Of a stretch of DNA of 64,000 bases, positions 1 through 64,000 are shown in pieces. Position numbers and translations under genes: made by a program. The notes beneath the pieces are model-generated. The model searched no databases. It was not told the origin of the DNA and was given only the letters and a program-made list of their open reading frames with translations. Within the stretch, counting starts at the first letter, position 1. Every line of letters starts with the position of its first letter. The stretch is from Candidatus Eiseniibacteriota bacterium (lineage in GTDB: Bacteria; Eisenbacteria; RBG-16-71-46): positions 64,001 through 128,000 of the forward strand of contig OY970342.1 of the NCBI GenBank assembly GCA_963717505.1, in the 5' to 3' direction.

Positions 1-1170
1 GAGCACCGAGACGCGGCGGGTCCCGGCGGGTGCGGCAAACCGGATTGGATCACCGGGCACGCCGTAGTGTCGAACCAGAATCTTTCGCTCGCCGACCTCG
101 CGGACCGACCAGCTGCGCTCGAGCAGTTGACGCACCTCGACGTCGACCAGGAACACGGCGCCATCTGCCACGAACCGCGCCAGCAGATCGCGCAGCTTGG
201 CCCGGCCGTCGTCGCTCCAGCCGGACTCGAGGTGCACGTAGTTCACTCGATGGGTGCTGATCACCGCAGGCTGGCCCCGATTCCAGCAATCCCGGGCGGC
301 GCGGTGCGCGGCCTCGACGCCGACGCGACCGGCGGAGAGCCCGGGCGAACGCGGCTCGAACGCGATGCGCGGCGGCATGTGGAGACAGCGGTCATACGTC
401 CCCGGCCAGGCTCGACGGAGCCACCAGCGCCGCAGATGGCGGAACCTCGCCCCATGTTGTTCCGCCTTGCCCTGGAGGATCTTGACGCCGCGGCGCACGG
501 CGTCGTGTTCGATGGCGTCGTCCCACCGGTAGTCGGGGGGACAGAACGACCACGGCGGCCGCCCGACGAGACGCGTGAACAGCTCGATCGCCCGGGCCAG
601 CCGAGATAGCCGGGCCGGCTTCGGCTCCGCGGGATCGTACTCGCCGCCCGACTCGACCGCCGCGCACACGAACGACTGCTGTTCGAAAGCGCGCCGCGCA
701 TCGTCGGTGTTGCGGCGCAACGCCGTCATCCACGCCTGTTCCGGGAGGTGGTGCAGGCCGTGCAGCTCGGGCCACCACAGTCCCTCCTCGCGGAGCTTCT
801 GGACCTCGTCCCACGCGCCGGGACGGCGCCAGCGTGACGGCGTGTTCGGGTAGGCGATCAGCGGCACTTCGGCCTCTTCGAACAGCGGCGGGCGAATGCG
901 CTCGAAGTCGGGAGCCGCCATCACCATGTTCGCCTGCCACACGGGCGCGAACCCGTCCGCGCCGCGAAACTCGCGCAGGCTGGCGCCCAGGGCCCGCAGG
1001 TCGGCCGCGGATTCGAGCGTCGAGCCGCTGTAGCGGAGCCCGGCCGGGCTGCGAAACGCCGGCGTGCCCGCCAGCACACGGTGGGCCTGCGAATCCGCCG
1101 ACCAGGCGCACAGACCCCAATCGTCGCTCTCGAGCACCACGACCTTGAGTCGGCGCCAATCGAGGTTCAC
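1..1170 (-). CDS. Polysaccharide deacetylase-like (CE4/NodB-type) protein; 3' end runs off the window
   Basis: Absent from the ORF track because there is no stop in the window. Manual translation from GTG 1170: MNLDWRRLKVVVLESDDWG...ELHGLHH...FCPPDYRW...ISTHRVNY, i.e. DD, HxxxH and HRxNY motifs of the family. Extended -10 TGcTATAGT lies upstream. Confidence 0.7.
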   Translation of the reverse strand, partial: MNLDWRRLKVVVLESDDWGLCAWSADSQAHRVLAGTPAFRSPAGLRYSGSTLESAADLRALGASLREFRGADGFAPVWQANMVMAAPDFERIRPPLFEEAEVPLIAYPNTPSRWRRPGAWDEVQKLREEGLWWPELHGLHHLPEQAWMTALRRNTDDARRAFEQQSFVCAAVESGGEYDPAEPKPARLSRLARAIELFTRLVGRPPWSFCPPDYRWDDAIEHDAVRRGVKILQGKAEQHGARFRHLRRWWLRRAWPGTYDRCLHMPPRIAFEPRSPGLSAGRVGVEAAHRAARDCWNRGQPAVISTHRVNYVHLESGWSDDGRAKLRDLLARFVADGAVFLVDVEVRQLLERSWSVREVGERKILVRHYGVPGDPIRFAAPAGTRRVSVL

Positions 1171-1260
1171 GCGGAGCCCCCACTAAAAAGGACGCGGGAC
1201 TATAGCACGCACACTCCGCAGTCGCGGGCAAAGCGCAAGTTCGTGATAGCTTCGCGCCCC

Positions 1261-2843
1261 GTGAATCCCGGGCCCGTCACGTCGAGCACTCCTGCGCGCG
1301 ATTCGCTGCGCACTCCGTGGTTCCTGGGTGCGCTCGTGCTCGCGCTGATGTGGTGGACCCTCGACCTCGCGATCCTCCGTGCCGGGGTCCCCCATCCTGC
1401 CGACGACCATTGGGAGGATCATCTGATCGCCGAACGGCTGATCGCCGGCGACGGATTTCGCACCACGATGATCTACCCGCCGCTCTGGGGCCTGCGGGAT
1501 GCGCACGACACCATCCCGGTGCTGGTGCACGGACCGCTGCTCGCGGTGTTGACTGCGCCGGCGCTCGCGGCGTTCGGACGCGACGCGCTCGAATCGGTGG
1601 CGGTTCCGGCGGCGCTGCTGGCGCTCGCGGCACTGATCCCGATCTACCGCATCGCAGCGCGGCACTTCGGCGCTCCGGTGGGTGCCGCAGCGGCCGGCCT
1701 GTTCACGCTCTCGCCGCTGACACTCGAGGCCGTGCACCACAGCGGCTCGGTGATCGTCGGCGCCGCTTTGCTGACCTGGGCGATCGACCTGGTCGCGCGC
1801 CCCGCGCCGCGCGGGCTCGCGGCCGGGCTGGTCGCCGGCCTCGCATCCCTGGTGCGCCCGGAAGCACTGTTGGCGCTCCCGGTGCTCGGTGCGCTGGGGT
1901 GGCAAACCCGGCGGACGAATCTCCAAACGATCGTCGCGCTGGCCGCCGGGTTCGCCGCCTGCGCCCTGCCGTGGTGGATCTACCGAACCGGCGCTGTCGG
2001 CTCGCCGTTCTTCAACCTGACGTCCTACACCCTGGTCGGCTTCTGGGGTGCACGGCCCGACGTCAGCGTCATGCAGGACTTCACCCTCACGCCCGAACGC
2101 TGGCCCTCGGTGCTCCGCGCCGAGCTTCCGGGAATAGCCGGCAAGTGGATCTCGTTTGCGCCGCGCGCCCTCAAGCACGTGTTGTTCACGCCGAGCGGTG
2201 CCACCGGCTGGCTGGCGATCGTCGGGCTTGCGGCTGCGGCGTCGGGACAGACGCGCGTCGTCGACGATCGCTCCGGAACCGAGCTGTCCGTGACCTCCGC
2301 GCGTCGGCTGGCCTGGTGCAGCGCATTGCTCGTCCTGGTCCCGGTAGCCGCCATGACGCTCACGTTTCACCAGCCGCTCTATCTCGTGCCCTTCGCACCG
2401 CTCCTCGCGATCGGGGCCGCGGCCGGAGCGGCGTCGCTCGCGAACGCGATGCCGACGTGGGCGCGACGCCCGCGCGCATGGATCGGCCTGACCTTGCTCC
2501 TGCTTCTGCCCTCGGCACTGCCCGCACTGCGTGGCGCCGCGAGCGAAGCGCGTGTGCTCGAGCGGCGGCTGGCGAGCGAACGGCAGACCCTGGCTCGCGA
2601 CTTCCCGCGCGACGAGCCAGGCCCGCGCGTGATCTTTTCCGACTCGCCGGACTTCGTCGCCTGGGTGACGGGGCGGCCCACGCTATGGACGACCGAGCAG
2701 GCGTTCGCGAAGCTCTATGCGCCGAACGGCACCGCGGCCGATCTCGGCTTGCCGCCACCGCCGAGGTGTCCGGCTACTTCCACGACGATTTCCGCAATCC
2801 CGCCGCCGTCGGACGCCGGGTCGTGCCCGGAACTGGCCGCTAG
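1261..2843 (+). CDS. ArnT/PMT-like (GT-C) membrane glycosyltransferase with an apparent frameshift near 2758
   Basis: Many TM segments, DD motif after TM1 (PADDHWED), RPE motif. The natural C-terminus (AEVSGYFHDDFRNPAAVGRRVVPGTGR*) is in another frame and ends at TAG 2843, overlapping the next GTG. Confidence 0.65.
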
Positions 2844-3056
2844 TGGCCGCACGCCGCGGGTTCACCGGAGCGCTCGACGCCATCGAGGCGATCGGCAACG
2901 GCGGTCAACCTGCTCGACCGCGACGGCATTCGCCGCATCGTCACCGAAGCGGTCCGGAACTTCACCGGATTCGCGCCGCTCGGCATCGTGCTGGTCGCGA
3001 TGCTCGGCATTGGCGTCGCCGAGGCCACGGGGCTGATCGGGGTGGCGATGCGCTAG
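2843..3056 (+). pseudogene. abgT: Remnant of an AbgT-family transporter, internally deleted and truncated
   Basis: VAARRGFTGALDAIEAIGN, then a frame change at about 2900 to AVNLLDRDGIRRIVTEAVRNFTGFAPLGIVLVAMLGIGVAEATGLIG. NFxxFAPLGxVLVAMLGxGVAE is the AbgT signature. Confidence 0.75.
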
Positions 3057-3058
3057 GC

Positions 3059-3087
3059 TTGCCGGGCGAGCACGGGAACACTAGCCT
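3059..3087 (+). promoter_or_regulatory. Putative sigma70 promoter TTGCCG-N17-TAGCCT
   Basis: 17-bp spacer; upstream of RBS AAGGAG and ATG 3156. Confidence 0.4.
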
Positions 3088-3155
3088 TGCGCGGTCGGCT
3101 CTCGGTTTGAAGACCCTGGGGCTCGGGATTCGGGCTCATCGATCAAGGAGACCTC

Positions 3156-3894
3156 ATGATGTCGTGGTCCACTGTGCGCTCGCTCGCTCACCGGTGTCCG
3201 ATTCGATCGCGTCCGTGCGTCGCCCTTCTTGCGCTCGCGCTCCTTTTCGCCGCGGCCGGGTGCACCACCATCGAGCCCAAGGAGCGGGTCCGCGCCGGCA
3301 GCTCGGGATCCTCGTTGCCGCCGCTCGGCGTCGTGACCTTCGTCGATCAGCGAGCTGACCTCGCCGGCTGGAAGGCCGTGGACGCCGCCCTCCAAGCGCA
3401 AGCCGGCCACGTGCGCAGCCGGGTCTACCTGGCGGTCGACGACAGCGTCGACCACCCGCTGGTCCACATCACGACCTGGGAGAATGCCGGCGCGCTCGCC
3501 GCCGCCCTGCTCGAAGAGAGCGCGGTGTGGTCTGCGGTCGAGTCCAAAGGCTCCTCGGCGATCTACGGCCTCAGCTCCGACGTCGGCAACATCCGGGACT
3601 CGCTCATGAGTTCGGTCATGATCATCGTTCCGTTCGACACACCGGCGGATTCCGCGTGCGGCCGTGAACGGTTATCACCTGGTGGACGAGTTCTTCCGGC
3701 CGCAGCCGGGTTTCGTCGGCTCGGTGCTGCTCCGGCGGATCGGCGGCGACGGCGGCTACGGCCACGTGATCCTCAGCCGATGGGCCTCGCGTCAGGAAGC
3801 GGACGCGATCATGCGAGGTGAAGTGTTCCGCACGTTGGGCGGCGCCAGCGGGATCGAGGCGAAACTCGCGTTCTACATCGTCGAGGGGGAATGA
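3156..3894 (+). CDS. Lipoprotein with two antibiotic-biosynthesis-monooxygenase (ABM)-like domains; frameshift near 3660
   Basis: Lipobox AAGC. Domain 1 ...QAGHVRSRVY...HITTWEN; domain 2 (other frame) QPGFVGSVLLR...VILSRWAS. Stop overlaps the next ATG (ATGA). Confidence 0.55.
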
Positions 3895-4874
3895 CCGCAT
3901 CGGAGCACCACGTCGGAATCGCTTCGGGACCAGTCGCGCACGGGCCCCTGCGGTTCGCGTTCCGTGGTCACGGTGGCGAGTTCTTCGCGGACTGGATCCG
4001 CAACATGCTCCTCTGCGTGCTCACCCTCGGGCTCTACTACCCGTGGGCGCGTGCCCGTATTCTCGGCTACCTGATCGGAAACCTCGAAGCCGACGGCGAC
4101 CGCCTGAGCTATCACGGCAGCGGTTCCGAGTTGTTCGTCGGCTTGCTCAAGATCATCGCGGTCATGGTCGTCTCCTATGTCGTCCTGATCTTCCTGGCGC
4201 CGGTCCTGCCGGTGGCGCTCTTCCTGATCCTGGTCGTCGCGATCTACGTCGGGACGTTTCTCCTCTCGGGGCTGGCCCTGCTCGGCGCCTTCCGCTACCG
4301 GCTGACGCGAACCTCGTGGCGCGGAGTGCGATTCGCGGTGCGCCGTGAGACCGGCGCGTTCCTGCGCGAGTTCATGCTCTACGGCACCCTGGTGGTGGTG
4401 ACGCTCGGCCTCGCGCTGCCGTTCTTTCTCAACTGGCGTCGGCGAGCATTGACTCACCGCGCCGGGCTTGGCACCGGGCGATTCGGGTTCGACGGCGACG
4501 CGCGATCGCTCATCGGACCCTACCTGCTCGCGATGTTCCTGACCCTTCCGACGCTGGGTCTGGCGTGGGTCTGGTACGACCTGGTACAGAAGCGCCACAT
4601 GTGGAATCACACGACCTTCGAGCGGGCGCGTTTCCGGCTCTCGATCGAGACCTCGGCCTGGTTCTCCTTTGCGGTGCTCAACAGCCTGCTGGTGGTGCTG
4701 ACGTTGGGACTGGGTTGGCCGCTGGCGGCCACGCGCTACCTGTCGTTTCTCACCGACCACCTGACGCTCGAAGGCCCACTGGACCTGGCGGCGATTCGCT
4801 CGGCGCCGGCCGACGCCTCGGCCACCGGCGAGAGCCTGGCCGACGTGTTCGACATCGATGTCGAGCTCGGCTGA
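3891..4874 (+). CDS. YjgN/DUF898 family inner membrane protein
   Basis: F.F.G.GGE...N.LL..LTLGLYYPWA motif, repeated TLGL segments, TSWRGVRF. Confidence 0.85.
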   Translation: MTASEHHVGIASGPVAHGPLRFAFRGHGGEFFADWIRNMLLCVLTLGLYYPWARARILGYLIGNLEADGDRLSYHGSGSELFVGLLKIIAVMVVSYVVLIFLAPVLPVALFLILVVAIYVGTFLLSGLALLGAFRYRLTRTSWRGVRFAVRRETGAFLREFMLYGTLVVVTLGLALPFFLNWRRRALTHRAGLGTGRFGFDGDARSLIGPYLLAMFLTLPTLGLAWVWYDLVQKRHMWNHTTFERARFRLSIETSAWFSFAVLNSLLVVLTLGLGWPLAATRYLSFLTDHLTLEGPLDLAAIRSAPADASATGESLADVFDIDVELG

Positions 4875-6024
4875 CCTGTCGCACGGGTCCGCGTCGTTTC
4901 AGGGACGCTGGTTCGACGGACAGTCACCGGTCGGTCGCGACGCCCGCGTCGAGATCACGCCCTCGGGCTTGAGCATTCGCTCGGACGCCGCGGACACCCT
5001 GTGGCCTTGGATTGAAGTGAAGCAGACCCGCGGCGCGATCCGCGGAGAGCCGGTGCAGTTCGAGCGCCGTGGGGCGGCAGAGACCATCGTAGTGCAGGAT
5101 CCGGCGATCCTCGAAGCCGTGCGCGGGATCGTTCCCGAGATCTCGCGCCATTTTCGTCGACCCACACGGCACACTACGGCGTGGCGCATCGCACTCGGCG
5201 TGGTCGCGTTGGTCGCCTCCGCGTACGTCGTCTACGCCTGGATCATCCCGCAGGCAGCGGAGCAGCTCGCGCAGTCTGTTCCGGTCAAGTGGGAGGAGCA
5301 GTTTGGCGCTGCCGTGATGGAGTCGGCCCTGCTCGGCAAGCGGGCGGTCGACGAGGACGCGATCGTCGCCCCGCTGGATCTGTTGATGCAGCGCCTCGAG
5401 CGCGCGAATCCCGACAGCCGCTATACCTATCACCTCACCGTGACCGACGAATCCGAGGTCAACGCGTTCGCCGGCCCGGGCGGCTATCTGGTCTTCAATC
5501 GGGGGATGCTCGAGTTCACGAACTCCCCGGACGAGCTGGCGGCGGTGCTCGCCCACGAGATGCAGCACGTCGAGCGCCGCCATGTGACCCGCGGGCATCT
5601 TCAGAGCGCCTGGCGCTCTCCGCGGTGTTGGCGGTGGCGCTCGGCGGCGCCGACTCGTTCGCCGGGCAGGCGGCGCGAACCCTGGGGGAACTGTCCTACA
5701 GCCGCAACGACGAGACCGAGGCGGATCGCGAAGGGCTGCGCATGCTGGAGGTCGCGGGTGGCGACGGCCGGGCGATGGCCGCACTGCTCGAGCGGATGGA
5801 CGCGTCCGGGCGCACCGATCCCGTTGGCGTCGTTCCTGTCGACGCACCCGGGTGGCGCACGACGCGCGCAGGCGATTCGTGCGGCGGCGACCGGACCGAA
5901 GGCGGGCGCCGAGCCCCTGCTGACTCCGGCAGAATGGAGCACGATGAAGGCTGCCGTCAGTGCGCGGTCTTCCGCTTCTCCCGCCCGCGACGAAACGCCA
6001 CAAACGCCATCCACGCCGCCGTAA
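4858..6024 (+). CDS. M48 family zinc metallopeptidase with compensating frameshifts between about 5595 and 5815
   Basis: VNAFAGPGG, LAHEMQH; YSRNDETEAD lies in an alternative frame; FLSTHP is back in the first frame. DUF898 + M48 is a known pairing. Confidence 0.85.
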   Translation: MSSSADLSHGSASFQGRWFDGQSPVGRDARVEITPSGLSIRSDAADTLWPWIEVKQTRGAIRGEPVQFERRGAAETIVVQDPAILEAVRGIVPEISRHFRRPTRHTTAWRIALGVVALVASAYVVYAWIIPQAAEQLAQSVPVKWEEQFGAAVMESALLGKRAVDEDAIVAPLDLLMQRLERANPDSRYTYHLTVTDESEVNAFAGPGGYLVFNRGMLEFTNSPDELAAVLAHEMQHVERRHVTRGHLQSAWRSPRCWRWRSAAPTRSPGRRREPWGNCPTAATTRPRRIAKGCACWRSRVATAGRWPHCSSGWTRPGAPIPLASFLSTHPGGARRAQAIRAAATGPKAGAEPLLTPAEWSTMKAAVSARSSASPARDETPQTPSTPP

Positions 6025-6331
6025 GGAAGAGCCCGAGCGTCTCGCGCGATTCTTCGATCTGCGGCGATTCGGCCTTCATCGACTCGGCCAGCTGCGACCA
6101 GGCGATTCCGCCCTGGATGTGCGTCAACACCCACACACCCCAAACGCCCGCGATCACCGCGATCAAGGAGGGGGCGATGCGTCCGGCGCTGGCGCGCGCC
6201 GCGCTCATGCCGCTGACCACCGCGGCGCCGGCATAGATCAGCGCCCAGGGCCACGGGTCGGGATCGTTGTACTGGAGCAACGCGCTGATCGCGAATACGA
6301 TCGCCATCAGAATGTCGAGTGCTCGAATCAT
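5957..6331 (-). CDS. Transmembrane 220 (TMEM220) family protein
   Basis: QYNDPD..W..IY motif, EESRETLGL, GGAGG RBS. Confidence 0.8.
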   Translation of the reverse strand: MIRALDILMAIVFAISALLQYNDPDPWPWALIYAGAAVVSGMSAARASAGRIAPSLIAVIAGVWGVWVLTHIQGGIAWSQLAESMKAESPQIEESRETLGLFLTAAWMAFVAFRRGREKRKTAH

Positions 6332-6432
6332 GGGACCTCCGTGACGCAACTATTCCCGACTGCTACCCGGGGACATACGCATGATCATCGGCTGAAGTCG
6401 ATCCCGTCGTGAGCGGCCGAAGATCAGGCGCC

Positions 6433-7161
6433 CTAACGCTTCTGTTGTGCCTGAACGCCACGGATTTCGGCGAGCATGCCAGTTGGCGCACCACCGGCAC
6501 TTCCGGGATTGTTGATTGCCTGCACGGTCGTCTCGACATATGGCCCGCTCTCGATGACTGTCCTGAGGCGGTTGGCGATGATCAGGCAGTCCCTCGCGTG
6601 TTTCCCCCTTCGTTTCGTCACTTCACCAACGATCATACGTAGCCGGGCGCGCGCGTGACGGTTAGGGTCCGACAACCGCGCTAGAGCGATGCCGGTGATC
6701 GGCACACGCTGGGTCCTACCTTCCACGAACGTCACGGTGAGCAAGCTCTCACGGAGCGCGAACGCCTGAGTCGTATCGATGAGATCGCTCGGCGCCTCCC
6801 GTCGAACCTCATCGAGCGACTTGCCGGCGTGAATCTTCGACACGATCTGGGAGAATGTTTGGCCCCAGGGGTCTTCGTGGCTCCGGTACGTCGTCGACCC
6901 GGGGCCGCAGACGATCATGTATCCGACGAACCGATCCATGGTGTCGGCTGCTGCCAGCCACGGACCCTTGCCGTTGAGATACAAGGTGTCGTTCGCGATC
7001 GTGGCCTTGACCTTCCCGGTCAGGCGATGCCCGCACCAGTAGAGGTGCACGCCCTTGGGGACCTTGAACGTCTGGATCGTCTCAGCGGACGCGCCGATGC
7101 CCCCGAGTACAGGCACCAGAACGATCACAATCAAGACGCGCCGTCCGAGCTGCATGAACAT
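6433..7161 (-). CDS. Hypothetical secreted protein
   Basis: Signal peptide (LGRRVLIVIVLVPVLGGIGASA); no family recognised. Confidence 0.55.
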   Translation of the reverse strand: MFMQLGRRVLIVIVLVPVLGGIGASAETIQTFKVPKGVHLYWCGHRLTGKVKATIANDTLYLNGKGPWLAAADTMDRFVGYMIVCGPGSTTYRSHEDPWGQTFSQIVSKIHAGKSLDEVRREAPSDLIDTTQAFALRESLLTVTFVEGRTQRVPITGIALARLSDPNRHARARLRMIVGEVTKRRGKHARDCLIIANRLRTVIESGPYVETTVQAINNPGSAGGAPTGMLAEIRGVQAQQKR

Positions 7162-7171
7162 CAGGATACGC

Positions 7172-8389
<1,218 letters not shown>

Positions 8390-8433
8390 GGCGGATCCGC
8401 GCCCGCGAGTTCCGTTCGACTCCGGACGGCGGC

Positions 8434-9852
8434 TCATCGCCGGCCGCCCCGACCGCCACCACCACCCTGGCCGCCGCGACCTCCCATACCGGGCGGCGGT
8501 TGCAGGTTCTGGTTGGCGGTCGCATTCGAAGCCATGTCGACGCCCACGATCACTTCGGTGCCCGGCGCCAGTCCCTCGCCGACGATCTCGGTGTTGGAGC
8601 CGTTCGAGAGTCCGGCCATCACCGGCATGCGTTCGGGCTTTCCGGCGTTGAGCACGTAGACGGCCCCGGGCTTGAGTCTGGGGGTGTCGCCCTCGCCGGT
8701 GTCCTGTGAATCGCCACGGGGCCCGCGGCGCGCTCCGCCATTCTGACCCACGCGCGCCATCCCGCGTTCAGCGCCGGACCTCATTCCCGGTGCGCCGGAG
8801 CGTGCGCCACCCGATCCCGCGCCTCCGCCACCCGATCCCATGCGCGCGTCGCCTTCGCCCGCGGGCCGTCGAGCGCCCGTGTCGGCCGCCGCGGCATCGC
8901 CCGAGCCCGGTTGGGGCGCGGCGTTGCGCGCCTGATTTCCACCGCCCGCGGGTGCTGCCGGCTTGAAGCGCAGGGCCGCCGCCGGAGCCATGAGCACGTC
9001 CTCGCGGCGATCCACCAGGATCGAAACATTGGCGGTCATTCCCGGGCGCAGTTTGAGGTGGGGATTCGACGTGTGGATCACGGTGGTGTAGGTGACCACG
9101 CCCTGCTCGGCAATCGGTTCGAGCCGAACTTCGGCGACCTTGCCGGTGAATTGATCGTCGGGGAACGCGTCGACCGTGAAGCGCGCTTCGAGGCCGGCGC
9201 GAATTTGTCCGATGTCCGCTTCGTCGATTCGGGTCTCGACCTGCATGTCGGCGAGGTCATTGGCGATCAGGAAGAGCTGAGGCGCCTGGAGGCTCGCGGC
9301 CACGGTCTGCCCGAGATCGACCGAACGCGCGATCACCACGCCGTCGATCGGCGAGCGAATGATCGTGTTGCCGAGATCGACGCGCGCGGCCTGGAGCTGG
9401 GCTTGCGCCTGCATGAGGTCAGCGCGGCTCTGCTCGACCGCTACTTCCTTGGCCTCGAGCTCGGTTTGGGGAATGTAGCCCTCACCCACCAGCTCGCGCG
9501 CACGTGTGAGCTGGCGCTCGGCTTCTTTGAGCGACGCCTGCGCCTTGGCCACGGACGCCTCGCTCTGCACCGCGCGCGCGCGGAACGAGGACGGATCCAG
9601 CTCGAGCAGCACCTGGCCGCGCTTGACGCGGTCGTTGTAGTCCGCCTTGAGTGCCATGACGGTGCCGCTGACCTGGCTGCCGACGTTGACCTGGACCACC
9701 GGGCGCACGGTCCCGGTTGCCGAAACCAGCGACTCGATGTCGCCCTGTTCGAGCTTGGCCGTTCGGTACTTGGGCGCTTTGCCCGCGCCCGAGCAGCCGG
9801 CGAGGAACGAGACGGCAACGGCGAGGGCCAACAGGCGTGAGACGTGGGACAC
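8434..9852 (-). CDS. MacA/HlyD-type periplasmic adaptor subunit (lipoprotein)
   Basis: VGSQVSG, IRSPIDGVV, GQTVAASLQAP, LRPGMTA; lipobox LAGC; AAGGAG RBS before GTG 9852; Gly/Arg-rich insert and tail. Confidence 0.92.
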   Translation of the reverse strand: MSHVSRLLALAVAVSFLAGCSGAGKAPKYRTAKLEQGDIESLVSATGTVRPVVQVNVGSQVSGTVMALKADYNDRVKRGQVLLELDPSSFRARAVQSEASVAKAQASLKEAERQLTRARELVGEGYIPQTELEAKEVAVEQSRADLMQAQAQLQAARVDLGNTIIRSPIDGVVIARSVDLGQTVAASLQAPQLFLIANDLADMQVETRIDEADIGQIRAGLEARFTVDAFPDDQFTGKVAEVRLEPIAEQGVVTYTTVIHTSNPHLKLRPGMTANVSILVDRREDVLMAPAAALRFKPAAPAGGGNQARNAAPQPGSGDAAAADTGARRPAGEGDARMGSGGGGAGSGGARSGAPGMRSGAERGMARVGQNGGARRGPRGDSQDTGEGDTPRLKPGAVYVLNAGKPERMPVMAGLSNGSNTEIVGEGLAPGTEVIVGVDMASNATANQNLQPPPGMGGRGGQGGGGGRGGRR

Positions 9853-10066
9853 TCGGGCTCCTTGAATGCGGCGGGGACGAATCGGGCTCGGGTCGTTCAA
9901 GAATCCGCCATCTTCGCCCCGGCGCGCAAGATGTGGATTTCGAGTTCACAGGGACCGAACCGGTTCGATTACGCCCGGCCCAATGGCGACGAGGAATCAG
10001 GACGAGCGCCCGAACCCGAGACCCGAGCGCGGGACGGCCACTTGCTTCGGGTATGCTTCCGGACGC

Positions 10067-10996
10067 GTGCAAGCACTTTCCTCCACCGACGCACGGCGAG
10101 ACGCGATCGTTCGCGTACTCGTCGGCATCCTGATCGCCAACCTGGTGGTCGCCGCGGCCAAACTGTTCTATGGCTGGCGCTCGGGAGCGATCGCAATGGG
10201 TGCGGACGGCGTCCATTCGCTGCTCGACGCCGCCTCGAACGTGATCGGACTGGTCGGCGTGGCGGTCGCGCGCCGCCCGCCGGACGCCAATCACCCGTAC
10301 GGACATCGCAAGTACGAAACCTTTGCGGCACTCGCGATCGCCGGCATGATGCTGATCGGCTGCATGGAGATCGGGACGGCCGCGCTCGCGCGCCTCCGAA
10401 TGCCGTACGTGCCCGAGATCGATGCGCTCGGTTTCACGATCATCGGCGCAACGATCGCGATCAACGTGGCCGTGGTATGGCTCGAACGACGCGAAGCCCG
10501 CCGGCTCCAGAGCGAGCTACTGATGTCGGACGCAGCCCACACGGGCAGCGACGTGCTCGCCAGCATGCTGGTGCTCGTCAGCTTCGTCCTGGCACGGTTC
10601 GGAATGTGGTGGGCCGACATTGGGGCCGCGGTGGTGATCGTGGTGCTCATCCTGCGAGCCGGCCTCGAAATCCTGCGCAACACGTTGTCGACACTCTCGG
10701 ATGAGCGCCGCATTCCCCCCAAGTTGATCGAGGCGGAGGCTACCGGAGAGCCCGGCGTGATCGAGGCGCACAACGTCCGTTCGCGCGGGCCCGACGACGA
10801 CATCCACGTCGACCTGCACGTGCTGGTGGACCCCACGATCTCGGTCGCCGAGGCCCATCGCATCGGGCACCGGGTCGACGCGCGGTTGCGCGCGCGCTGG
10901 CCGAGCGTCACCGACATCGTGGTTCACGTCGAGCCTGCGCTCGAGAGCGAGAAGGGACGACCGGGCGTCGGTGGAGGGCTGGAAGCCGAGGGCTGA
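10067..10996 (+). CDS. Cation diffusion facilitator (FieF-like) metal efflux transporter
   Basis: ADGVHSLLD, HPYGHRKYE, DAAHTGSD, HVDLH...IVVHVEP. Start could be ATG 9983. Confidence 0.92.
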   Translation: MQALSSTDARRDAIVRVLVGILIANLVVAAAKLFYGWRSGAIAMGADGVHSLLDAASNVIGLVGVAVARRPPDANHPYGHRKYETFAALAIAGMMLIGCMEIGTAALARLRMPYVPEIDALGFTIIGATIAINVAVVWLERREARRLQSELLMSDAAHTGSDVLASMLVLVSFVLARFGMWWADIGAAVVIVVLILRAGLEILRNTLSTLSDERRIPPKLIEAEATGEPGVIEAHNVRSRGPDDDIHVDLHVLVDPTISVAEAHRIGHRVDARLRARWPSVTDIVVHVEPALESEKGRPGVGGGLEAEG

Positions 10997-11095
10997 TCGA
11001 TCGCGGGCGACCGCCGTCGGACTCAACCCGGTCGCCAGCGCGGCCGATCATCCTGGGGCCAACCTTCTGCAGTCCCCGACGACCGGGAGCCTCCG

Positions 11096-12214
11096 ATGCG
11101 AATCCGACCGTCACTCCTCGCATTGCTCGGCTGCGCGATGCTCTCCGGCTGCGGCGGTAGCGCAGCCGATCGGCGGAACACCGTGTGGCAAGCGCTGCCG
11201 ATGGGTACCGACGCCGAGTTCCAAGACGTGTGGTTCGCGGACACTTTGAACGGCTGGGCGGTGGGCGGCGCCTACGACATCGATGGCGGCCTGATCGGCA
11301 AGACCCGCGACGGCGGTCGGACCTGGACGTTCGCCAGCAAGTTCGTATCGCGCTGGCCGGGAGAATCGAGGTTCAGCTTCACCGGCGTTCAGTTCTTCGA
11401 CTCGCTGAGTGGATGCACGGTGGCGAGCGGCGGTCAGATCTTCCTGACCGACGACGGCGGCGAGACCTGGCGCCTCGCCCGGCACGGTGCGGGCGAGTCG
11501 CTGAGCGGGCTCCACTTCATCGACCGCTTCCGCGGTTGGGCGGTGGGTGGGACCGGTGTGCTCACGACCATCGACGGCGGCGAGAACTGGCACTGGGCGA
11601 TCCGCAGCAACTCGGAGAACGGTTACATCTCCGGGAACGCGGTTCATTTTCTCGACGGCAGCAACGGTTGGATGGCCACGCACCACAGCGGCGTCCTCAG
11701 GACCTCGGATGGAGGCACGATCTGGACCGCTGTGAAGTTGCCGTTGAGCCAGGGCGAGAACCCGAATCTCTTCGACGTCGAGTTCGTCGACTGGAATCAC
11801 GGCTGGGTGGTCGGTGAGAACGGGACCATCCTCGCCACGACTGACGCTGGCCAGACCTGGACGCGACAGAGCAACGGCATCCCGGCGCCGAAGCCGCGGC
11901 CGCTGCACATCGTGCGGCGCCAGAACGGCATCGATACCTTCGACATCGAGGGCCCACCGCCCGGACTGTTCCTGACCGCGGTGCGGTTCCTCGACGCCGA
12001 GCGCGGCTGGACCATCGGATTCTTCCCCACCGAAGGCCGATCGGTGGTTTTGCGCACCGACGATGGCGGCGCCACGTGGACCGAAGAAGGGGACGCGCCG
12101 GGCGAGGAGCTGCGTGGGCTCTTCGTCACTCCCGAAGGTCGTGCCTGGGCGGTGGGCGACCGGGTGCGCGAGGGAACTCAGGCGCTGCTGTTCCGCGCCC
12201 CGACTGCCCTCTAG
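11096..12214 (+). CDS. YCF48-like/BNR-repeat beta-propeller lipoprotein
   Basis: Lipobox LSGC; repeated F.D...GW.VG and T.DGG.TW motifs. Confidence 0.85.
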   Translation: MRIRPSLLALLGCAMLSGCGGSAADRRNTVWQALPMGTDAEFQDVWFADTLNGWAVGGAYDIDGGLIGKTRDGGRTWTFASKFVSRWPGESRFSFTGVQFFDSLSGCTVASGGQIFLTDDGGETWRLARHGAGESLSGLHFIDRFRGWAVGGTGVLTTIDGGENWHWAIRSNSENGYISGNAVHFLDGSNGWMATHHSGVLRTSDGGTIWTAVKLPLSQGENPNLFDVEFVDWNHGWVVGENGTILATTDAGQTWTRQSNGIPAPKPRPLHIVRRQNGIDTFDIEGPPPGLFLTAVRFLDAERGWTIGFFPTEGRSVVLRTDDGGATWTEEGDAPGEELRGLFVTPEGRAWAVGDRVREGTQALLFRAPTAL

Positions 12215-12957
12215 GCCCCGGAGCGCTGCGCGATGCGCAGCGATTCCACGGTCGCTCGTAGCGCGGGGAGCGCGTCCGGGCCCGCGGCACGATCGGTCAT
12301 GACCACGAGCAGGTAGCCGTCGTCGAGCACGAATCCGAAGGCGCGCGGATTACCGTGGTCGACTCGATTCCAGGTTTCAACCCACAGGCCCGGTCGACCG
12401 TCGACCTTCAGCGGCTCCTGTCGGGCAATGGCGCGTCGTTCGTCCTCGTCCAGGGCTCGCAGTCCGCTGGCGACAATGGCGTCGAGGGAACGTGGACGAA
12501 GGCCGTCAATGGCTTCGAATAGTCCGCGGAACCGAATCCGAACCTCAATGGTGTCGAGGTAGCTGGGCGTATCCGAAGCTTCGCGCCACGCGAGCCAGAA
12601 CTCCCGGCGATGGTCCGGCGCTTCGAAGTGCTCGGGAGACACAGGGATCATGCCCATTGCGGTGCGCCCTTCATCGGACTGGCCGCGAAGCCACAGCGTG
12701 AGTGCGCGCGTGACCTCGTGGCGGATGCCCTCGCGCCCCACCGCACCGAGATCCTGGGCTACTAGGGTGAATTCTTCACCGCGCATCAGGTGACGGCGGC
12801 CCTGATCGACATGCTGCCAGGGCTCGTCCGCCACCACCGTCACGCGATGGACACCGACTGTGAATTCCTGGCTCACCTGCGGTCTGGCGCCGCAGCCCAC
12901 AGCCAGCACTGAGGCAGCGCACAGCCCGAACATGAGTGTCGGAGGTCGGGATCGCAT
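12211..12957 (-). CDS. Hypothetical lipoprotein
   Basis: Lipobox AVGC; coding-like composition; start uncertain (12933/12957/12999). Confidence 0.55.
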   Translation of the reverse strand: MRSRPPTLMFGLCAASVLAVGCGARPQVSQEFTVGVHRVTVVADEPWQHVDQGRRHLMRGEEFTLVAQDLGAVGREGIRHEVTRALTLWLRGQSDEGRTAMGMIPVSPEHFEAPDHRREFWLAWREASDTPSYLDTIEVRIRFRGLFEAIDGLRPRSLDAIVASGLRALDEDERRAIARQEPLKVDGRPGLWVETWNRVDHGNPRAFGFVLDDGYLLVVMTDRAAGPDALPALRATVESLRIAQRSGA

Positions 12958-13058
12958 CGGACGGGTTATCGGCCCCCTCGCGAAGCGTTTGGAGCGCATG
13001 TCACGCGGGGTCAAGGCCTCGATTCGCGGCGCCGATACCGGGCATCGAGGACCTACCG

Positions 13059-13799
13059 ATGCCGCGCACTCCCCCATTCTCCATCTCGCGAACCGCCGTG
13101 GTCGCACTGCTCATCCTGGCGACCACCGGATGCAGCGCCGATCCCAAGAAGATCCGGCTGACCGACGCGCCTCCGGACGCCCAACTGGCGTCGCTTCGTC
13201 TCGCGAAGGGGCTGACCGTCGATGAGACGCGCCTCCTGTATGGCTACTTCGCGCGCATCCGGCTCGAGTCGGTCGAGGGCGTACCCCCGAACCTCTCGGG
13301 ACGCACCGTCGGCGAATTGATCGACGAGCAGCGGCGCTGGGAACAATCCCACGCCGACCTGATTGCCGAACGCCAGCGGCACGACTCGGACTGGCGGGCA
13401 CGCGCGAATCAGGTGGTGCGCGAGATGGAAACCGCACTCTCGGTACGCATCGTCGACATCCGCGATCCCGATGCGACCGAAGCCACCCACGGCTCACAAC
13501 GCAGCGTCATCGTGCGCCTGGCGATCGAGAACGTCGGCAATCGCACGATCATCGAGGTCGAGGGCGCAGTGCGCTTCAGCGATGTCTACGGTCGCGACCT
13601 ATTCGACGGCACGGTCGTCCTTCGCGAGCCGCTGCCTCCCGGCGAGGCGGTCGAACGCGTCCTGCTTGTGGACTGCGTCCCGTTCATGGACCAGGAAACA
13701 CATGTTCGGCAGGTCCGGCTAGCCGACACCCGAGCGGCCTGGGAGCCGCGCCTGATCCGGTTCGAAGACGGCGGCGTGCTGGCAATGTCCGACGAGTAG
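13059..13799 (+). CDS. Hypothetical lipoprotein
   Basis: GAGG RBS; VVALLILATTGC; helical N-terminal part and beta-rich C-terminal part. Confidence 0.65.
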   Translation: MPRTPPFSISRTAVVALLILATTGCSADPKKIRLTDAPPDAQLASLRLAKGLTVDETRLLYGYFARIRLESVEGVPPNLSGRTVGELIDEQRRWEQSHADLIAERQRHDSDWRARANQVVREMETALSVRIVDIRDPDATEATHGSQRSVIVRLAIENVGNRTIIEVEGAVRFSDVYGRDLFDGTVVLREPLPPGEAVERVLLVDCVPFMDQETHVRQVRLADTRAAWEPRLIRFEDGGVLAMSDE

Positions 13800-13842
13800 G
13801 GCGCTGCTCGATCGTTCGAACCGCGGCTTCGGCCCGCGTAAG

Positions 13843-14613
13843 CTAGTTCGGCGCGCGGTACGCCAACCCCACTCCGATGAACCAGTCTCTCGCGGCCTCC
13901 GTGAGCCCGATCCCGCCATGGATGTCCATCTGCGCATTGCCGGTCAGCAGATAGGTGTACCCGTGGTGCAGCGTGTGCGCCGACTCTCCGGAGGACTGCG
14001 GGAACTGGGCAGCCCATTCGAGGAAGGTGCCGGTTCGCTGGTCGAGGCGGGCCCCAGCCGAGGCGGTCGCGAGCACCGAATCGTCGCCCTCGCCGTCGAT
14101 GCCGCCCCACACCGGCCCCAGGATTCCCGACAGATTCCAGCGTTCATTCCAGTTGTGCGCCCAGGTGAAGATCAGGCCGAACGCAGCGTCGGCATCGGCG
14201 TCCTCGATCGTGGTCTCGATCTGGTCCCATTCGAACGTGGGAATCACCGAGGCGCCCCACGCGGCATCCTCGGGAGCGATCTGGATCTTGGCCCCAACGT
14301 GAAACAGGCCGCTGTTCTCGCCCTTGCCGTCGGCGCTCTCCCACGAGTGGTTGTAACCGACTCGCGCCTCGGTTCGGGGCAGCAGGCCGAAGCGCACCAT
14401 CAGCTCCGGGCCGCGCCTTCCGGAGATCCCGTCGGCCTGATCGAACAAGGCGCCGGTCTCGAGCTGAAGCTTGCCGCGAGGAATCGCCAGGCTGGTCTCG
14501 GTGAACTGGGGTCGGTCGGTGGCCAGCGCTTCCTGGGCCCGCGCATCGGGCGTGACCACGATCAACACGGCGCACGACACCGCGCAGCTCGTCGCAAGAC
14601 GGATCCACCTCAT
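13843..14613 (-). CDS. Outer-membrane 'transporter' (MetA-pathway of phenol degradation-like) beta-barrel
   Basis: Signal peptide; TDRP.FTE...P.G..QLETG; C-terminal FIGVGLAYR. Confidence 0.75.
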   Translation of the reverse strand: MRWIRLATSCAVSCAVLIVVTPDARAQEALATDRPQFTETSLAIPRGKLQLETGALFDQADGISGRRGPELMVRFGLLPRTEARVGYNHSWESADGKGENSGLFHVGAKIQIAPEDAAWGASVIPTFEWDQIETTIEDADADAAFGLIFTWAHNWNERWNLSGILGPVWGGIDGEGDDSVLATASAGARLDQRTGTFLEWAAQFPQSSGESAHTLHHGYTYLLTGNAQMDIHGGIGLTEAARDWFIGVGLAYRAPN

Positions 14614-15278
14614 CGCTTCTCCTCCACGTACGGCGCCAGCTCGCGTTGGATCACGTCACCCAACGCGCTCAAGTGCCGATCGAAGAAATGTCCGGCGCCT
14701 TCCACCCGTACGAGCTTCTTCGGCTCCGCCCAGCGCGCGTACTCGACCTCGAGGGCGGCCGGACTGCAGACCTCATCCGCGGTTCCCTGGATGACCAGCT
14801 TGGGCACCGCCGCACTGCGCAGCACGCCAAGGTCCGCGCGCTCGACCGGCGGCGCGATCAGCACGACGCGTTCGATCACCGGTTCGGCCGCGGCCAGGTG
14901 CGCGGCGATGCCCGAACCGAACGAGAACCCGGCGAGCCAGCGGCGCGCGCCCCGGTAGCGCGCTTCCAGCCATCGCAGGGCCGCGCGCGCATCCTCGACC
15001 TCGCCGGCGCCGCCATCGTGTCGCCCCGCGCTCCGGCCCACCCCACGGAAGTTGAACCGCAGGGCGACGCACCCGAGTTGGTGGAGGATGGTCGCGGTGC
15101 GATGCACGACCTTGTTGTGCATCGTCCCGCCGTAGAGCGGGTGTGGGTGGCAGACCAGGGCGGTCACCTGGATCGATTGCCCGTCGGCGCACTCCTGGAG
15201 CAGTCCCTCGAGATTGCCGGCCGGTCCGGGGATATCGACCTGGACGAGCCGCGCTGCCGCCGAGCGCGGCGCACTCAC
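14610..15278 (-). CDS. Alpha/beta fold hydrolase
   Basis: GPAGNLE, CHPHPLYGGTMHNKVV, RFNFRGVG, GFSFG nucleophile elbow, HFF; GTGA overlap with the upstream gene. Confidence 0.92.
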   Translation of the reverse strand: MSAPRSAAARLVQVDIPGPAGNLEGLLQECADGQSIQVTALVCHPHPLYGGTMHNKVVHRTATILHQLGCVALRFNFRGVGRSAGRHDGGAGEVEDARAALRWLEARYRGARRWLAGFSFGSGIAAHLAAAEPVIERVVLIAPPVERADLGVLRSAAVPKLVIQGTADEVCSPAALEVEYARWAEPKKLVRVEGAGHFFDRHLSALGDVIQRELAPYVEEKR

Positions 15279-15760
15279 GCGCGGACCGGGCGGAATTGCG
15301 CCTGGAGTTTCGCGCTCAGATCGAGATCGAGGGTCGCGAAGTTCAGTCGATCGCCGTCGCCCAGCGCGAGTATGCAGCCAACGTCGACCATCCACTCCTC
15401 GAGGCCGAGGGGCGTGACCACCTCGAACTGCGAGATGTCGCGTGTGATCCGCCCGGGGAACGTCTCGAATTCCTCGTTCCACTCCGAGCACAGGTACAAC
15501 TCGTCGCCGCCTTCGAGCATGCCGATCGAGATGAAGTGGTCCAGCTCGCCGGGTGGCAACAGGATGACGCCGCGGTGTCGCTCCGAACGGATGCCTTCGG
15601 CGCGCATCCGCCGGCGTACCTCGGGCCACAGGGCCGGACGTTCGTTGCCGTTGAGCACGGGGATCGCGGCCAACTCGAAATGCGGCACGAGATCGAGGCC
15701 GGCGTCCATGACGTCGGCGATCGTTGCCTGGAGGCATCCGTATTGGAGGCGATGAATCAC
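15275..15760 (-). CDS. Hypothetical protein, probably leaderless
   Basis: Coding-like ORF coupled to the hydrolase; TACAAT 7 nt before GTG 15760. The ORF-track ATG at 15769 overlaps the -10. Confidence 0.65.
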   Translation of the reverse strand: MIHRLQYGCLQATIADVMDAGLDLVPHFELAAIPVLNGNERPALWPEVRRRMRAEGIRSERHRGVILLPPGELDHFISIGMLEGGDELYLCSEWNEEFETFPGRITRDISQFEVVTPLGLEEWMVDVGCILALGDGDRLNFATLDLDLSAKLQAQFRPVRA

Positions 15761-15930
15761 GCCGGGCATTGTAGGAAACGACCGAGACCGGGGCCAACCC
15801 CCTTATTGAGGTCGCGGGTCGGGTTCGGCGTGCCGGCGCCCAGAAACGTTTCCAGCAGCCGGTGCCGGCGGACAATCAGGACCGCCTGCCGGCGTCCCTC
15901 TGGGATGAACCGGGTGCTCGGGTTTCGAGC

Positions 15931-15959
15931 TTGCCCTGTGACTTAGTTTTGACTAACTT
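15931..15959 (+). promoter_or_regulatory. Sigma70 promoter TTGCCC-N17-TAACTT overlapped by palindrome TTAGT-TTTG-ACTAA (DtxR/IdeR/MntR-type box)
   Basis: AT-rich island in GC-rich DNA; TTAG-N6-CTAA at 15943-15956. Confidence 0.6.
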
Positions 15960-16067
15960 CCCAGTTCGTCAAGACTCATTTGCCGCGGGTCATGGCACGG
16001 GCATCGGCAGGACCTCAACCGAAGATCACACGGCCGTTCGATTCGAGTCCGGCGTGAAGGAGTCGTC

Positions 16068-17345
16068 ATGAATCGGCAACGCAGTGTCGGTGGTCGAGGT
16101 GCCGGCGTTATCGGCCTCGGCGCTGCCGCGGTCTCGCGGCGTGCCGTGCTCCGAGCCTCGTTCCTCGGGTGGTTCGTCGTCGCATCGAGCGCCGGCTGCG
16201 GACTGTTGACCACGGCACCCGACGACGGCGATTTGTTCGATGCGCCGCTCGACGGCCTCTCGCCCGCCGAGCAGGCGGCGTTCGCGGAGGGCGATGCCCA
16301 GTTCGGCAACGCTTTCGCGATCACGAATGGCCTCGGGCCGATCTTCAACAATGTGTCGTGCGCGTCGTGCCACAGTGGCGACGGTCGCGGGCGCCCCGAG
16401 AACGTGCTCACGCGTTTCAGTGTCGCGGGCGATCCGTCGCCGAACCTGGGCGGGCCGCAGATCCAGGATCGCGCGATCCCGGGGGCCGAAGTCGAGAGCT
16501 TGCCCGCGGGTGCCGAGGTCTCACGCCGCCTGCCGCCGCCGGTGTTCGGGGTGGGGCTGATCGAAGCGATCCCGGCCGACAGCATTCTCATCCGCGTGGA
16601 TGTCGCGGACAGCGACGGTGATGGCATTTCGGGCCGCGCGAACATGGTGACACCGGCGGAGTTCGTTCCGGCCCACGAACCGGGCGGCGGCCCGGGTCCG
16701 GTCCTTGGACGCTTCAGCCGAAAGGCCCAGGTTTCGAGTCTGCTCCAGCAAACGGCCGAGGCCTACCACCAGGACATCGGGATCACCACCGACTTCCTGT
16801 CGGTCGAGAACGTGAATCCACTGGCTTCGAGCGCCACCCAGGCTGCCGATCACGTCGCCGACCCCGAGCTGCCGGCGTCGGTGGTTCGATCGGTGGTCGC
16901 CTACCTGCGCCTGCTGGCTCCGCCCGCGCCGGGCGAGCCGACCGAAAGTCGCGAGCGTGGCCGGCAGGTTTTCGGGGCCGTCCAGTGCGCGAGCTGCCAC
17001 GTGCCGACGCTGCGGACCGCCGCGCACGCGACACCGGCGCTCGCGCGCCGCGACGTAGCGCTCTACTCCGATCTGCTGCTGCACGACATGGGTTCGGGGC
17101 TCGCCGACTACCGCACCGACGGTGACGCGAGCGGCACCGAATGGCGAACGGCCCCGTTGTGGGGCATGAGGATCATGCGCGACTTCCTGAACGGCGAGGC
17201 GTTCCTGTTGCACGACGGCCGTGCGCGCTCGGTCGAGGAAGCGATCCTGATGCACGGCGGCGAAGCGCAGGCGGCGCGCGACGCGTTCGCGGCGCTCTCG
17301 GCCGAAGACCGGGCCGCGCTGCTCGACTTCGTGGAGTCGCGATGA
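16068..17345 (+). CDS. Di-heme oxidoreductase family (DHOR/DUF1111) c-type cytochrome
   Basis: GLGP.FN..SCASCH, second CASCH, YSDLLLHDMG, WRTAPLWG, LLHDGRA. Confidence 0.92.
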   Translation: MNRQRSVGGRGAGVIGLGAAAVSRRAVLRASFLGWFVVASSAGCGLLTTAPDDGDLFDAPLDGLSPAEQAAFAEGDAQFGNAFAITNGLGPIFNNVSCASCHSGDGRGRPENVLTRFSVAGDPSPNLGGPQIQDRAIPGAEVESLPAGAEVSRRLPPPVFGVGLIEAIPADSILIRVDVADSDGDGISGRANMVTPAEFVPAHEPGGGPGPVLGRFSRKAQVSSLLQQTAEAYHQDIGITTDFLSVENVNPLASSATQAADHVADPELPASVVRSVVAYLRLLAPPAPGEPTESRERGRQVFGAVQCASCHVPTLRTAAHATPALARRDVALYSDLLLHDMGSGLADYRTDGDASGTEWRTAPLWGMRIMRDFLNGEAFLLHDGRARSVEEAILMHGGEAQAARDAFAALSAEDRAALLDFVESR

Positions 17346-18529
17346 GCGCGATCGCACGAGCGGCGGCCTGCGCGGGCGCGATTCTGATCGGGCTCGCCTG
17401 CGCCACCCGCGCCTCGGCCCAGGCGACGGCGGATACGGTCGCCGCTCGGCCGTTCGTGGCCGGCGGCTCGGACGACAAGCCCTTCCTGCACGGCATCTAT
17501 GGAGTCGTCCGGCTCGGCGGATACGTGGAGGCTGCGTCGGAATGGGAGCGCGAGGACGGCGTGACCTCGGAGTTCGGCACCGAACTGACCCGGATGAACC
17601 TCATGGTCTCGACCACGCTGCGCGGGCGGGTGAACTTCTTCGCCGAGATCGAGTTCGAGGAAGCGGGCGAAGAGATCGTGGTCGAGATGGCGCAGCTCGA
17701 TCTCTATCTGCACCCCGCATTCAACCCGCGCGCAGGCATGCTGCTGCTGCCGCTCGGTCGCTACAACCTCGCGCACGATGGGCCACGCAACGAGCTGCCG
17801 TCGCGCCCGCTCGAGGCGGAGCTGCTGCTCGGCGTCGCGCTCGCCCACCCCGGGCTCGGGATGTATGGACGCTTCGATCGCGAGAGCGGTGCGCGCTTCA
17901 CCTACGAGGCGTACGCGGTCAATGGTTACCAGGATCAGCTGCTGCTCGACTCACCCGACGGCACGCGCCTGCCCGCGGGAAAAAGCAATCCCGAAGACGC
18001 CAATCACTCGCCGGCCTTGGTCGGCCGCGTCGAGTGGAGCCATCGACCGCGCTCGACCCTGGGTCTTTCCGGGTATCACGGGGCCTACAACGTCAGCACG
18101 CTCGAAGGCCTCGAAGTCGATGAGCGCCGCGACGTCTCGGTCGGCGTGCTCGACTTGGAGCAGCCGATCGGTCCGATCGTCGTCAGCGGCGAAGGCGCGG
18201 TGGTCGAAGTCGACCTTCCGCCCACGCTCGACGGGCTGTTCGCCCGCCGGCAGACGGGCGCCTACCTCCAGCTCGCCTGGCCGTTCGGCCGCCAATGGGT
18301 GGCCTCGATGTCCGATTCGTGGTTCACGCTGGCGGCGCGCGTTGATGGTGTCGACTTCGACCGCGACCTCGCGGGCGACTCCATGCGCAGCCTGACGCTG
18401 GGCGCCAACTTCCGCCCCGTGCGCGAGGCCGCTTTCAAGCTCGCCTTCGAGCGCGGTGAAGCCCGCGATCGCTTCAACAACCTGGCGGCGTTCGCCCGCA
18501 TCCAGCTCGGTATCGCCTCCTACTTCTAG
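17342..18529 (+). CDS. Outer-membrane porin-like beta-barrel protein
   Basis: Signal peptide; GGYVE, FFAEIEFE, PLGRYNL.HD; C-terminal LGIASYF; ATGA-coupled to DHOR. Confidence 0.7.
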   Translation: MSAIARAAACAGAILIGLACATRASAQATADTVAARPFVAGGSDDKPFLHGIYGVVRLGGYVEAASEWEREDGVTSEFGTELTRMNLMVSTTLRGRVNFFAEIEFEEAGEEIVVEMAQLDLYLHPAFNPRAGMLLLPLGRYNLAHDGPRNELPSRPLEAELLLGVALAHPGLGMYGRFDRESGARFTYEAYAVNGYQDQLLLDSPDGTRLPAGKSNPEDANHSPALVGRVEWSHRPRSTLGLSGYHGAYNVSTLEGLEVDERRDVSVGVLDLEQPIGPIVVSGEGAVVEVDLPPTLDGLFARRQTGAYLQLAWPFGRQWVASMSDSWFTLAARVDGVDFDRDLAGDSMRSLTLGANFRPVREAAFKLAFERGEARDRFNNLAAFARIQLGIASYF

Positions 18530-18605
18530 GGAGCAGCGGGCGGTTCGTATCTCTGCGGGCCGGCTCGATCGGGTCGGGTGAATCCGGGAGACCAGGCCGG
18601 ATTCA

Positions 18606-18634
18606 TTGCTCCTGAACGAGCCGTTCGGTAGGCT
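18606..18634 (+). promoter_or_regulatory. Putative sigma70 promoter TTGCTC-N17-TAGGCT for the 2-oxoacid dehydrogenase operon
   Basis: 17-bp spacer; preceded by inverted repeat TGAATCCGG...CCGGATTCA. Confidence 0.45.
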
Positions 18635-18664
18635 CCCGAGTCCTCACCCTCCGGAGAACCCCCG

Positions 18665-19639
18665 ATGCCGCAAATGACGATGGTCCAGGCGATCCAGGAC
18701 GCCCTGCGCATCGCGTTGAAGAGCGACCCGCGCGTCGTCCTGCTCGGCGAAGACATCGGCCCGAACGGCGGCGTGTTCCGCGTGACCGAAGGCCTGCAGG
18801 CAGAGTTCGGCGCAGATCGCGTCGCCGACACCCCGCTCGCCGAGAATGGCATCGTCGGCGGCGCGATCGGCATGGCGCTCTACGGCATGCGCCCGATCGC
18901 CGAGATCCAGTTCGTCGACTTCATCTACCCGGCGTTCGATCAGATCGTTTCTGAGCTGGCCAAGATGCGCTGGCGATCGGCGGGTCAGTATTCGTGTCCG
19001 GTGATCGTGCGCGCGCCGTATGGCGGCGGCATTCGCGGGGGTCTCTATCACTCGCAGAGCCCCGAAGCCTACTTCTGTCACACGGCCGGACTCACCGTGG
19101 TGATTCCGGCGAGCCCGTCGGACGCCAAGGGTTTGTTGCTCGCGGCGCTCGCCGGCGAGGACCCGGTGATCTTCCTCGAGCCCAAGCGGCTGTACCGGAG
19201 CGTCAAGGAAGACGTGGCCGACGGCCACTACACGGTGCCGATCGGCAAGGCGCGCGTCGCACGCGCCGGCACGCAGTGCACGGTGCTCGCCTACGGGGCC
19301 ATGGTGCCGGTCGCGGTCGAAGCCGCCGACAAGGCCGCCGAGCGCGGCTGGTCGATCGAGGTGATCGATTTGCGCACGCTGGTGCCGCTCGACAGTGAAG
19401 CGGTGCTGGCCAGCGTCCAGAAGACCGGGCGCGCGGTGATCCTGCACGAAGCGCCGCGCACCTGCGGCTATGGCGCCGAACTGGCGGCGCTGATCGCCGA
19501 GCGCGCGCTGACCTCGCTCCAGGCGCCGATCCTGCGCGTCACGGGTTACGACACGCCGTTCCCCTACACGCTCGAGCACACGTATCTGCCCGACGCGCCG
19601 CGCGTCGAGCGTGCGCTCGAGCACGTCATGGCCTACTGA
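18665..19639 (+). CDS. 2-oxoacid (branched-chain/pyruvate) dehydrogenase E1 beta subunit
   Basis: GEDIG.NGGVFRVT.GL, DTPLAE, EIQFVDF, HSQSPE, IDLRTL.PLD. Confidence 0.97.
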   Translation: MPQMTMVQAIQDALRIALKSDPRVVLLGEDIGPNGGVFRVTEGLQAEFGADRVADTPLAENGIVGGAIGMALYGMRPIAEIQFVDFIYPAFDQIVSELAKMRWRSAGQYSCPVIVRAPYGGGIRGGLYHSQSPEAYFCHTAGLTVVIPASPSDAKGLLLAALAGEDPVIFLEPKRLYRSVKEDVADGHYTVPIGKARVARAGTQCTVLAYGAMVPVAVEAADKAAERGWSIEVIDLRTLVPLDSEAVLASVQKTGRAVILHEAPRTCGYGAELAALIAERALTSLQAPILRVTGYDTPFPYTLEHTYLPDAPRVERALEHVMAY

Positions 19640-20913
19640 TGGCCTACGACCTGAAACTCCCCGACATCGGCGAAGGCGTGGCCGAGGGCGAGATCGTGCG
19701 CTGGCTGGTGAAGCAAGGCGACAAGGTCGTCGAGGATCAGCCGCTGGTCGAGGTCATGACCGACAAGGCGAGTGTCGAGATTCCGTCGCCGCGCACCGGC
19801 ACGGTGGCGGCGATTCTCGTCGCGGAAGGCCAGATGGTTCCGGTCGGCACGGTGATCATCTCGATCGCTGAAGAAACTGGCGCCGGCGCTGGCGCCGGGG
19901 GCGACGATGGGTCGACGGCGGCGGCGGGACCCGGTCGCTCCGCGGGCCCACGCACGAATGCGCCGGGTGTTGCCGACGAGGGGGCCCGCTCCGCTACAGC
20001 CCACCTTGCCGTCGACCCATCGTCGCCCCCGGCACCGGCAAGGTCGGTCCAGGCGACGCCCGCAGTCCGGAATCTCGCGAAGCAACTGAACGTCGCGCTG
20101 GAGACCATCAAAGGCTCGGGCCCCGGCGGAATCATCACCGCAGACGACGTGAAGAGCGCCGCCAAAGTCAGCGCTTCTGCTCCTAATACGGCTAAGCAAG
20201 ACGAACCCGAGGAGCGGATCGCGCTGCGCGGGCTGCGCCGCAAGATCGCCGAGCACATGCGCCGGTCGGTCTCGACTGCGGCCACGTTCACGTTCGTCGC
20301 CGAGTGTGACTGGACGCCGATCCTCGAGCACCGTCAGAAGGTTCGCGCCCAGCTCGAGAAGTCGGGCCTCAAGCTGACGTTCCTGCCGTACGTTTTCCGC
20401 GCGGTGATCGAACCGCTCAGGCAATTCCCGTTGCTCAACGCCTCGCTCGACGACGCGCGCCAGGAGATCGTGCTGCGCCGCTACTACCACCTGGGGCTCG
20501 CGACCAACACCGACGAGGGGCTTACGGTGCCCATCCTCCACCACGCGGACCGGCTGGGTTTGTTCGCCATCGCGCGCGAAATCGAACGACTGGCGAGTGC
20601 CGCGCGCGGTCACAAGCTCAAGGTCGAAGAGCTGCAGGGCGGCACCTTCACGATCACCAGCACCGGTGCTCGCGGCGGCGTGCTGGCGACTCCGATCCTC
20701 CACCACCCTCAGGTCGCGATTCTCGGTGTTCACGAGGTGAAGCCCAAGCCCGCAGTGATCGAGAATCAGATCGTGATTCGAAGTCTCGGCAATCTGTCGC
20801 TGTCGCTGGACCACCGCGTGGTGGATGGCGCCGTCGGCGCCGACTTCCTCTACGCACTCATCGAACGGCTGCAAAGCCCCGACGGCTGGCTCACACCAGG
20901 AGACCTGCAATGA
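19639..20913 (+). CDS. Dihydrolipoamide acyltransferase (E2)
   Basis: Lipoyl domain LPDIGEG...VMTDKA; E3-binding ATPAVR..A...GSGPGG; catalytic DHRVVDG. Confidence 0.97.
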   Translation: MAYDLKLPDIGEGVAEGEIVRWLVKQGDKVVEDQPLVEVMTDKASVEIPSPRTGTVAAILVAEGQMVPVGTVIISIAEETGAGAGAGGDDGSTAAAGPGRSAGPRTNAPGVADEGARSATAHLAVDPSSPPAPARSVQATPAVRNLAKQLNVALETIKGSGPGGIITADDVKSAAKVSASAPNTAKQDEPEERIALRGLRRKIAEHMRRSVSTAATFTFVAECDWTPILEHRQKVRAQLEKSGLKLTFLPYVFRAVIEPLRQFPLLNASLDDARQEIVLRRYYHLGLATNTDEGLTVPILHHADRLGLFAIAREIERLASAARGHKLKVEELQGGTFTITSTGARGGVLATPILHHPQVAILGVHEVKPKPAVIENQIVIRSLGNLSLSLDHRVVDGAVGADFLYALIERLQSPDGWLTPGDLQ

Positions 20914-23048
20914 CCCCCCGACCCCCGCTCCCGAACGGTCACCGTCTCGCCGTCGCTCTCGCGTTCCTCGCGCTGGCGACTGCGGCTTCGGCCGCCCCAC
21001 TCCCCTACCCGACCACGGCGAAGCAGGTGGTTCGGGACACGCTGCACGGCATGGTGATCGAAGATCCATACCGGTGGCTCGAGGAACAGAAAGCGCCGGC
21101 GACCCGCGAATGGCTCGACCGCCAGATCGCGTTCACCGACTCGGTCCTGGGCACCGTGCCCGGGCGCGAGTCGATCGAGAAACGGATTGCCGAGCTGCTC
21201 AAGGTCGAGACGCGAACGGTTCCCGAGGTGCACGGCGGACGCCTGTTCTTCACCCGCCGTGCCGCAGATCAGGATCTGTCGGTCCTGTGCATGCGCGAAG
21301 GCCCCGACGGCAAGGACGAGGTCCTGGCCGATCCCAACGGCATGAGCGCGGATCGCTCGGTCTCGGTGCTGTACTACGGCTACTCACCCGACGGCTCGCT
21401 GGTCGGGATCGCGACTCGCAGCGGCGGCGAAGACGAGATCCAGGTCGCGTTTCTCGACCTCAAGACCCGTCAGGAGCTGCCCGACCGGCTGCCCAAGGCG
21501 CGCTACTTCGGCGTCGCGATCCGGCCCGACCGCAAGGGAATCTACTATTCGCGCATGGGCCAGACTGGGCCACGCGTTCACTACCACGCGATGGGCGCCG
21601 ACACCGCAACCGACAAGGTGATCTTTGGCGACGGGTACGACCCGGGGAAGATCATCGGCGTCCAGATGTCCGAGAACGGCCGCTGGCTCCTGATCACGGC
21701 CCTCCACGGCTCGGCCGCGAAGAAGGTCGAGCTGTACGTGAAGGACGTGCTCGCTGACGGCCCGGTGATTCCGATCGTCAACGACGTCGACGCCTGGTTC
21801 ACCGCCCAGTTCGCGGACAACCACCTCTACTTGCGCACCAACTGGGAGGCGCCCAATCAGCGGGTGCTGCGCGTGGACCTGACCCAGCCGGCGCGCGACC
21901 AGTGGCAGGAAGTGATTCCCCAAGGCAAGTTCGCGATGGACGGGCTCGAGCTAGCCGGTGGCAAACTGGTCGCACGTTACATCGAGAACGTGATCACCAA
22001 GCTGCGGATCTTCGACCCGGCCGGAAAGCCGCTCGGCGCAGTCGAGTTCGAAACCCTGGGTGCGGCCGGCAATCTCAACGGGCGTTGGAGCGACCCCAGC
22101 CTGTACTTCGAGTTCGAGTCCTTCGCGGTGCCGACGACGATCTTCCGCTACGACGTCGCCAAGAGCGTGCGCACCGAGTGGTTCCGCGAACGCGTGCCAG
22201 TCAAGTCCGATGAGTTCGAGGTGAAGCAGCTCTGGTACACCTCGAAGGACGGAACCGACGTGCCGATGTTCGTGGCCCACAAGAAGGGGATCAAGCTCGA
22301 CGGCACGAATCCCACGTTTCTCTGGGGCTACGGCGGTTTCACGGTCAACGAGCTGCCCTCGTTCACCCACAACGCCGTGATCTGGATGGAGCGCGGCGGC
22401 GTGTTCGTACTCGCCAACCTGCGCGGCGGGTCGGAGTTCGGCGAACGCTGGCACCAGGACGGCATGCTCGCGAACAAGCAGAACACGTTCGACGACTTCA
22501 TCGGCGCGGCCGAGCATCTCGTGTCCGCCAAGTACACGAGCCCGTCGCGGCTCGCGGTCGGCGGCGGCAGCAACGGCGGCCTGCTGGTCGGCGCGTTCAT
22601 GACCCAGCGTCCGGACCTGTGCCGGGCCGTCTATTGCGGCGTGCCGCTGATCGACATGGTTCGCTATCACAAGTTCCTGGTCGCGCGCTTCTGGGTCCCC
22701 GAGTACGGTTCGGCCGACAACCCCGATCAGTTCAAGTTCATTCACGCCTACTCTCCCTACCACCACGTGAAGGCCGGCACCGAGTATCCGGCGGTGTTGT
22801 TCATGACCGGGGATGCCGACACGCGCGTCGATCCGCTCCATGCCCGCAAGATGACGGCGCTGATGCAGGCGTCGACGGGTTCGGACCGTCCGGTGTTGCT
22901 GCACTACGACCTGAAGCAGGGTCATTCGGGCGGCGGCAAGGCGACCTCGCTGAAGGTGCGCGACGACACGGACCGCAACCTGTTCCTCATGTGGCAGCTC
23001 GGCATGCTGGGCGGCGATGCCGCGGCCCAGGCCAAGGCGCCCAAGTAA
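20910..23048 (+). CDS. Prolyl oligopeptidase (S9A), exported
   Basis: Signal peptide; DPYRWLE, YGGF, GGSNGG, DTRV, GH. Confidence 0.97.
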   Translation: MTPRPPLPNGHRLAVALAFLALATAASAAPLPYPTTAKQVVRDTLHGMVIEDPYRWLEEQKAPATREWLDRQIAFTDSVLGTVPGRESIEKRIAELLKVETRTVPEVHGGRLFFTRRAADQDLSVLCMREGPDGKDEVLADPNGMSADRSVSVLYYGYSPDGSLVGIATRSGGEDEIQVAFLDLKTRQELPDRLPKARYFGVAIRPDRKGIYYSRMGQTGPRVHYHAMGADTATDKVIFGDGYDPGKIIGVQMSENGRWLLITALHGSAAKKVELYVKDVLADGPVIPIVNDVDAWFTAQFADNHLYLRTNWEAPNQRVLRVDLTQPARDQWQEVIPQGKFAMDGLELAGGKLVARYIENVITKLRIFDPAGKPLGAVEFETLGAAGNLNGRWSDPSLYFEFESFAVPTTIFRYDVAKSVRTEWFRERVPVKSDEFEVKQLWYTSKDGTDVPMFVAHKKGIKLDGTNPTFLWGYGGFTVNELPSFTHNAVIWMERGGVFVLANLRGGSEFGERWHQDGMLANKQNTFDDFIGAAEHLVSAKYTSPSRLAVGGGSNGGLLVGAFMTQRPDLCRAVYCGVPLIDMVRYHKFLVARFWVPEYGSADNPDQFKFIHAYSPYHHVKAGTEYPAVLFMTGDADTRVDPLHARKMTALMQASTGSDRPVLLHYDLKQGHSGGGKATSLKVRDDTDRNLFLMWQLGMLGGDAAAQAKAPK

Positions 23049-24196
23049 TGACGGCAGCCAAGCTCTCGGTGGGCGACGCCCAGGCCATGAAGGATCCGGC
23101 CACCGGCCTGCTCCAGATCCTGGCGCCCGATGGCTCGCTGGTCGGGGAGCCGCCGGCGATCCCGCGAGACGATCTGCGTCGCATGTACCGGCACATGCTG
23201 CGCATGCGGGTTACCGACCAGCGCATGCTGTCGCTCCAGCGCCAGGGACGGATCGGCTTCTACGGCACCGCCACCGGCCAGGAAGCGGCGGTGACCGGAT
23301 CGGCCTACGCGCTAGCCGACACCGACTGGATCTTCCCGGCGTTGCGCGAGATCGGAGCATCGACCTGGCGCGGCACTACGATGCAGGAGGTCATCTGCCA
23401 GCTGATCGGGAACAGCGGCGACGTCCTGATCGGCCGGCAGATGCCCTGCCACTTCAGCGACCGCAAGGTGCACAGCGTCGCCTGGTCTTCGGTGATCGGC
23501 ACACAGCTGGTTCACGCGATGGGCGCCGCGTGGGCGGCAAAGCTGCAGAAGACCCGCGACGTGATGATGGGCTACATGGGAGACGGCGCCTCTTCGTCGG
23601 CCGACTTCCATGCCGCCGCGAACTTCGCGGGCGTCTTCCGGCTTCCGGTCGTGTTCTTCTGCCAGAACAATCAGTGGGCGATTTCGGTGCCGCTCGCGTC
23701 CCAGACGGCCTCGCCCAGCATCGCGATCAAGGCGGTCGCCTACGGCTTTCCCGGGGTCCGCGTCGACGGCAACGATCTATTGGCGGTGGTCCAGGCGACG
23801 CGTGAGGCGGTGGATCGCGCCCGGCGTGGCGACGGCCCGACGCTGGTCGAGGCGGTGACGTTCCGCATGGGCGGACACTCGTCGAGCGACGATCCGACGC
23901 GCTATCGCGAGGCGTCCCTGGTCACGACCTGGGAGCAGCGGGATCCGCTCGCGCGTTTGAAGGTCTGGCTCGAGCGCGAGGCGATGCTGAAGCCCGAAGA
24001 GACCGACGCCTGGACGGCGGAGGCCAACGACGAAATCGGCGTCGCGATCCGCGAGGCCGAGGCCCATGGCCCGCCGCCACTCGAGACCCTGTTCTCGGAC
24101 GTCTATCGCGACATGCCACCGCACATCGCCGAGCAGAAGGAGTACGCAATCGCCATGGGCGAGGGCACCAAGTTCGAGGGACGATTCCCGCTGTAG
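23048..24196 (+). CDS. 2-oxoacid dehydrogenase E1 alpha subunit (branched-chain-like)
   Basis: LQRQGRIGFY, GRQMPCH, TPP motif GDGA...NN, HSSSDDP..YR; TAATG overlap with the peptidase stop. Confidence 0.97.
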   Translation: MTAAKLSVGDAQAMKDPATGLLQILAPDGSLVGEPPAIPRDDLRRMYRHMLRMRVTDQRMLSLQRQGRIGFYGTATGQEAAVTGSAYALADTDWIFPALREIGASTWRGTTMQEVICQLIGNSGDVLIGRQMPCHFSDRKVHSVAWSSVIGTQLVHAMGAAWAAKLQKTRDVMMGYMGDGASSSADFHAAANFAGVFRLPVVFFCQNNQWAISVPLASQTASPSIAIKAVAYGFPGVRVDGNDLLAVVQATREAVDRARRGDGPTLVEAVTFRMGGHSSSDDPTRYREASLVTTWEQRDPLARLKVWLEREAMLKPEETDAWTAEANDEIGVAIREAEAHGPPPLETLFSDVYRDMPPHIAEQKEYAIAMGEGTKFEGRFPL

Positions 24197-24221
24197 CACG
24201 CGGACACTCCGGAGGCCGAAC

Positions 24222-24560
24222 ATGAGAGGTCTGTTGCTCGTCCTGCTGATCGCGGCGGGCGGCTGCCGCGCCCAGGACTATCGCGCCGTCGAAGGCAAGC
24301 TCGACGCGCCCCTGCGGCAGAAACTCGAGGCCCTTCACCAGGAGGATCGCGTCGACACGCTCGCGGTCCTCGGCCGCTGCTCGGCGCCGGTCTCCGACGA
24401 GATGCGCGCGAAAATCGTGGCGGCCGGGGTCGAAGTGCAGTCGGTGACCGGCGACATCTTCGCGGCGCGCCTGGCGTCGGACCGCATCGTCCCGCTGGCG
24501 AAGCTCGACTTCGTCAAGATGCTCGAGTTGTCTCAGACCTCGCAGCCGCTCTCGCCCTAG
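24222..24560 (+). CDS. Small lipoprotein homologous to the prodomain of the adjacent S8 protease (putative inhibitor or chaperone)
   Basis: GGAGG RBS; lipobox AGGC; 17 of 39 residues identical, ungapped, to the neighbour's prodomain (manual alignment). Confidence 0.75.
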   Translation: MRGLLLVLLIAAGGCRAQDYRAVEGKLDAPLRQKLEALHQEDRVDTLAVLGRCSAPVSDEMRAKIVAAGVEVQSVTGDIFAARLASDRIVPLAKLDFVKMLELSQTSQPLSP

Positions 24561-24569
24561 GAGGCGCGC

Positions 24570-26933
24570 ATGACGTCCTTCCGTTCTCGATTCCGTGCCG
24601 CCAGCGCGATCGTGGTCGCGACCACTGCGGCCTGGCTCTCGATCGCGGGCGCCGAAACCGGGCGCGGCGCGGTGCCATTCTCGTTGAGGAACGCGGTCCG
24701 CGAAGCCACCCCGCTCGACGCCAAGCTCGACGCCACCCTGCGCTACGTGCTCGAACAAGCCGAGGCTGCGCAAACGGGAACTCTGGCCCGCGGGCGGGTG
24801 GATCCCCTCGCGGCCATCGTCGACCCACGTTCGCCGTTCGCGGTCTTGCGCGACCCGTGGCGCGCGGCACCGGAAGTGCTGGTCTTCATGCGGCTCGATC
24901 GGCCCGAGTCGGCGCGCCGGGTCGAGGCCGAGGGCGCCGAAGTCCTGGCGGTGGTCGAGGACATTGCCACCGCGCGTATTCCGGTATCGCGCGTGCGGGC
25001 GATCGCCGAGCTCGAACCCGTGCGCTACCTCGAGCTGTCCGGCCGTTCGTTCGCGCAGCTCGACTCCAGCCGCCGCCGCACCGGTGTGCGCACCGTGCAC
25101 CAGGGCGGCGGCGGATTGCCCCGCGCGTTCACCGGCGCCGGCGTCCTGGTCGGCGTGCTCGACGGCGGGCTCGACTACAAGCACGCGGACTTTCGCACGG
25201 CGGGCAACACCTCGCGCGTCCGTGCCTTGTACGACTACGGCACCGGAGCGAACGGCATCGAGTGCCGGCCCGGCCAGCTCGACTCGCTGACCTGCCCCGA
25301 GAAGGACGGCTCCGGAGGATTCAGCCACGGCACTCACGTCACCGGGACAGCGGCCGGCAACGGAAGGCGCAACGCGGCGTACATCGGCATGGCGCCCGAT
25401 GCCGGCATCATCTTCGTCAAAGGCATTCGTCATCCCGAGAGCACTGGCGGCTTCACCGATGCCGACGTGCTCGCCGGCTCGCAGTTCGTGTTCAACAAGG
25501 CGCGCCAGTTCGGTCAGCCGTGCGTCCTGAACTTGAGCCTGGGAAGCCAGTCCGGCCCCCACGACGGAACGACGCTCTATGAACAGGCGTTGGGTTCGCT
25601 CACCGGTCCCGGGCGCATCATCGTCGCGGCGGCGGGCAACAGCGGCGGACAGGAAATCCACGCCTCGTACGCCGCGCAAGGCAGCGACTATGCCTCGGCG
25701 CTCGAGACCCTATGGCAGATCGCCGGCGGCGCGACGGTGTCCGCCGTCGACCTCTGGTACCCCGGCGGCACCAGCATCTCCGTCGGAGTCGCCGCCTACA
25801 ACCCCGGCGACTACAACAATCCTGTGTTCGTCTCGAATCCGATCGCTCCCGGGCAATCGGTGACGGGAACCGCCACCTCCGGGGGCACCGATCTCGGCAT
25901 CGTCTCGATCGACGCCCGCACCACCGCGGATGCCAACAACGGGGCGCGTCGCGTGTTCATCGCCATCTCCGATGCCGGCGGACCGGTGAATCCCTCCGAC
26001 CTCTACTGGTCGGTCTACACCTTCGGCTCGGGGACGCTCGACATGTGGGTGGTGAACAGCGGCTTGTTTGCGCCCGCGTCGCTTCCCCTGCCCGTGTGGT
26101 TCCGGCCCGGCGACAATGCGAAGACCATCGGCTCGCCGGCCACCGGCCGAAAGCTGATCGCGGTCGGCTCGCACGTCACCAAGACCCAGTGGATCGACGT
26201 GAACGGCATCACGCGCTTTCAGCCGGGGGCCACGCTCGATGCCATCTCCGGATTCAGCAGCCGTGGGCCGTCGCGCGACAACCGCGTGCTGCCTCATCTC
26301 AGCGCACCCGGCGAGGCCATTCTGGCGGCGCTCTCGGCCGATTATCCGGCCGACCCGGCCACCGTTTTGCTTGGCGGCGGCTTGTTCCGGCAGCAGGGCA
26401 CCAGCATGGCGTCGCCGCATGTCACCGGCATCGTGGCACTCATGCTGGAGCGCGACCCCGCGCTGACGCCGGACAATGTCCGCGACCTGTTGCAGCAGAC
26501 CGCGACCCCGGCGGGCGGCGGAACTCCCAACAACATCTTCGGCGCCGGCAAGGTGAATGCGCTCGCGGCCCTGCTCGCGACCCCCGATGCTGTTCCCTGC
26601 GTGATCTCGAGCCCGCTCGCCAGCAGGCCCGTGGAGTGCGACGAGAACGCTCGGCCGCTGGGAGCCGCGCTCGAAGCCTGGCCGAATCCGGTGGCCGACC
26701 AGGTGACGCTGGCCTTCCGGCTCGACGCGACCGAGCACGTGCATCTCGCGATCTACGACCTGTTCGGCCGCCGCATCCGGACCTTGCGCGACGAGCCGAC
26801 CGCTGCGGGTCCGATCCTCGCGCGCTGGGACCGCCGAAGCGATCGCGGGGACCGCGTACCGGCGGGCGTCTACTTCGCCCGTGCCCTTACTCCGACCCAT
26901 TCCGCATTCCGGCGGATGGTGGTCGTCCACTGA
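24570..26933 (+). CDS. S8 subtilisin-like serine peptidase (CspA-like, with inserted domain) and C-terminal FlgD-Ig/T9SS-like domain
   Basis: Triad VLDGG / HGTHVTG / GTSMASPHV; AAAGN; C-terminal WPNP...IYDLFGRRIRTL...WD...GVYF. Confidence 0.95.
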   Translation: MTSFRSRFRAASAIVVATTAAWLSIAGAETGRGAVPFSLRNAVREATPLDAKLDATLRYVLEQAEAAQTGTLARGRVDPLAAIVDPRSPFAVLRDPWRAAPEVLVFMRLDRPESARRVEAEGAEVLAVVEDIATARIPVSRVRAIAELEPVRYLELSGRSFAQLDSSRRRTGVRTVHQGGGGLPRAFTGAGVLVGVLDGGLDYKHADFRTAGNTSRVRALYDYGTGANGIECRPGQLDSLTCPEKDGSGGFSHGTHVTGTAAGNGRRNAAYIGMAPDAGIIFVKGIRHPESTGGFTDADVLAGSQFVFNKARQFGQPCVLNLSLGSQSGPHDGTTLYEQALGSLTGPGRIIVAAAGNSGGQEIHASYAAQGSDYASALETLWQIAGGATVSAVDLWYPGGTSISVGVAAYNPGDYNNPVFVSNPIAPGQSVTGTATSGGTDLGIVSIDARTTADANNGARRVFIAISDAGGPVNPSDLYWSVYTFGSGTLDMWVVNSGLFAPASLPLPVWFRPGDNAKTIGSPATGRKLIAVGSHVTKTQWIDVNGITRFQPGATLDAISGFSSRGPSRDNRVLPHLSAPGEAILAALSADYPADPATVLLGGGLFRQQGTSMASPHVTGIVALMLERDPALTPDNVRDLLQQTATPAGGGTPNNIFGAGKVNALAALLATPDAVPCVISSPLASRPVECDENARPLGAALEAWPNPVADQVTLAFRLDATEHVHLAIYDLFGRRIRTLRDEPTAAGPILARWDRRSDRGDRVPAGVYFARALTPTHSAFRRMVVVH

Positions 26934-26956
26934 TGCTCGCCCACGGAGGAGAGGCC

Positions 26957-27400
26957 ATGCGCCTGACGATTCCCATCGCGCTGCTCGCGCTCGCGCTCGC
27001 GCTCTTCGGGTGCTCGAGCTCGGAGGACACGACCGCCCCACCCCCGGGAACGACCCACTCAGAAGCCGAGCCCAACGACTCGGCGCCGCAATCGCTCGGC
27101 ACGCTGGACTCCACCGACATCGTGGTCGGCGGCGCCTCGGCCAGCAATGCCGACATCGACCTCTATAGCGTGACCCTATCGGCGACCGCGTCCCTGTTCG
27201 TTCAGTTGTCGTGGTCGGGAGCCCAGGATCTCGGGGTCGCGGTGTCGAACACCGACGGCGTGTTCGTCACCAACGTCGACGGAACGTCCAACATCGAGGA
27301 ATGCACCGTGCTCAACCTGGATCCGGGAACCTATCGGGTTCGCGTCGGCTCGCAATCGACGAGTTCAGCGGACTACCTGCTGACGATCGGCATGCGCTAG
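26957..27400 (+). CDS. PPC (pre-peptidase C-terminal)-like domain lipoprotein
   Basis: Lipobox LFGC; EAEPND, D.DLY, PGTYRVRV...Y.L.I. Confidence 0.75.
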   Translation: MRLTIPIALLALALALFGCSSSEDTTAPPPGTTHSEAEPNDSAPQSLGTLDSTDIVVGGASASNADIDLYSVTLSATASLFVQLSWSGAQDLGVAVSNTDGVFVTNVDGTSNIEECTVLNLDPGTYRVRVGSQSTSSADYLLTIGMR

Positions 27401-27445
27401 GCAAAACAAGGGGCCCCCGCGGACGCGGAGGCCCTGTTGTTTGCC
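27400..27445. terminator. Bidirectional intrinsic terminator between convergent operons
   Basis: GGCAAAACAAGGGGCC...GGCCCTGTTGTTTGCC hairpin with A-rich and T-rich flanks. Confidence 0.7.
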
Positions 27446-27488
27446 AGGTCCGATGTCGGTTCGGACCGCAGCTCCCCAGCGCGGGGAT

Positions 27489-28814
27489 CTAGTTCCGGGC
27501 GGGCGGCAGCTTGAGCACCTGTCCGGCTTTGACGTCGGGCGACACCAGATCGTTGTGCATCATGAGCGTCTCCGGGCTGACTCCCCAGCGCTTGGCGATG
27601 CTGGTGATCGTCTCCCCGGCGCGAACCGTGATCCGGTTCGGACGCACCGTGGTCGGCGCCGGCGACGTCACTTCGGGCGCTGCGGGCGCGGCACTCACTT
27701 CCTCGACCACCTTCGGGACCGGCGGCACCGGGTTCGCGGCCTGCGGTGTGGCACGCGGGGCCTCGTCGACCGCCTTGGGCTTCGCCGGCGTCTTGGCGGG
27801 CGCCGAGGTCGTGGCCGGCGCGCGCGGCGGATCGTAACCGGGATCCGACGTGCCGAACGGTCCCTGATTCATGTTCATCTTGCCTGGGCGAAGCGAAATG
27901 CCGATCCGGTGCTGCGCGTCGGCATCGCCGGGAATCAGGTACGCGTAGTCGAGCCACATGCCGTAGAAGCCGGTGCCCAGGCCGAACGTCGGACCGGTCA
28001 GCGTCTCGCCTTCCGGCGCGCCCATCTCGGAACGGTAGCCGACGCGCAGCGCCGCCATGTCGCGCCAGCGATACTCGACGCCGGTGCGCACGTCGGTGTA
28101 GTACGCGTTCGGGAAGTTCACGTCGAGCGCGAAGCGCAGTCCGGACTGCGCGTGCTCGTAGCTGACGCCGGCGCCGTAGTTGGTCGGGAAGCTATAGACC
28201 TGATCTTCGTACTTCATCTGACCGAATGCGTTCTGGGCGGCGAATCCGAATCCGAAAGCCCCGGCGCGGCCCTGGAGGCCGAAGTCGAAGGTCATTCCCG
28301 AACCACGGATGTCGCCAAGGCTCTCGTTGACCCACTTACCGCCCACACCCAGCGAGAGCATTTCGTTGATCGGCCAAGCCACGGTGGCCCCCGCGGCGAC
28401 CCGCGAAACGTCGAAGCTGCCGGTCGGGTTGTTGAACGCGTCGCGGCCCTCGAACGAACCCTCGCTCGCGTAGATCCCGGTCAACGCCCAACGGAGAGGT
28501 TGGTTTCCCAGCCGGCCGCCGGCGACGAGGTAGTCCTGGGTGTGATCCTCGAGGATTGTCGCGTGCGACAGCGAGAACTCGGTTTCGTTGAGCCATCCGA
28601 GCGAGGCGGCGTTCCAGCCGACGCTACTCAGATCGCCCATCAGGCCCAAGGTGGCGCCGGCGCGACCGAGGGCGGCCGCACCGCTTCCAATCGTAAGGAA
28701 ATTCGCCGCGGTGGTTCCCGCCGCGTCGGAGCTGGCACGCGCCTCGCGCACCGTCCCGGCGAACACCGTCCCCAGCGCGAGGACGGCGACCGCCATTTGC
28801 TGAATTCGCTTCAT
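27489..28814 (-). CDS. PorV/PorQ-family outer-membrane beta-barrel fused to a C-terminal LysM domain
   Basis: GTTAANFLTIGSGA.ALG..GA...WNAASL N-terminus, G.EY...ALRVGY, DYAY; Pro/Ala linker; LysM ITVRAGETITSIAKRWGVS...N.L...GQVLKLP. Confidence 0.8.
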   Translation of the reverse strand: MKRIQQMAVAVLALGTVFAGTVREARASSDAAGTTAANFLTIGSGAAALGRAGATLGLMGDLSSVGWNAASLGWLNETEFSLSHATILEDHTQDYLVAGGRLGNQPLRWALTGIYASEGSFEGRDAFNNPTGSFDVSRVAAGATVAWPINEMLSLGVGGKWVNESLGDIRGSGMTFDFGLQGRAGAFGFGFAAQNAFGQMKYEDQVYSFPTNYGAGVSYEHAQSGLRFALDVNFPNAYYTDVRTGVEYRWRDMAALRVGYRSEMGAPEGETLTGPTFGLGTGFYGMWLDYAYLIPGDADAQHRIGISLRPGKMNMNQGPFGTSDPGYDPPRAPATTSAPAKTPAKPKAVDEAPRATPQAANPVPPVPKVVEEVSAAPAAPEVTSPAPTTVRPNRITVRAGETITSIAKRWGVSPETLMMHNDLVSPDVKAGQVLKLPPARN

Positions 28815-28828
28815 GGTCCTGTCCTCCC

Positions 28829-29797
28829 TCACGGCACACGGACCAGGCGAATGCTCTGCCGTTCCGAGCCCGAGATCACCCAACCGCGATAGACACCCGG
28901 CGCACACATGCGCCCGGCGTCGTTCTTTCCGTCCCACGGGATGTCCCGATTGCCGGCGGGCAGCGCGCCCACGTCCAGACGGCGCACGCGGCGATTGCCG
29001 GAGTCGATGATCTCGACCGCGACGTCCGAAACCCCGCCGGGCGGCACGGTGACCGGGAGATTCACCGAGGCGAAGACGCTGCTGGGATTCGGATAGGCCT
29101 CGTCGACCTCGAGTCCCGCCGTCGTCCCCGTGGTTTCGTTCAAGTTGACCGAGGTGAAGGTGCGCGCGCTCTCGTTGCCCGAAATGTCCTGGGCCGAGAT
29201 CTGGTACCAAACCGTGGTGATCCCCGCCGGGACGCCGGTATCGAGGAACTCGGTGGACGTCACGAGTCCGCCCGAGGCCAGGATGTAGGGACCGGATTGC
29301 GAGGTCGCGCGGTAGACGCGATACCCGAGCAGATCCGGCTCCGGACTCGGATTCCAGCGGATGCGCACGTCCTCGCCCTCGCGAGTGGCGTGAACACCGT
29401 TCGGAGCGCCGGGCGGGGCCGTGTCGAGCTGCCACTCCCAGCGCACGATGTTCGAGATCGGCGACAGATTGCCGTCGTCGTCTCGAGTCTTGAGCGCGAA
29501 CCAGTAGGTCGTCCCGCGCACCAGGCCACGAACGGTGACCTGCTCGCGCGAGCCGGCGACCCGCGGAATCGGAAGGCCGTTGACCTGGGTCGCGGAATTG
29601 AAGTTGGAGTCGTTGATCTGCGACAGCGAGTAGCGCAGGTCGTAGTCGGTCGCGGTCCCGAGGGAGCCGTCGTCACCGGGTGCCGTCCAGCGGACGACGA
29701 CCGTGTCGACCCCCTGACCGTAAGCGAGGGCCGGTGCGAACACCGGCAGCCCGAGCACGGCGGCAAGCGGGAACCACGTGAGAAGCGCGGAGCGCAT
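28829..29797 (-). CDS. Secreted fibronectin type III protein with FlgD-Ig/T9SS-like C-terminal domain
   Basis: WTAPGDDG...YDLRYS FN3; second FN3 (W...EPDL.GYRVYR); AYPNP...WDGKND.G....GVY. Confidence 0.8.
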   Translation of the reverse strand: MRSALLTWFPLAAVLGLPVFAPALAYGQGVDTVVVRWTAPGDDGSLGTATDYDLRYSLSQINDSNFNSATQVNGLPIPRVAGSREQVTVRGLVRGTTYWFALKTRDDDGNLSPISNIVRWEWQLDTAPPGAPNGVHATREGEDVRIRWNPSPEPDLLGYRVYRATSQSGPYILASGGLVTSTEFLDTGVPAGITTVWYQISAQDISGNESARTFTSVNLNETTGTTAGLEVDEAYPNPSSVFASVNLPVTVPPGGVSDVAVEIIDSGNRRVRRLDVGALPAGNRDIPWDGKNDAGRMCAPGVYRGWVISGSERQSIRLVRVP

Positions 29798-29825
29798 CGG
29801 GGCACGCGAGCGAGAGGCCGTCATC

Positions 29826-30647
29826 CTACCGGGCCTCCGTGCCACGGGGCCGCAACGCGTGCGACGTGCGCCAGCTGACGTGCACCCAGCCGACCGACAG
29901 GTCGCGCACCATGTCGGGCGCCATCGTGTCGGGCGTGATCGCATTGGGAACGTTGGACAACGCGGACACGTTGCCGGCGTCGTCGCCGACTCGCGCCGCG
30001 AAGTAGTAGCGAACCTGGCGGCTGAGCCCGGTCACGGTGTGGTTTTGCTGCGAACCCGGGCTGGCGGGCGAGGGTTCGCCACTGACCTGGTTCGCGCTAT
30101 TCCAGTTCGAAGTCGTGATGTTCGACGTCGAGTAGCGGAGGTCGTAGGTCGACGCGGTCCCGGTCAGGCTGTCGTCTCCGACCGCGGTCCACGACAGCAG
30201 CGCCGTCGTGTCGGTCACCGAGCCGATGGCGAGCACCAGCGGCGCCGGCCGTGCAGCATCCGGAGCGGCGAGCGTCGTCGCGTCGATCACGTTCGAGATC
30301 GGCGCCCAGTTCGGCACGTCGTCTGCGGTCTTGATTGCGATCCAGTACCGGGTGTTCGGCTGGAGCCCGGTGATGGTCGCGTTCTGTAGCGTGCCCGGGC
30401 CGCTCGGATTCGGCGTTCCGGTCCAGCGGGTGGCCGAACCGAAGTTGGAAGCGTTGATCTGCGAAGTCGAGTAGCGAAGGTCGAACTGATTAGCGGTTCC
30501 GACCATGCCGTCGTCTCCAGGTGTCGTCCACTCGATGCGGATACTCTGATCCGTCACTTGCGCCTGTGACGGGGCGGCCGGGAGGTTCAGCACGGCTGCG
30601 AGTAGCGCGGCCGCACCCCAGGATGCGTTTGCTCGGCGAAGTCTCAT
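29826..30647 (-). CDS. Secreted protein with two fibronectin type III domains
   Basis: GGAGG RBS; signal peptide; WTTPGDDG...FDLRYS and WTAVGDD...YDLRYS repeats. Confidence 0.8.
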   Translation of the reverse strand: MRLRRANASWGAAALLAAVLNLPAAPSQAQVTDQSIRIEWTTPGDDGMVGTANQFDLRYSTSQINASNFGSATRWTGTPNPSGPGTLQNATITGLQPNTRYWIAIKTADDVPNWAPISNVIDATTLAAPDAARPAPLVLAIGSVTDTTALLSWTAVGDDSLTGTASTYDLRYSTSNITTSNWNSANQVSGEPSPASPGSQQNHTVTGLSRQVRYYFAARVGDDAGNVSALSNVPNAITPDTMAPDMVRDLSVGWVHVSWRTSHALRPRGTEAR

Positions 30648-31001
30648 GTCCCCTCCAGGGTCGCCGGCCCGAACGGACCGGCAGAGGCGCGACCAACAAG
30701 GCGAGGTGCAGATGCGCAGACTGCGAGGGGAAGCCCCCAGGGATGCAGTGCAACGATGTCTGAACCTCGAGGGAGGCAAGGCTGCGGCCCGGTCAGCATG
30801 AACTGTGCCCGGTGTGTCATCGCGAAATGCAGCGCGTGAGAGGGCCGTGGCTGCGTGGGTTTGGCCCCTTCACCCCGCGGGTATCGGTTGCCTCGCGGGC
30901 GAACTGCACGAAATTCTCCGGTGCTCCCGAGGTCTACTGACGCCGGTGGTCGCGTGCGGCGTGCAACGGCGGGTCGTGGACGATGCAACGGGGTTGCCGC
31001 G

Positions 31002-31031
31002 TTGACAGGCCGCCCTGGCCACGCCTAACGT
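31002..31031 (+). promoter_or_regulatory. Putative sigma70 promoter of the pil operon (TTGACA-N18-TAACGT)
   Basis: Perfect -35; palindrome GCAAC-N3-GTTGC at 30985-30997 just upstream. Confidence 0.5.
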
Positions 31032-31218
31032 CCCGGATCACGAAGAGCGGGGTGGGTTTGTCGGAACCCGAAGCCGGGCTCGTTCGCGCCAGCGCGCCCG
31101 CAGGTTCACAGGATCTTTTCCCCCGTCGCGGACGATATTCCCTACACTCGAATGGTGGTCAGGGCCGGAGCCGGCAACCCCGCCGGGCCGGGCCGCCCCC
31201 GCATCTCCACGGAGCCCC

Positions 31219-32337
31219 ATGCCGGTCCTCCCCATCGACCGCGACGCCATCCTCCGCCGTGCCGCGGAGCTCGGGGCCTCCGACCTGATCCTCACCGCCG
31301 GGCACCCGGTCATGATCACGGTGGCGGGCGTGTTTCAGCCGATGACGGACTCTCCGACCCTGCGCGCCGAGGACACGCGCGCGCTGGTCACCAGCTTCCT
31401 CACGCCCGAGAACCTCGAGCGCTTCGAGCGCGACATGGAGCTGGACACGCGGGTATTCCTCCCGGGGAGTGCCCACTTCCGCGTCAACCTGTTCGTTCAG
31501 CGCGGGTCCTGGGGCGCGGCGATCCGCATCGTGCCGCTCAAGATCCCGATTCCCTCCGAGATCGGGCTGCCGCCGCACATGGTCAGTCGCATGCTCGGCT
31601 TCACGCGCGGCCTGATCCTGGTGACCGGGCCGACCGGGGCCGGGAAGTCGACGACCATCGCGGCACTTCTCGAGCAGCTGAACCAGAGCGAGGGGCACCG
31701 GCACGTGGTCACCATCGAAGACCCGATCGAGTTCGTCTTCGAGGCCAAGAACGCCGTGTTCGACCAGCGCGAGGTCGGGGTCGACACCCGCACCTACGCG
31801 CGCGGGCTGAAGGGCGCCCTGCGCCAGTTGCCGCACGTGATCTTCGTCGGCGAGATGCGGGATCTTTCGAGCATTGCCATCGCCCTGACCGCGGCCGAGA
31901 CCGGCAACCTGGTGATTTCGACCATGGCCACCCAGTCGGCGCCTCAGACCGTGACCCGCGTGATCGACGCCTTCCCGGCGCACCAGCAGCCCCAGATCCG
32001 CGCCCAGCTCGCGCTGACCCTGCGGGCGGTGGTCTCGCAGGTGCTGTTGCCCCGAGCCGACGGCCGCGGCCGCATTGCCGCGCGCGAGATCATGTTCGTC
32101 ACGCCCGCCATCCAGAACCTGATTCGTGAGGACAAGATCCACCAGATCGCGAACGTCATCTCGACCGGGATGCGCGAGGACATGCTCTCGATGAGCGACG
32201 CGTTGGCCGAGCTGGTCGAGCGCGGATTGATCAGCTACGAGACCGCGCACCCGTACTTCGAAGACCCCGAGAAGCGCGCGGCGCTGCAGAAGCGTTTCTA
32301 CCGGGTCACGCCCATCCGCCACGGAGCCGCAGGATGA
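31219..32337 (+). CDS. pilT: PilT/PilU-family retraction ATPase with degenerate His box
   Basis: FRVN, GPTGAGKSTT, TIEDPIE, QREVG.DT, VGEMRD, AIQNLIRE. Confidence 0.9.
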   Translation: MPVLPIDRDAILRRAAELGASDLILTAGHPVMITVAGVFQPMTDSPTLRAEDTRALVTSFLTPENLERFERDMELDTRVFLPGSAHFRVNLFVQRGSWGAAIRIVPLKIPIPSEIGLPPHMVSRMLGFTRGLILVTGPTGAGKSTTIAALLEQLNQSEGHRHVVTIEDPIEFVFEAKNAVFDQREVGVDTRTYARGLKGALRQLPHVIFVGEMRDLSSIAIALTAAETGNLVISTMATQSAPQTVTRVIDAFPAHQQPQIRAQLALTLRAVVSQVLLPRADGRGRIAAREIMFVTPAIQNLIREDKIHQIANVISTGMREDMLSMSDALAELVERGLISYETAHPYFEDPEKRAALQKRFYRVTPIRHGAAG

Positions 32338-34055
32338 CCATCTCCTTCCGGCTCTCGACGCGCCGTTTCGGCGAGCTGCTGGTCGACCGCGGCAAGCTCA
32401 CCGCCGACCAGATCGCGCATGCGCTCAAGTCGCGGCTGGACGCCCGCGAGCGCCTCGGGCAGACCCTGGTGCGCCTCGGGCTCCTGAACGAAGGCGACGT
32501 GGTCGAGCTGCTGGCCACCCAGTTCTCGCTGCCGATCGCCGATGCCGAGCTGTTGTCGCACGCCGAACCCGACGCCGTGGCTTTGGTCCCCGAGCACCTG
32601 GCGCGCGAAGCGCTGGTCCTCGCCTTGCGCAAGAGCGACGAGACGCTCGAAGTCGCGGTCGGCGACCCGCTCGACGTGGTATCGCTCGACCATCTGCGCG
32701 CGCTGACCGGCTGCAATCTCAAGGTCTGGCTGGCCCGCCCGACCGACGTGCGGGAAGCGATCGACGGCTTCTACCAGGAGATCCGGGCGACCGAGAAAGT
32801 CGGCGAGATCCTCGACACGCTCGACCTGTCCGGCGTGTCCGAGGAAGACGACGTCGACCTCGCGGTCCTGCGCCAGCAGGTCGAGGACGCCCCGGTCGTG
32901 CGTCTGGTCAACCTGATGCTCGCCGAGGCGATCGACGCGCGGGCCAGCGACATCCACGTCGAGCCCATGCGCGAGCGCATGTCGGTGCGTTTCCGCATCG
33001 ACGGTGTGCTGCACGAGATGATGCGTCCGCCCAAGAACCTCCAGATGGCGATCGTCTCGCGGATCAAGGTGCTGTCCGAGCTGGACATCGCCATCCGCCT
33101 GCTGCCGCAGGACGGCCGCCTCAGCGTCCACCTGCCCGACCGCGAGGTCGACATCCGCGTCTCGACCCTGCCGACTTCGTTCGGCGAGAAGGTCGTGATG
33201 CGACTGTTCGACAAGCGGGCGTTCGCCCGCGAAATCGGCAACCTCGGTCTGGTCGGCCAGGGCCTCGAAGCGTTTCGCGAGGCCATCCACCTGCCCTACG
33301 GAATGATCCTGATCTCGGGACCGACCGGAAGCGGCAAGACCACCACGCTCTACTCCGCGCTCAACGAGATCAAGAGCGAGCACCGGAACCTGGTCACGGT
33401 CGAGGACCCGATCGAATACCACATCGAGGGCGTGAACCAGGTACACGCCAACCACAAGGTCGGCATGACCTTCGCGCGGGCTCTACGCTCGATCCTGCGC
33501 CAGGACCCCGACGTCATCATGGTCGGTGAGATCCGCGACGCCGAGACCGCCGACATCGCGGTCAAGAGCGCCTTGACCGGCCACCTGGTGTTCTCCTCGG
33601 TCCACGCCAACGACGCCCCGGGCACGGTGACCCGCCTGGTCGACATGGGGGTTCCCCCCTATCTGGTGGGCTCGGCGGTGACGCTGGTCATGGCCCAACG
33701 CCTGGTTCGAAGAATCTGCGACCGCTGCAAGGAGAGCTTCGTGGCCGAAGCCGAACACGTTTCGGCCTTGGGCGAGGACGGCGAGGCGATCCTGGGCCGG
33801 GAGATCGCGCGCGGCCGGGGCTGCATTGCGTGCAAGCAAACCGGCTACTCGGGGCGGTCGGCGGTTTTCGAGGTCATGGCGGTGAACAAGGCGGTGCGCC
33901 GCATGGTCCTGGACCGGCTCAACGAGGACGAGATCAAGCACCGTGCGGTCGCCGACGGCTTCATGACCCTGCGTAAGAGTGGTATTCGCAAGGTCTTGGA
34001 CCAGGCGACCACCATCGAAGAAATCCGTGCAGCGACCCTTTCCGATCACGTATGA
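32334..34055 (+). CDS. pilB: Type IV pilus assembly ATPase PilB/GspE with N-terminal MshEN-like domain
   Basis: RFGELLV..G / RLGQTLV..G; ASDIH.EP; LPQDGR; GPTGSGKTTT; LRQDPDVIMVGEIRD; TGHLVFSSVH; CxxC...CxxC. Confidence 0.95.
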   Translation: MTISFRLSTRRFGELLVDRGKLTADQIAHALKSRLDARERLGQTLVRLGLLNEGDVVELLATQFSLPIADAELLSHAEPDAVALVPEHLAREALVLALRKSDETLEVAVGDPLDVVSLDHLRALTGCNLKVWLARPTDVREAIDGFYQEIRATEKVGEILDTLDLSGVSEEDDVDLAVLRQQVEDAPVVRLVNLMLAEAIDARASDIHVEPMRERMSVRFRIDGVLHEMMRPPKNLQMAIVSRIKVLSELDIAIRLLPQDGRLSVHLPDREVDIRVSTLPTSFGEKVVMRLFDKRAFAREIGNLGLVGQGLEAFREAIHLPYGMILISGPTGSGKTTTLYSALNEIKSEHRNLVTVEDPIEYHIEGVNQVHANHKVGMTFARALRSILRQDPDVIMVGEIRDAETADIAVKSALTGHLVFSSVHANDAPGTVTRLVDMGVPPYLVGSAVTLVMAQRLVRRICDRCKESFVAEAEHVSALGEDGEAILGREIARGRGCIACKQTGYSGRSAVFEVMAVNKAVRRMVLDRLNEDEIKHRAVADGFMTLRKSGIRKVLDQATTIEEIRAATLSDHV

Positions 34056-34103
34056 TGACCCCCTTCAAAGAGAGCAACTCACCTCCGAGGCCGTTCCCGC
34101 ACC

Positions 34104-35354
34104 ATGCCTAGCTACTTCTACCGGGCCCGGGATCCCGACGGGCGCCCGCACGAGGGCGTCGAAGTCGCCTCCTCCGAAGAGGAGGTCCTGCGCACCCTGT
34201 CCAACGCGCGGCTCGTCCCGGTCCTGATCGAGTCGCGAACCGCCGCCGGCCGCAGCGAGCTGGGCGAACGGGTCCGGCAATCGGTCGACAGAGTGCGGAT
34301 GCGCGTCAAGCCGTCCTCTGTCGCCCTGTTCGCGCGCCAGCTTTCGACCATGATCGCCGTCGGTTTGCCGCTGGTTCGTTCGCTGCGCTCGATCTGCCGG
34401 GACCACCACGATCGGCGGCTGTCCAAGGTGCTCGAGCAGGTTGCGGACGACGTCCAGAAGGGCGACTCGCTGTCGGCAGCGCTCGCCCGGCACCCGGCCG
34501 CGTTCGACGAGGTGTTCGTGAGCCTGGTCCAGACCGGCGAAATGAGCGGCACGCTCGACACGATCATGGATCAGACCGCCACCTATCTGGAGAAGGCGGA
34601 AGCCCTGCGCCTGCGGGTCGAAGCGGCGCTGCGCTACCCGGTGTTCATCTTCACCTTCGCGGCCCTGATCCTGGCGGCGATGATCGTCAAGATCGTTCCG
34701 ATGTTCGCGAGCATCTACGAGCGCTTCAAGGTGCCGCTGCCGCTCCCGACCCAGATCATGCTGATGACGAGCAAGGTGGTGACCACTCACCTGGTGTGGT
34801 TCGCGCTCGGTCTTGGCGTGCTGGTTTTCGGCTTCTGGGCATGGAGTCAGTCGGAACGGGGGCGCCTGCTCATCGACCAGGCCAAATTCAATGTGCCGCT
34901 GTTCGGATCGCTGATCCGCATGTACGCGATCACCAAGTTCGCCCGCACGCTGGGCATCCTGACCGCGAGCGGAACCCAGATCCTGCATGCGCTGCGCGTG
35001 ATGCGTCCGGTGCCCGGCAATCGGGTGCTGGTCGCCGGGATCGACTTCGTGCGCGCCAAGGTCGAGCAGGGAACGCCGCTCGCACGATCGATGGGCGAGG
35101 CCGGAGTGTTCCCCGAGATGTTGGTGCAGATGACGTCGACCGGCGAGGAGACCGGCCAGCTCGACACCATGCTCATGCGCACCGCCGACTTCTACGAGCA
35201 GCGGGTGACCGCCGCGGTGGACGGGCTGAGTTCGCTGATCGAGCCGGTGGCGATCGTCGTACTGGGCGGCGTGATCGGCGTCATGCTGCTTGCCCTCTAT
35301 CTGCCGATTTTCAACCTCGGTCAGGCGATGCGCCAGGGACTCGGAGCTCCCTAA
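34104..35354 (+). CDS. pilC: Type IV pilus platform protein PilC/GspF
   Basis: FARQLSTMI..GLPL, GE.SG.LD, YP, LP.PT, GEETG.LD.ML, IEP, LYLPIF. Confidence 0.95.
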   Translation: MPSYFYRARDPDGRPHEGVEVASSEEEVLRTLSNARLVPVLIESRTAAGRSELGERVRQSVDRVRMRVKPSSVALFARQLSTMIAVGLPLVRSLRSICRDHHDRRLSKVLEQVADDVQKGDSLSAALARHPAAFDEVFVSLVQTGEMSGTLDTIMDQTATYLEKAEALRLRVEAALRYPVFIFTFAALILAAMIVKIVPMFASIYERFKVPLPLPTQIMLMTSKVVTTHLVWFALGLGVLVFGFWAWSQSERGRLLIDQAKFNVPLFGSLIRMYAITKFARTLGILTASGTQILHALRVMRPVPGNRVLVAGIDFVRAKVEQGTPLARSMGEAGVFPEMLVQMTSTGEETGQLDTMLMRTADFYEQRVTAAVDGLSSLIEPVAIVVLGGVIGVMLLALYLPIFNLGQAMRQGLGAP

Positions 35355-35594
35355 GACCCGGTTTTCGGGCAAATCGCACGCCGGGTCGAACCGGGCCCGG
35401 CATCGGTCGAGACGTGCAACAGGCTGCGGCCCAGCGCTTTGCGTGGACGGACGTCGATCAGGAGACCCCCAACCCGCGGGCCCCGGCCGGGCCAAGATTG
35501 TGGCGGTTTCTCGCGAACTCGTGAGAGAATCGCCGACCGAGACAGGCCATCCCGCCGATGGCGCCCCTCCCTAGGGGGCCTCTACGAGGAGAAC

Positions 35595-36008
35595 ATGAAG
35601 AAACATCGCAAGCAGCGCGGCTTCACCCTGATGGAGCTCATGGTGGTCATCATCATCGTGGCGATCCTCGCCGCGGTGGCCGTCCCGCTCTACATCAACT
35701 ATGTGAAGGACGCGAAGCGGACCGAGGCGAAAGGTGCGATTGCGGCCATCATCAGTGCAGAACAGATCTACTTCCAGGGCAATGACAGCTATATCGATGC
35801 CGCCGATACCGCGGCCATCGAATCGGCGCTCAGAGTCGACCTCACCGATGTGGGAACCAATTGGGACTTCGCGGTCAGCGGATCCAGCGGCACCGGCTTC
35901 ACGGTCACCGCGACGGGTAAGGCGGCGGCAGCAACCCTGGTCGCCTGTTGCACCTACTCCAAGTCGGCCAACCCCGTCTGGGGCGACGAGGTCAACGGCT
36001 GCCCCTGA
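35595..36008 (+). CDS. Type IVa major pilin (PilA/PilE-like)
   Basis: MKKHRKQRG|FTLMELMVVIIIVAILAAVAVPLY; GAGGAG RBS; own 240-bp upstream region; C-terminal cysteines. Confidence 0.9.
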   Translation: MKKHRKQRGFTLMELMVVIIIVAILAAVAVPLYINYVKDAKRTEAKGAIAAIISAEQIYFQGNDSYIDAADTAAIESALRVDLTDVGTNWDFAVSGSSGTGFTVTATGKAAAATLVACCTYSKSANPVWGDEVNGCP

Positions 36009-36024
36009 GGTCACCGTCGGCCGT

Positions 36025-36426
36025 TTGACCCGCAGCCGGTCCGAGCAGGGCTTTTCGCTGATCGAAGCGATGGTCGCCACGGTGGTCGCCACCGTGGCGG
36101 TCCTCGGGCTCGCCTACACGTTCAGCCTCGGACGAGGCTTCATCAACCGGTTCGAGATCGCTCGTAGCGCCCTGACGGTCGCGGAGTCCCGCCTCGAGCA
36201 GCTCCACGGCGACCCCGACAGTCCGGCTCTTTCCACCGACAGCACCCACGTTCGTCCGTTCAACCTGGGCGGGCGTGAAATCGGCCTCGAGGAATGGATC
36301 GTGGTCTGGTTCAACGATCCCTCGATCCCGGGAACCCAGGACCTCAAGCAGGTCACGGTCATCGTCTCCTGGAGCATGAGCGGGCAGCCGGACAGCGTGC
36401 GGCTGAGCCGTCTCTTCCGTCCCTGA
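36025..36426 (+). CDS. Minor pilin (PilV-like)
   Basis: EQG|FSLIEAMVA class III signal; VTVIVSW; TTG start inferred. Confidence 0.8.
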   Translation: MTRSRSEQGFSLIEAMVATVVATVAVLGLAYTFSLGRGFINRFEIARSALTVAESRLEQLHGDPDSPALSTDSTHVRPFNLGGREIGLEEWIVVWFNDPSIPGTQDLKQVTVIVSWSMSGQPDSVRLSRLFRP

Positions 36427-36431
36427 CCCCC

Positions 36432-36917
36432 ATGGACTCCCGCTCCCAGACCGGCCTGACACTCACCGAGCTGGCGATCGTCATGGTGCTCGCGGCGATG
36501 GTCACGGTCGGGCTCGTGACCTTCTACCTCAATTCCCAGGGCATGTGGGTGGACGCCTCGACCCAGTCCATGGTTCAGCGCGATGCCTCGCTGATCGTCG
36601 AACGCATGGCGCAGCGAACGCACCTCGCCTACACTGCGGACGTCCTCAGCGACCCCGACAGCCTTCACCAGACGGTGATCCTGTTCACGCGCGACCTCGA
36701 AGAGACCTCGCGCTTCTGGTGGAAGTCGAGCGACAGCCTGATCCACTACAGCATCGGCTCCTCGGGCGTGGATCGCGGCCCGATCGTCGGCTCCAAGGTG
36801 GAGCTCTTCAAGCTCGATCGGGACACGAGCCACGTCTACCTCCGGGACCTCACGATGGCGACCACCGCCGGCAATCCGGTCCAGATGACCGCCACCATGC
36901 GGCTCTACAACCGATGA
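36432..36917 (+). CDS. Minor pilin (PilW-like)
   Basis: QTG|LTLTELAIVMVL. Confidence 0.8.
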   Translation: MDSRSQTGLTLTELAIVMVLAAMVTVGLVTFYLNSQGMWVDASTQSMVQRDASLIVERMAQRTHLAYTADVLSDPDSLHQTVILFTRDLEETSRFWWKSSDSLIHYSIGSSGVDRGPIVGSKVELFKLDRDTSHVYLRDLTMATTAGNPVQMTATMRLYNR

Positions 36918-38280
36918 ACGAGTCGACACCAAGCCGGCGCAGCCGGGTCCACGACCGGGCTTCCGAGGAGGGCGGATTCCTCCTGGTCGGCGTCGCCATG
37001 TTCGTGCTCGCGTTGACCATCCTGGGGGTTTCGCTGTTCAGCCTGTCGGGCTTCGAAGCCCAGTTCCTCGGACAGTCGATGCGGCGCTCGCAGGCGTTCT
37101 ACGACGCGCTCGGCGGCATCGACCGGTCGCTCCGGGTGTTGTCGGAGACCAACGATATGAACGCGGTCGCGGCCAATTTGCCGCCGGGAATCATCTATGC
37201 GCGCGCCTGGCAGGGCGATGATTCGACGGCCGTGAACTGGCAGGACACGACCGCGATTCGCGTGCGTGTGGTCGCCGAGCGCGGGGTCGCTCCCGAAATC
37301 GAGCGCCGCATGCTGGAGGGGATCTATCGGCACGCGGCGACGCGGCGTCCCACCTGTACGAGGAGGTGATCGCGACCACCGGCCTGATCTGGCTCCAGCA
37401 ATATCCGCAAAACACAACTCCGGGCGCACGACCGGTCGACGACGATGAGTGCGACAACGTCTTTGCCTACGGGCGGATTCGCCAGAACAGCGCGAACGTC
37501 TCGGGCTGGATCGACGATCTCTGCCGCAGCCGGCCACGTTCGCGGGTGGCGGCGTCGCGGTACCGCTGGTCGGACGAGTTCATCGCCTACTGGTTGTCAG
37601 TCGGGGGCCGCAGCACAGCTGCCCGATTACGACACGGGCGACGACGGGCATGACGACGAGCACCGATGACTTCAGCGGTTTCTCCGGCCGGTCGGCGTCT
37701 TCATCAGGGCCCACCTGCAGGGTCGGCGCCGACCGGAAGAGCGGATACGGGCTGAGCGATGGCAGCACCGACGACATTCGACTGAGATCTGGGTGCAGGC
37801 AAGCCGGTGATCTGGCTACTGCCCAACGGCGTGCATTTCGAGCAGCACGTCTCGGGTTCGAACGACGACCTGCCGGCGACGCGGCTGATCATCGTCGCCG
37901 GGACCAGCACCGACACGACGTTCAAGTTCAAGCTGGGGACCAACCTGGGATCTGGTTCCGTGGCGGCATCGACTGCCCGGTTCCGCTCTACCTGGTCTCG
38001 AGCGGTTCGATTTCGCTCGACCGCGACCAGGACTCGGAAGACTTTTCGGCACTGCGATCACGTCTCGATTTACGCGGGCGGCAGCGTTCACCTGCGCGGC
38101 TCGGAAGTCAAGCATTCCGGACCACGACCGCAGGAACGCTGCGGCACAGTCCGAGCGGCGACGCGATCTGTCGACACCCTCATCCAGAAACACTACCTTC
38201 CGAATACGCTTTCCGGTTCCGGCGGCAACGTTCAATTCACGCTGGTCAGTGGCACGTTCCAAGACCCTCCCACGCCGTGA
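36914..38280 (+). CDS. Large PilX/GspK-like minor pilin, broken by multiple frameshifts between about 37330 and 38150
   Basis: EEGG|FLLVGVAMFVL (no Glu+5, PilX-like); QAFY.A.GG; coding-like segments continue across frames to TGA 38280. Confidence 0.65.
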
Positions 38281-38305
38281 TCGCGCCTCCGAGGATTGAA
38301 CCTCG

Positions 38306-39358
38306 ATGAAGGCCGGGCTTCGCTCGCGCCCCTGGGTGGGCGTCGATCTCGGCGGCTTCAGCGTCAAGATCCTGGCCACGATGGGCGGGGTCGGAGGCAC
38401 CCGCACCTGGCTCAGCGAAAAGCCGATCCCGGTCTCCGAGAAGGACCGGAACACGGCGGCCGGGCGCGAGACGGTGGCGCGCGTCGTCGCCGACGCCCTG
38501 GCCGAAGCGGGCTTGTCGCTGCGCGGCCTGCACGGCATCACGCTCGGGGTCTCGGGCCCCGATGTGATCCTGAAGCAGATCCAGTTGCCGCTGATGGACG
38601 AATCCGAAGTCGGCTCGGCCCTCCGCTTCGAGGCGCGCAAGCACCTGCCGTTCGACATCCACAACATGGTGATCGACTTCCAGGTGCTCAGCCGTTCGGT
38701 GTCCGAGAAGCGCATGGATCTGCTGCTCGCGGCCGTGCCTCAGGAACGGCTCGATCGCATGGTCGCGCCGTTTCGCATGCTCGGGCTCGAAGCCGACATC
38801 GTGGATGCATCACCGCTGGCGCTGGCCAACGCGTTGTTCACGCTGGTCGACCCCGGCAAGGAATCGCATCTCATGCTCGACCTCGGGCACTCCGCGTCGC
38901 ACCTGCTTCTCTATCAGCGATCGCAGCCGTTTTTCGCCCGGCGGCTGGACTTCGGCGGGCGCACACTGACCGAGGCCGTCGCCCGCGGCACGAAAGTGCC
39001 GTTCGACGAGGCCGAAGAGTGGAAAGTGTCCGCCGGATCGGACCGGCCCGGCTTTCGCGTCGACTGGAACCTGCCGGAGATGGGTTTCATCCTCGACGCG
39101 CTGCGATTCCAGCTACTCGATGAAGTCCGGCGATCGCTCGCGTTCTATCGCACGATCGGCACGCTCCCCGAATCGTTCTCGATGTGGCTCTCGGGCGGAT
39201 CGGCGCGACTGCCCGGCCTCGCCGATCGGCTCCAGGAATTGCTAGAGTGCCCGGTGCGCGTCTTCAACCCCATGGAATTGCTGAGCGGCACCGATGGACA
39301 TCCGGCCGTCGCCCCGCAGTTCGCGCAAGCGTACGGGCTCTCGCTGCGTAGCGCGTGA
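38306..39358 (+). CDS. pilM: Type IV pilus alignment protein PilM
   Basis: VGVDLG..SVK, EA..HLPFD, LL.AV, LDLG, LSGGSARLPGL, A.GL.LR. Confidence 0.9.
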   Translation: MKAGLRSRPWVGVDLGGFSVKILATMGGVGGTRTWLSEKPIPVSEKDRNTAAGRETVARVVADALAEAGLSLRGLHGITLGVSGPDVILKQIQLPLMDESEVGSALRFEARKHLPFDIHNMVIDFQVLSRSVSEKRMDLLLAAVPQERLDRMVAPFRMLGLEADIVDASPLALANALFTLVDPGKESHLMLDLGHSASHLLLYQRSQPFFARRLDFGGRTLTEAVARGTKVPFDEAEEWKVSAGSDRPGFRVDWNLPEMGFILDALRFQLLDEVRRSLAFYRTIGTLPESFSMWLSGGSARLPGLADRLQELLECPVRVFNPMELLSGTDGHPAVAPQFAQAYGLSLRSA

Positions 39359-39415
39359 GCCGCGCGCTGGCTTCGGCACCGAAGCCGACCGCGAAACCGG
39401 CTCGAAAAGGACGGC

Positions 39416-39991
39416 ATGAGCGCGATCTTCTTCATCAACTTCCGCCGTGAGGCCTACGAGGCCGCGCTGGCGCGCGCCCGGCGACGCGTCATCATGCTCG
39501 GGGTCTGGGTCGGCTACTTCGGTGTGATCGGTGTCATTCTCGGACTGTACGGCCTGAACTGCGTCGCGCTGCACCGCCGGGTGCACCTGATCGAACGCCA
39601 GGCCGAGAGGATGCGGCGTGAACAGGGCGCCGGCGCCGACTGGGAGCTGCGCTCGACCGAGCTGGCCCTGCTCGAGCAATACGTGGCCAATCCCCGAACC
39701 TGGCGGGACCGCCTGGGTCGCCTGGGAGCCATCCTGCCCGCGAACGTGCGTCTGACTTCGGTGGCGGTGAATCCGCAAAATCTGACCGCGCAGGCCGACC
39801 AGAATCGACTGGTGATCCAGGGGCTGGTGCGTACCGCGGCCGGACAGGATCGTACGCAGGATGTGCTCAAAGTCGTCAGCCTCTTACACGACGATTCGCT
39901 GTTCGCGCGCGGGTACCAGACCATCAAGCTGTCCTCGACCAAGGTCTCCGAGGGCGACAACGTCGCCGAGTTCACGATCGAATGCCGCTGA
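39416..39991 (+). CDS. pilN: PilN-like protein
   Basis: N-terminal INF (INL-type) motif, one TM, coiled coil, LP.NV.LTS; follows pilM. Confidence 0.75.
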   Translation: MSAIFFINFRREAYEAALARARRRVIMLGVWVGYFGVIGVILGLYGLNCVALHRRVHLIERQAERMRREQGAGADWELRSTELALLEQYVANPRTWRDRLGRLGAILPANVRLTSVAVNPQNLTAQADQNRLVIQGLVRTAAGQDRTQDVLKVVSLLHDDSLFARGYQTIKLSSTKVSEGDNVAEFTIECR

Positions 39992-40554
39992 TCTCGAACC
40001 CGATCCTGGCGGCCACGCTTCGTCGCAACTGGCCTCTGGTCGGCGCCGTCGGTTTCTTCGCGCTGTTCATGCTGGTGCACCAGCTCGCGTTCCAGCCGGC
40101 CGCGAAGCGTTATCAGAAGGCGGTTCAGCAGGCTTCGGATCTGGGCTTGCCGCTCGACCTTTCGCGCGCCCCCGCGCTGGTTCCGCCCCGAGTCCTGGCG
40201 ATGGTGGTCGACAACGCACTATCGCCGGCGGAGGCGCAGCGGCAGGGCGCTTCGGGCCAACTGACCGCCCAACTGCTCGAGGGGGTGACCCGAACGGTGG
40301 ATGACCAAGGGCTCGATGTACTCGCGACTCAGCCGGGTGCGGTGATCCAGCAGCCGAAGTACGTCCAGGTTCGCGCCTACGTCAAGGCTCGCGGCCGATA
40401 CTCCCAGGTCGTGGCCCTCATGAACGCGCTGGCGACCGGGCGCCAGCTCATCGGCGTCGACCGGTTCGCGCTGCTCCCCGAAGACGGCGGTCGCGTTCAG
40501 CTCGACCTCTGGGTCAGCCGGCTCATCCTCAAGCAGGAGCGACGCAAGACATGA
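39982..40554 (+). CDS. pilO: PilO-like protein
   Basis: One TM, GRYSQVV.LM..L motif, synteny. Confidence 0.7.
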   Translation: MPLISNPILAATLRRNWPLVGAVGFFALFMLVHQLAFQPAAKRYQKAVQQASDLGLPLDLSRAPALVPPRVLAMVVDNALSPAEAQRQGASGQLTAQLLEGVTRTVDDQGLDVLATQPGAVIQQPKYVQVRAYVKARGRYSQVVALMNALATGRQLIGVDRFALLPEDGGRVQLDLWVSRLILKQERRKT

Positions 40555-41039
40555 AGCTCGATGCTCGTATGGTGGTGGCGCCGCTGGTCGGCGTGACGGT
40601 GCTGGTGCTGGTGGTGCAGCAGACGCTGGGCGCACTGCGCGCCTCCGGCTCGTGGACGCCGTCGAACAACACCCCGGTGATTCGCCCGGAAAGCCCCTAC
40701 GGGCGACTCGACCGCATGCTGGCCCAGCGGCCGGCGCCCGCGGCGACGTCGATGCGCGATCCGTTCGGGTACCCTGTGGTCGCCGTTGTCCCCACGCCCC
40801 GCCCGTCGAAGAACGCCGGGCCGCCCAAGCCGGTCGAGCCTTCGCGCCCGACCCTGACCAGTGTGATTTACGAAACCGGGGATGCGCGCGCCACGATTCA
40901 GTTCGAAGGCCGTGATTTCACGGTTCGGGAGAACAGCCTCTTTGCCGATTTTACGGTCGTGAGCATTCGGCCCGGCGAGGTCGTCGTGCAACGCGACGGC
41001 CAGCAGACGGTCCTCAGGCTCGCGCGGAAAGGAGAATAA
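40551..41039 (+). CDS. PilP-like protein
   Basis: RDPF motif, Pro-rich linker, small beta domain; immediately before the secretin. Confidence 0.65.
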   Translation: MKLDARMVVAPLVGVTVLVLVVQQTLGALRASGSWTPSNNTPVIRPESPYGRLDRMLAQRPAPAATSMRDPFGYPVVAVVPTPRPSKNAGPPKPVEPSRPTLTSVIYETGDARATIQFEGRDFTVRENSLFADFTVVSIRPGEVVVQRDGQQTVLRLARKGE

Positions 41040-42326
41040 GTGCAGCAACTCCACGGATGGCGCCGTTGGTTCGCGGCGGCGCTCGCGCTGGCCGCGCTTG
41101 CCTGCATGTTCATCCCGGCCCGGACGTCCCTGGCCGCGGAACGACTGGTCACGCTCGACGCGGAGGACGCCTATCTGCCGAGCGTCCTGCGCATTCTCGC
41201 CGAGAAGGGCGACCTCAACATCATCACCGGCCCGGGGGTCACCGGGACGCGCATCTCGATCCACATGAAGGACGTGCCGATCGACCAGGCGGTCAACATG
41301 GTGGTGCGCGCCGCGGGCCTCGCCTACGAACGCATCGGCAAGTCGATCCTGGTCGGCAGCCCTGAGAGCCTCAAGGAGGAAACCGGACTTTCGGCGCACG
41401 TGGTCGAGCTCAAATACGCCGACGCGAAAGACGTGCAGGCAGCGCTGCAGAACCTCGCGGGCGACATCCAGGTCGACGAGGGCGGCAACCGGTTGATCGT
41501 GGTGACCAGCCCCCGGGTGATCGCCGAGATTCGCGACATCGTCGCCCTGCTCGACCAGCCGGCAAGGCAGGTCATGCTCGAGGCCCGCATCATCGAAGTC
41601 TCGACCGACGACGCGAAGGAGCTGGGCATCGACTGGGCCCAGTTGTCGCGCCAGAGCTTCGTGTTCGTCGAGGGCAACTACGATTCGGTCAGCGGCGTCG
41701 GCGAAGACGGCGTGCTCGACGGTCTCAAGGTATTTCCCAACACACCCGGGACCAGCGACATCTTCAAGCTCAACAACTTCAGCCGCATCGCCGAGGTGTT
41801 CCGCGTCTCGCTCGACCTCCTGATCCAGGACGGCAACGCGCGGGTGCTCGCCAATCCGAAAATCGCCACGCTCAACGGTCGCGAAGCCTCGATCCTGATC
41901 GGGCAGCGCATTCCCTACACCATCAGCAGCACCGTGTTCGCGGGCGGTGCGGCGGCACCCACCGAGCGCATCGAGAAGGAAGAGGTCGGCATCAAGCTGC
42001 GGATCACGCCCCTGATCAACGCCGACGGCTACATCACCACCCTGATCATCCCGGAGGTCAGCACGGTGATCGGCTTCCGCGGCGAGAACAACGACCTGCC
42101 GGTGGTGGCGACCCGGGAGGCCCGCACCACGGTGCGGCTCAAGGACGGCGCTTCGGTGTTGATCGGCGGCCTGCTCAGTGAGGACCGGACCACCGACGTC
42201 ACCCGGGTTCCGATCCTGGGCTCGATCCCGGGAATCGGCTATCTGTTCCAGCACCACGTCAGCGGCGTGCGCAAGACTGATCTGGTGATCGAAGTCACGC
42301 CACGAATCCTGCCCGAACAGCAGTAA
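41040..42326 (+). CDS. pilQ: Secretin (PilQ/GspD family), short form without AMIN domains
   Basis: N0 domain, LKYA.A, QVMLEARIIEV, LGIDW, P.I.TLNG, GI.L.ITP.I, IGGL, VPILG.IP.IG.LF. Confidence 0.93.
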   Translation: MQQLHGWRRWFAAALALAALACMFIPARTSLAAERLVTLDAEDAYLPSVLRILAEKGDLNIITGPGVTGTRISIHMKDVPIDQAVNMVVRAAGLAYERIGKSILVGSPESLKEETGLSAHVVELKYADAKDVQAALQNLAGDIQVDEGGNRLIVVTSPRVIAEIRDIVALLDQPARQVMLEARIIEVSTDDAKELGIDWAQLSRQSFVFVEGNYDSVSGVGEDGVLDGLKVFPNTPGTSDIFKLNNFSRIAEVFRVSLDLLIQDGNARVLANPKIATLNGREASILIGQRIPYTISSTVFAGGAAAPTERIEKEEVGIKLRITPLINADGYITTLIIPEVSTVIGFRGENNDLPVVATREARTTVRLKDGASVLIGGLLSEDRTTDVTRVPILGSIPGIGYLFQHHVSGVRKTDLVIEVTPRILPEQQ

Positions 42327-42348
42327 CCGCCTCGGTCGCTGGAGGCGG

Positions 42349-42672
42349 CTAGAGCTTCAAGACCGTCGCGACGTGCACCACACCCGCGATCCAGCCGAGC
42401 CACTGGCCCACGGCGATCGTCAGGGCGAACAGAACCAGGACCAGGCCGGCGCGCGCGAGCGTCGGCGAACTGTCACGGTAGCGGTACAGTCGCACGATCA
42501 GCAGGGGAACCAGGACGCCCTTGACCAGCACGAAGACCCACCAATGATGGTGCGCGATGCCGGCGAGGAGCGGATTGCCTTCGCGGTTCCCGAACCAGTG
42601 AATGCCGAGCGCGGTCGCCACCAAGTCCATGCTGTTGGCAACGACAGCGAGGAAGAGAAAAAGACGCATCAT
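42349..42672 (-). CDS. DUF5658-like small membrane protein
   Basis: D...T..G...EGNPLL...F..VK motif. Confidence 0.7.
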   Translation of the reverse strand: MMRLFLFLAVVANSMDLVATALGIHWFGNREGNPLLAGIAHHHWWVFVLVKGVLVPLLIVRLYRYRDSSPTLARAGLVLVLFALTIAVGQWLGWIAGVVHVATVLKL

Positions 42673-42776
42673 GGGGGACTCCGAAACTCCTCGCGAACTT
42701 CCGGTGCTTTGTTCTTCGGGTGTGGCTCCGATTCTGCCAGAGGAGCTCGGGGCTTTTCAATGATCGGAGATTTCTG

Positions 42777-43550
42777 GTGAGTCCGGCTCCCTGGATGTAC
42801 GCGCTGGCCGGCCTGCTGGGACTGGTGATGGGCAGCGCGGTCACCGCGATCGCCTACCGGGTCCCACGTGGAATCTCGTGGCTTCGGGGCCGATCGGCCT
42901 GTCCGGGATGCCAGACCCAGCTGGGGCTCGCCGACCTGATCCCGCTGTTTTCATGGCTTGCCAGCCGGGGCCGATGCCGCCACTGCGGCGTGCGGGTCGC
43001 GCTCCGCTATCCGCTGACCGAGGTCATCTGCGCCGTTTGGGCCGTTCTCCTCCTGCGTCTGACCGGCGTCACCCCGATCTACCCATTGCTCGCCATCTGG
43101 GGGTTCATGCTGGTGGCCCTCATGTGGATCGACCTCGACTTCCAGCTCCTCCCCGACGTCCTGACCTTTCCCGGCACCCTCCTGGCTCTGGCGGCCGTGC
43201 TCCAAGTCCCGGGAGGCGCCCGCCACGCGATCTTCGGGATCGCCGTGGGCAGCGGTATCCTTTGGCTCCTTGGCTGGGCCTACTTTCGGGTCCGAAAGGT
43301 CGAAGGTATGGGGTTTGGCGACGTCAAATTGGCAGCCATGTTCGGCGCGATCCTGGGCTGGCAGCTGACCCTTCTCACCCTCCTGATCGCCGCCCTGGCG
43401 GGCTCGCTTTGGGGTGGGTGGCTGATCCACCGTGGGCGCGGCGACGGCCAGACCGCACTCCCGTTCGGCACCCTGCTCGCGCCCGCCGCCATGGTCGTCT
43501 TCCTGTGGGGTGAGGGCTGGCTCAACGCCTACGCTGCGCTATGGCAATAG
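42777..43550 (+). CDS. pilD: Prepilin peptidase/N-methyltransferase
   Basis: RSACPGC...IPLFSWL..GRCRHC...RYP; ID...LLPD; GMGFGDVKL; LPFG. Start GTG 42777 or ATG 42795. Confidence 0.95.
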   Translation: MSPAPWMYALAGLLGLVMGSAVTAIAYRVPRGISWLRGRSACPGCQTQLGLADLIPLFSWLASRGRCRHCGVRVALRYPLTEVICAVWAVLLLRLTGVTPIYPLLAIWGFMLVALMWIDLDFQLLPDVLTFPGTLLALAAVLQVPGGARHAIFGIAVGSGILWLLGWAYFRVRKVEGMGFGDVKLAAMFGAILGWQLTLLTLLIAALAGSLWGGWLIHRGRGDGQTALPFGTLLAPAAMVVFLWGEGWLNAYAALWQ

Positions 43551-43915
43551 AGCACGTTCCGGCGGAGGAATATGGGCGGAGGATTCGGGCCCTGATGCGA
43601 CGCGGAGGGCTGGATTCCGGCCTGCCGCGCCGCCAGCGAGACCGGTGGATCCTGCTCCACGCGGTCGCGAGCCGATTTGGTCCCGAGGAACGGCTCGACG
43701 AAATCGACGCCACGGGCCGAATCGGGGATTTCCTGGCCCTGGAAGGGGTCGGCTGGAAGATCGACCGTGCGGCGCTCAGGCGAGCGCTGGTCGACGAGGG
43801 GTTCCTGGAACGAGACCCGGCGGGAACCAACTACCGGCGGTCGGTCCGCCATCGGGTCCGTGTGACTTTCGAGGACGTGCCCGAGGTCGCCGAAATTCTC
43901 GGAAGCGGAGGCTGA
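43541..43915 (+). CDS. DUF2087-like (winged-helix) protein
   Basis: LP.R...R..LL, D.A.LRR.LVD.G.LERD..G..Y.R. Confidence 0.7.
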   Translation: MAIEHVPAEEYGRRIRALMRRGGLDSGLPRRQRDRWILLHAVASRFGPEERLDEIDATGRIGDFLALEGVGWKIDRAALRRALVDEGFLERDPAGTNYRRSVRHRVRVTFEDVPEVAEILGSGG

Positions 43916-43979
43916 GGCGGGGCGAGCACGATCGTGCACGTTCGATCCGGGTGCGCTGGTGTCGAGATGACCGCAAACA

Positions 43980-44024
43980 GAGCTTCCCTCCGAGGGCTTG
44001 CGCTCCCGGAGGGAAGTTCTTTTT
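43980..44024 (+). terminator. Intrinsic terminator
   Basis: Stem GCTTCCCTCCG/CGGAGGGAAGT followed by TCTTTTT. Confidence 0.75.
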
Positions 44025-44044
44025 CTGCGGAATACACGTGAACC

Positions 44045-44785
44045 CTAGTTGGAAGCCGCCTCTTCGACCTTGACCGGACGCAGGAGAATCTCGATGCGCC
44101 GGTTCTGTTCGCGACCCTCCGGGGTGGCGTTGTCCGCGCGCGGGCGCGCGTCACTCGCCGACACCACCAGCATCCGATTGGTCGCGATGCCGTTGTCCTG
44201 GAACAGACGCACGATGGTCGCCGAGCGCGCACCACCCAGTTCCCAGTTGGTGGGGTAACGCTGCGCCAGGGTGGGTCCGATCTTCTGGTTGTCGGCGTGC
44301 CCGATGACCAGGACCTCGTAGGTCGAGGTCTTCATCTCATCGGCAACCTTGGTCAGCAACTCCTTGCCGGCCTTGTCGAGATTCGCCGATCCCGACTTGA
44401 ACAGGATGTCCTGCGCCAGATTCACCCGGATGCCGTCGCGCACCTGCTGGATCTGGACGTGGCCGCTGCTGACCTCGGCCTGCAATTGGCCGACCAGTCC
44501 GTCGTAAGTGGACTGCATCTTCTGCTTTTCCTGTTTCTCGCGTTCGAGATCGGCGTTCAGCTGGTCGACCGAGGACTGCATCGACGCGACCTTCTGCTCG
44601 AGTTCCTGCCCCTTGGCGTTCGAAGCGTCCAGGTTCTTCTGCAGTTCGGCGTTCTTGGCCGCCAGCGACTCGGCGCTCTGCGTCGCTTCGAGGTACTTGG
44701 CTTTCGAAACACCACAGCCGGCCACGAGCGTCGTGGCCGCCAGCAAGATCACGACCGCGCGGGTCGTTCTCCAGCTCACGCTCAT
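44045..44785 (-). CDS. OmpA/MotB-family peptidoglycan-binding lipoprotein with coiled coil
   Basis: Lipobox VAGC; ILFKSGSA; GHAD; YPTNWEL...R; NRRIEI. Confidence 0.88.
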   Translation of the reverse strand: MSVSWRTTRAVVILLAATTLVAGCGVSKAKYLEATQSAESLAAKNAELQKNLDASNAKGQELEQKVASMQSSVDQLNADLEREKQEKQKMQSTYDGLVGQLQAEVSSGHVQIQQVRDGIRVNLAQDILFKSGSANLDKAGKELLTKVADEMKTSTYEVLVIGHADNQKIGPTLAQRYPTNWELGGARSATIVRLFQDNGIATNRMLVVSASDARPRADNATPEGREQNRRIEILLRPVKVEEAASN

Positions 44786-44867
44786 CGCGTCCTCCTCGAT
44801 TGGGGGTGAAGGATCCGTATCCGACCGGGATGATCGGGGTTCCCGCGATTCTGTCAACCGCAAAAGC

Positions 44868-45524
44868 TCAACTGCCGAGCTTGATCACCAGGCCGAGAGT
44901 GGCATCGCCCTGAGCGATCGCCGTGCCGCTCACGCTCACGCCGCCCCCGCCGGTGCCGAACCACACGCTGCCGCCCCACAGCTGAGTGGGCAGCAGCAGG
45001 CGCGCCTGGGCCCGCAGGGCCACCTTCTCGTTGACCTCGAAGCGAATCCCGCCGCCGACCGCGAGCGAGAACACCGTCGTGCTGTTCACGTTGACCCCGC
45101 TGGCTGCGCCGGTCGGACTGAAGATGGTCATGCCGATTCCGCCGGTCGCGAACGGAGCTGCCTTGCCGCCGGTCGGAAGGTACTTGGTGCCGCCCGCCTG
45201 AATGTAGTGCGTATCCAGGTCCATCAGCCGGAAGTGGGGCAGCCCGCGCGGACGAGCGGTGACTTCCGAGCTCTGAAACCAGTAACTCACGTCCACGAAC
45301 TCGTTCGGCCGCGTCTCGACGCTGAGCATGCCGCCGTAGCTGGGCGCGGCCTCGATGTGGACACTGCCATCCGTGTAGTCGAGCGTGCCGCCCCACATGT
45401 ATCCGGCGAACGGGATCAGTTCGACGCTCCGCTGGGCGTGGGCGACTGGAACGACGAACAGCGCCATCGACATCGCGAACCCGAATCCGGCCGCGACGGC
45501 CATTCTCAATTTTGGTGAATTCAT
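44868..45524 (-). CDS. Outer-membrane beta-barrel protein (small, OmpA-like membrane domain)
   Basis: Signal peptide; ELIPFAGY; alternating beta strands; GGGIRF. Confidence 0.75.
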   Translation of the reverse strand: MNSPKLRMAVAAGFGFAMSMALFVVPVAHAQRSVELIPFAGYMWGGTLDYTDGSVHIEAAPSYGGMLSVETRPNEFVDVSYWFQSSEVTARPRGLPHFRLMDLDTHYIQAGGTKYLPTGGKAAPFATGGIGMTIFSPTGAASGVNVNSTTVFSLAVGGGIRFEVNEKVALRAQARLLLPTQLWGGSVWFGTGGGGVSVSGTAIAQGDATLGLVIKLGS

Positions 45525-45624
45525 GCCAGGGTCCTTTCAGGCGAACGTCGAGTTCTGCTCGACAGCGTCGAGACAGGATACGAGTGCGTGCGATGAACTG
45601 CCAACTCGGCCCAGGTGCGTGCCT

Positions 45625-46467
45625 TCATGTCCGGCGCAGCGGACGCAGCCCCGCGAACAGATCGGTCTCGGACTCGCGTCCGCCGTTCACGGTGCTGAAC
45701 GAGCGATAGAAGCGCTGGACACCCCACAGTTCGGCGCGTTGCTGGGGCGACAGGGCGAGCATGCGTTGATAGCCCGAGACCTGGGACTCGTGGCACATCA
45801 CCGCCTGCCATACCGTGTCTTGGTGAACTCGGGTGTCGAGCGTGGTGGTGATCAGCCAGTCGGGCCACGCCACCGCGGTCCGCTCGACGCCGTCGACGAC
45901 GCTGCGCAGCCGGACCACAGCGGACTGATAGGCGTCGAGGCTTGCCTGGCTCCCGACCATGAAGTAGAGCTTGGCGACCGCGTGCGGGGCGGAACCGCCG
46001 GCGCCGGCGGCATGCGCCGGATCGGCGGCGGCCACGACCGCCGCCGAGGTCAGCTGGGAGATCGCGACGTGATCCGGATGGCCGTAGGCGCCGTCGGGCG
46101 GAAACGTGATCACCACGTGCGGTCGCAGCCGGCGGATGTGGTGCGCGACCCGCCCGATCGCCTCGATCGGATCGACGCGGTCGAGCGAACCGTCCATGTA
46201 GCCGAGCAGCGTGAGGTCGCGCACGCCAAGAATGGCCGCGGCCGCGCGCAGCTCGGCCTCTCGAATGCGCCCGAGTCCCTCGGGTCCCGGATGGTTCGGT
46301 CCGTCCCGTTCGCCGCGGTAGCGCCCCTTCTGCCCGAGCGTGGCGGTGATCAACGCGAGATCGATCCCTTGGGCGGCGTAGTGCGCCAGCGTGCCGCCGA
46401 CACCGAGCGACTCGTCGTCGGGGTGCGCGAGCACGGCGAGCAGACGCAACGAGTGGTTGTTGCTCAC
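45625..46467 (-). CDS. PIG-L family deacetylase (MshB/BshB-like)
   Basis: AHPDDES, R..EL..AA..LGV, G.YGHPDH, H.SQ. Confidence 0.9.
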   Translation of the reverse strand: MSNNHSLRLLAVLAHPDDESLGVGGTLAHYAAQGIDLALITATLGQKGRYRGERDGPNHPGPEGLGRIREAELRAAAAILGVRDLTLLGYMDGSLDRVDPIEAIGRVAHHIRRLRPHVVITFPPDGAYGHPDHVAISQLTSAAVVAAADPAHAAGAGGSAPHAVAKLYFMVGSQASLDAYQSAVVRLRSVVDGVERTAVAWPDWLITTTLDTRVHQDTVWQAVMCHESQVSGYQRMLALSPQQRAELWGVQRFYRSFSTVNGGRESETDLFAGLRPLRRT

Positions 46468-46507
46468 GAGCGTCTTCCCTCCCGCGTGCGCGGGACAGCG
46501 ACCCGGC

Positions 46508-47611
46508 TCACGAGAACACCCGCTCGTGCATGCGCAGGTCGGGAATCCCACGGGCCGCGTTCACGATGCGCTCGAGGTCGGCCGCGCGCAGCTCCTGGTG
46601 CACCGGCAACAGGATGACACCGGCGCGCCGTCGCGCGGCTCCGGGGAACCGGTCCGCCGGCAGCGCCGGATGCGGCGCCGACCACGCGTCGATCGCATCA
46701 ATGCCATGTGCGGCCAGTTGGGCGATCGCGCGCCCTTTGTCCGCCACGAACAGCGGGAACGCATGGGGACTCGCTCCTTCCGGGTCGCGTCCGAACGGAT
46801 CGGGGGCGCGGCTCGGGAGTGCAGCCTGCAGTCGCCGGTAGTTCTGCCGGCGTCGGTCGGCGACCTCGGTCAGCGCCAGGCGCTGAATGAGCCTTTCGGA
46901 CATCGCGAACGCGGGGCTGTCCGGGTCGCCGAGGGCAATGCGAGACGAGATCGAACGCGGCGACCCGTTCCGCATCGTCCACGACCACCCCACCGGGCCC
47001 AGCCGTCCCGTGAGCCACTCACCATGCCTGGCGAGCATGGCAGACGTGCCCATGGCCCCCGCGCGATCGGCGACCAGGCGCACGCCCCGCAATACGGCGG
47101 CGCCACCATCCGGGATTCCGATCGACTCGTGGAAGCTGAACATCGCCAGGTCACCGAATGTGCCCAGCGGTTGACCACCCGCGGTCCCGAGCCAGCCCTG
47201 GGTCACGTCTTCGACCAGCAGAAGGTCGCGATCGTCGCACCAAGCCCGCCAAGCCGGCGCGTCCTGCGCGAATCCGAGGTAGTGGATCAAGTGCAGCGCG
47301 CGCACGCTGGAGTCCAGGAGCGACTCGAGCTCGGCCGGGTCGGGCGCGAGGCTCGGGCGCGCCTCGTACCATTTGAGTGACAGTCCGGCACGAACGTAGG
47401 CCTCGATCTCCGCACCGTCGTGATACGCCGGCACCAGCACACAATGCCCCGCACCGAGGGCCAGCTGGCCAAGACCGTGAGACAGCCCCTGCCGCGCGCC
47501 GGCGAACAGACGCAACGGTCCCCTCTCGAGTGGAAACGGCAGCGCGTCGAGCGGGCGCCGCAGGTGAACCCACGGCGGCAAGGGTGGCGTGACCGTGAGG
47601 AGTCGGTTCAT
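46508..47611 (-). CDS. DegT/DnrJ/EryC1/StrS aminotransferase-like protein, expected PLP lysine apparently replaced by Glu
   Basis: LVPAYH, IHYLG, LVEDVTQ, G.PLGTFGD.AMFSFHES...DGG, RRQNY, LPVHQ.L. Confidence 0.75.
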   Translation of the reverse strand: MNRLLTVTPPLPPWVHLRRPLDALPFPLERGPLRLFAGARQGLSHGLGQLALGAGHCVLVPAYHDGAEIEAYVRAGLSLKWYEARPSLAPDPAELESLLDSSVRALHLIHYLGFAQDAPAWRAWCDDRDLLLVEDVTQGWLGTAGGQPLGTFGDLAMFSFHESIGIPDGGAAVLRGVRLVADRAGAMGTSAMLARHGEWLTGRLGPVGWSWTMRNGSPRSISSRIALGDPDSPAFAMSERLIQRLALTEVADRRRQNYRRLQAALPSRAPDPFGRDPEGASPHAFPLFVADKGRAIAQLAAHGIDAIDAWSAPHPALPADRFPGAARRRAGVILLPVHQELRAADLERIVNAARGIPDLRMHERVFS

Positions 47612-47706
47612 GAGACGTCCGTTCTTCGGCTCCTTGCGCCGGCCCACACAATCCGTTGAGAATGAGCTGCAACGGTCACGCACTCTACTATAAGGAATCG
47701 GATCTC

Positions 47707-48090
47707 GTGTTGAACGTCCAGACCTCGCCCGGCGAGTTCCTCGACAAGCTCACGATCCTCGAGATCAAGTCGGCGCGCATGGCCGACTCGGGGAAGCTGG
47801 CCAACGTGCGCCGCGAGCTCGAGCTGTTGCGCTCGACCTGGGCAGCATCGCCGCTCGCGGGGCGCGACGTCGCGGCACTGGTCGCTCAGCTCCGCCAGGT
47901 CAACGAGTCGCTGTGGGAGATCGAAGACCGGATTCGCGCCAAGGAGGCCACTCAGGCGTTCGACGCCGAGTTCATCGAGCTGGCGCGCTCGGTCTATCGC
48001 ACCAACGACCGCCGGGCCGCGATCAAGCGCGAGCTGAACCTGGCGCTGGGGTCCGAGCTGATCGAGGAGAAGAGCTACAAGCCCTATTGA
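47707..48090 (+). CDS. DUF6165 family protein
   Basis: S.GE.LDKLTILEIK...N..LW.IED..R...F..LARSVY..ND.RA.IK...EEKSY. Confidence 0.85.
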   Translation: MLNVQTSPGEFLDKLTILEIKSARMADSGKLANVRRELELLRSTWAASPLAGRDVAALVAQLRQVNESLWEIEDRIRAKEATQAFDAEFIELARSVYRTNDRRAAIKRELNLALGSELIEEKSYKPY

Positions 48091-48159
48091 AGCGGTGCAG
48101 GCTCAGGATGCATCCTGCGCCGGCAAGATCCGGGTGAAGCGACCAGGGAGGCGGTCGAA

Positions 48160-49854
48160 ATGGATATGCGGTCGATTCTGAGGTTCTCGCTCTTCGCCGC
48201 GATGGCCGTCGGAATCCTCGCGTGCCCAGCACCGGTGGCCGCGCAAGAGTCAGCGCCCCTTCCCTCCCTCGCAACACCGACGACTGCTGATCGCGACGAC
48301 GAATCGGTTCCGGTCGTCGTGTGGAATCAGGAGATTACCCGCCTGCGCTCGTCGCTTCAGGGTCTCTCCGCCGCCGAGCGCGCGGAGCGCGCCGCGCGCC
48401 GCATCCTGGCCATTCCTGCGGGACTTCCCGAGTACCAGATCGAGGCGCGGCCTGCGGCACTCGGCGACACCTCGAGTGTCGTGATCTTCGTCAACGGCAT
48501 GCTGACCGTATGGCTGCTCGAGCAGGATGCCGACCTCGCAGCCGGGGAGTCGCTCAACGTCGCGTCCGCGCGGGCGGTGGCTAATCTCAGGGCCTGGCTC
48601 GCGAGCCGGAACGAGCAACTGCACTGGCCGGCCTTCTTGCGCGGCCTGGCCTGGGCGATCGGCGCAACGTTGGTCGCCATTCTGGCCATGGTCCTGCTGC
48701 TGCGCGTCGCCCGGCTCCTGTTGGGTCGGATCGCCGGCTCACCGCACGGCGCGAAACGCCCGCTGCGGATCGGCCAGGTCGACGTGCGCCCGTACCTGCA
48801 CGCGATCGAAGCCATCCTGGTGCGAACGCTCACCTGGGCGGGCGGGGCGACCGTGATCTACCTCTGGCTCACGTTCGTGCTCCATCAGTTCCCCTACACC
48901 CGCCCCTGGGGCCATCAGTTGGGCGGTTTCATCACCACGGTGCTGCGAAACCTCGGGCTGAGCTTCATCCAATCGCTTCCCAATCTGTTCGTGGTGTTCG
49001 TGATCTACTTCGTAACGCGAATGCTGAGCCGCTTCATCACCGCGTTCTTCGCCAGCGCGGAATCCCAGTGGATCCAGGTCGAGATCGCGCGCGCCACCCG
49101 GCGGCTGGCGGTCGCGCTCTTGTGGGTGTTCGCGCTGATCGTGGCCTACCCCTATCTGCCCGGTTCGGGAACCGCGGCGTTCCAGGGAGTCAGCGTGTTC
49201 ATCGGACTGATGGTGTCGCTGGGTTCGAGCGGTATCGTCAGTCAGCTGCTGGGTGGCCTGGTAGTGGTCTACACCCGCGCCTTCAGCGTCGGCGAGTACG
49301 TGCGGATCGGCGAGCACGAGGGCACGGTGACCGAGATCGGGGCGCTGGCCGCCAAGGTGCAGACCCGCCGCAAGGAGGAGATCACCATTCCCTATTCGGT
49401 CCTGGTGAGCTCGGCGACGGTCAACTACTCGCGCCAAGCGAAGTCGGTGGGCGGCGCCCGGGTCATGACCCAGGTCGCGATCGGCTACGACGCGCCCTGG
49501 CGTCAGGTCGAAGCCATGCTGCTCGGTGCGGCAAAGAAGACCCGGATGGTGTTGGGCGAGCCGGCGCCGCTGGTTCTCAAGACCAACTTGTCGGATTTCG
49601 CCATCGAGTATCAGCTGATCGTGAGCATCGCGCGCGCCGAGGAGCGCTACCTCATGCTCTCCGAGCTGCACTCGAACATCCTCGACGCGTTCAACGAGCA
49701 CGGCGTCCAGATCATGACCCCGCACTTCGAGGGGCAGCCCGAGGGCGCGGTGGTAGTGCCGCGCACTCGCTGGTTCCAAGCTCCGGCGCCGCAGGACGAC
49801 GCCGCGGCGCGCACCCGCTCCACCGAATCCGAGGGGCGCTCGACCCCAGGCTGA
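48160..49854 (+). CDS. Large MscS-family mechanosensitive channel
   Basis: Signal peptide and periplasmic domain; YPYLPGS, SLGSS, F.VGE.V.IG, GYDAPW.QV, I.D.FNE.G.QIMTPH. Confidence 0.9.
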   Translation: MDMRSILRFSLFAAMAVGILACPAPVAAQESAPLPSLATPTTADRDDESVPVVVWNQEITRLRSSLQGLSAAERAERAARRILAIPAGLPEYQIEARPAALGDTSSVVIFVNGMLTVWLLEQDADLAAGESLNVASARAVANLRAWLASRNEQLHWPAFLRGLAWAIGATLVAILAMVLLLRVARLLLGRIAGSPHGAKRPLRIGQVDVRPYLHAIEAILVRTLTWAGGATVIYLWLTFVLHQFPYTRPWGHQLGGFITTVLRNLGLSFIQSLPNLFVVFVIYFVTRMLSRFITAFFASAESQWIQVEIARATRRLAVALLWVFALIVAYPYLPGSGTAAFQGVSVFIGLMVSLGSSGIVSQLLGGLVVVYTRAFSVGEYVRIGEHEGTVTEIGALAAKVQTRRKEEITIPYSVLVSSATVNYSRQAKSVGGARVMTQVAIGYDAPWRQVEAMLLGAAKKTRMVLGEPAPLVLKTNLSDFAIEYQLIVSIARAEERYLMLSELHSNILDAFNEHGVQIMTPHFEGQPEGAVVVPRTRWFQAPAPQDDAAARTRSTESEGRSTPG

Positions 49855-49861
49855 CCCGGGC

Positions 49862-49877
49862 TGGCATTCGGCGTGCA
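49862..49877 (+). promoter_or_regulatory. Possible sigma54 promoter TGGCATT-N4-GTGC
   Basis: GG-N10-GC spacing upstream of the rhomboid gene. Confidence 0.3.
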
Positions 49878-50024
49878 TTCTCGGCCGCGGCCCAGCCCAT
49901 GCAGCTCCATCCTCGACATCGACGCGCCTCCGCGCCCCCGGCGCCCGAGGCAAACGGCGACCGCCCCCCGGTTCGCACGCCTGGGCATTGCAAGACTCCC
50001 GGCCCGGACACGCAGCCGACCTGG

Positions 50025-50756
50025 ATGCTCGGGATTCTCGCCTGGCGGGCGGCGGCGCACTTGCTGCGCGAGCGCACCTACGCCTCGCCCATCACGGTGC
50101 TGATCGTCACCATCAATCTGCTCGTCCACTTCTGCCTCAGCCTCGGCGGTGAGGAGCTGATCCTATGGGGCTGGCAATGGTTCGCCTTGTCGAGCACGTT
50201 GGTGCTCGAACAAGGTCAAGTATGGCGGGTCGTGACCAGCTCGTGGATTCACGCCGACTACGGTCACGTCTTCAGCAACTGTGTGGCGATCTTCGTCGTC
50301 GGCCTCGCCCTCGAGCCCGTCTTGGCGACTTGGAAGTTCGCACTTCTCTATGCCCTGGCGACCGTGACCGCCTCCGTGGTTTCTCTGGTGTGCGGCTACG
50401 ACTGGTCGGCCGGGGCCTCGGACGGCGCCTATGCCTTGATTGGCGCGATGCTGGTCGTGCCGGTGTGTAGGAAGCTTCGGCCAGCGCTCTTGCTTTGGGG
50501 CTTGATCGCCATCTTCGTGGCTAGCGACATGTCGGGGGAGTACGTGGACGACCAAGTCAACGTCGCCGCACACATCGCGGGGCTGGTGGTCGGCGTGCTG
50601 ATTGGCACCTGGTCCGGCCGCGGGGCCACAGAGCGCGAGTGGACCGAGGATGTGTCGCCGACCGAGCCGATGATCGACGCCGCTATGCGCGCGGGAACCA
50701 TTCGGCCCATGCCACGGCAACCCAGCTCTCGATTCCGCGTGCGCGGCCGAATCTGA
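50025..50756 (+). CDS. Rhomboid family intramembrane serine protease
   Basis: WR..TS...H....H...N; GASD (GxS); AHIAG. Confidence 0.85.
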   Translation: MLGILAWRAAAHLLRERTYASPITVLIVTINLLVHFCLSLGGEELILWGWQWFALSSTLVLEQGQVWRVVTSSWIHADYGHVFSNCVAIFVVGLALEPVLATWKFALLYALATVTASVVSLVCGYDWSAGASDGAYALIGAMLVVPVCRKLRPALLLWGLIAIFVASDMSGEYVDDQVNVAAHIAGLVVGVLIGTWSGRGATEREWTEDVSPTEPMIDAAMRAGTIRPMPRQPSSRFRVRGRI

Positions 50757-50923
50757 TCGGGTCGCACGTCCGACAACGAATCGGCCGAGCTCGGCCGCCG
50801 GCCGGTAACTTGCCGGCTCCAGACCTCACCGGCGTGCAATCTGCCGGGTGACCAACCGCCACTTCGGGGGTCCACCCCACCGCAAGTCGCGCAGTCACAA
50901 CGTCTCGTCGGAAATGCCATGCG

Positions 50924-50939
50924 AGGCCCGCATCTTGCA
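50924..50939 (+). promoter_or_regulatory. Putative sigma54 promoter AGGCCCG-N4-TTGCA
   Basis: GG(50925)-N10-GC(50937) with TTGC -12 element, in a 300-bp intergenic region. Confidence 0.5.
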
Positions 50940-51054
50940 TGACCCCTCGGCTCCAAACCCCTTCCCGCTCCTCGCCGATGGCAGGAGCGTTCACCTCATC
51001 GCGCGGCTGAACTCGGTCCCATGGCCCAGGGCGGCGCGTCCGGAGGAGCGTACG

Positions 51055-53733
51055 ATGCTCAAGAATCTGCTCGGGAATGGCTCCAAGGAAGTCGCCGAGG
51101 AGGCGCGCGCAATCCTGCAGGAAATCCGAAAGGAGCGCGATCGCTACGAAGCGCTGGTCGAAAGCGCACGCTCCGCGAGCGAGCGCCTGCAGGAACTCGG
51201 AGAGCCATTGGCTCAGGCGGTGAAAGAAGCCGACGCCGTGAGCGGGCGGATCAGCGAACTGGAGCAGCGCTTCGCCGCGATGGTGCAGGTGTCGCGTCAG
51301 TTCGAGACCCTCGACGAACGCGCCGAGATCCTCAAGCAGGATCAGGAGCGCGCCGAGACGCAGATCCACTCGGTCCTCGAGGACGCCCAGCAGATCAAGA
51401 ACGGGTTCGAAGAGACCCACATCAAGATCGACCAGGCGCTCGACCTCAAGGAGCGTCTCGAGTCCTTCATGGAGATCGAGAAGCCGTTCCAGCTGATCCG
51501 CGGCGAAGCCGAATCGATCCGCAGTCAGGTCGAAGGCACCGGCGAGCATCTGGCCCGGCTGCGCGAGCAGCACGAGCGCCTGATGGACGCGCACAAGCTG
51601 GCGGTCTCCAAGATGGAGGCCCTCGACCGTCGCGGTGAAGACCTCGGCCGTGCGCTCCAGGACAAGGAACGCCGGGTCACCGGCGTCGAGCAATCGGTCC
51701 AGGGAATCGACGGCATCCAGCAGACGGTCAACGACCTGCGTCGCGAGATCGGCACGCTCAAGGCCCTCGGCGACTCGGTCACCCAGAAGAGCGCGGCCCT
51801 CGAGGCGCAGCACGAGGCGATCGAGCGCGCCCTGACCCGCGCGGACAACTTGGACCGGGCGATGCGCCGCATCGACACCGGCCTGCAGCAAGCCCAGGAG
51901 CAGGAGAAACTTCTGGGCCAGATGCACGACCGGGTGCTCGGACTCCAGTCGCTCCACGAGTCGGTGCTCGAACGCTCGCGCGAGATCGATCAGCTCCAGC
52001 GCGAAACGGACGGCCAGGTGGTTTCGACCCGGCAGGATCTCGCCGCGATGCGCAACGAGATGAAGAACACGGTCGGGCACTTCGAGTTCGAGACCAAGGG
52101 CCTGGAATCGGTCAGCCAGCGGGTCGCCGACCTGCGCACCGCGCTCGGCGACTTCGAGGAGCGTTTCCGCAATCTGAACGAGTCGGCACAGACGGTCGCC
52201 ACCCTCACCGGCCAGACACAATCCGTTTCCGTGCGCCTGCAGACGCTGACCGACGAGCTGGCTCATGTCGGCGAGGAGGCTGGCAAGCTCCAGGGTATCC
52301 GCCGCGACGTCGAGGACATGAGCCGCACCGTGCGCGAGGCCGCGGGCCACGTGACGCGTATCGAGGAGTCGCGTCCAGCGGTCGAGTCCGCCCTGCGGGA
52401 CCTCGGCCAGCTCGGCAGCGTGCACGCCATGGTCCAGGACGCGCTCGAGCAAACGCGACTCGCCGACGGCGAGATCGCCCGTGTGCGCGAAGCCCAGAAC
52501 GAGACCCGGAACTGGCTCAACGGGATCGATCAGTCGGTGCGGGACGTGCGCGACCAGGTGCAAGACCTGCGACAGATGGCGCCGACCGTCGAGGCCGTAC
52601 TCAAGCAGGCGCAGCGGGCGAGCGAGGCCATGGCCGTGGTCGAGCAGCGCCGGGGCGTCGTCGAAGACGTTCAGCGCCGCATGTCGGACATCGAGCACCT
52701 GGGCAGCGCGCTCGACGACCGCAGCCAGCAGTTGGGGGCGCGGATGGAGGCGGCCGAGCGCCAGTTCGTGACGCTCGAGTCGCACGCCCAGGAAGCGGAT
52801 CGACTGGCCCAGGCGATCGCCGGCATCTCGAACGGAGTCGAGGAGGCGTTGCGCCGGGCGGAGAAGGCCGGCAAGCAGGTCACGACCGTCGAGTCGCGCT
52901 GCGAGTCGGTCGAAGGGCTCGCCGACCGGACCCGCGCGCTCAAGGAGGAGCTGGATCAGCGCCAGCGTGCGCTCGAGTCGGCGGCCGAAGACCTCAAGCG
53001 CTCCTCGAAACTGCGCCAGGAGGCCGCCGCCGCGGCCCAGGAACTGGACGAGTTGTCGAAGGGGCTGACCTCCTCACTCGCCTCATCCGACGAGCGCGCC
53101 GAGCGGTTGGAGTCCCTGACCGCCCAGCTCGAGGATCGAGGCGCCAACCTGACGCACGTCGAGAAGCGGCTGGATGCGTTCGAAGAGCGTCTGGTCAAAT
53201 GGGAGTTGGTGGATCAGGAGGTCACCCGGTCGCTCGAGCAGATCTCGGCGCGGCAGGGCACGGTCGAGTCGCTTTCGGCCGACCTCGAACGGATGTTCGC
53301 CACGGCCGAGAAGACCGCCTCGGACGTCCGCATGATCACGTCGTCGCAGCGCGAAATCGGCGAAACCCACCGCCAGCTGGAAGACGTCATGACCCGGCTG
53401 CGCGAGGTCCGCGAGACCGCGACCGCGCTCGACGAACGCAAGCGTCAGATGACCCGGGCCGAGGAGCGGCTCGCCCGCGCCGACGCCCTGTTGGTCGAGG
53501 TTCGCTCCAGCCTCGAGTCGCTGCAAGGTCAGAAGGCGGTGGTCGATCAGGCGATCGAGAAGGCCGGCTCGCTCAAGGTCCTGCTCAAGCAGGCCGAGGC
53601 GGTGATCGAGAGCCTGCGTGATGAGCGCAAGATGACCGCTGACATCCGAGCCGCTGTGGCACTCGTCCGCGAGGAAGACGACTACGGGGACGACGACTAC
53701 GAGGACAACGAGAAGCTGGCGAAAGCGGCCTGA
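51055..53733 (+). CDS. Very long coiled-coil cytoplasmic protein (892 aa), function unknown
   Basis: GGAGGAG RBS; E/R/L/Q/A-rich heptads throughout; almost no Pro; no TM or Walker A; acidic tail ending LAKAA. Confidence 0.85.
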   Translation: MLKNLLGNGSKEVAEEARAILQEIRKERDRYEALVESARSASERLQELGEPLAQAVKEADAVSGRISELEQRFAAMVQVSRQFETLDERAEILKQDQERAETQIHSVLEDAQQIKNGFEETHIKIDQALDLKERLESFMEIEKPFQLIRGEAESIRSQVEGTGEHLARLREQHERLMDAHKLAVSKMEALDRRGEDLGRALQDKERRVTGVEQSVQGIDGIQQTVNDLRREIGTLKALGDSVTQKSAALEAQHEAIERALTRADNLDRAMRRIDTGLQQAQEQEKLLGQMHDRVLGLQSLHESVLERSREIDQLQRETDGQVVSTRQDLAAMRNEMKNTVGHFEFETKGLESVSQRVADLRTALGDFEERFRNLNESAQTVATLTGQTQSVSVRLQTLTDELAHVGEEAGKLQGIRRDVEDMSRTVREAAGHVTRIEESRPAVESALRDLGQLGSVHAMVQDALEQTRLADGEIARVREAQNETRNWLNGIDQSVRDVRDQVQDLRQMAPTVEAVLKQAQRASEAMAVVEQRRGVVEDVQRRMSDIEHLGSALDDRSQQLGARMEAAERQFVTLESHAQEADRLAQAIAGISNGVEEALRRAEKAGKQVTTVESRCESVEGLADRTRALKEELDQRQRALESAAEDLKRSSKLRQEAAAAAQELDELSKGLTSSLASSDERAERLESLTAQLEDRGANLTHVEKRLDAFEERLVKWELVDQEVTRSLEQISARQGTVESLSADLERMFATAEKTASDVRMITSSQREIGETHRQLEDVMTRLREVRETATALDERKRQMTRAEERLARADALLVEVRSSLESLQGQKAVVDQAIEKAGSLKVLLKQAEAVIESLRDERKMTADIRAAVALVREEDDYGDDDYEDNEKLAKAA

Positions 53734-53756
53734 GCCCGAAACCGAAGAGAGAAGGA

Positions 53757-53786
53757 CGAAGGCGGCCTGATTCTAGGCCGCCTTCG
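53757..53786. terminator. Perfect 12-bp hairpin between convergent genes
   Basis: CGAAGGCGGCCT-gattct-AGGCCGCCTTCG. Confidence 0.55.
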
Positions 53787-54291
53787 CGTCGTCCGGGCGA
53801 TCGAGGAGCCAGTCGGCGGCGCTCAGGGACCAGACCAGCAGATCGTCCACGTCGAGCGGCAGCCGGATGTCCTCACCGATGATTCGCTCCTCGGAGCCAA
53901 AGCGGAACATCCCGCGCTTCCAGCGCATAGCCGCCAGGATGACGTGGCGCTGAACCAGGAGCATCGCCTCGCGCATCTGGGCTTCGGTCAGCACATCATT
54001 GTCGACCAGCATTCGGCCGATTCGGGCTCCCGGGCTGTCCTGCTGGATCGCGAGCACGAACTCGATGGCCTCGGGCGGGAGTTCCCCGCGCCGCACCAGG
54101 ATTTCTCCGATCCGAAGCGCGCTGACGTTGGTCCGGGCGAACATGGACCGGCCGTCCTCGACGTAGATCTCGGTGCGCTGGTCGCCCCGCTCGAGCTGCA
54201 GACAACCCGTGGCCCGGCTGGATTGCAGGAACCGGAGGACCTGAGCCAAACCGAAGTAGGCGAGCGATCCGGACAGGACTTGCGTAGCCAT
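53773..54291 (-). CDS. DUF4388 (PatA N-terminal/PATAN-like) protein with embedded MshEN-like motif
   Basis: LSGSL..FGL..VL..L......TG.L.L; RIGEILVRRG...Q...RIGRMLV; W..G.F.F. Confidence 0.85.
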   Translation of the reverse strand: MATQVLSGSLAYFGLAQVLRFLQSSRATGCLQLERGDQRTEIYVEDGRSMFARTNVSALRIGEILVRRGELPPEAIEFVLAIQQDSPGARIGRMLVDNDVLTEAQMREAMLLVQRHVILAAMRWKRGMFRFGSEERIIGEDIRLPLDVDDLLVWSLSAADWLLDRPDDAKAA

Positions 54292-54470
54292 CGAGAGTTC
54301 CTCGAGCGCGGTGGGGAATGCGACTGTCTTCCCGGGAGGAATCGGCAGATTGCCCCATGGTCTGGAGAGGTTTCCCCCTCGGGCGCGAGCTTCCACAAGG
54401 TGTGGCACAGTGTGCGGGCCCCGGCGATCTTCCGGGGCGTAGCACCGCGGATCCGGCTTCTGGAGGCCCC

Positions 54471-55286
54471 ATGACCACCGAGAAGGACTATGTCCTCGGC
54501 ACCCACGACGCCGAGCTCTGGCGCTTGGGCCTGCAACACCGAATTTGGCGTCCACGCGCCACCGACGCGTGGAGACGCGCAGGGTTCACGCTCGGCCAGA
54601 CGCTGCTCGACGTCGGCTGTGGTCCAGGGTACGCCACGCTCGATCTGGCGGAGTGGGTCGGTACCTCGGGGCGCGTGATCGCCCTCGATCGGTCGCGGCG
54701 TTTTCTCGACGCGCTCGCCGACCGCGCCCGCGCTCGTGGGTTCGACAACTTCACGGTCCACGAGCTGGACTTCGACGAGCAGCCCTTCCCCGACGTTCGA
54801 GCCGACGGCGCCTGGTCGCGATGGATCTATGCGTTCGTGCGCCATCCGCGCCGGCTCCTGGAACGGGTGGCCGCGACCCTGCGGCCGGGCGGAACGATGG
54901 TGTTCCACGAATATGTCGACTACCGCGCGTGGCGGCTGTCGCCCCGCAGCCCGCTATTCGAGGCGTTCGTCGAGGAAGTCATCGCGTCGTGGCGCGCGAG
55001 CGGCGGCGAGCCCGACATCGGTCTCGACCTGCCGCGCTGGCTCGAGGAGTTGGGCTTCGAGTTGCGCGAGCTGAGGCCGATCACCGAAGTCGCCCGTCCG
55101 GGCGACGATTTATGGCACTGGCCGAGGATCTTCGTCGAGATCGGCCTCCAGCGCCTGGTCGACCTCGGCCGCATCGACGCGGCCCGAGCGCGCGACATGC
55201 ACCATGCGTTCATCGACACCGGGACGACCCTCGGCGGCTTCTGCCTGACTCCCACCGTACTCGAGATTATCGCGCGCAAGCGCTGA
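54471..55286 (+). CDS. Class I SAM-dependent methyltransferase
   Basis: YVLG...E..RL..QH; LDVGCGPG; LRPGG. Confidence 0.9.
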   Translation: MTTEKDYVLGTHDAELWRLGLQHRIWRPRATDAWRRAGFTLGQTLLDVGCGPGYATLDLAEWVGTSGRVIALDRSRRFLDALADRARARGFDNFTVHELDFDEQPFPDVRADGAWSRWIYAFVRHPRRLLERVAATLRPGGTMVFHEYVDYRAWRLSPRSPLFEAFVEEVIASWRASGGEPDIGLDLPRWLEELGFELRELRPITEVARPGDDLWHWPRIFVEIGLQRLVDLGRIDAARARDMHHAFIDTGTTLGGFCLTPTVLEIIARKR

Positions 55287-55293
55287 TCGCGTT

Positions 55294-56298
55294 TCAGCGC
55301 AGCACGGGCGCCAGCCACTCCTCGAACGCGGACTCGGTCAGACGGGTGGGCGTATAGCCGCGCACCAATCCGTTGCGGTCGATGAACACGAAGGTCGGAG
55401 TGCTCGAGCCGCCGTAGCGCTCCATCGAGACCGTGCTGAAGAGGCGGGGAATCGGCCCGAGGTCGGAATAGACCGCGGTCCACACGCTGTCGACGCGCGC
55501 CTTCTCGCGCGGTCGGTCGGGGACTTCGTCGTAGAAGCGCGTCAGGGCGATCACCTGCAAACTATCCCTTTCGTGCTGCTTGCGGACGCGTGCGAGTGTC
55601 GCCGCCTGAGCCTTGCAATCGCCGCACCATTCCGCCCACAGGAAGAGCACGACCGGCTTGCCGCGGAGCGAGGCCAGGGATGGCGGCGGCTCGCCGAGGT
55701 GGTCCTCGACCACCAGCTCGGGCGCCAGCACGCCCGTGAGCGTCAACAAGTTGAGTCGCTTTTGGAGCCGCGAGCGCAGTGCGGCCGGGCCGCGAATGCC
55801 GGCGATCTCGCGGCGCACGAACTCGGCCGCGGCGCCGGCATCCTTGCTGCGCTGCAGGATCTGCGCCTCGACCTCGATCGCCGCCCCCAATGCCGTCTCG
55901 ACGTCATGATCCTTCTCGAGATCGACCCCGGCGGCGAGTCGGGCATCGCAGCGCGCGCGCACATCGCCGACGTAACGCCTGGCCTTCGGCAGATCGCCGA
56001 GCAGCAACGCACCGCGAGCCAGCCAGGAAAGCCCGGCGAGGTAGGGGCCGTCCTCGCCGTACTGGGCTCGATGGACCTCGAGGACCGATTCGGCGCTCAA
56101 CAGGTCGCCGGCCGAGATCTTGTTCCGGATCCCGCTGTTCGGGGACGGCGGTCGCGCCGGAGCCTTGGCCGTGTCGGGCGGGGCGGCCGTCAATGAGCGA
56201 GTCGTGTCGGGCGCGGTGACCGGCGGAACCGGAACCTGCGCCAGCGCCAGGGACGAAACCGCAAGGGCGCACCAAAGCGTCGCCCAGCACCATCGCAT
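55294..56298 (-). CDS. TlpA-family thiol:disulfide oxidoreductase with helical N-terminal region, exported
   Basis: LRGKPVVLFLWAEWCGDC; TPTFVFIDRNG; signal peptide; GGAGG RBS. Confidence 0.85.
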   Translation of the reverse strand: MRWCWATLWCALAVSSLALAQVPVPPVTAPDTTRSLTAAPPDTAKAPARPPSPNSGIRNKISAGDLLSAESVLEVHRAQYGEDGPYLAGLSWLARGALLLGDLPKARRYVGDVRARCDARLAAGVDLEKDHDVETALGAAIEVEAQILQRSKDAGAAAEFVRREIAGIRGPAALRSRLQKRLNLLTLTGVLAPELVVEDHLGEPPPSLASLRGKPVVLFLWAEWCGDCKAQAATLARVRKQHERDSLQVIALTRFYDEVPDRPREKARVDSVWTAVYSDLGPIPRLFSTVSMERYGGSSTPTFVFIDRNGLVRGYTPTRLTESAFEEWLAPVLR

Positions 56299-56396
56299 CG
56301 AGTGCAGCCTCCAAAGGAGAACGGGACGGCAGCGACGTGCCGCCATCCCGTTCACACTCTACACCACCGCCCCGAACAGCGCGGCGGCTTCGGATG

Positions 56397-56957
56397 CTAG
56401 GAAACCGTTGCCCGGCGACGGCGGGTGTATGGCACACCGATGCCGGCGAGCCCCACCGCCAGGAAGCTCAGGGCAACGGGTGACACGCCCGGCAGCGGCA
56501 CGCCCAAGTTCTCGACTTGGTCTCGCACCTGGCCGGACGGATTGTTCGCAGTGCGTACGTTGACGTAGGTCAGACCCGAGTTGAGCAGGTTCCTCTCCGC
56601 CGAATCGGGGTACGCGGCGACGCCGGTGAAGATCCCGGAGCCGGGCGGCGTCTGCGTGAAGGTGATCTTGACCGGAGCCGCGAAGCCCACATTGTTGTAC
56701 GCGTGAATGTGCGCCGCCGTGACGGTTCCGCTCATTCCGGTCGCGGCGATGTTGTAAGTGACTGTGTTGGCGACGGTGTCGTAGGTCAGGGTGCCGGTGG
56801 CGGTGCCGCCCGAGGGGCTGGGTGGCGCCGGGACTTCCTGCGCTTCGGTGGCGACGACGTTGTAGGTGACCTGGATCGCGTGCGCGGTCCCAACCGACGC
56901 GAGCACTGCGATCGGGACCAGCAAGGCGAGGGCATGGCGGGATTGGCGTAGCTCCAT
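56397..56957 (-). CDS. CHRD-domain protein with C-terminal sorting-like segment
   Basis: QEVP, AHIH, YVNVRT..NPSGQVRDQ; tail VPLPG + hydrophobic segment + RRRR; AAGGAGG RBS. Confidence 0.8.
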   Translation of the reverse strand: MELRQSRHALALLVPIAVLASVGTAHAIQVTYNVVATEAQEVPAPPSPSGGTATGTLTYDTVANTVTYNIAATGMSGTVTAAHIHAYNNVGFAAPVKITFTQTPPGSGIFTGVAAYPDSAERNLLNSGLTYVNVRTANNPSGQVRDQVENLGVPLPGVSPVALSFLAVGLAGIGVPYTRRRRATVS

Positions 56958-57022
56958 AGGAACCTCCTTATCAACCCAGTGCTGCAGCCCATCGTGGGAA
57001 ACCAGCGATCATTGGCGTAATT

Positions 57023-57916
57023 CTACCGTGGATTCACGGGCCGCACCACGGTGATCCCGATGTTCGACTGCGGCCCGCGCGCCAAATAGTCGCTGATCCG
57101 GCCATCGACCATCACGCGCCGGTTCTTGGACGAGGCGTGTACGAAACGGGCCACTCCGGCCTCGTCCAGCACCACGAGTCCGGTGTGCGAGTAGTCGAGG
57201 CCGCGGATCGAGGTCGCGATCGCCACCAGATCGCCGGTATGGAGCTTCGACTCGATGCCCGCGACCCGCGACCGAGGCACGTACAGGCGCGGAACGCGGC
57301 TCACGCGCTTCTCGATCTCGCGTATGGCGGGAACCATCGCCGGATCCGTTTGCAGCGCGGGATAGCTCTGCGGATGCGTCGACATGAAGTCGAGCGAAAG
57401 CGGCAACGTGACGCCTCCGAGCCCCAGGGTGACATCCTCGACCACCCCCTTGGCGATGTTGTCCGCGATCCATTCCGAGGTGTAGTGGAGCCGCGACGCA
57501 TAGCCTTCGATACGCCCCCGGCGATAGCGCGTCTTGGTGATCGCGGCCTCGAGGTCCGCGGCACCGGGCCTCGAGCCACCCGGGCGAACGATCCGCCCGA
57601 GGTTCAGGCACAGCTCCATGAACGTGACGCAGTCGTACCCGCGCGTCGTGATGCGGCAGACTTCGGGGCCCGGACCCTCGAGCGTGCCTTCGAGGTACGG
57701 CGCGCCGGCGAGCGCGCGCGCGAAACGACCGACTCGTTCGCCGATCGCGAGCGACTCCCACCGGTTCGCGAAGCCGACCTCGATCAGGCTGTCGAGATCG
57801 GCCCGCGTCTGGGGCGTCACGGCCTGCGCGGCCGTCGGATCGGGCGCAGTCGGCTCGGATTGAGCGTGAGCGCCGCCCACCGCGATCGCGACCGCGAGCC
57901 AGACGAAGCGTTTCAT
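57023..57916 (-). CDS. DUF1460 (NlpC/P60-like) N-acetylmuramoyl-L-alanine amidase-like protein
   Basis: G.PY...TLE, DCVTF, RY..G....Y.SRLHY.SEW, GLD.SHTG, HASS. Confidence 0.88.
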   Translation of the reverse strand: MKRFVWLAVAIAVGGAHAQSEPTAPDPTAAQAVTPQTRADLDSLIEVGFANRWESLAIGERVGRFARALAGAPYLEGTLEGPGPEVCRITTRGYDCVTFMELCLNLGRIVRPGGSRPGAADLEAAITKTRYRRGRIEGYASRLHYTSEWIADNIAKGVVEDVTLGLGGVTLPLSLDFMSTHPQSYPALQTDPAMVPAIREIEKRVSRVPRLYVPRSRVAGIESKLHTGDLVAIATSIRGLDYSHTGLVVLDEAGVARFVHASSKNRRVMVDGRISDYLARGPQSNIGITVVRPVNPR

Positions 57917-59175
57917 GGCGTGGGCGGCGCGGGGGTCCGCGCGGCCGGCACGACGTCGGCGACTGCGATCGCCGGCGGAACCGCCGCCGCGAACTCGGTA
58001 ACCGGCGCGCCACTGGCCGCCGGAGCAAAACGCAGGTGGCGTGTGTCGGGCAGCGTGAACGCCAGCGCCAAACCGACCACCAGTGCGCTCGCGAGCGCAC
58101 CCATCGCGACCGTGACGCTGGTGGCGTCGGCCAGAGCCCCGATCGGCGTCATCAGCAGCATCGACACGCCCCATGCCGCGCCCATGATCAAGCTCGACAC
58201 CGTCGAGACGTGACGCGGGGCCAGCTCCTGGCCCATGACCACCATGACCGGCAGCGACATCTGGAGCAGGAAACCGCCGACCACCACTGAAGCCAGGCCG
58301 AGCATGTCGGGCAGGAACAGGAATGCGAAGTAGAACGGGATCGCCCCCGCGAGCGAGACGATCACGACATTGCGCCGCCCGATTCGGTCCGAGAGCCAGC
58401 CACCGAAGAACGTACCGATGGCGCCCGCGGTCAGATAGGCGCTCACCGCCAGTCCGCCGAACTCGAACGCGTGGCCGCGGCGGCTCAAGTAGATGGGCAG
58501 GAACGTCATGAAGCCGTAGCTCGCGGCATATCGGCACACGGTCGTGAAGTAGAGCGTCGCGATGTGGCCCGCGACCGGCGCCAGCTCGCGCAAAGGCGCG
58601 CGCGGCATGGCGTGGTGCTCGAGGGGTGGCATGCGCGAGAACCAGAGTGCGAGCGGAATCGTGACCGCGATGCCGCTGATCCCCCAGATCCAGGTGCGCT
58701 CGAGACCGAGCACGCTCGCGAACATCACCGCGATCAAGGGACCGACCGAGAACCCGACCGTGCCCCCTCCGACGAAAATCGACATCGCGAGTCCGCGACG
58801 CGGCAGCAAGGTGCTCGCCGCCACCGCAGCCTGCGGGTGGAACGCGGCGACCCCGACTCCCCCGAGGATCAGCAGTGCCACCAGCGTCCAGTAGTTGGGA
58901 GCAAGACCGACGCCACACAGGAACACGGCGGCAACCAGCGGCCCGAAAGCCACGAACCACGGGCGGCGGAGGCGATCGGCCCACAACCCGAACAACGGCT
59001 GGGCGAGCGAGGAGGACAGCGACGAGAAGGCGACCACTGAGCCCACCAGCGTCAAGTTCAGCCCGAGCTTCTCGATCAACAGCGGATAGAGCGGGGCGAT
59101 GAAACTGGAGCAGCTGTCGATGACGAAGTGCGCAAGCGCGATCAGCGCCAGGCGCGGAGTCAGGAAGCGACGCAC
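57913..59175 (-). CDS. MFS transporter (Fsr-like)
   Basis: AHF..D, QPLFG..AD, AFHP, S.F..GG..G, GGWLSDRIGRR. Confidence 0.9.
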   Translation of the reverse strand: MRRFLTPRLALIALAHFVIDSCSSFIAPLYPLLIEKLGLNLTLVGSVVAFSSLSSSLAQPLFGLWADRLRRPWFVAFGPLVAAVFLCGVGLAPNYWTLVALLILGGVGVAAFHPQAAVAASTLLPRRGLAMSIFVGGGTVGFSVGPLIAVMFASVLGLERTWIWGISGIAVTIPLALWFSRMPPLEHHAMPRAPLRELAPVAGHIATLYFTTVCRYAASYGFMTFLPIYLSRRGHAFEFGGLAVSAYLTAGAIGTFFGGWLSDRIGRRNVVIVSLAGAIPFYFAFLFLPDMLGLASVVVGGFLLQMSLPVMVVMGQELAPRHVSTVSSLIMGAAWGVSMLLMTPIGALADATSVTVAMGALASALVVGLALAFTLPDTRHLRFAPAASGAPVTEFAAAVPPAIAVADVVPAARTPAPPTP

Positions 59176-59271
59176 CGGCGCAGAGTAGCACGCCGCGCAG
59201 CGTGCCGCGGGCCCGCGGCCGATTTCGGACCCGCCCAGGAGCGTCGGGTTTATTACGCGAGGCCGGAGACG

Positions 59272-60465
59272 CTAGAGCTTGGCGAACTCCACGCGCCGGT
59301 TCATCGCGCGTCCCTCGGGCTTGGCGTTGCTGGCGACGGTCTGCGTGTCGCCCATGCCGTCGGTTTCGAAGCGATCGCCGGCGACTGAGAACTGCTCGGT
59401 CAGCACCTTGGCCACCGATGCCGAGCGGCGCTTCGACAGGTCGAGATTGCTGGCGGCCGATCCGACGTTGTCGGTATGGCCGGTGATCTTGAGCTTTACG
59501 GCGGCGTTCGATTCCATGTAGGAGGCGATCTGACGCAGGACGGGCGCAGATTCCGGCAGCACGACGTCGGAGCCGCTGTCGAAATAGATGCCGTAGGTGA
59601 CCAACTTGCCCTCCGCGAGCAGGTCTTTGGGCGGCCGGCAGCCCTCGGCGAAGCGCACGTTGGCGATCATGGGTTCCGCCGGCGAGAACATGCGCATCTC
59701 GAGGTCGGTCGGCATCCCATTCGTTGTCGAGATCTCGGGGACGTTCGCCATGCGCTGGCGGTCGACGTAGGCCTTCACTCCGGTTCCGCGGACCATGATC
59801 TTGATGTGATGATGGCCGGCGACCCCCTCGGGGTCCTCGAGTGGGGTCGACGAGTAGACATCGCCCGACCGAAACACCATGTCGTTTCCCTGGGGGAACA
59901 ACACTTCCCAACACAGTGCATCACTGGCGTTCAGCGCTCGAACGTTGACCATGGTGCCCAGGCTCGGGCCGTTGGCGTACACGTCGAAATCGAGCGTCCA
60001 GAACTCGGGGAGCGGCCCCGCCCCCGTGGCCTTCATACGCACACGACCGTCGGGACTCGTGCAGCGCAGCCAGCGCATGCCCTCGGCGTCGACGATCTCG
60101 TAGTTGCCCTGCTTGAGCTTCCAGCGCGTAGGGAATTCACCCAGCTCGTCCAGCGTGAAGTCCTCCATCAACAGGACCTTGTCTCCCGGCACGTAGTCGA
60201 ACTTGGTCGAGATCGACGAGAACTTACCCTTGCCCTTTTCGGCGGGAGCCTTCTCTGCTTCGGCCTCCGCGGCATCGGCCTTCTTGTCGCCCGTGGACTT
60301 GCCGGTCTGGTCCACGGTCTTGTCGATCGTGTCCTCGGCCTTCTTGGTCGACTTGTCGGTGACCTTCTTCTTGACGGCATCGAGGATGCCGGCGCGGCTT
60401 CCGGATGCGATCAGCACGAATGCGATCACGATGCCCGCCAGCGCGGTCCATCGAGCGTGCTTCAT
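59272..60465 (-). CDS. OmpA family protein with N-terminal beta-sandwich domain
   Basis: Signal peptide; FDYVPGDK...DF...GEFP..W; GI.FD.GS, GHTD, N..LS.RR, NRRVEF. Confidence 0.88.
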   Translation of the reverse strand: MKHARWTALAGIVIAFVLIASGSRAGILDAVKKKVTDKSTKKAEDTIDKTVDQTGKSTGDKKADAAEAEAEKAPAEKGKGKFSSISTKFDYVPGDKVLLMEDFTLDELGEFPTRWKLKQGNYEIVDAEGMRWLRCTSPDGRVRMKATGAGPLPEFWTLDFDVYANGPSLGTMVNVRALNASDALCWEVLFPQGNDMVFRSGDVYSSTPLEDPEGVAGHHHIKIMVRGTGVKAYVDRQRMANVPEISTTNGMPTDLEMRMFSPAEPMIANVRFAEGCRPPKDLLAEGKLVTYGIYFDSGSDVVLPESAPVLRQIASYMESNAAVKLKITGHTDNVGSAASNLDLSKRRSASVAKVLTEQFSVAGDRFETDGMGDTQTVASNAKPEGRAMNRRVEFAKL

Positions 60466-60699
60466 GGCTGCCTCCCGTGCGTGACGGCCAGACGACCGCC
60501 GTTGTTGAACATACTGTCCGGTGCCGCCGGACCCCACATCAGGGTCGTGGTTCCGTCGGTGACCGGGAGGGGGCCCAGAGTGTCGGCCAGAATAGCTCGC
60601 CCGGCAACTCCTGAGACGATCGAGAAGCCGGTTCGTCAGCCGTGTTAGGCTGGCCGTCCCCTGCGCCTGCTCCCGCGCTACTCGAGGACTCGTCGCGTC

Positions 60700-63456
60700 T
60701 TGAGCCGCCAAACCTTTCGCCACCCGAGCTTCCAGCGAAACATCGTGTTGCTCGCCGCCGCGCTCGTCGTTTCTGCCGGCGCCGTGGAGGCGCAGAATCG
60801 GTCACTGGCGACCCGCCGACCCGATGGCTCCCGCGAATGGCCGGTCGATCGCTGGCTGGACCGCTTCTCGCCCGCTGGCGATGCGGCCTGGCGCCGATCC
60901 CAGGCCGTGGGCTCGGCGTTCGTCGACTCGCTGCTGCGCATCGCGCGCGCCACCGGCGACCGTACGCTGGCCACGGCTGCCCACGCCTGGCGCGGACGCA
61001 AGTACGCGAACGACTACGAGCTGCCGAGGGGCGAAGCGGATCTCGACACCGCGTGGACGCTGGCAGCCGCGTTGCGCGACAGCGCAGGGCTCTGCCGAAC
61101 TCTGGCCGCCCGCGCGCATGGCGCCAACGTGCGTGGCCAGTACGACGTCGCCAGGACCCAGTTCGAACGGCTGCTTCCCATGGCCACCGCCGCCGGCCTG
61201 CCCGACGTCGTGGGTTTCACCCATCGCGCTCTCGGGTTCCTCGACAAGGAAGACGGTCGCTATGATGACGCTCGTCGCCACCTGCGCGCCGCCATCCGGT
61301 TGATCCCCCCGGACCGATTCGAGAACCGGCACTCGCGCTTCCTGCTCGCCGAAGTCGAGAACCGCACCGGGAACCACGACGCGGCGCGAGACACGTTCCT
61401 GGTGATCCTCGACGAAGCCCGGCGCCGAAAGGATCGCTGGCTCGAATCCGCGGTGCTCAACGACCTCGGCATCCTCGAGTACGAAGGCGGCGACATGGCG
61501 ACCGCCGACCGCTACTGGGAATACGCGGCCAGCGTCTTCGACAGCACCCGGAACGCTTCGAGCGCGCTCTCGTCGCGCACCAATCGGGCGCAGGCCTTGC
61601 GCGAGCTGGGTCGGGTCGATGAAGCGCGTGCGCTGCTCGACCGTTTGCTCCGCGACTCCGATGCGATCGACTTTGCGCCGGCCCGGGTTTCGGTCTACGG
61701 CGAGCTGGCCAGCCTCAATCGGGGCATTGGTCGCTACGGCGAGGCGGAGCGGCTGTATCGCGCGGTGCGCGCGTCGGCGGTCGACGATGCGATGGAAGAA
61801 GAGTCGGCCTCGATCGAGCTGGCCGGCCTGCTCACGGCTACCGGTCGCCCTGCCGAGGCCGAAGCGCTGATGGACTCGCTGCTGGTGCCCGAGCGTCGCG
61901 CGCGGATGACCCGCGCCAATCTGTGCGCCGCGTGGAGCGCTCGCTCGGCCGCCCGTCGCGCGCAGGGCCGGGCCCAGGACGCGATCGCCGAAGCGCGGGC
62001 CGCCGAGTGGAACGCCCGCGCCGACCGCGAGGTCAACATCTACTACTTCGAGACCGCCCTCGAGCTGGCGCGCTGCCACCGGGCGCTGGGCTCGCCCGAC
62101 AGCGCGGTCGCCGTGCTGCGTCGGGCGACGGGCACGTGGGAGAAGTGGCGGGCGTCGATCTCGGACCTCGAATGGCGCGAGCGACAAGGGTCCGGACTCG
62201 CCGGCTTGTTCGCTGAGTACGGACTGTCGCTGCTCGACTCGCGGCGTCGCGCCCCGGAGTCGCGCCGGGTCTCGGAGGCGTTCGACGCGCTCCAGACCTT
62301 CCAGGCGCGAACCCTCGAGGAACGCATGCAGGGCCGCGGTCTCGCCGGCGCCGGCATGCGCCGGCGCGTCACCGCGGATTCGCTGCGCCGCGGCGTGCTC
62401 GCCGACGGCGAGCTGCTGGTCGACCTGGTGGCGACTCCCGACACCACGTTCGCGTTCCTGGTTTCGCGCGCCGGCTTGAGCGTACGCATGCTCCCGGGAA
62501 CCGTGCGCCTCGAGCGCCTGCACGCCGCGTGGCGCGAGGCGACGCTGTCAGGCGCCGACGACCCAGTGGTCCGATCCGGACTGCGGCGGTTGTCGGACGA
62601 GATGCTGGGGCCACTGGCGCCGTCGGTGGGGTCGAGTCAACGTGTGATCGTCAGCGGCGGCGGGCCTTTGTCGCTGTGGCCGCTCGCCGCGCTCAACCTG
62701 CCGGGCGAGAGCGCACCCTGGGCCGACACGCGCGACATCTCGACTGTGCCGTCCGCGACGCTGCTCGCGGCGCTTCACGGACGCGCGGGTGCGTCCGCGA
62801 CCCCCGGGCTGTTGGCGCTCGGGCGCACCACCGACGCCCAGGGCCGCAACCTGCCGGGCGCCGAGCGCGAGCTCAAGACACTGGGAGCCGAATACACCCC
62901 CGTCGAAGTCCGCGCGAACCGCGGTGAGCGACCGGTGCCCGAGCTGGTCGCCGATCTGCCGAACTGGGATTTGTTGCACTTCGCCGCTCATGCCGAAGCG
63001 GTCGCCGGCAGCCCGTGGCGTTCCGGTTTCCTGCTCGGCCGTGGCGCCGGCGACGACGCCTACCTACGCGCTTCGACGGTGGCGGGAATGAGCCTGCGCG
63101 CCCGACTCGCCGTGCTCTCGGGATGCCAGTCGGCGGGCGCAACCACGCTGGCGGGCGAAGGCGCGTTGGGGCTAGCCAGCGCGTTCCTGTGCTCGGGAGC
63201 GTCGAGCGTGGTCGCCACCCTGTGGCCGATCGAGGATCGCGTGGCCGAGCGCTTCATGGACGAGTTCTACTCCGCCCTCTCCCGCGGCCGCACGGTGGCC
63301 GGCGCGGTCGGCGACGCGCAGCGACGACTGCGCGAGACGGGCGATACCGCGCAGGTGCGCGACTGGGCGGCATTTGTGGCCTCCGGATCGGGCGGAACCC
63401 GGGTGCAGCTCACTCCGCGCCTGACGCCGGGGGCCAAGGATCGTCCAACCCGATGA
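60700..63456 (+). CDS. TPR repeat + CHAT (caspase-like) domain protease
   Basis: TPR-like helices (LNDLG.L.Y..G); CHAT motifs LPGAERE, LHFAAH, VLSGCQS, GE...GL..AFL..GA..VV.TLW.I.D, FY..L, WAAF; possible signal peptide. Confidence 0.9.
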   Translation: MSRQTFRHPSFQRNIVLLAAALVVSAGAVEAQNRSLATRRPDGSREWPVDRWLDRFSPAGDAAWRRSQAVGSAFVDSLLRIARATGDRTLATAAHAWRGRKYANDYELPRGEADLDTAWTLAAALRDSAGLCRTLAARAHGANVRGQYDVARTQFERLLPMATAAGLPDVVGFTHRALGFLDKEDGRYDDARRHLRAAIRLIPPDRFENRHSRFLLAEVENRTGNHDAARDTFLVILDEARRRKDRWLESAVLNDLGILEYEGGDMATADRYWEYAASVFDSTRNASSALSSRTNRAQALRELGRVDEARALLDRLLRDSDAIDFAPARVSVYGELASLNRGIGRYGEAERLYRAVRASAVDDAMEEESASIELAGLLTATGRPAEAEALMDSLLVPERRARMTRANLCAAWSARSAARRAQGRAQDAIAEARAAEWNARADREVNIYYFETALELARCHRALGSPDSAVAVLRRATGTWEKWRASISDLEWRERQGSGLAGLFAEYGLSLLDSRRRAPESRRVSEAFDALQTFQARTLEERMQGRGLAGAGMRRRVTADSLRRGVLADGELLVDLVATPDTTFAFLVSRAGLSVRMLPGTVRLERLHAAWREATLSGADDPVVRSGLRRLSDEMLGPLAPSVGSSQRVIVSGGGPLSLWPLAALNLPGESAPWADTRDISTVPSATLLAALHGRAGASATPGLLALGRTTDAQGRNLPGAERELKTLGAEYTPVEVRANRGERPVPELVADLPNWDLLHFAAHAEAVAGSPWRSGFLLGRGAGDDAYLRASTVAGMSLRARLAVLSGCQSAGATTLAGEGALGLASAFLCSGASSVVATLWPIEDRVAERFMDEFYSALSRGRTVAGAVGDAQRRLRETGDTAQVRDWAAFVASGSGGTRVQLTPRLTPGAKDRPTR

Positions 63457-64000
63457 CCACGCATGCGCGGGAGGAGATTCCCGATGACGAACTGCTGCGC
63501 CAATACCGCCAGGCTCCGGACGACCCTGCCGGACGCCGCGCCGCGGGTGAGCTGCTCGGTCGGTATCGAGGACGGGTCTACACCTGGTGCTATCGTGTGG
63601 TCGGGAATCAAGAGTGGGCGCTCGATCTGGCGCAGGATGCACTGCTCAAGGCGTGGCGCGCACTGCCCGGCTTCGGCGGCCGCAGCCGATTCTCCTCGTG
63701 GCTGTTCGCGATCGCGCGCAACGAATGCCTCACCGCCATCCGGCCCAAGAGCTTGACCCGTGACCCGAGCGTGGATCCGGTCGAAGTGCTGATCGAGCAC
63801 GAAGACCCACCGGCGGTGCTTGCGACTCGTGAGGAAGAGGAAGCGATGGAGAGCTTGTTCCGCGAGTGTCTGAATCCGGTCGAGCAGGAGGCGATCTGGC
63901 TGCGCTGTTTCGAGCGCCTGCCGGTCGCCGACGTCACGCGTTTGCTCGGACTCACGCACGCCTCGGGAGCGCGGAGCGTGTTGCAGAGCGCGCGGGAAAA
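63453..64000 (+). CDS. ECF RNA polymerase sigma-70 factor (3' end truncated by the window)
   Basis: Absent from the ORF track. Manual translation: MTTHAREEIPDDELL...DLAQDALLKAWRAL..F.GRSRFSSWLFAIARN (region 2)...LNPVEQEAIWLR...VADVTRLLG (region 4). ATGA overlap with the CHAT gene. Confidence 0.9.
   Translation, partial: MTTHAREEIPDDELLRQYRQAPDDPAGRRAAGELLGRYRGRVYTWCYRVVGNQEWALDLAQDALLKAWRALPGFGGRSRFSSWLFAIARNECLTAIRPKSLTRDPSVDPVEVLIEHEDPPAVLATREEEEAMESLFRECLNPVEQEAIWLRCFERLPVADVTRLLGLTHASGARSVLQSARE

Follow-up and report, generated by a model that had tools for sequence, protein, structure and literature searches.

Small independent proteins that resemble the propeptides of subtilases have been described in eukaryotes. 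Those named in the part of PMC6993865 drawn on here are SUB1-ProM from Plasmodium, SPI-1 from Arabidopsis, MIC5 from Toxoplasma, the yeast proteinase B inhibitor and Pleurotus proteinase A inhibitor 1, and every characterised one among them is an inhibitor. According to the same part of that paper, SUB1-ProM has subtilase genes as neighbours, and the propeptide it resembles most is that of its target. A second system is known from Tannerella forsythia, in which the potempins PotA-E are lipoprotein inhibitors of the KLIKK peptidases, PotC acting against the S8 enzyme mirolase; in the portion of PMC9890683 considered, their genes directly precede those of type IX secreted peptidases.

In the window, which is the whole stretch of 64,000 nucleotides that was analysed, a gene for a 112-aa lipoprotein (P0001) lies directly ahead of an S8 subtilase gene (P0002). 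Judging from the models, P0001 most likely holds the S8 enzyme inactive close to the cell, and it combines the idea of the eukaryotic stand-alone I9 inhibitors with that of the Tannerella potempins. The inhibitor claim is a prediction, and both parent ideas are already known. The earlier note knew of no description of this arrangement for FlgD-CTD proteases; the parent ideas have in fact been published in these sources, as far as they were drawn on (SUB1-ProM, PMC6993865; potempins, PMC9890683). In the titles and abstract openings of the literature on bacterial lipoprotein stand-alone propeptides and on Eisenbacteria proteases, nothing relevant was found.

The gene pair and its surroundings

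The features of the locus are as follows.

24211..24215, forward strand: GGAGG ribosome-binding site of the P0001 gene, 6 nt ahead of the ATG, from sequence
24222..24560, forward strand: P0001 gene (propeptide-like lipoprotein, 112 aa), stop included (ORF 24222-24557, stop 24558-24560)
24222..24266, forward strand: signal peptide and lipobox of P0001, residues 1-15, IAAGGC, with Cys conserved in the lipobox column
24297..24341, forward strand: K-L-D-A-P-L-R motif and N-terminal helix of P0001, residues 26-40, from the alignment of 134 members and the model
24357..24530, forward strand: segment of P0001 between the N-terminal helix and the tail
24531..24557, forward strand: C-terminal tail of P0001, SQTSQPLSP, residues 104-112, from comparison of 16 gene pairs and the predicted complex
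24570..26933, forward strand: S8 subtilase gene P0002, 787 aa, stop included (Peptidase_S8 E 2e-42, residues 189-660)
24570..25064, forward strand: N-terminal part of the S8 protein including the propeptide, up to its probable end (AF2, hhalign)
25065..26669, forward strand: S8 catalytic domain, residues ~166-700, from motif positions, invariant columns in 120 homologues and secondary structure
26670..26930, forward strand: FlgD_ig / Por_Secre_tail-like C-terminal domain, residues ~701-787, below cut-off here and above it in orthologues
26957..27400, forward strand: third gene of the cluster, a 147-aa lipoprotein with an LFGC lipobox and a PPC (pre-peptidase C-terminal) domain
27489..29435, reverse strand: PorV/PorQ-family outer-membrane protein with C-terminal LysM (NF033709, LysM), a convergent neighbour outside the operon

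The range 24222-25070 singled out by the earlier note corresponds to the small gene plus S8 residues 1-167. Upstream, the stop of a PDH E1-alpha gene lies at 24196; this name is taken from NCBIfam TIGR03181 (E 3.6e-117), whose 391.1 bits are below the cut-off of 411.35. Only 9 nt separate the stop of P0001 from the S8 start at 24570, and the GGAGG of the S8 gene overlaps the TAG stop of the P0001 gene. By this layout, P0001 and the S8 enzyme are translated from the same operon, and their co-transcription is putative. A scan of 22500-27800 for promoters and terminators is uninformative, with 0 promoter-like sites, and 3 terminator-like ones where 2.1 would be expected. A contig of an RNA library spans the P0001/S8 junction at 24479-24749 with identity over 271 bases, a weak hint, as such libraries can hold DNA. 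Most of the operon is uncovered in this single RNA library, which has no bearing on expression. None of the sequencing runs contained half of the stretch; the closest DNA runs have 0.24 of its words in common with it.

The N-terminus of P0001 reads MRGLLLVLLIAAGGC, with Cys15 at the lipobox position, and the mature protein would begin with this residue in lipidated form. Among the 134 aligned family members, the lipobox column holds Cys in 108 of the 110 that have at least 8 residues ahead of it. K26 (127 members) and L31 (131 members) are near-invariant, and G69 is also invariant or near-invariant. The helix of the P0001 model covers residues 29-40. The K-L-D-A-P-L-R motif also opens the S8 propeptide, where K52 and R58 are invariant.

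The catalytic residues of the S8 enzyme are D198, H253, N357 and S612, and its catalytic domain contains a beta-rich insert at ~363-500. The AF2 model of the whole enzyme reaches pLDDT 87-91 at residues 100-156 and is mediocre as a whole (64.1 overall, below 50 at residues 534-613), and the docking of its own propeptide is unreadable from it. The C-terminal domain is likely a type IX secretion sorting domain, judging by profile matches that stay below curated cut-offs in the window (FlgD_ig 19.7 bits vs 27; TIGR04183 19.7 vs 23; PF18962 19.3 vs 27) and exceed them in the orthologue L007 (FlgD_ig 43.7 bits, Por_Secre_tail 35.9 bits). As for type IX machinery, the genome contains SprA_N above cut-off (82.3 bits) and a PorU-like gene below it (355.9 bits vs 420), and ~45 more ORFs match the sorting-domain end of the PorU-like model.

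The PPC domain of the third gene is above its cut-off (PF04151 E 4.5e-7, 31.1 bits vs 25.9), and the PPC lipoprotein gene directly follows the S8 gene in all 7 closest loci (the window, L001/L076, L002 and L069-L072). The PorV/PorQ-family neighbour, which also belongs to type IX secretion, scores 122.2 bits with NF033709 (cut-off 90) and 44.1 bits with LysM, and the real start of its ORF is probably near residue 229.

The small lipoprotein and the S8 propeptide

The earlier note took the small lipoprotein for a separately encoded relative of the neighbouring enzyme's propeptide, and this is upheld both by BLASTP (a single comparison; E 1e-6, identity in 35 of 112 columns, gaps at 27 positions) and by the profile-profile alignment proposed there as a check. 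In the latter, hhalign aligned 134 family members with 13 partner subtilases over 84 columns with a probability of 97.9% and E 3.9e-13, indicating that the P0001 family and the S8 propeptides are homologous. On these alignments, P0001 is a free-standing paralogue of the propeptide of the downstream S8 enzyme. KLDAPLRQKLE (P0001 residues 26-36) matches KLDATLRYVLE (P0002 residues 52-62) as quoted, and the block of 39 residues at P0001 69-107 and P0002 122-160 is gapless with 17 of 39 identical. For RVDTLA (43-48) and RVDPLA (76-81), both are in the sequence and are paired by BLASTP; however, they may not be structurally equivalent, because P0001 strand 46-53 is set against S8 strand 102-109 in the profile alignment and in both models. 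At this pairing, according to the same alignment and models, the S8 propeptide carries an insertion of ~30 residues.

The observation that P0001 stops about where the prodomain would end also stands: its end lies opposite S8 L164/D165, 33-34 residues ahead of D198. This would be the expected cut point of the propeptide, because the mature N-terminus of subtilisin BPN' lies at a similar distance, which we take to be 32 residues ahead of its Asp32. When aligned, the tail of P0001 falls opposite the part of the S8 propeptide just ahead of the expected cleavage site. Across 16 gene pairs, 6-8 residues follow the last strand of the small protein, and in several of these pairs the small tail and the propeptide tail of the partner S8 enzyme have an S-x-P-L pattern in common. 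No part of the family is conserved as poorly as the tail: 52 and 63 of 134 members have gaps at positions 111 and 112, respectively, so that a precise fit to the active site is not a property of the family as a whole. All 13 aligned partner enzymes keep their own propeptide with a complete core, and a free copy would therefore be unneeded for supplying the fold.

At the sequence level, P0001 is linked only to the propeptides of this S8 clade. Scanned against Pfam and NCBIfam, it had no match at E<=1, and the family is without a name; in the Pfam scan at E<=1, neither P0001 nor the S8 propeptide matched Inhibitor_I9 (PF05922). The hits of a profile search of PDB sequences were all noise from signal peptides and repeat proteins (best E 0.013). 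A word-indexed homologue search found 4 relatives of P0001 and 5 of the S8 propeptide region, and the family was revealed by an exhaustive profile search, which gave 357 clusters (50% identity) at E<=1e-3 and 109 at E<=1e-10. Nearly all members are lipoproteins of ~110 aa. Two proteins, P0062 (449 aa, 7 stretches) and P0141 (3447 aa, 14 stretches), are repeat proteins whose scores add up from weak matches; they were excluded, together with members below 80 or above 136 residues, from alignment A2, which holds 134 of 155 small-family proteins.

The family spans at least four phyla, and its linkage to S8 genes, for which the earlier note had proposed a co-occurrence survey, is found in most loci examined. 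Of 7 loci from Eisenbacteria, Bacteroidota, KSB1 and Calditrichota, 6 have the S8 gene directly 3' of the small gene, and L003 has a second small-gene/S8 pair besides the first. Among 206 genomes of the phylum of the window, an S8 gene comes directly after 9 of 11 free-standing copies. The same is true of 25 of the 26 assessable KSB1 loci (of the 30 looked at, 3 run out within ~250 bases of the gene, and 1, belonging to an unpublished genome, was excluded). Exceptions are L005, where the small gene has no adjoining S8 gene and none is present in the genome at E<=1e-30; L063, with no S8 gene within 1.4 kb downstream; and the two-domain variants L019 and L036, which no S8 gene follows.

A recent duplication of the neighbour's propeptide was considered and ruled out. 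The small proteins of other phyla fit the family profile far better (E 1e-14 to 1e-40) than the partner propeptides (1e-5 to 1e-8), and they are 35-42% identical to P0001, compared to 31% with gaps for the propeptide of its neighbour. By these profile scores and identities, P0001 belongs to an old, separate family and is not a recent copy of the neighbour's prodomain.

Predicted complex and possible roles

The model of P0001 (pLDDT 90.9) has an alpha/beta propeptide fold. In a Foldseek search with this model, the best four chains were subtilase propeptides or pro-enzymes (E 0.01-0.03), and together these support the subtilisin-prodomain fold proposed earlier. In a language-model search for look-alikes, the top match was a CspB_prodomain cluster (0.93), and a cluster bearing Inhibitor_I9 scored 0.90; this is a lead only.

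The predicted complex of P0001 with the S8 catalytic domain gave an ipSAE of 0.93 in each of 3 runs (best of 3 controls, 0.00; partner pLDDT 92; 142-145 contacts). Of 157 solved complexes, 116 come up to the ipSAE mark used, as do 2 of 215 mismatched pairs; this calibration is rough here as non-standard alignments were supplied. The predicted interface includes D198, H253, N357 and residues 608-613 of the enzyme and every tail residue 104-112, and P0001 residues 24-40 contact S8 430-465. Whether the C-terminal tail enters the active site was a question posed with the original idea, and the prediction places SQTSQPLSP on the catalytic residues. The score may partly echo the many solved subtilisin-propeptide complexes; because so many have been solved, a high value may show likeness to a propeptide and not binding by P0001. 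As far as computation reaches, the fold is related to subtilisin prodomains, the homologues are linked to S8 genes and binding is predicted, the opposite of three outcomes that the earlier note had set against its own idea.

With homology, fold, lipobox conservation, operon structure, cross-phyla linkage and a confident predicted interface computed, P0001 is probably a lipid-anchored, propeptide-mimicking inhibitor of an S8 protease that is type IX cargo, where we infer the inhibition and the compartment. Both proteins would be exported by Sec, the enzyme with an ordinary signal peptide and P0001 with its lipoprotein signal. The enzyme's own covalent propeptide would help it to fold, would be cut off and would eventually be lost, after which the lipoprotein would occupy the vacated site. 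Its four-stranded sheet would pack on the surface helices S8 293-303 and 335-344, its conserved K-L-D-x-P-L-R helix would dock on S8 430-465, an insert specific to this subtilase clade, and its tail would run over the S4-S1 pockets and the catalytic triad in the manner of a product or a substrate. The result would be a 1:1 membrane-tethered inactive complex, which may shield the envelope from the enzyme en route via type IX secretion or may form a latent pool at the cell. The order of these events is a guess, because the lipoprotein would have to contend for that surface with the propeptide of the enzyme itself.

A wider reading is put forward tentatively and is less probable than the inhibitor role itself. 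It is possible that in several FCB-group phyla there is a hand-over between homologous propeptides, in which a covalent one folds the enzyme and is then discarded, and a lipid-anchored paralogue keeps one clade of type IX S8 proteases latent and tethered until release. In this reading the paralogue would be produced in equal amounts from the operon it shares with the enzyme and would dock at precisely the two sites used by the covalent propeptide, with its sheet on the helices and its K-L-D-x-P-L-R helix on the clade-specific insert, with the PPC lipoprotein as a third component in the clade of the window.

An unlikely alternative role for P0001 is that of a trans-acting foldase, which would help the S8 enzyme to fold or refold from the membrane, for example after translocation, with inhibition as a by-product. 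Models for such activity exist in the covalent subtilisin propeptides and in lipase-specific foldases. The fold of P0001 is that of propeptides serving as intramolecular chaperones, its predicted docking surface is identical to that of the propeptide, and its gene is closely tied to that of the enzyme (9 nt apart); moreover, the ~30-residue, low-confidence insertion of the partner propeptides could mean a weakened chaperone. However, all 13 aligned partners retain a complete propeptide core (pLDDT 87-91). Type IX cargo is generally held to fold in the periplasm ahead of export, and if so, a second folding step would be unneeded. Also, the characterised stand-alone propeptide mimics in the list of PMC6993865, within the part considered, are all inhibitors.

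It is similarly improbable that P0001 is mainly a tether or sorting adaptor, holding the enzyme or zymogen at the membrane or the secretion machinery with the block of the active site secondary or absent. The lipid-anchor Cys is conserved (108 of 110 members), the K-L-D-x-P-L-R helix is predicted to contact the clade-specific insert away from the active site, a PPC-domain lipoprotein gene follows the S8 gene in 7 of 7 closest loci and a PorV/PorQ-family gene adjoins, all of which would suit such a role. Against these points, the predicted interface covers the entire tail and the triad, so that a bound enzyme would be blocked regardless, and the likely C-terminal sorting domain would already give the enzyme its targeting.

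That P0001 is a relic of duplication with no present interaction, or an ORF that is not a real gene, is very improbable and close to refuted by conservation and linkage: the orphan copies L005 and L063 and the two-domain variants not beside an S8 gene would fit it, but the family is conserved in at least four phyla with K26, L31 and G69 invariant or near-invariant, the P0001 gene has its own ribosome-binding site, the S8 neighbour is retained in the great majority of loci, and the RNA-library contig across the junction is a weak hint in the same direction.

Significance and comparison with known systems

If the inhibitor role of P0001 is true, it would be the first functional lead for a nameless small-lipoprotein family of 357 clusters. 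Bacteria, like eukaryotes, would have derived a separate regulator from the subtilase propeptide, in this case one anchored in a membrane, and the solution of the potempins would have been reached by a different route, from the enzyme's own parts. This would suggest that self-protection against type IX secreted proteases is a general need in these phyla. If the hand-over is also true, P0001 would be the first bacterial membrane-bound stand-alone propeptide inhibitor, and the potempin strategy would have been invented independently. Possible uses include a specific inhibitor or expression partner for this environmental subtilase clade, and a clean system for the competition between free and covalent propeptides.

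Like the subtilase propeptides of MEROPS inhibitor family I9 (for example the N-propeptide of Thermococcus kodakarensis Tk-SP, PDB 3afg, and those of Tk-subtilisin, subtilisin BPN'/E and CspB), P0001 has a propeptide fold in its model, is homologous to the S8 propeptide and is predicted to dock with its sheet on two helices and its tail in the active site. However, those propeptides are the N-terminus of the enzyme, whereas P0001 is a separate gene product with a lipoprotein signal and has no sequence match to Inhibitor_I9 or any solved chain, and the enzyme beside it still carries its own propeptide.

The eukaryotic stand-alone inhibitors, as presented in the part of PMC6993865 drawn on, are small independent proteins of propeptide fold like P0001, and SUB1-ProM is likewise gene-adjacent to a subtilase. 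They are soluble and were described as possibly convergent, whereas the P0001 family is bacterial, putatively lipid-anchored, operonic and homologous to the propeptide of its neighbour. For them, inhibition was measured, whereas for P0001 it is inferred.

Compared with the potempins, as covered by the portion of PMC9890683 considered, P0001 is similar in being a lipoprotein of ~100-130 residues whose gene is co-oriented, across a few-base gap, with a downstream peptidase that has a likely type IX sorting domain. The role proposed for P0001 would also match theirs, namely to inhibit the linked peptidase specifically and at a 1:1 ratio at the outer membrane. [quoted passage not shown] Homology to potempins is rejected on this fold, and P0001 would be their analogue, not their homologue. 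Potempins are reported there from one species, whereas the P0001 family is present in several phyla of the FCB group.

The propeptide-like lipoprotein and its operon

By its fold and its homology to the neighbour, the 112-aa lipoprotein P0001 is a subtilase propeptide, belonging to MEROPS I9 in the structural sense. The earlier note had aligned it with the propeptide of P0002, the S8 subtilase encoded directly downstream, and this similarity was borne out by BLASTP (P0001 23-107 against P0002 49-160: 31% identity, 27 gap positions, E 1e-6 in a single comparison) and by profile-profile alignment. In the latter, 134 small-protein relatives were compared with 13 partner subtilases (probability 97.9%, E 3.9e-13, 84 columns), and small-protein residues 24-110 were paired with S8 residues 50-163. 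The 39-residue block quoted at the time was recovered with its 17 identities; the quoted RVDTLA/RVDPLA match was not treated as equivalent by the profile alignment or the models, and sits at an insertion of ~30 residues that the S8 propeptide carries past its first helix.

A prodomain-like fold is supported by the AlphaFold model of P0001 built from the family alignment (pLDDT 90.9). Following the signal helix, the model has three helices (29-40, 59-67 and 86-93) interspersed with four strands (46-53, 71-76, 79-85 and 98-103). These elements recur in that order at the S8 N-terminus (helix 55-69, core 102-156, pLDDT 87-91), within a whole P0002 model of pLDDT only 64.1. In a Foldseek search of the PDB, the subtilase propeptides 4i0w_A, 3whi_B, 2z58_B and 3cnq_P ranked first, with weak E values of 0.01-0.03. 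At the sequence level, no match of P0001 to Pfam Inhibitor_I9 or to any solved chain was found.

Features of the operon and its surroundings
ends at 24196: pyruvate dehydrogenase E1-alpha homologue, upstream neighbour of P0001
24222-24560, + strand: P0001 open reading frame, 112 codons, from the sequence
24570-26933, + strand: P0002 gene, 787 codons, starting 9 bases past the P0001 stop, from the sequence
26957-27400, + strand: 147-aa lipoprotein with a pre-peptidase C-terminal (PPC) domain, 23 bases past P0002, by domain match
27489-29435, - strand: PorV/PorQ-family outer-membrane protein of type IX secretion (122.2 bits, cut-off 90) with a LysM domain at its C-terminus; the gene converges on the operon
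28829-29944 and 29826-30779, - strand: two secreted proteins with fibronectin type III repeats, by domain matches

The N-terminus of P0001, as read from the sequence, is a lipoprotein-type signal, MRGLLLVLLIAAGGC. A GGAGG stands 6 nt 5' of its ATG, and a second GGAGG is overlapped by its TAG stop. A metatranscriptome contig from one library, identical over 271 bases, spans the P0001/P0002 junction (24479-24749); it is a weak hint of co-transcription, because DNA can occur in such libraries. P0002 is an S8 subtilase (Peptidase_S8 E 2e-42, residues 189-660) with catalytic residues D198, H253, N357 and S612. A PPC lipoprotein gene also lies directly 3' of the S8 gene in the loci L001/L076, L002, L069, L070, L071 and L072, and is not found there in L003, L006, L007, L074 and L075.

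At its C-terminus P0002 has a domain similar to FlgD_ig and to the type IX secretion sorting domain, scoring below curated cut-offs in the window copy and above the sorting-domain cut-offs in orthologues of P0002. Besides the PorV/PorQ-family gene, the genome contains a SprA_N match above cut-off (82.3 bits) and a PorU-like gene below cut-off (355.9 bits against 420). Because of these secretion parts and the scores of the orthologues, P0002 is probably a cargo of type IX secretion. The match to the PorU-like gene (C1:2957688-2961162) is broken into three parts that lie in frames of 872 and 732 aa; either a frameshift or a pair of genes may explain this. In about 45 further ORFs only the sorting-domain end of the PorU model is matched, a sign of a large set of type IX cargo. 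The true start of the PorV/PorQ ORF is probably internal, the match covering only residues 229-648. The last domain of the protein at 28829-29944 is of FlgD_ig type (41 bits), so that several probable type IX cargo genes lie close together here.

The family and its linkage to S8 genes

While a word-indexed search with P0001 yielded only four relatives, a profile search run exhaustively against 1.84 billion cluster representatives gave 357 clusters at E<=1e-3, of which 109 reach E<=1e-10. Among the 150 of the 357 listed, nearly all lengths were 76-200 residues; two long matches were rejected as repeat-protein artefacts. Of the 134 aligned members, 110 have an N-terminus, and 108 of these carry the lipobox cysteine; K26, L31 and G69 hardly vary. 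A further cysteine, C53 (G-K-C motif, end of strand 1; 24378-24380), occurs in 95/134 members; it is absent from S8 propeptides and has no partner cysteine in mature P0001.

By sequence comparison, the family is an old one, not a fresh copy of the neighbour's propeptide. Between P0001 and small proteins of other phyla, identity is 35-42%, and against the family profile the latter reach E 1e-14 to 1e-40, compared with only 1e-5 to 1e-8 for partner propeptides. The window genome holds a single free copy, plus the propeptide of the S8 itself.

The earlier note had proposed that the two genes may form a dedicated module, and in three surveys homologues were indeed linked to S8 genes. With back-translated motifs and one genome per species, the gene directly downstream was S8 in 6/7 loci, with a second pair in L003; the seven loci represent four phyla (MAG labels Eisenbacteria, Bacteroidota, KSB1, Chitinophagales and Calditrichota). 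Among 206 genomes of the window's phylum (Eisenbacteria, judging by L001, whose sequence is that of L011/L076 from a same-family genome; window excluded), the figure was 9/11 free-standing copies, the exceptions being two-domain variants of 202 and 229 residues; other matches there were propeptides inside large S8 frames. Of 30 KSB1 loci examined, 3 end within ~250 bases of the gene and 1, from an unpublished genome, was left out; 25 of the 26 assessable loci had S8 directly downstream, all but L063. Free copies at E<=1e-9 occurred in 53/167 KSB1 genomes (51/165 without two flagged unpublished ones).

The sole exception among the first seven loci, L005, carries an AMP-binding enzyme instead of S8. 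Its small gene (4977-5306) is an orphan with a shortened tail, and in L002 the AMP-binding enzyme follows the S8 and PPC genes; this looks like a deletion that left the small gene behind. No orthologous S8 was found in the L005 genome at E<=1e-30, in a MAG that may be incomplete. Pairs of small and S8 genes can stand in tandem, as in L003 (4968-7715 and 7749-10307), whose genome has five free copies, and in five KSB1 loci (L040, L042, L043, L045, L047) the 3' end of another S8 gene lies just 5' of the small gene. In L006 (Calditrichota) the partner S8 is split (2293-4095 and 4114-4626, ORFs of 600 and 170 aa), with a stop codon, a frameshift and misassembly as possible causes.

In a few family members, some 190 residues long, two copies stand in tandem. 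Lipoproteins of ~190-230 residues with two propeptide-like domains were seen in L019 (1390-2079, -), L036 (1489-2097, -) and the family-search proteins P0020, P0031, P0056, P0069, P0126 and P0134. No S8 gene follows the variants in L019 and L036; that in L036 is followed by a protein with a PPC-like motif. In P0097 (155 aa, metagenome), a PPC-like C-terminus follows the first ~86 residues of the small lipoprotein, as though deletion had removed the S8 gene that separates the two lipoprotein genes.

Tail, predicted complex and proposed function

The small proteins run 6-8 residues past the last strand (L-x-L-S) and stop, where S8 propeptides continue as G-x-S-x-P/A-L/Q-L-D/N-x-S-R. S-x-P-L is common to both tails within several pairs, and the tail end is the most variable part of the family. 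The expectation that P0001 stops about where a prodomain would end held: its end aligns opposite S8 L164/D165, 33-34 residues before the catalytic aspartate. The mature enzyme presumably begins near this point, by comparison with subtilisin BPN'.

For complex prediction, S8 165-700 (alignment of 120 homologues) was combined with mature lipoprotein 16-112 (family alignment A2). All three runs gave an ipSAE of 0.93, against 0.00 for the best of three controls, with partner pLDDT 92 and 142-145 contacts, at least 97% of which agree between runs. The ipSAE mark is reached by 116/157 solved complexes and 2/215 mismatched pairs, counts that are rough here, own alignments having been used. S8 helices 293-303 and 335-344 face the sheet (P0001 48-52, 71-83, 99-102), and S8 430-465 faces the K-L-D-x-P-L-R helix (P0001 24-40). 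The latter segment, with D448, A449 and N457 invariant, is part of the clade's beta-rich insert in the catalytic domain (~130 residues, P0002 ~363-500; ~25656-26069). The whole tail (P0001 104-112) is set on D198, H253, N357, 323-329 and 608-613, the active-site placement that had been asked about. In the model, this geometry is that of a cleaved propeptide. The prediction supports P0001 looking and docking like a propeptide, a predicted docking whose score does not establish actual binding; the score may come from likeness, because many subtilase-propeptide complexes have been solved.

P0001 is probably a propeptide-mimicking, lipid-anchored inhibitor of S8, a reading supported as far as computation reaches, the function itself being predicted. 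Computation gives the homology, the fold, the anchor signal, the linkage and an interface modelled with confidence; lipidation, inhibition, compartment and the following order of events we infer. The S8 enzyme would fold on its own propeptide, cut it off and lose it. P0001, from the same message, would then dock where the propeptide had been, its tail lying across the active site, and mature S8 would be held inactive and tethered until exit, or as a latent pool. That P0001 is instead a trans-acting foldase is unlikely, as a propeptide of its own is retained in every aligned partner enzyme (13/13). A tether or sorting adaptor with no real inhibition is equally improbable, being hard to reconcile with a tail on the catalytic triad in the predicted complex. 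A relic or non-gene, contradicted by conservation and linkage, is very improbable.

Comparison with known systems

The nearest functional relatives of P0001, with its function as predicted, are the stand-alone propeptide-like inhibitors of eukaryotes. According to PMC6993865, these include Pleurotus, yeast and Arabidopsis proteins, Toxoplasma MIC5, and Plasmodium SUB1-ProM, which is encoded beside subtilase genes and is a potent selective inhibitor. For a bacterial lipoprotein of this kind no relevant literature was found in a search whose coverage excludes most subscription journals. In organisation, the nearest bacterial analogue is the potempin system of Tannerella forsythia. According to PMC9890683, potempins are lipoproteins encoded 0-5 bases 5' of type IX secreted KLIKK peptidases, which they inhibit 1:1 with Ki 2-10 nM; the target of PotC is the S8 enzyme mirolase. 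However, potempins are OB-fold or up-and-down barrels and therefore not homologous to P0001. The P0001 family, so far without a name, is widespread in several FCB-group phyla, and the evidence supports placing it in the stand-alone propeptide class as a bacterial, operon-linked member with a membrane anchor, inhibition being its predicted function.
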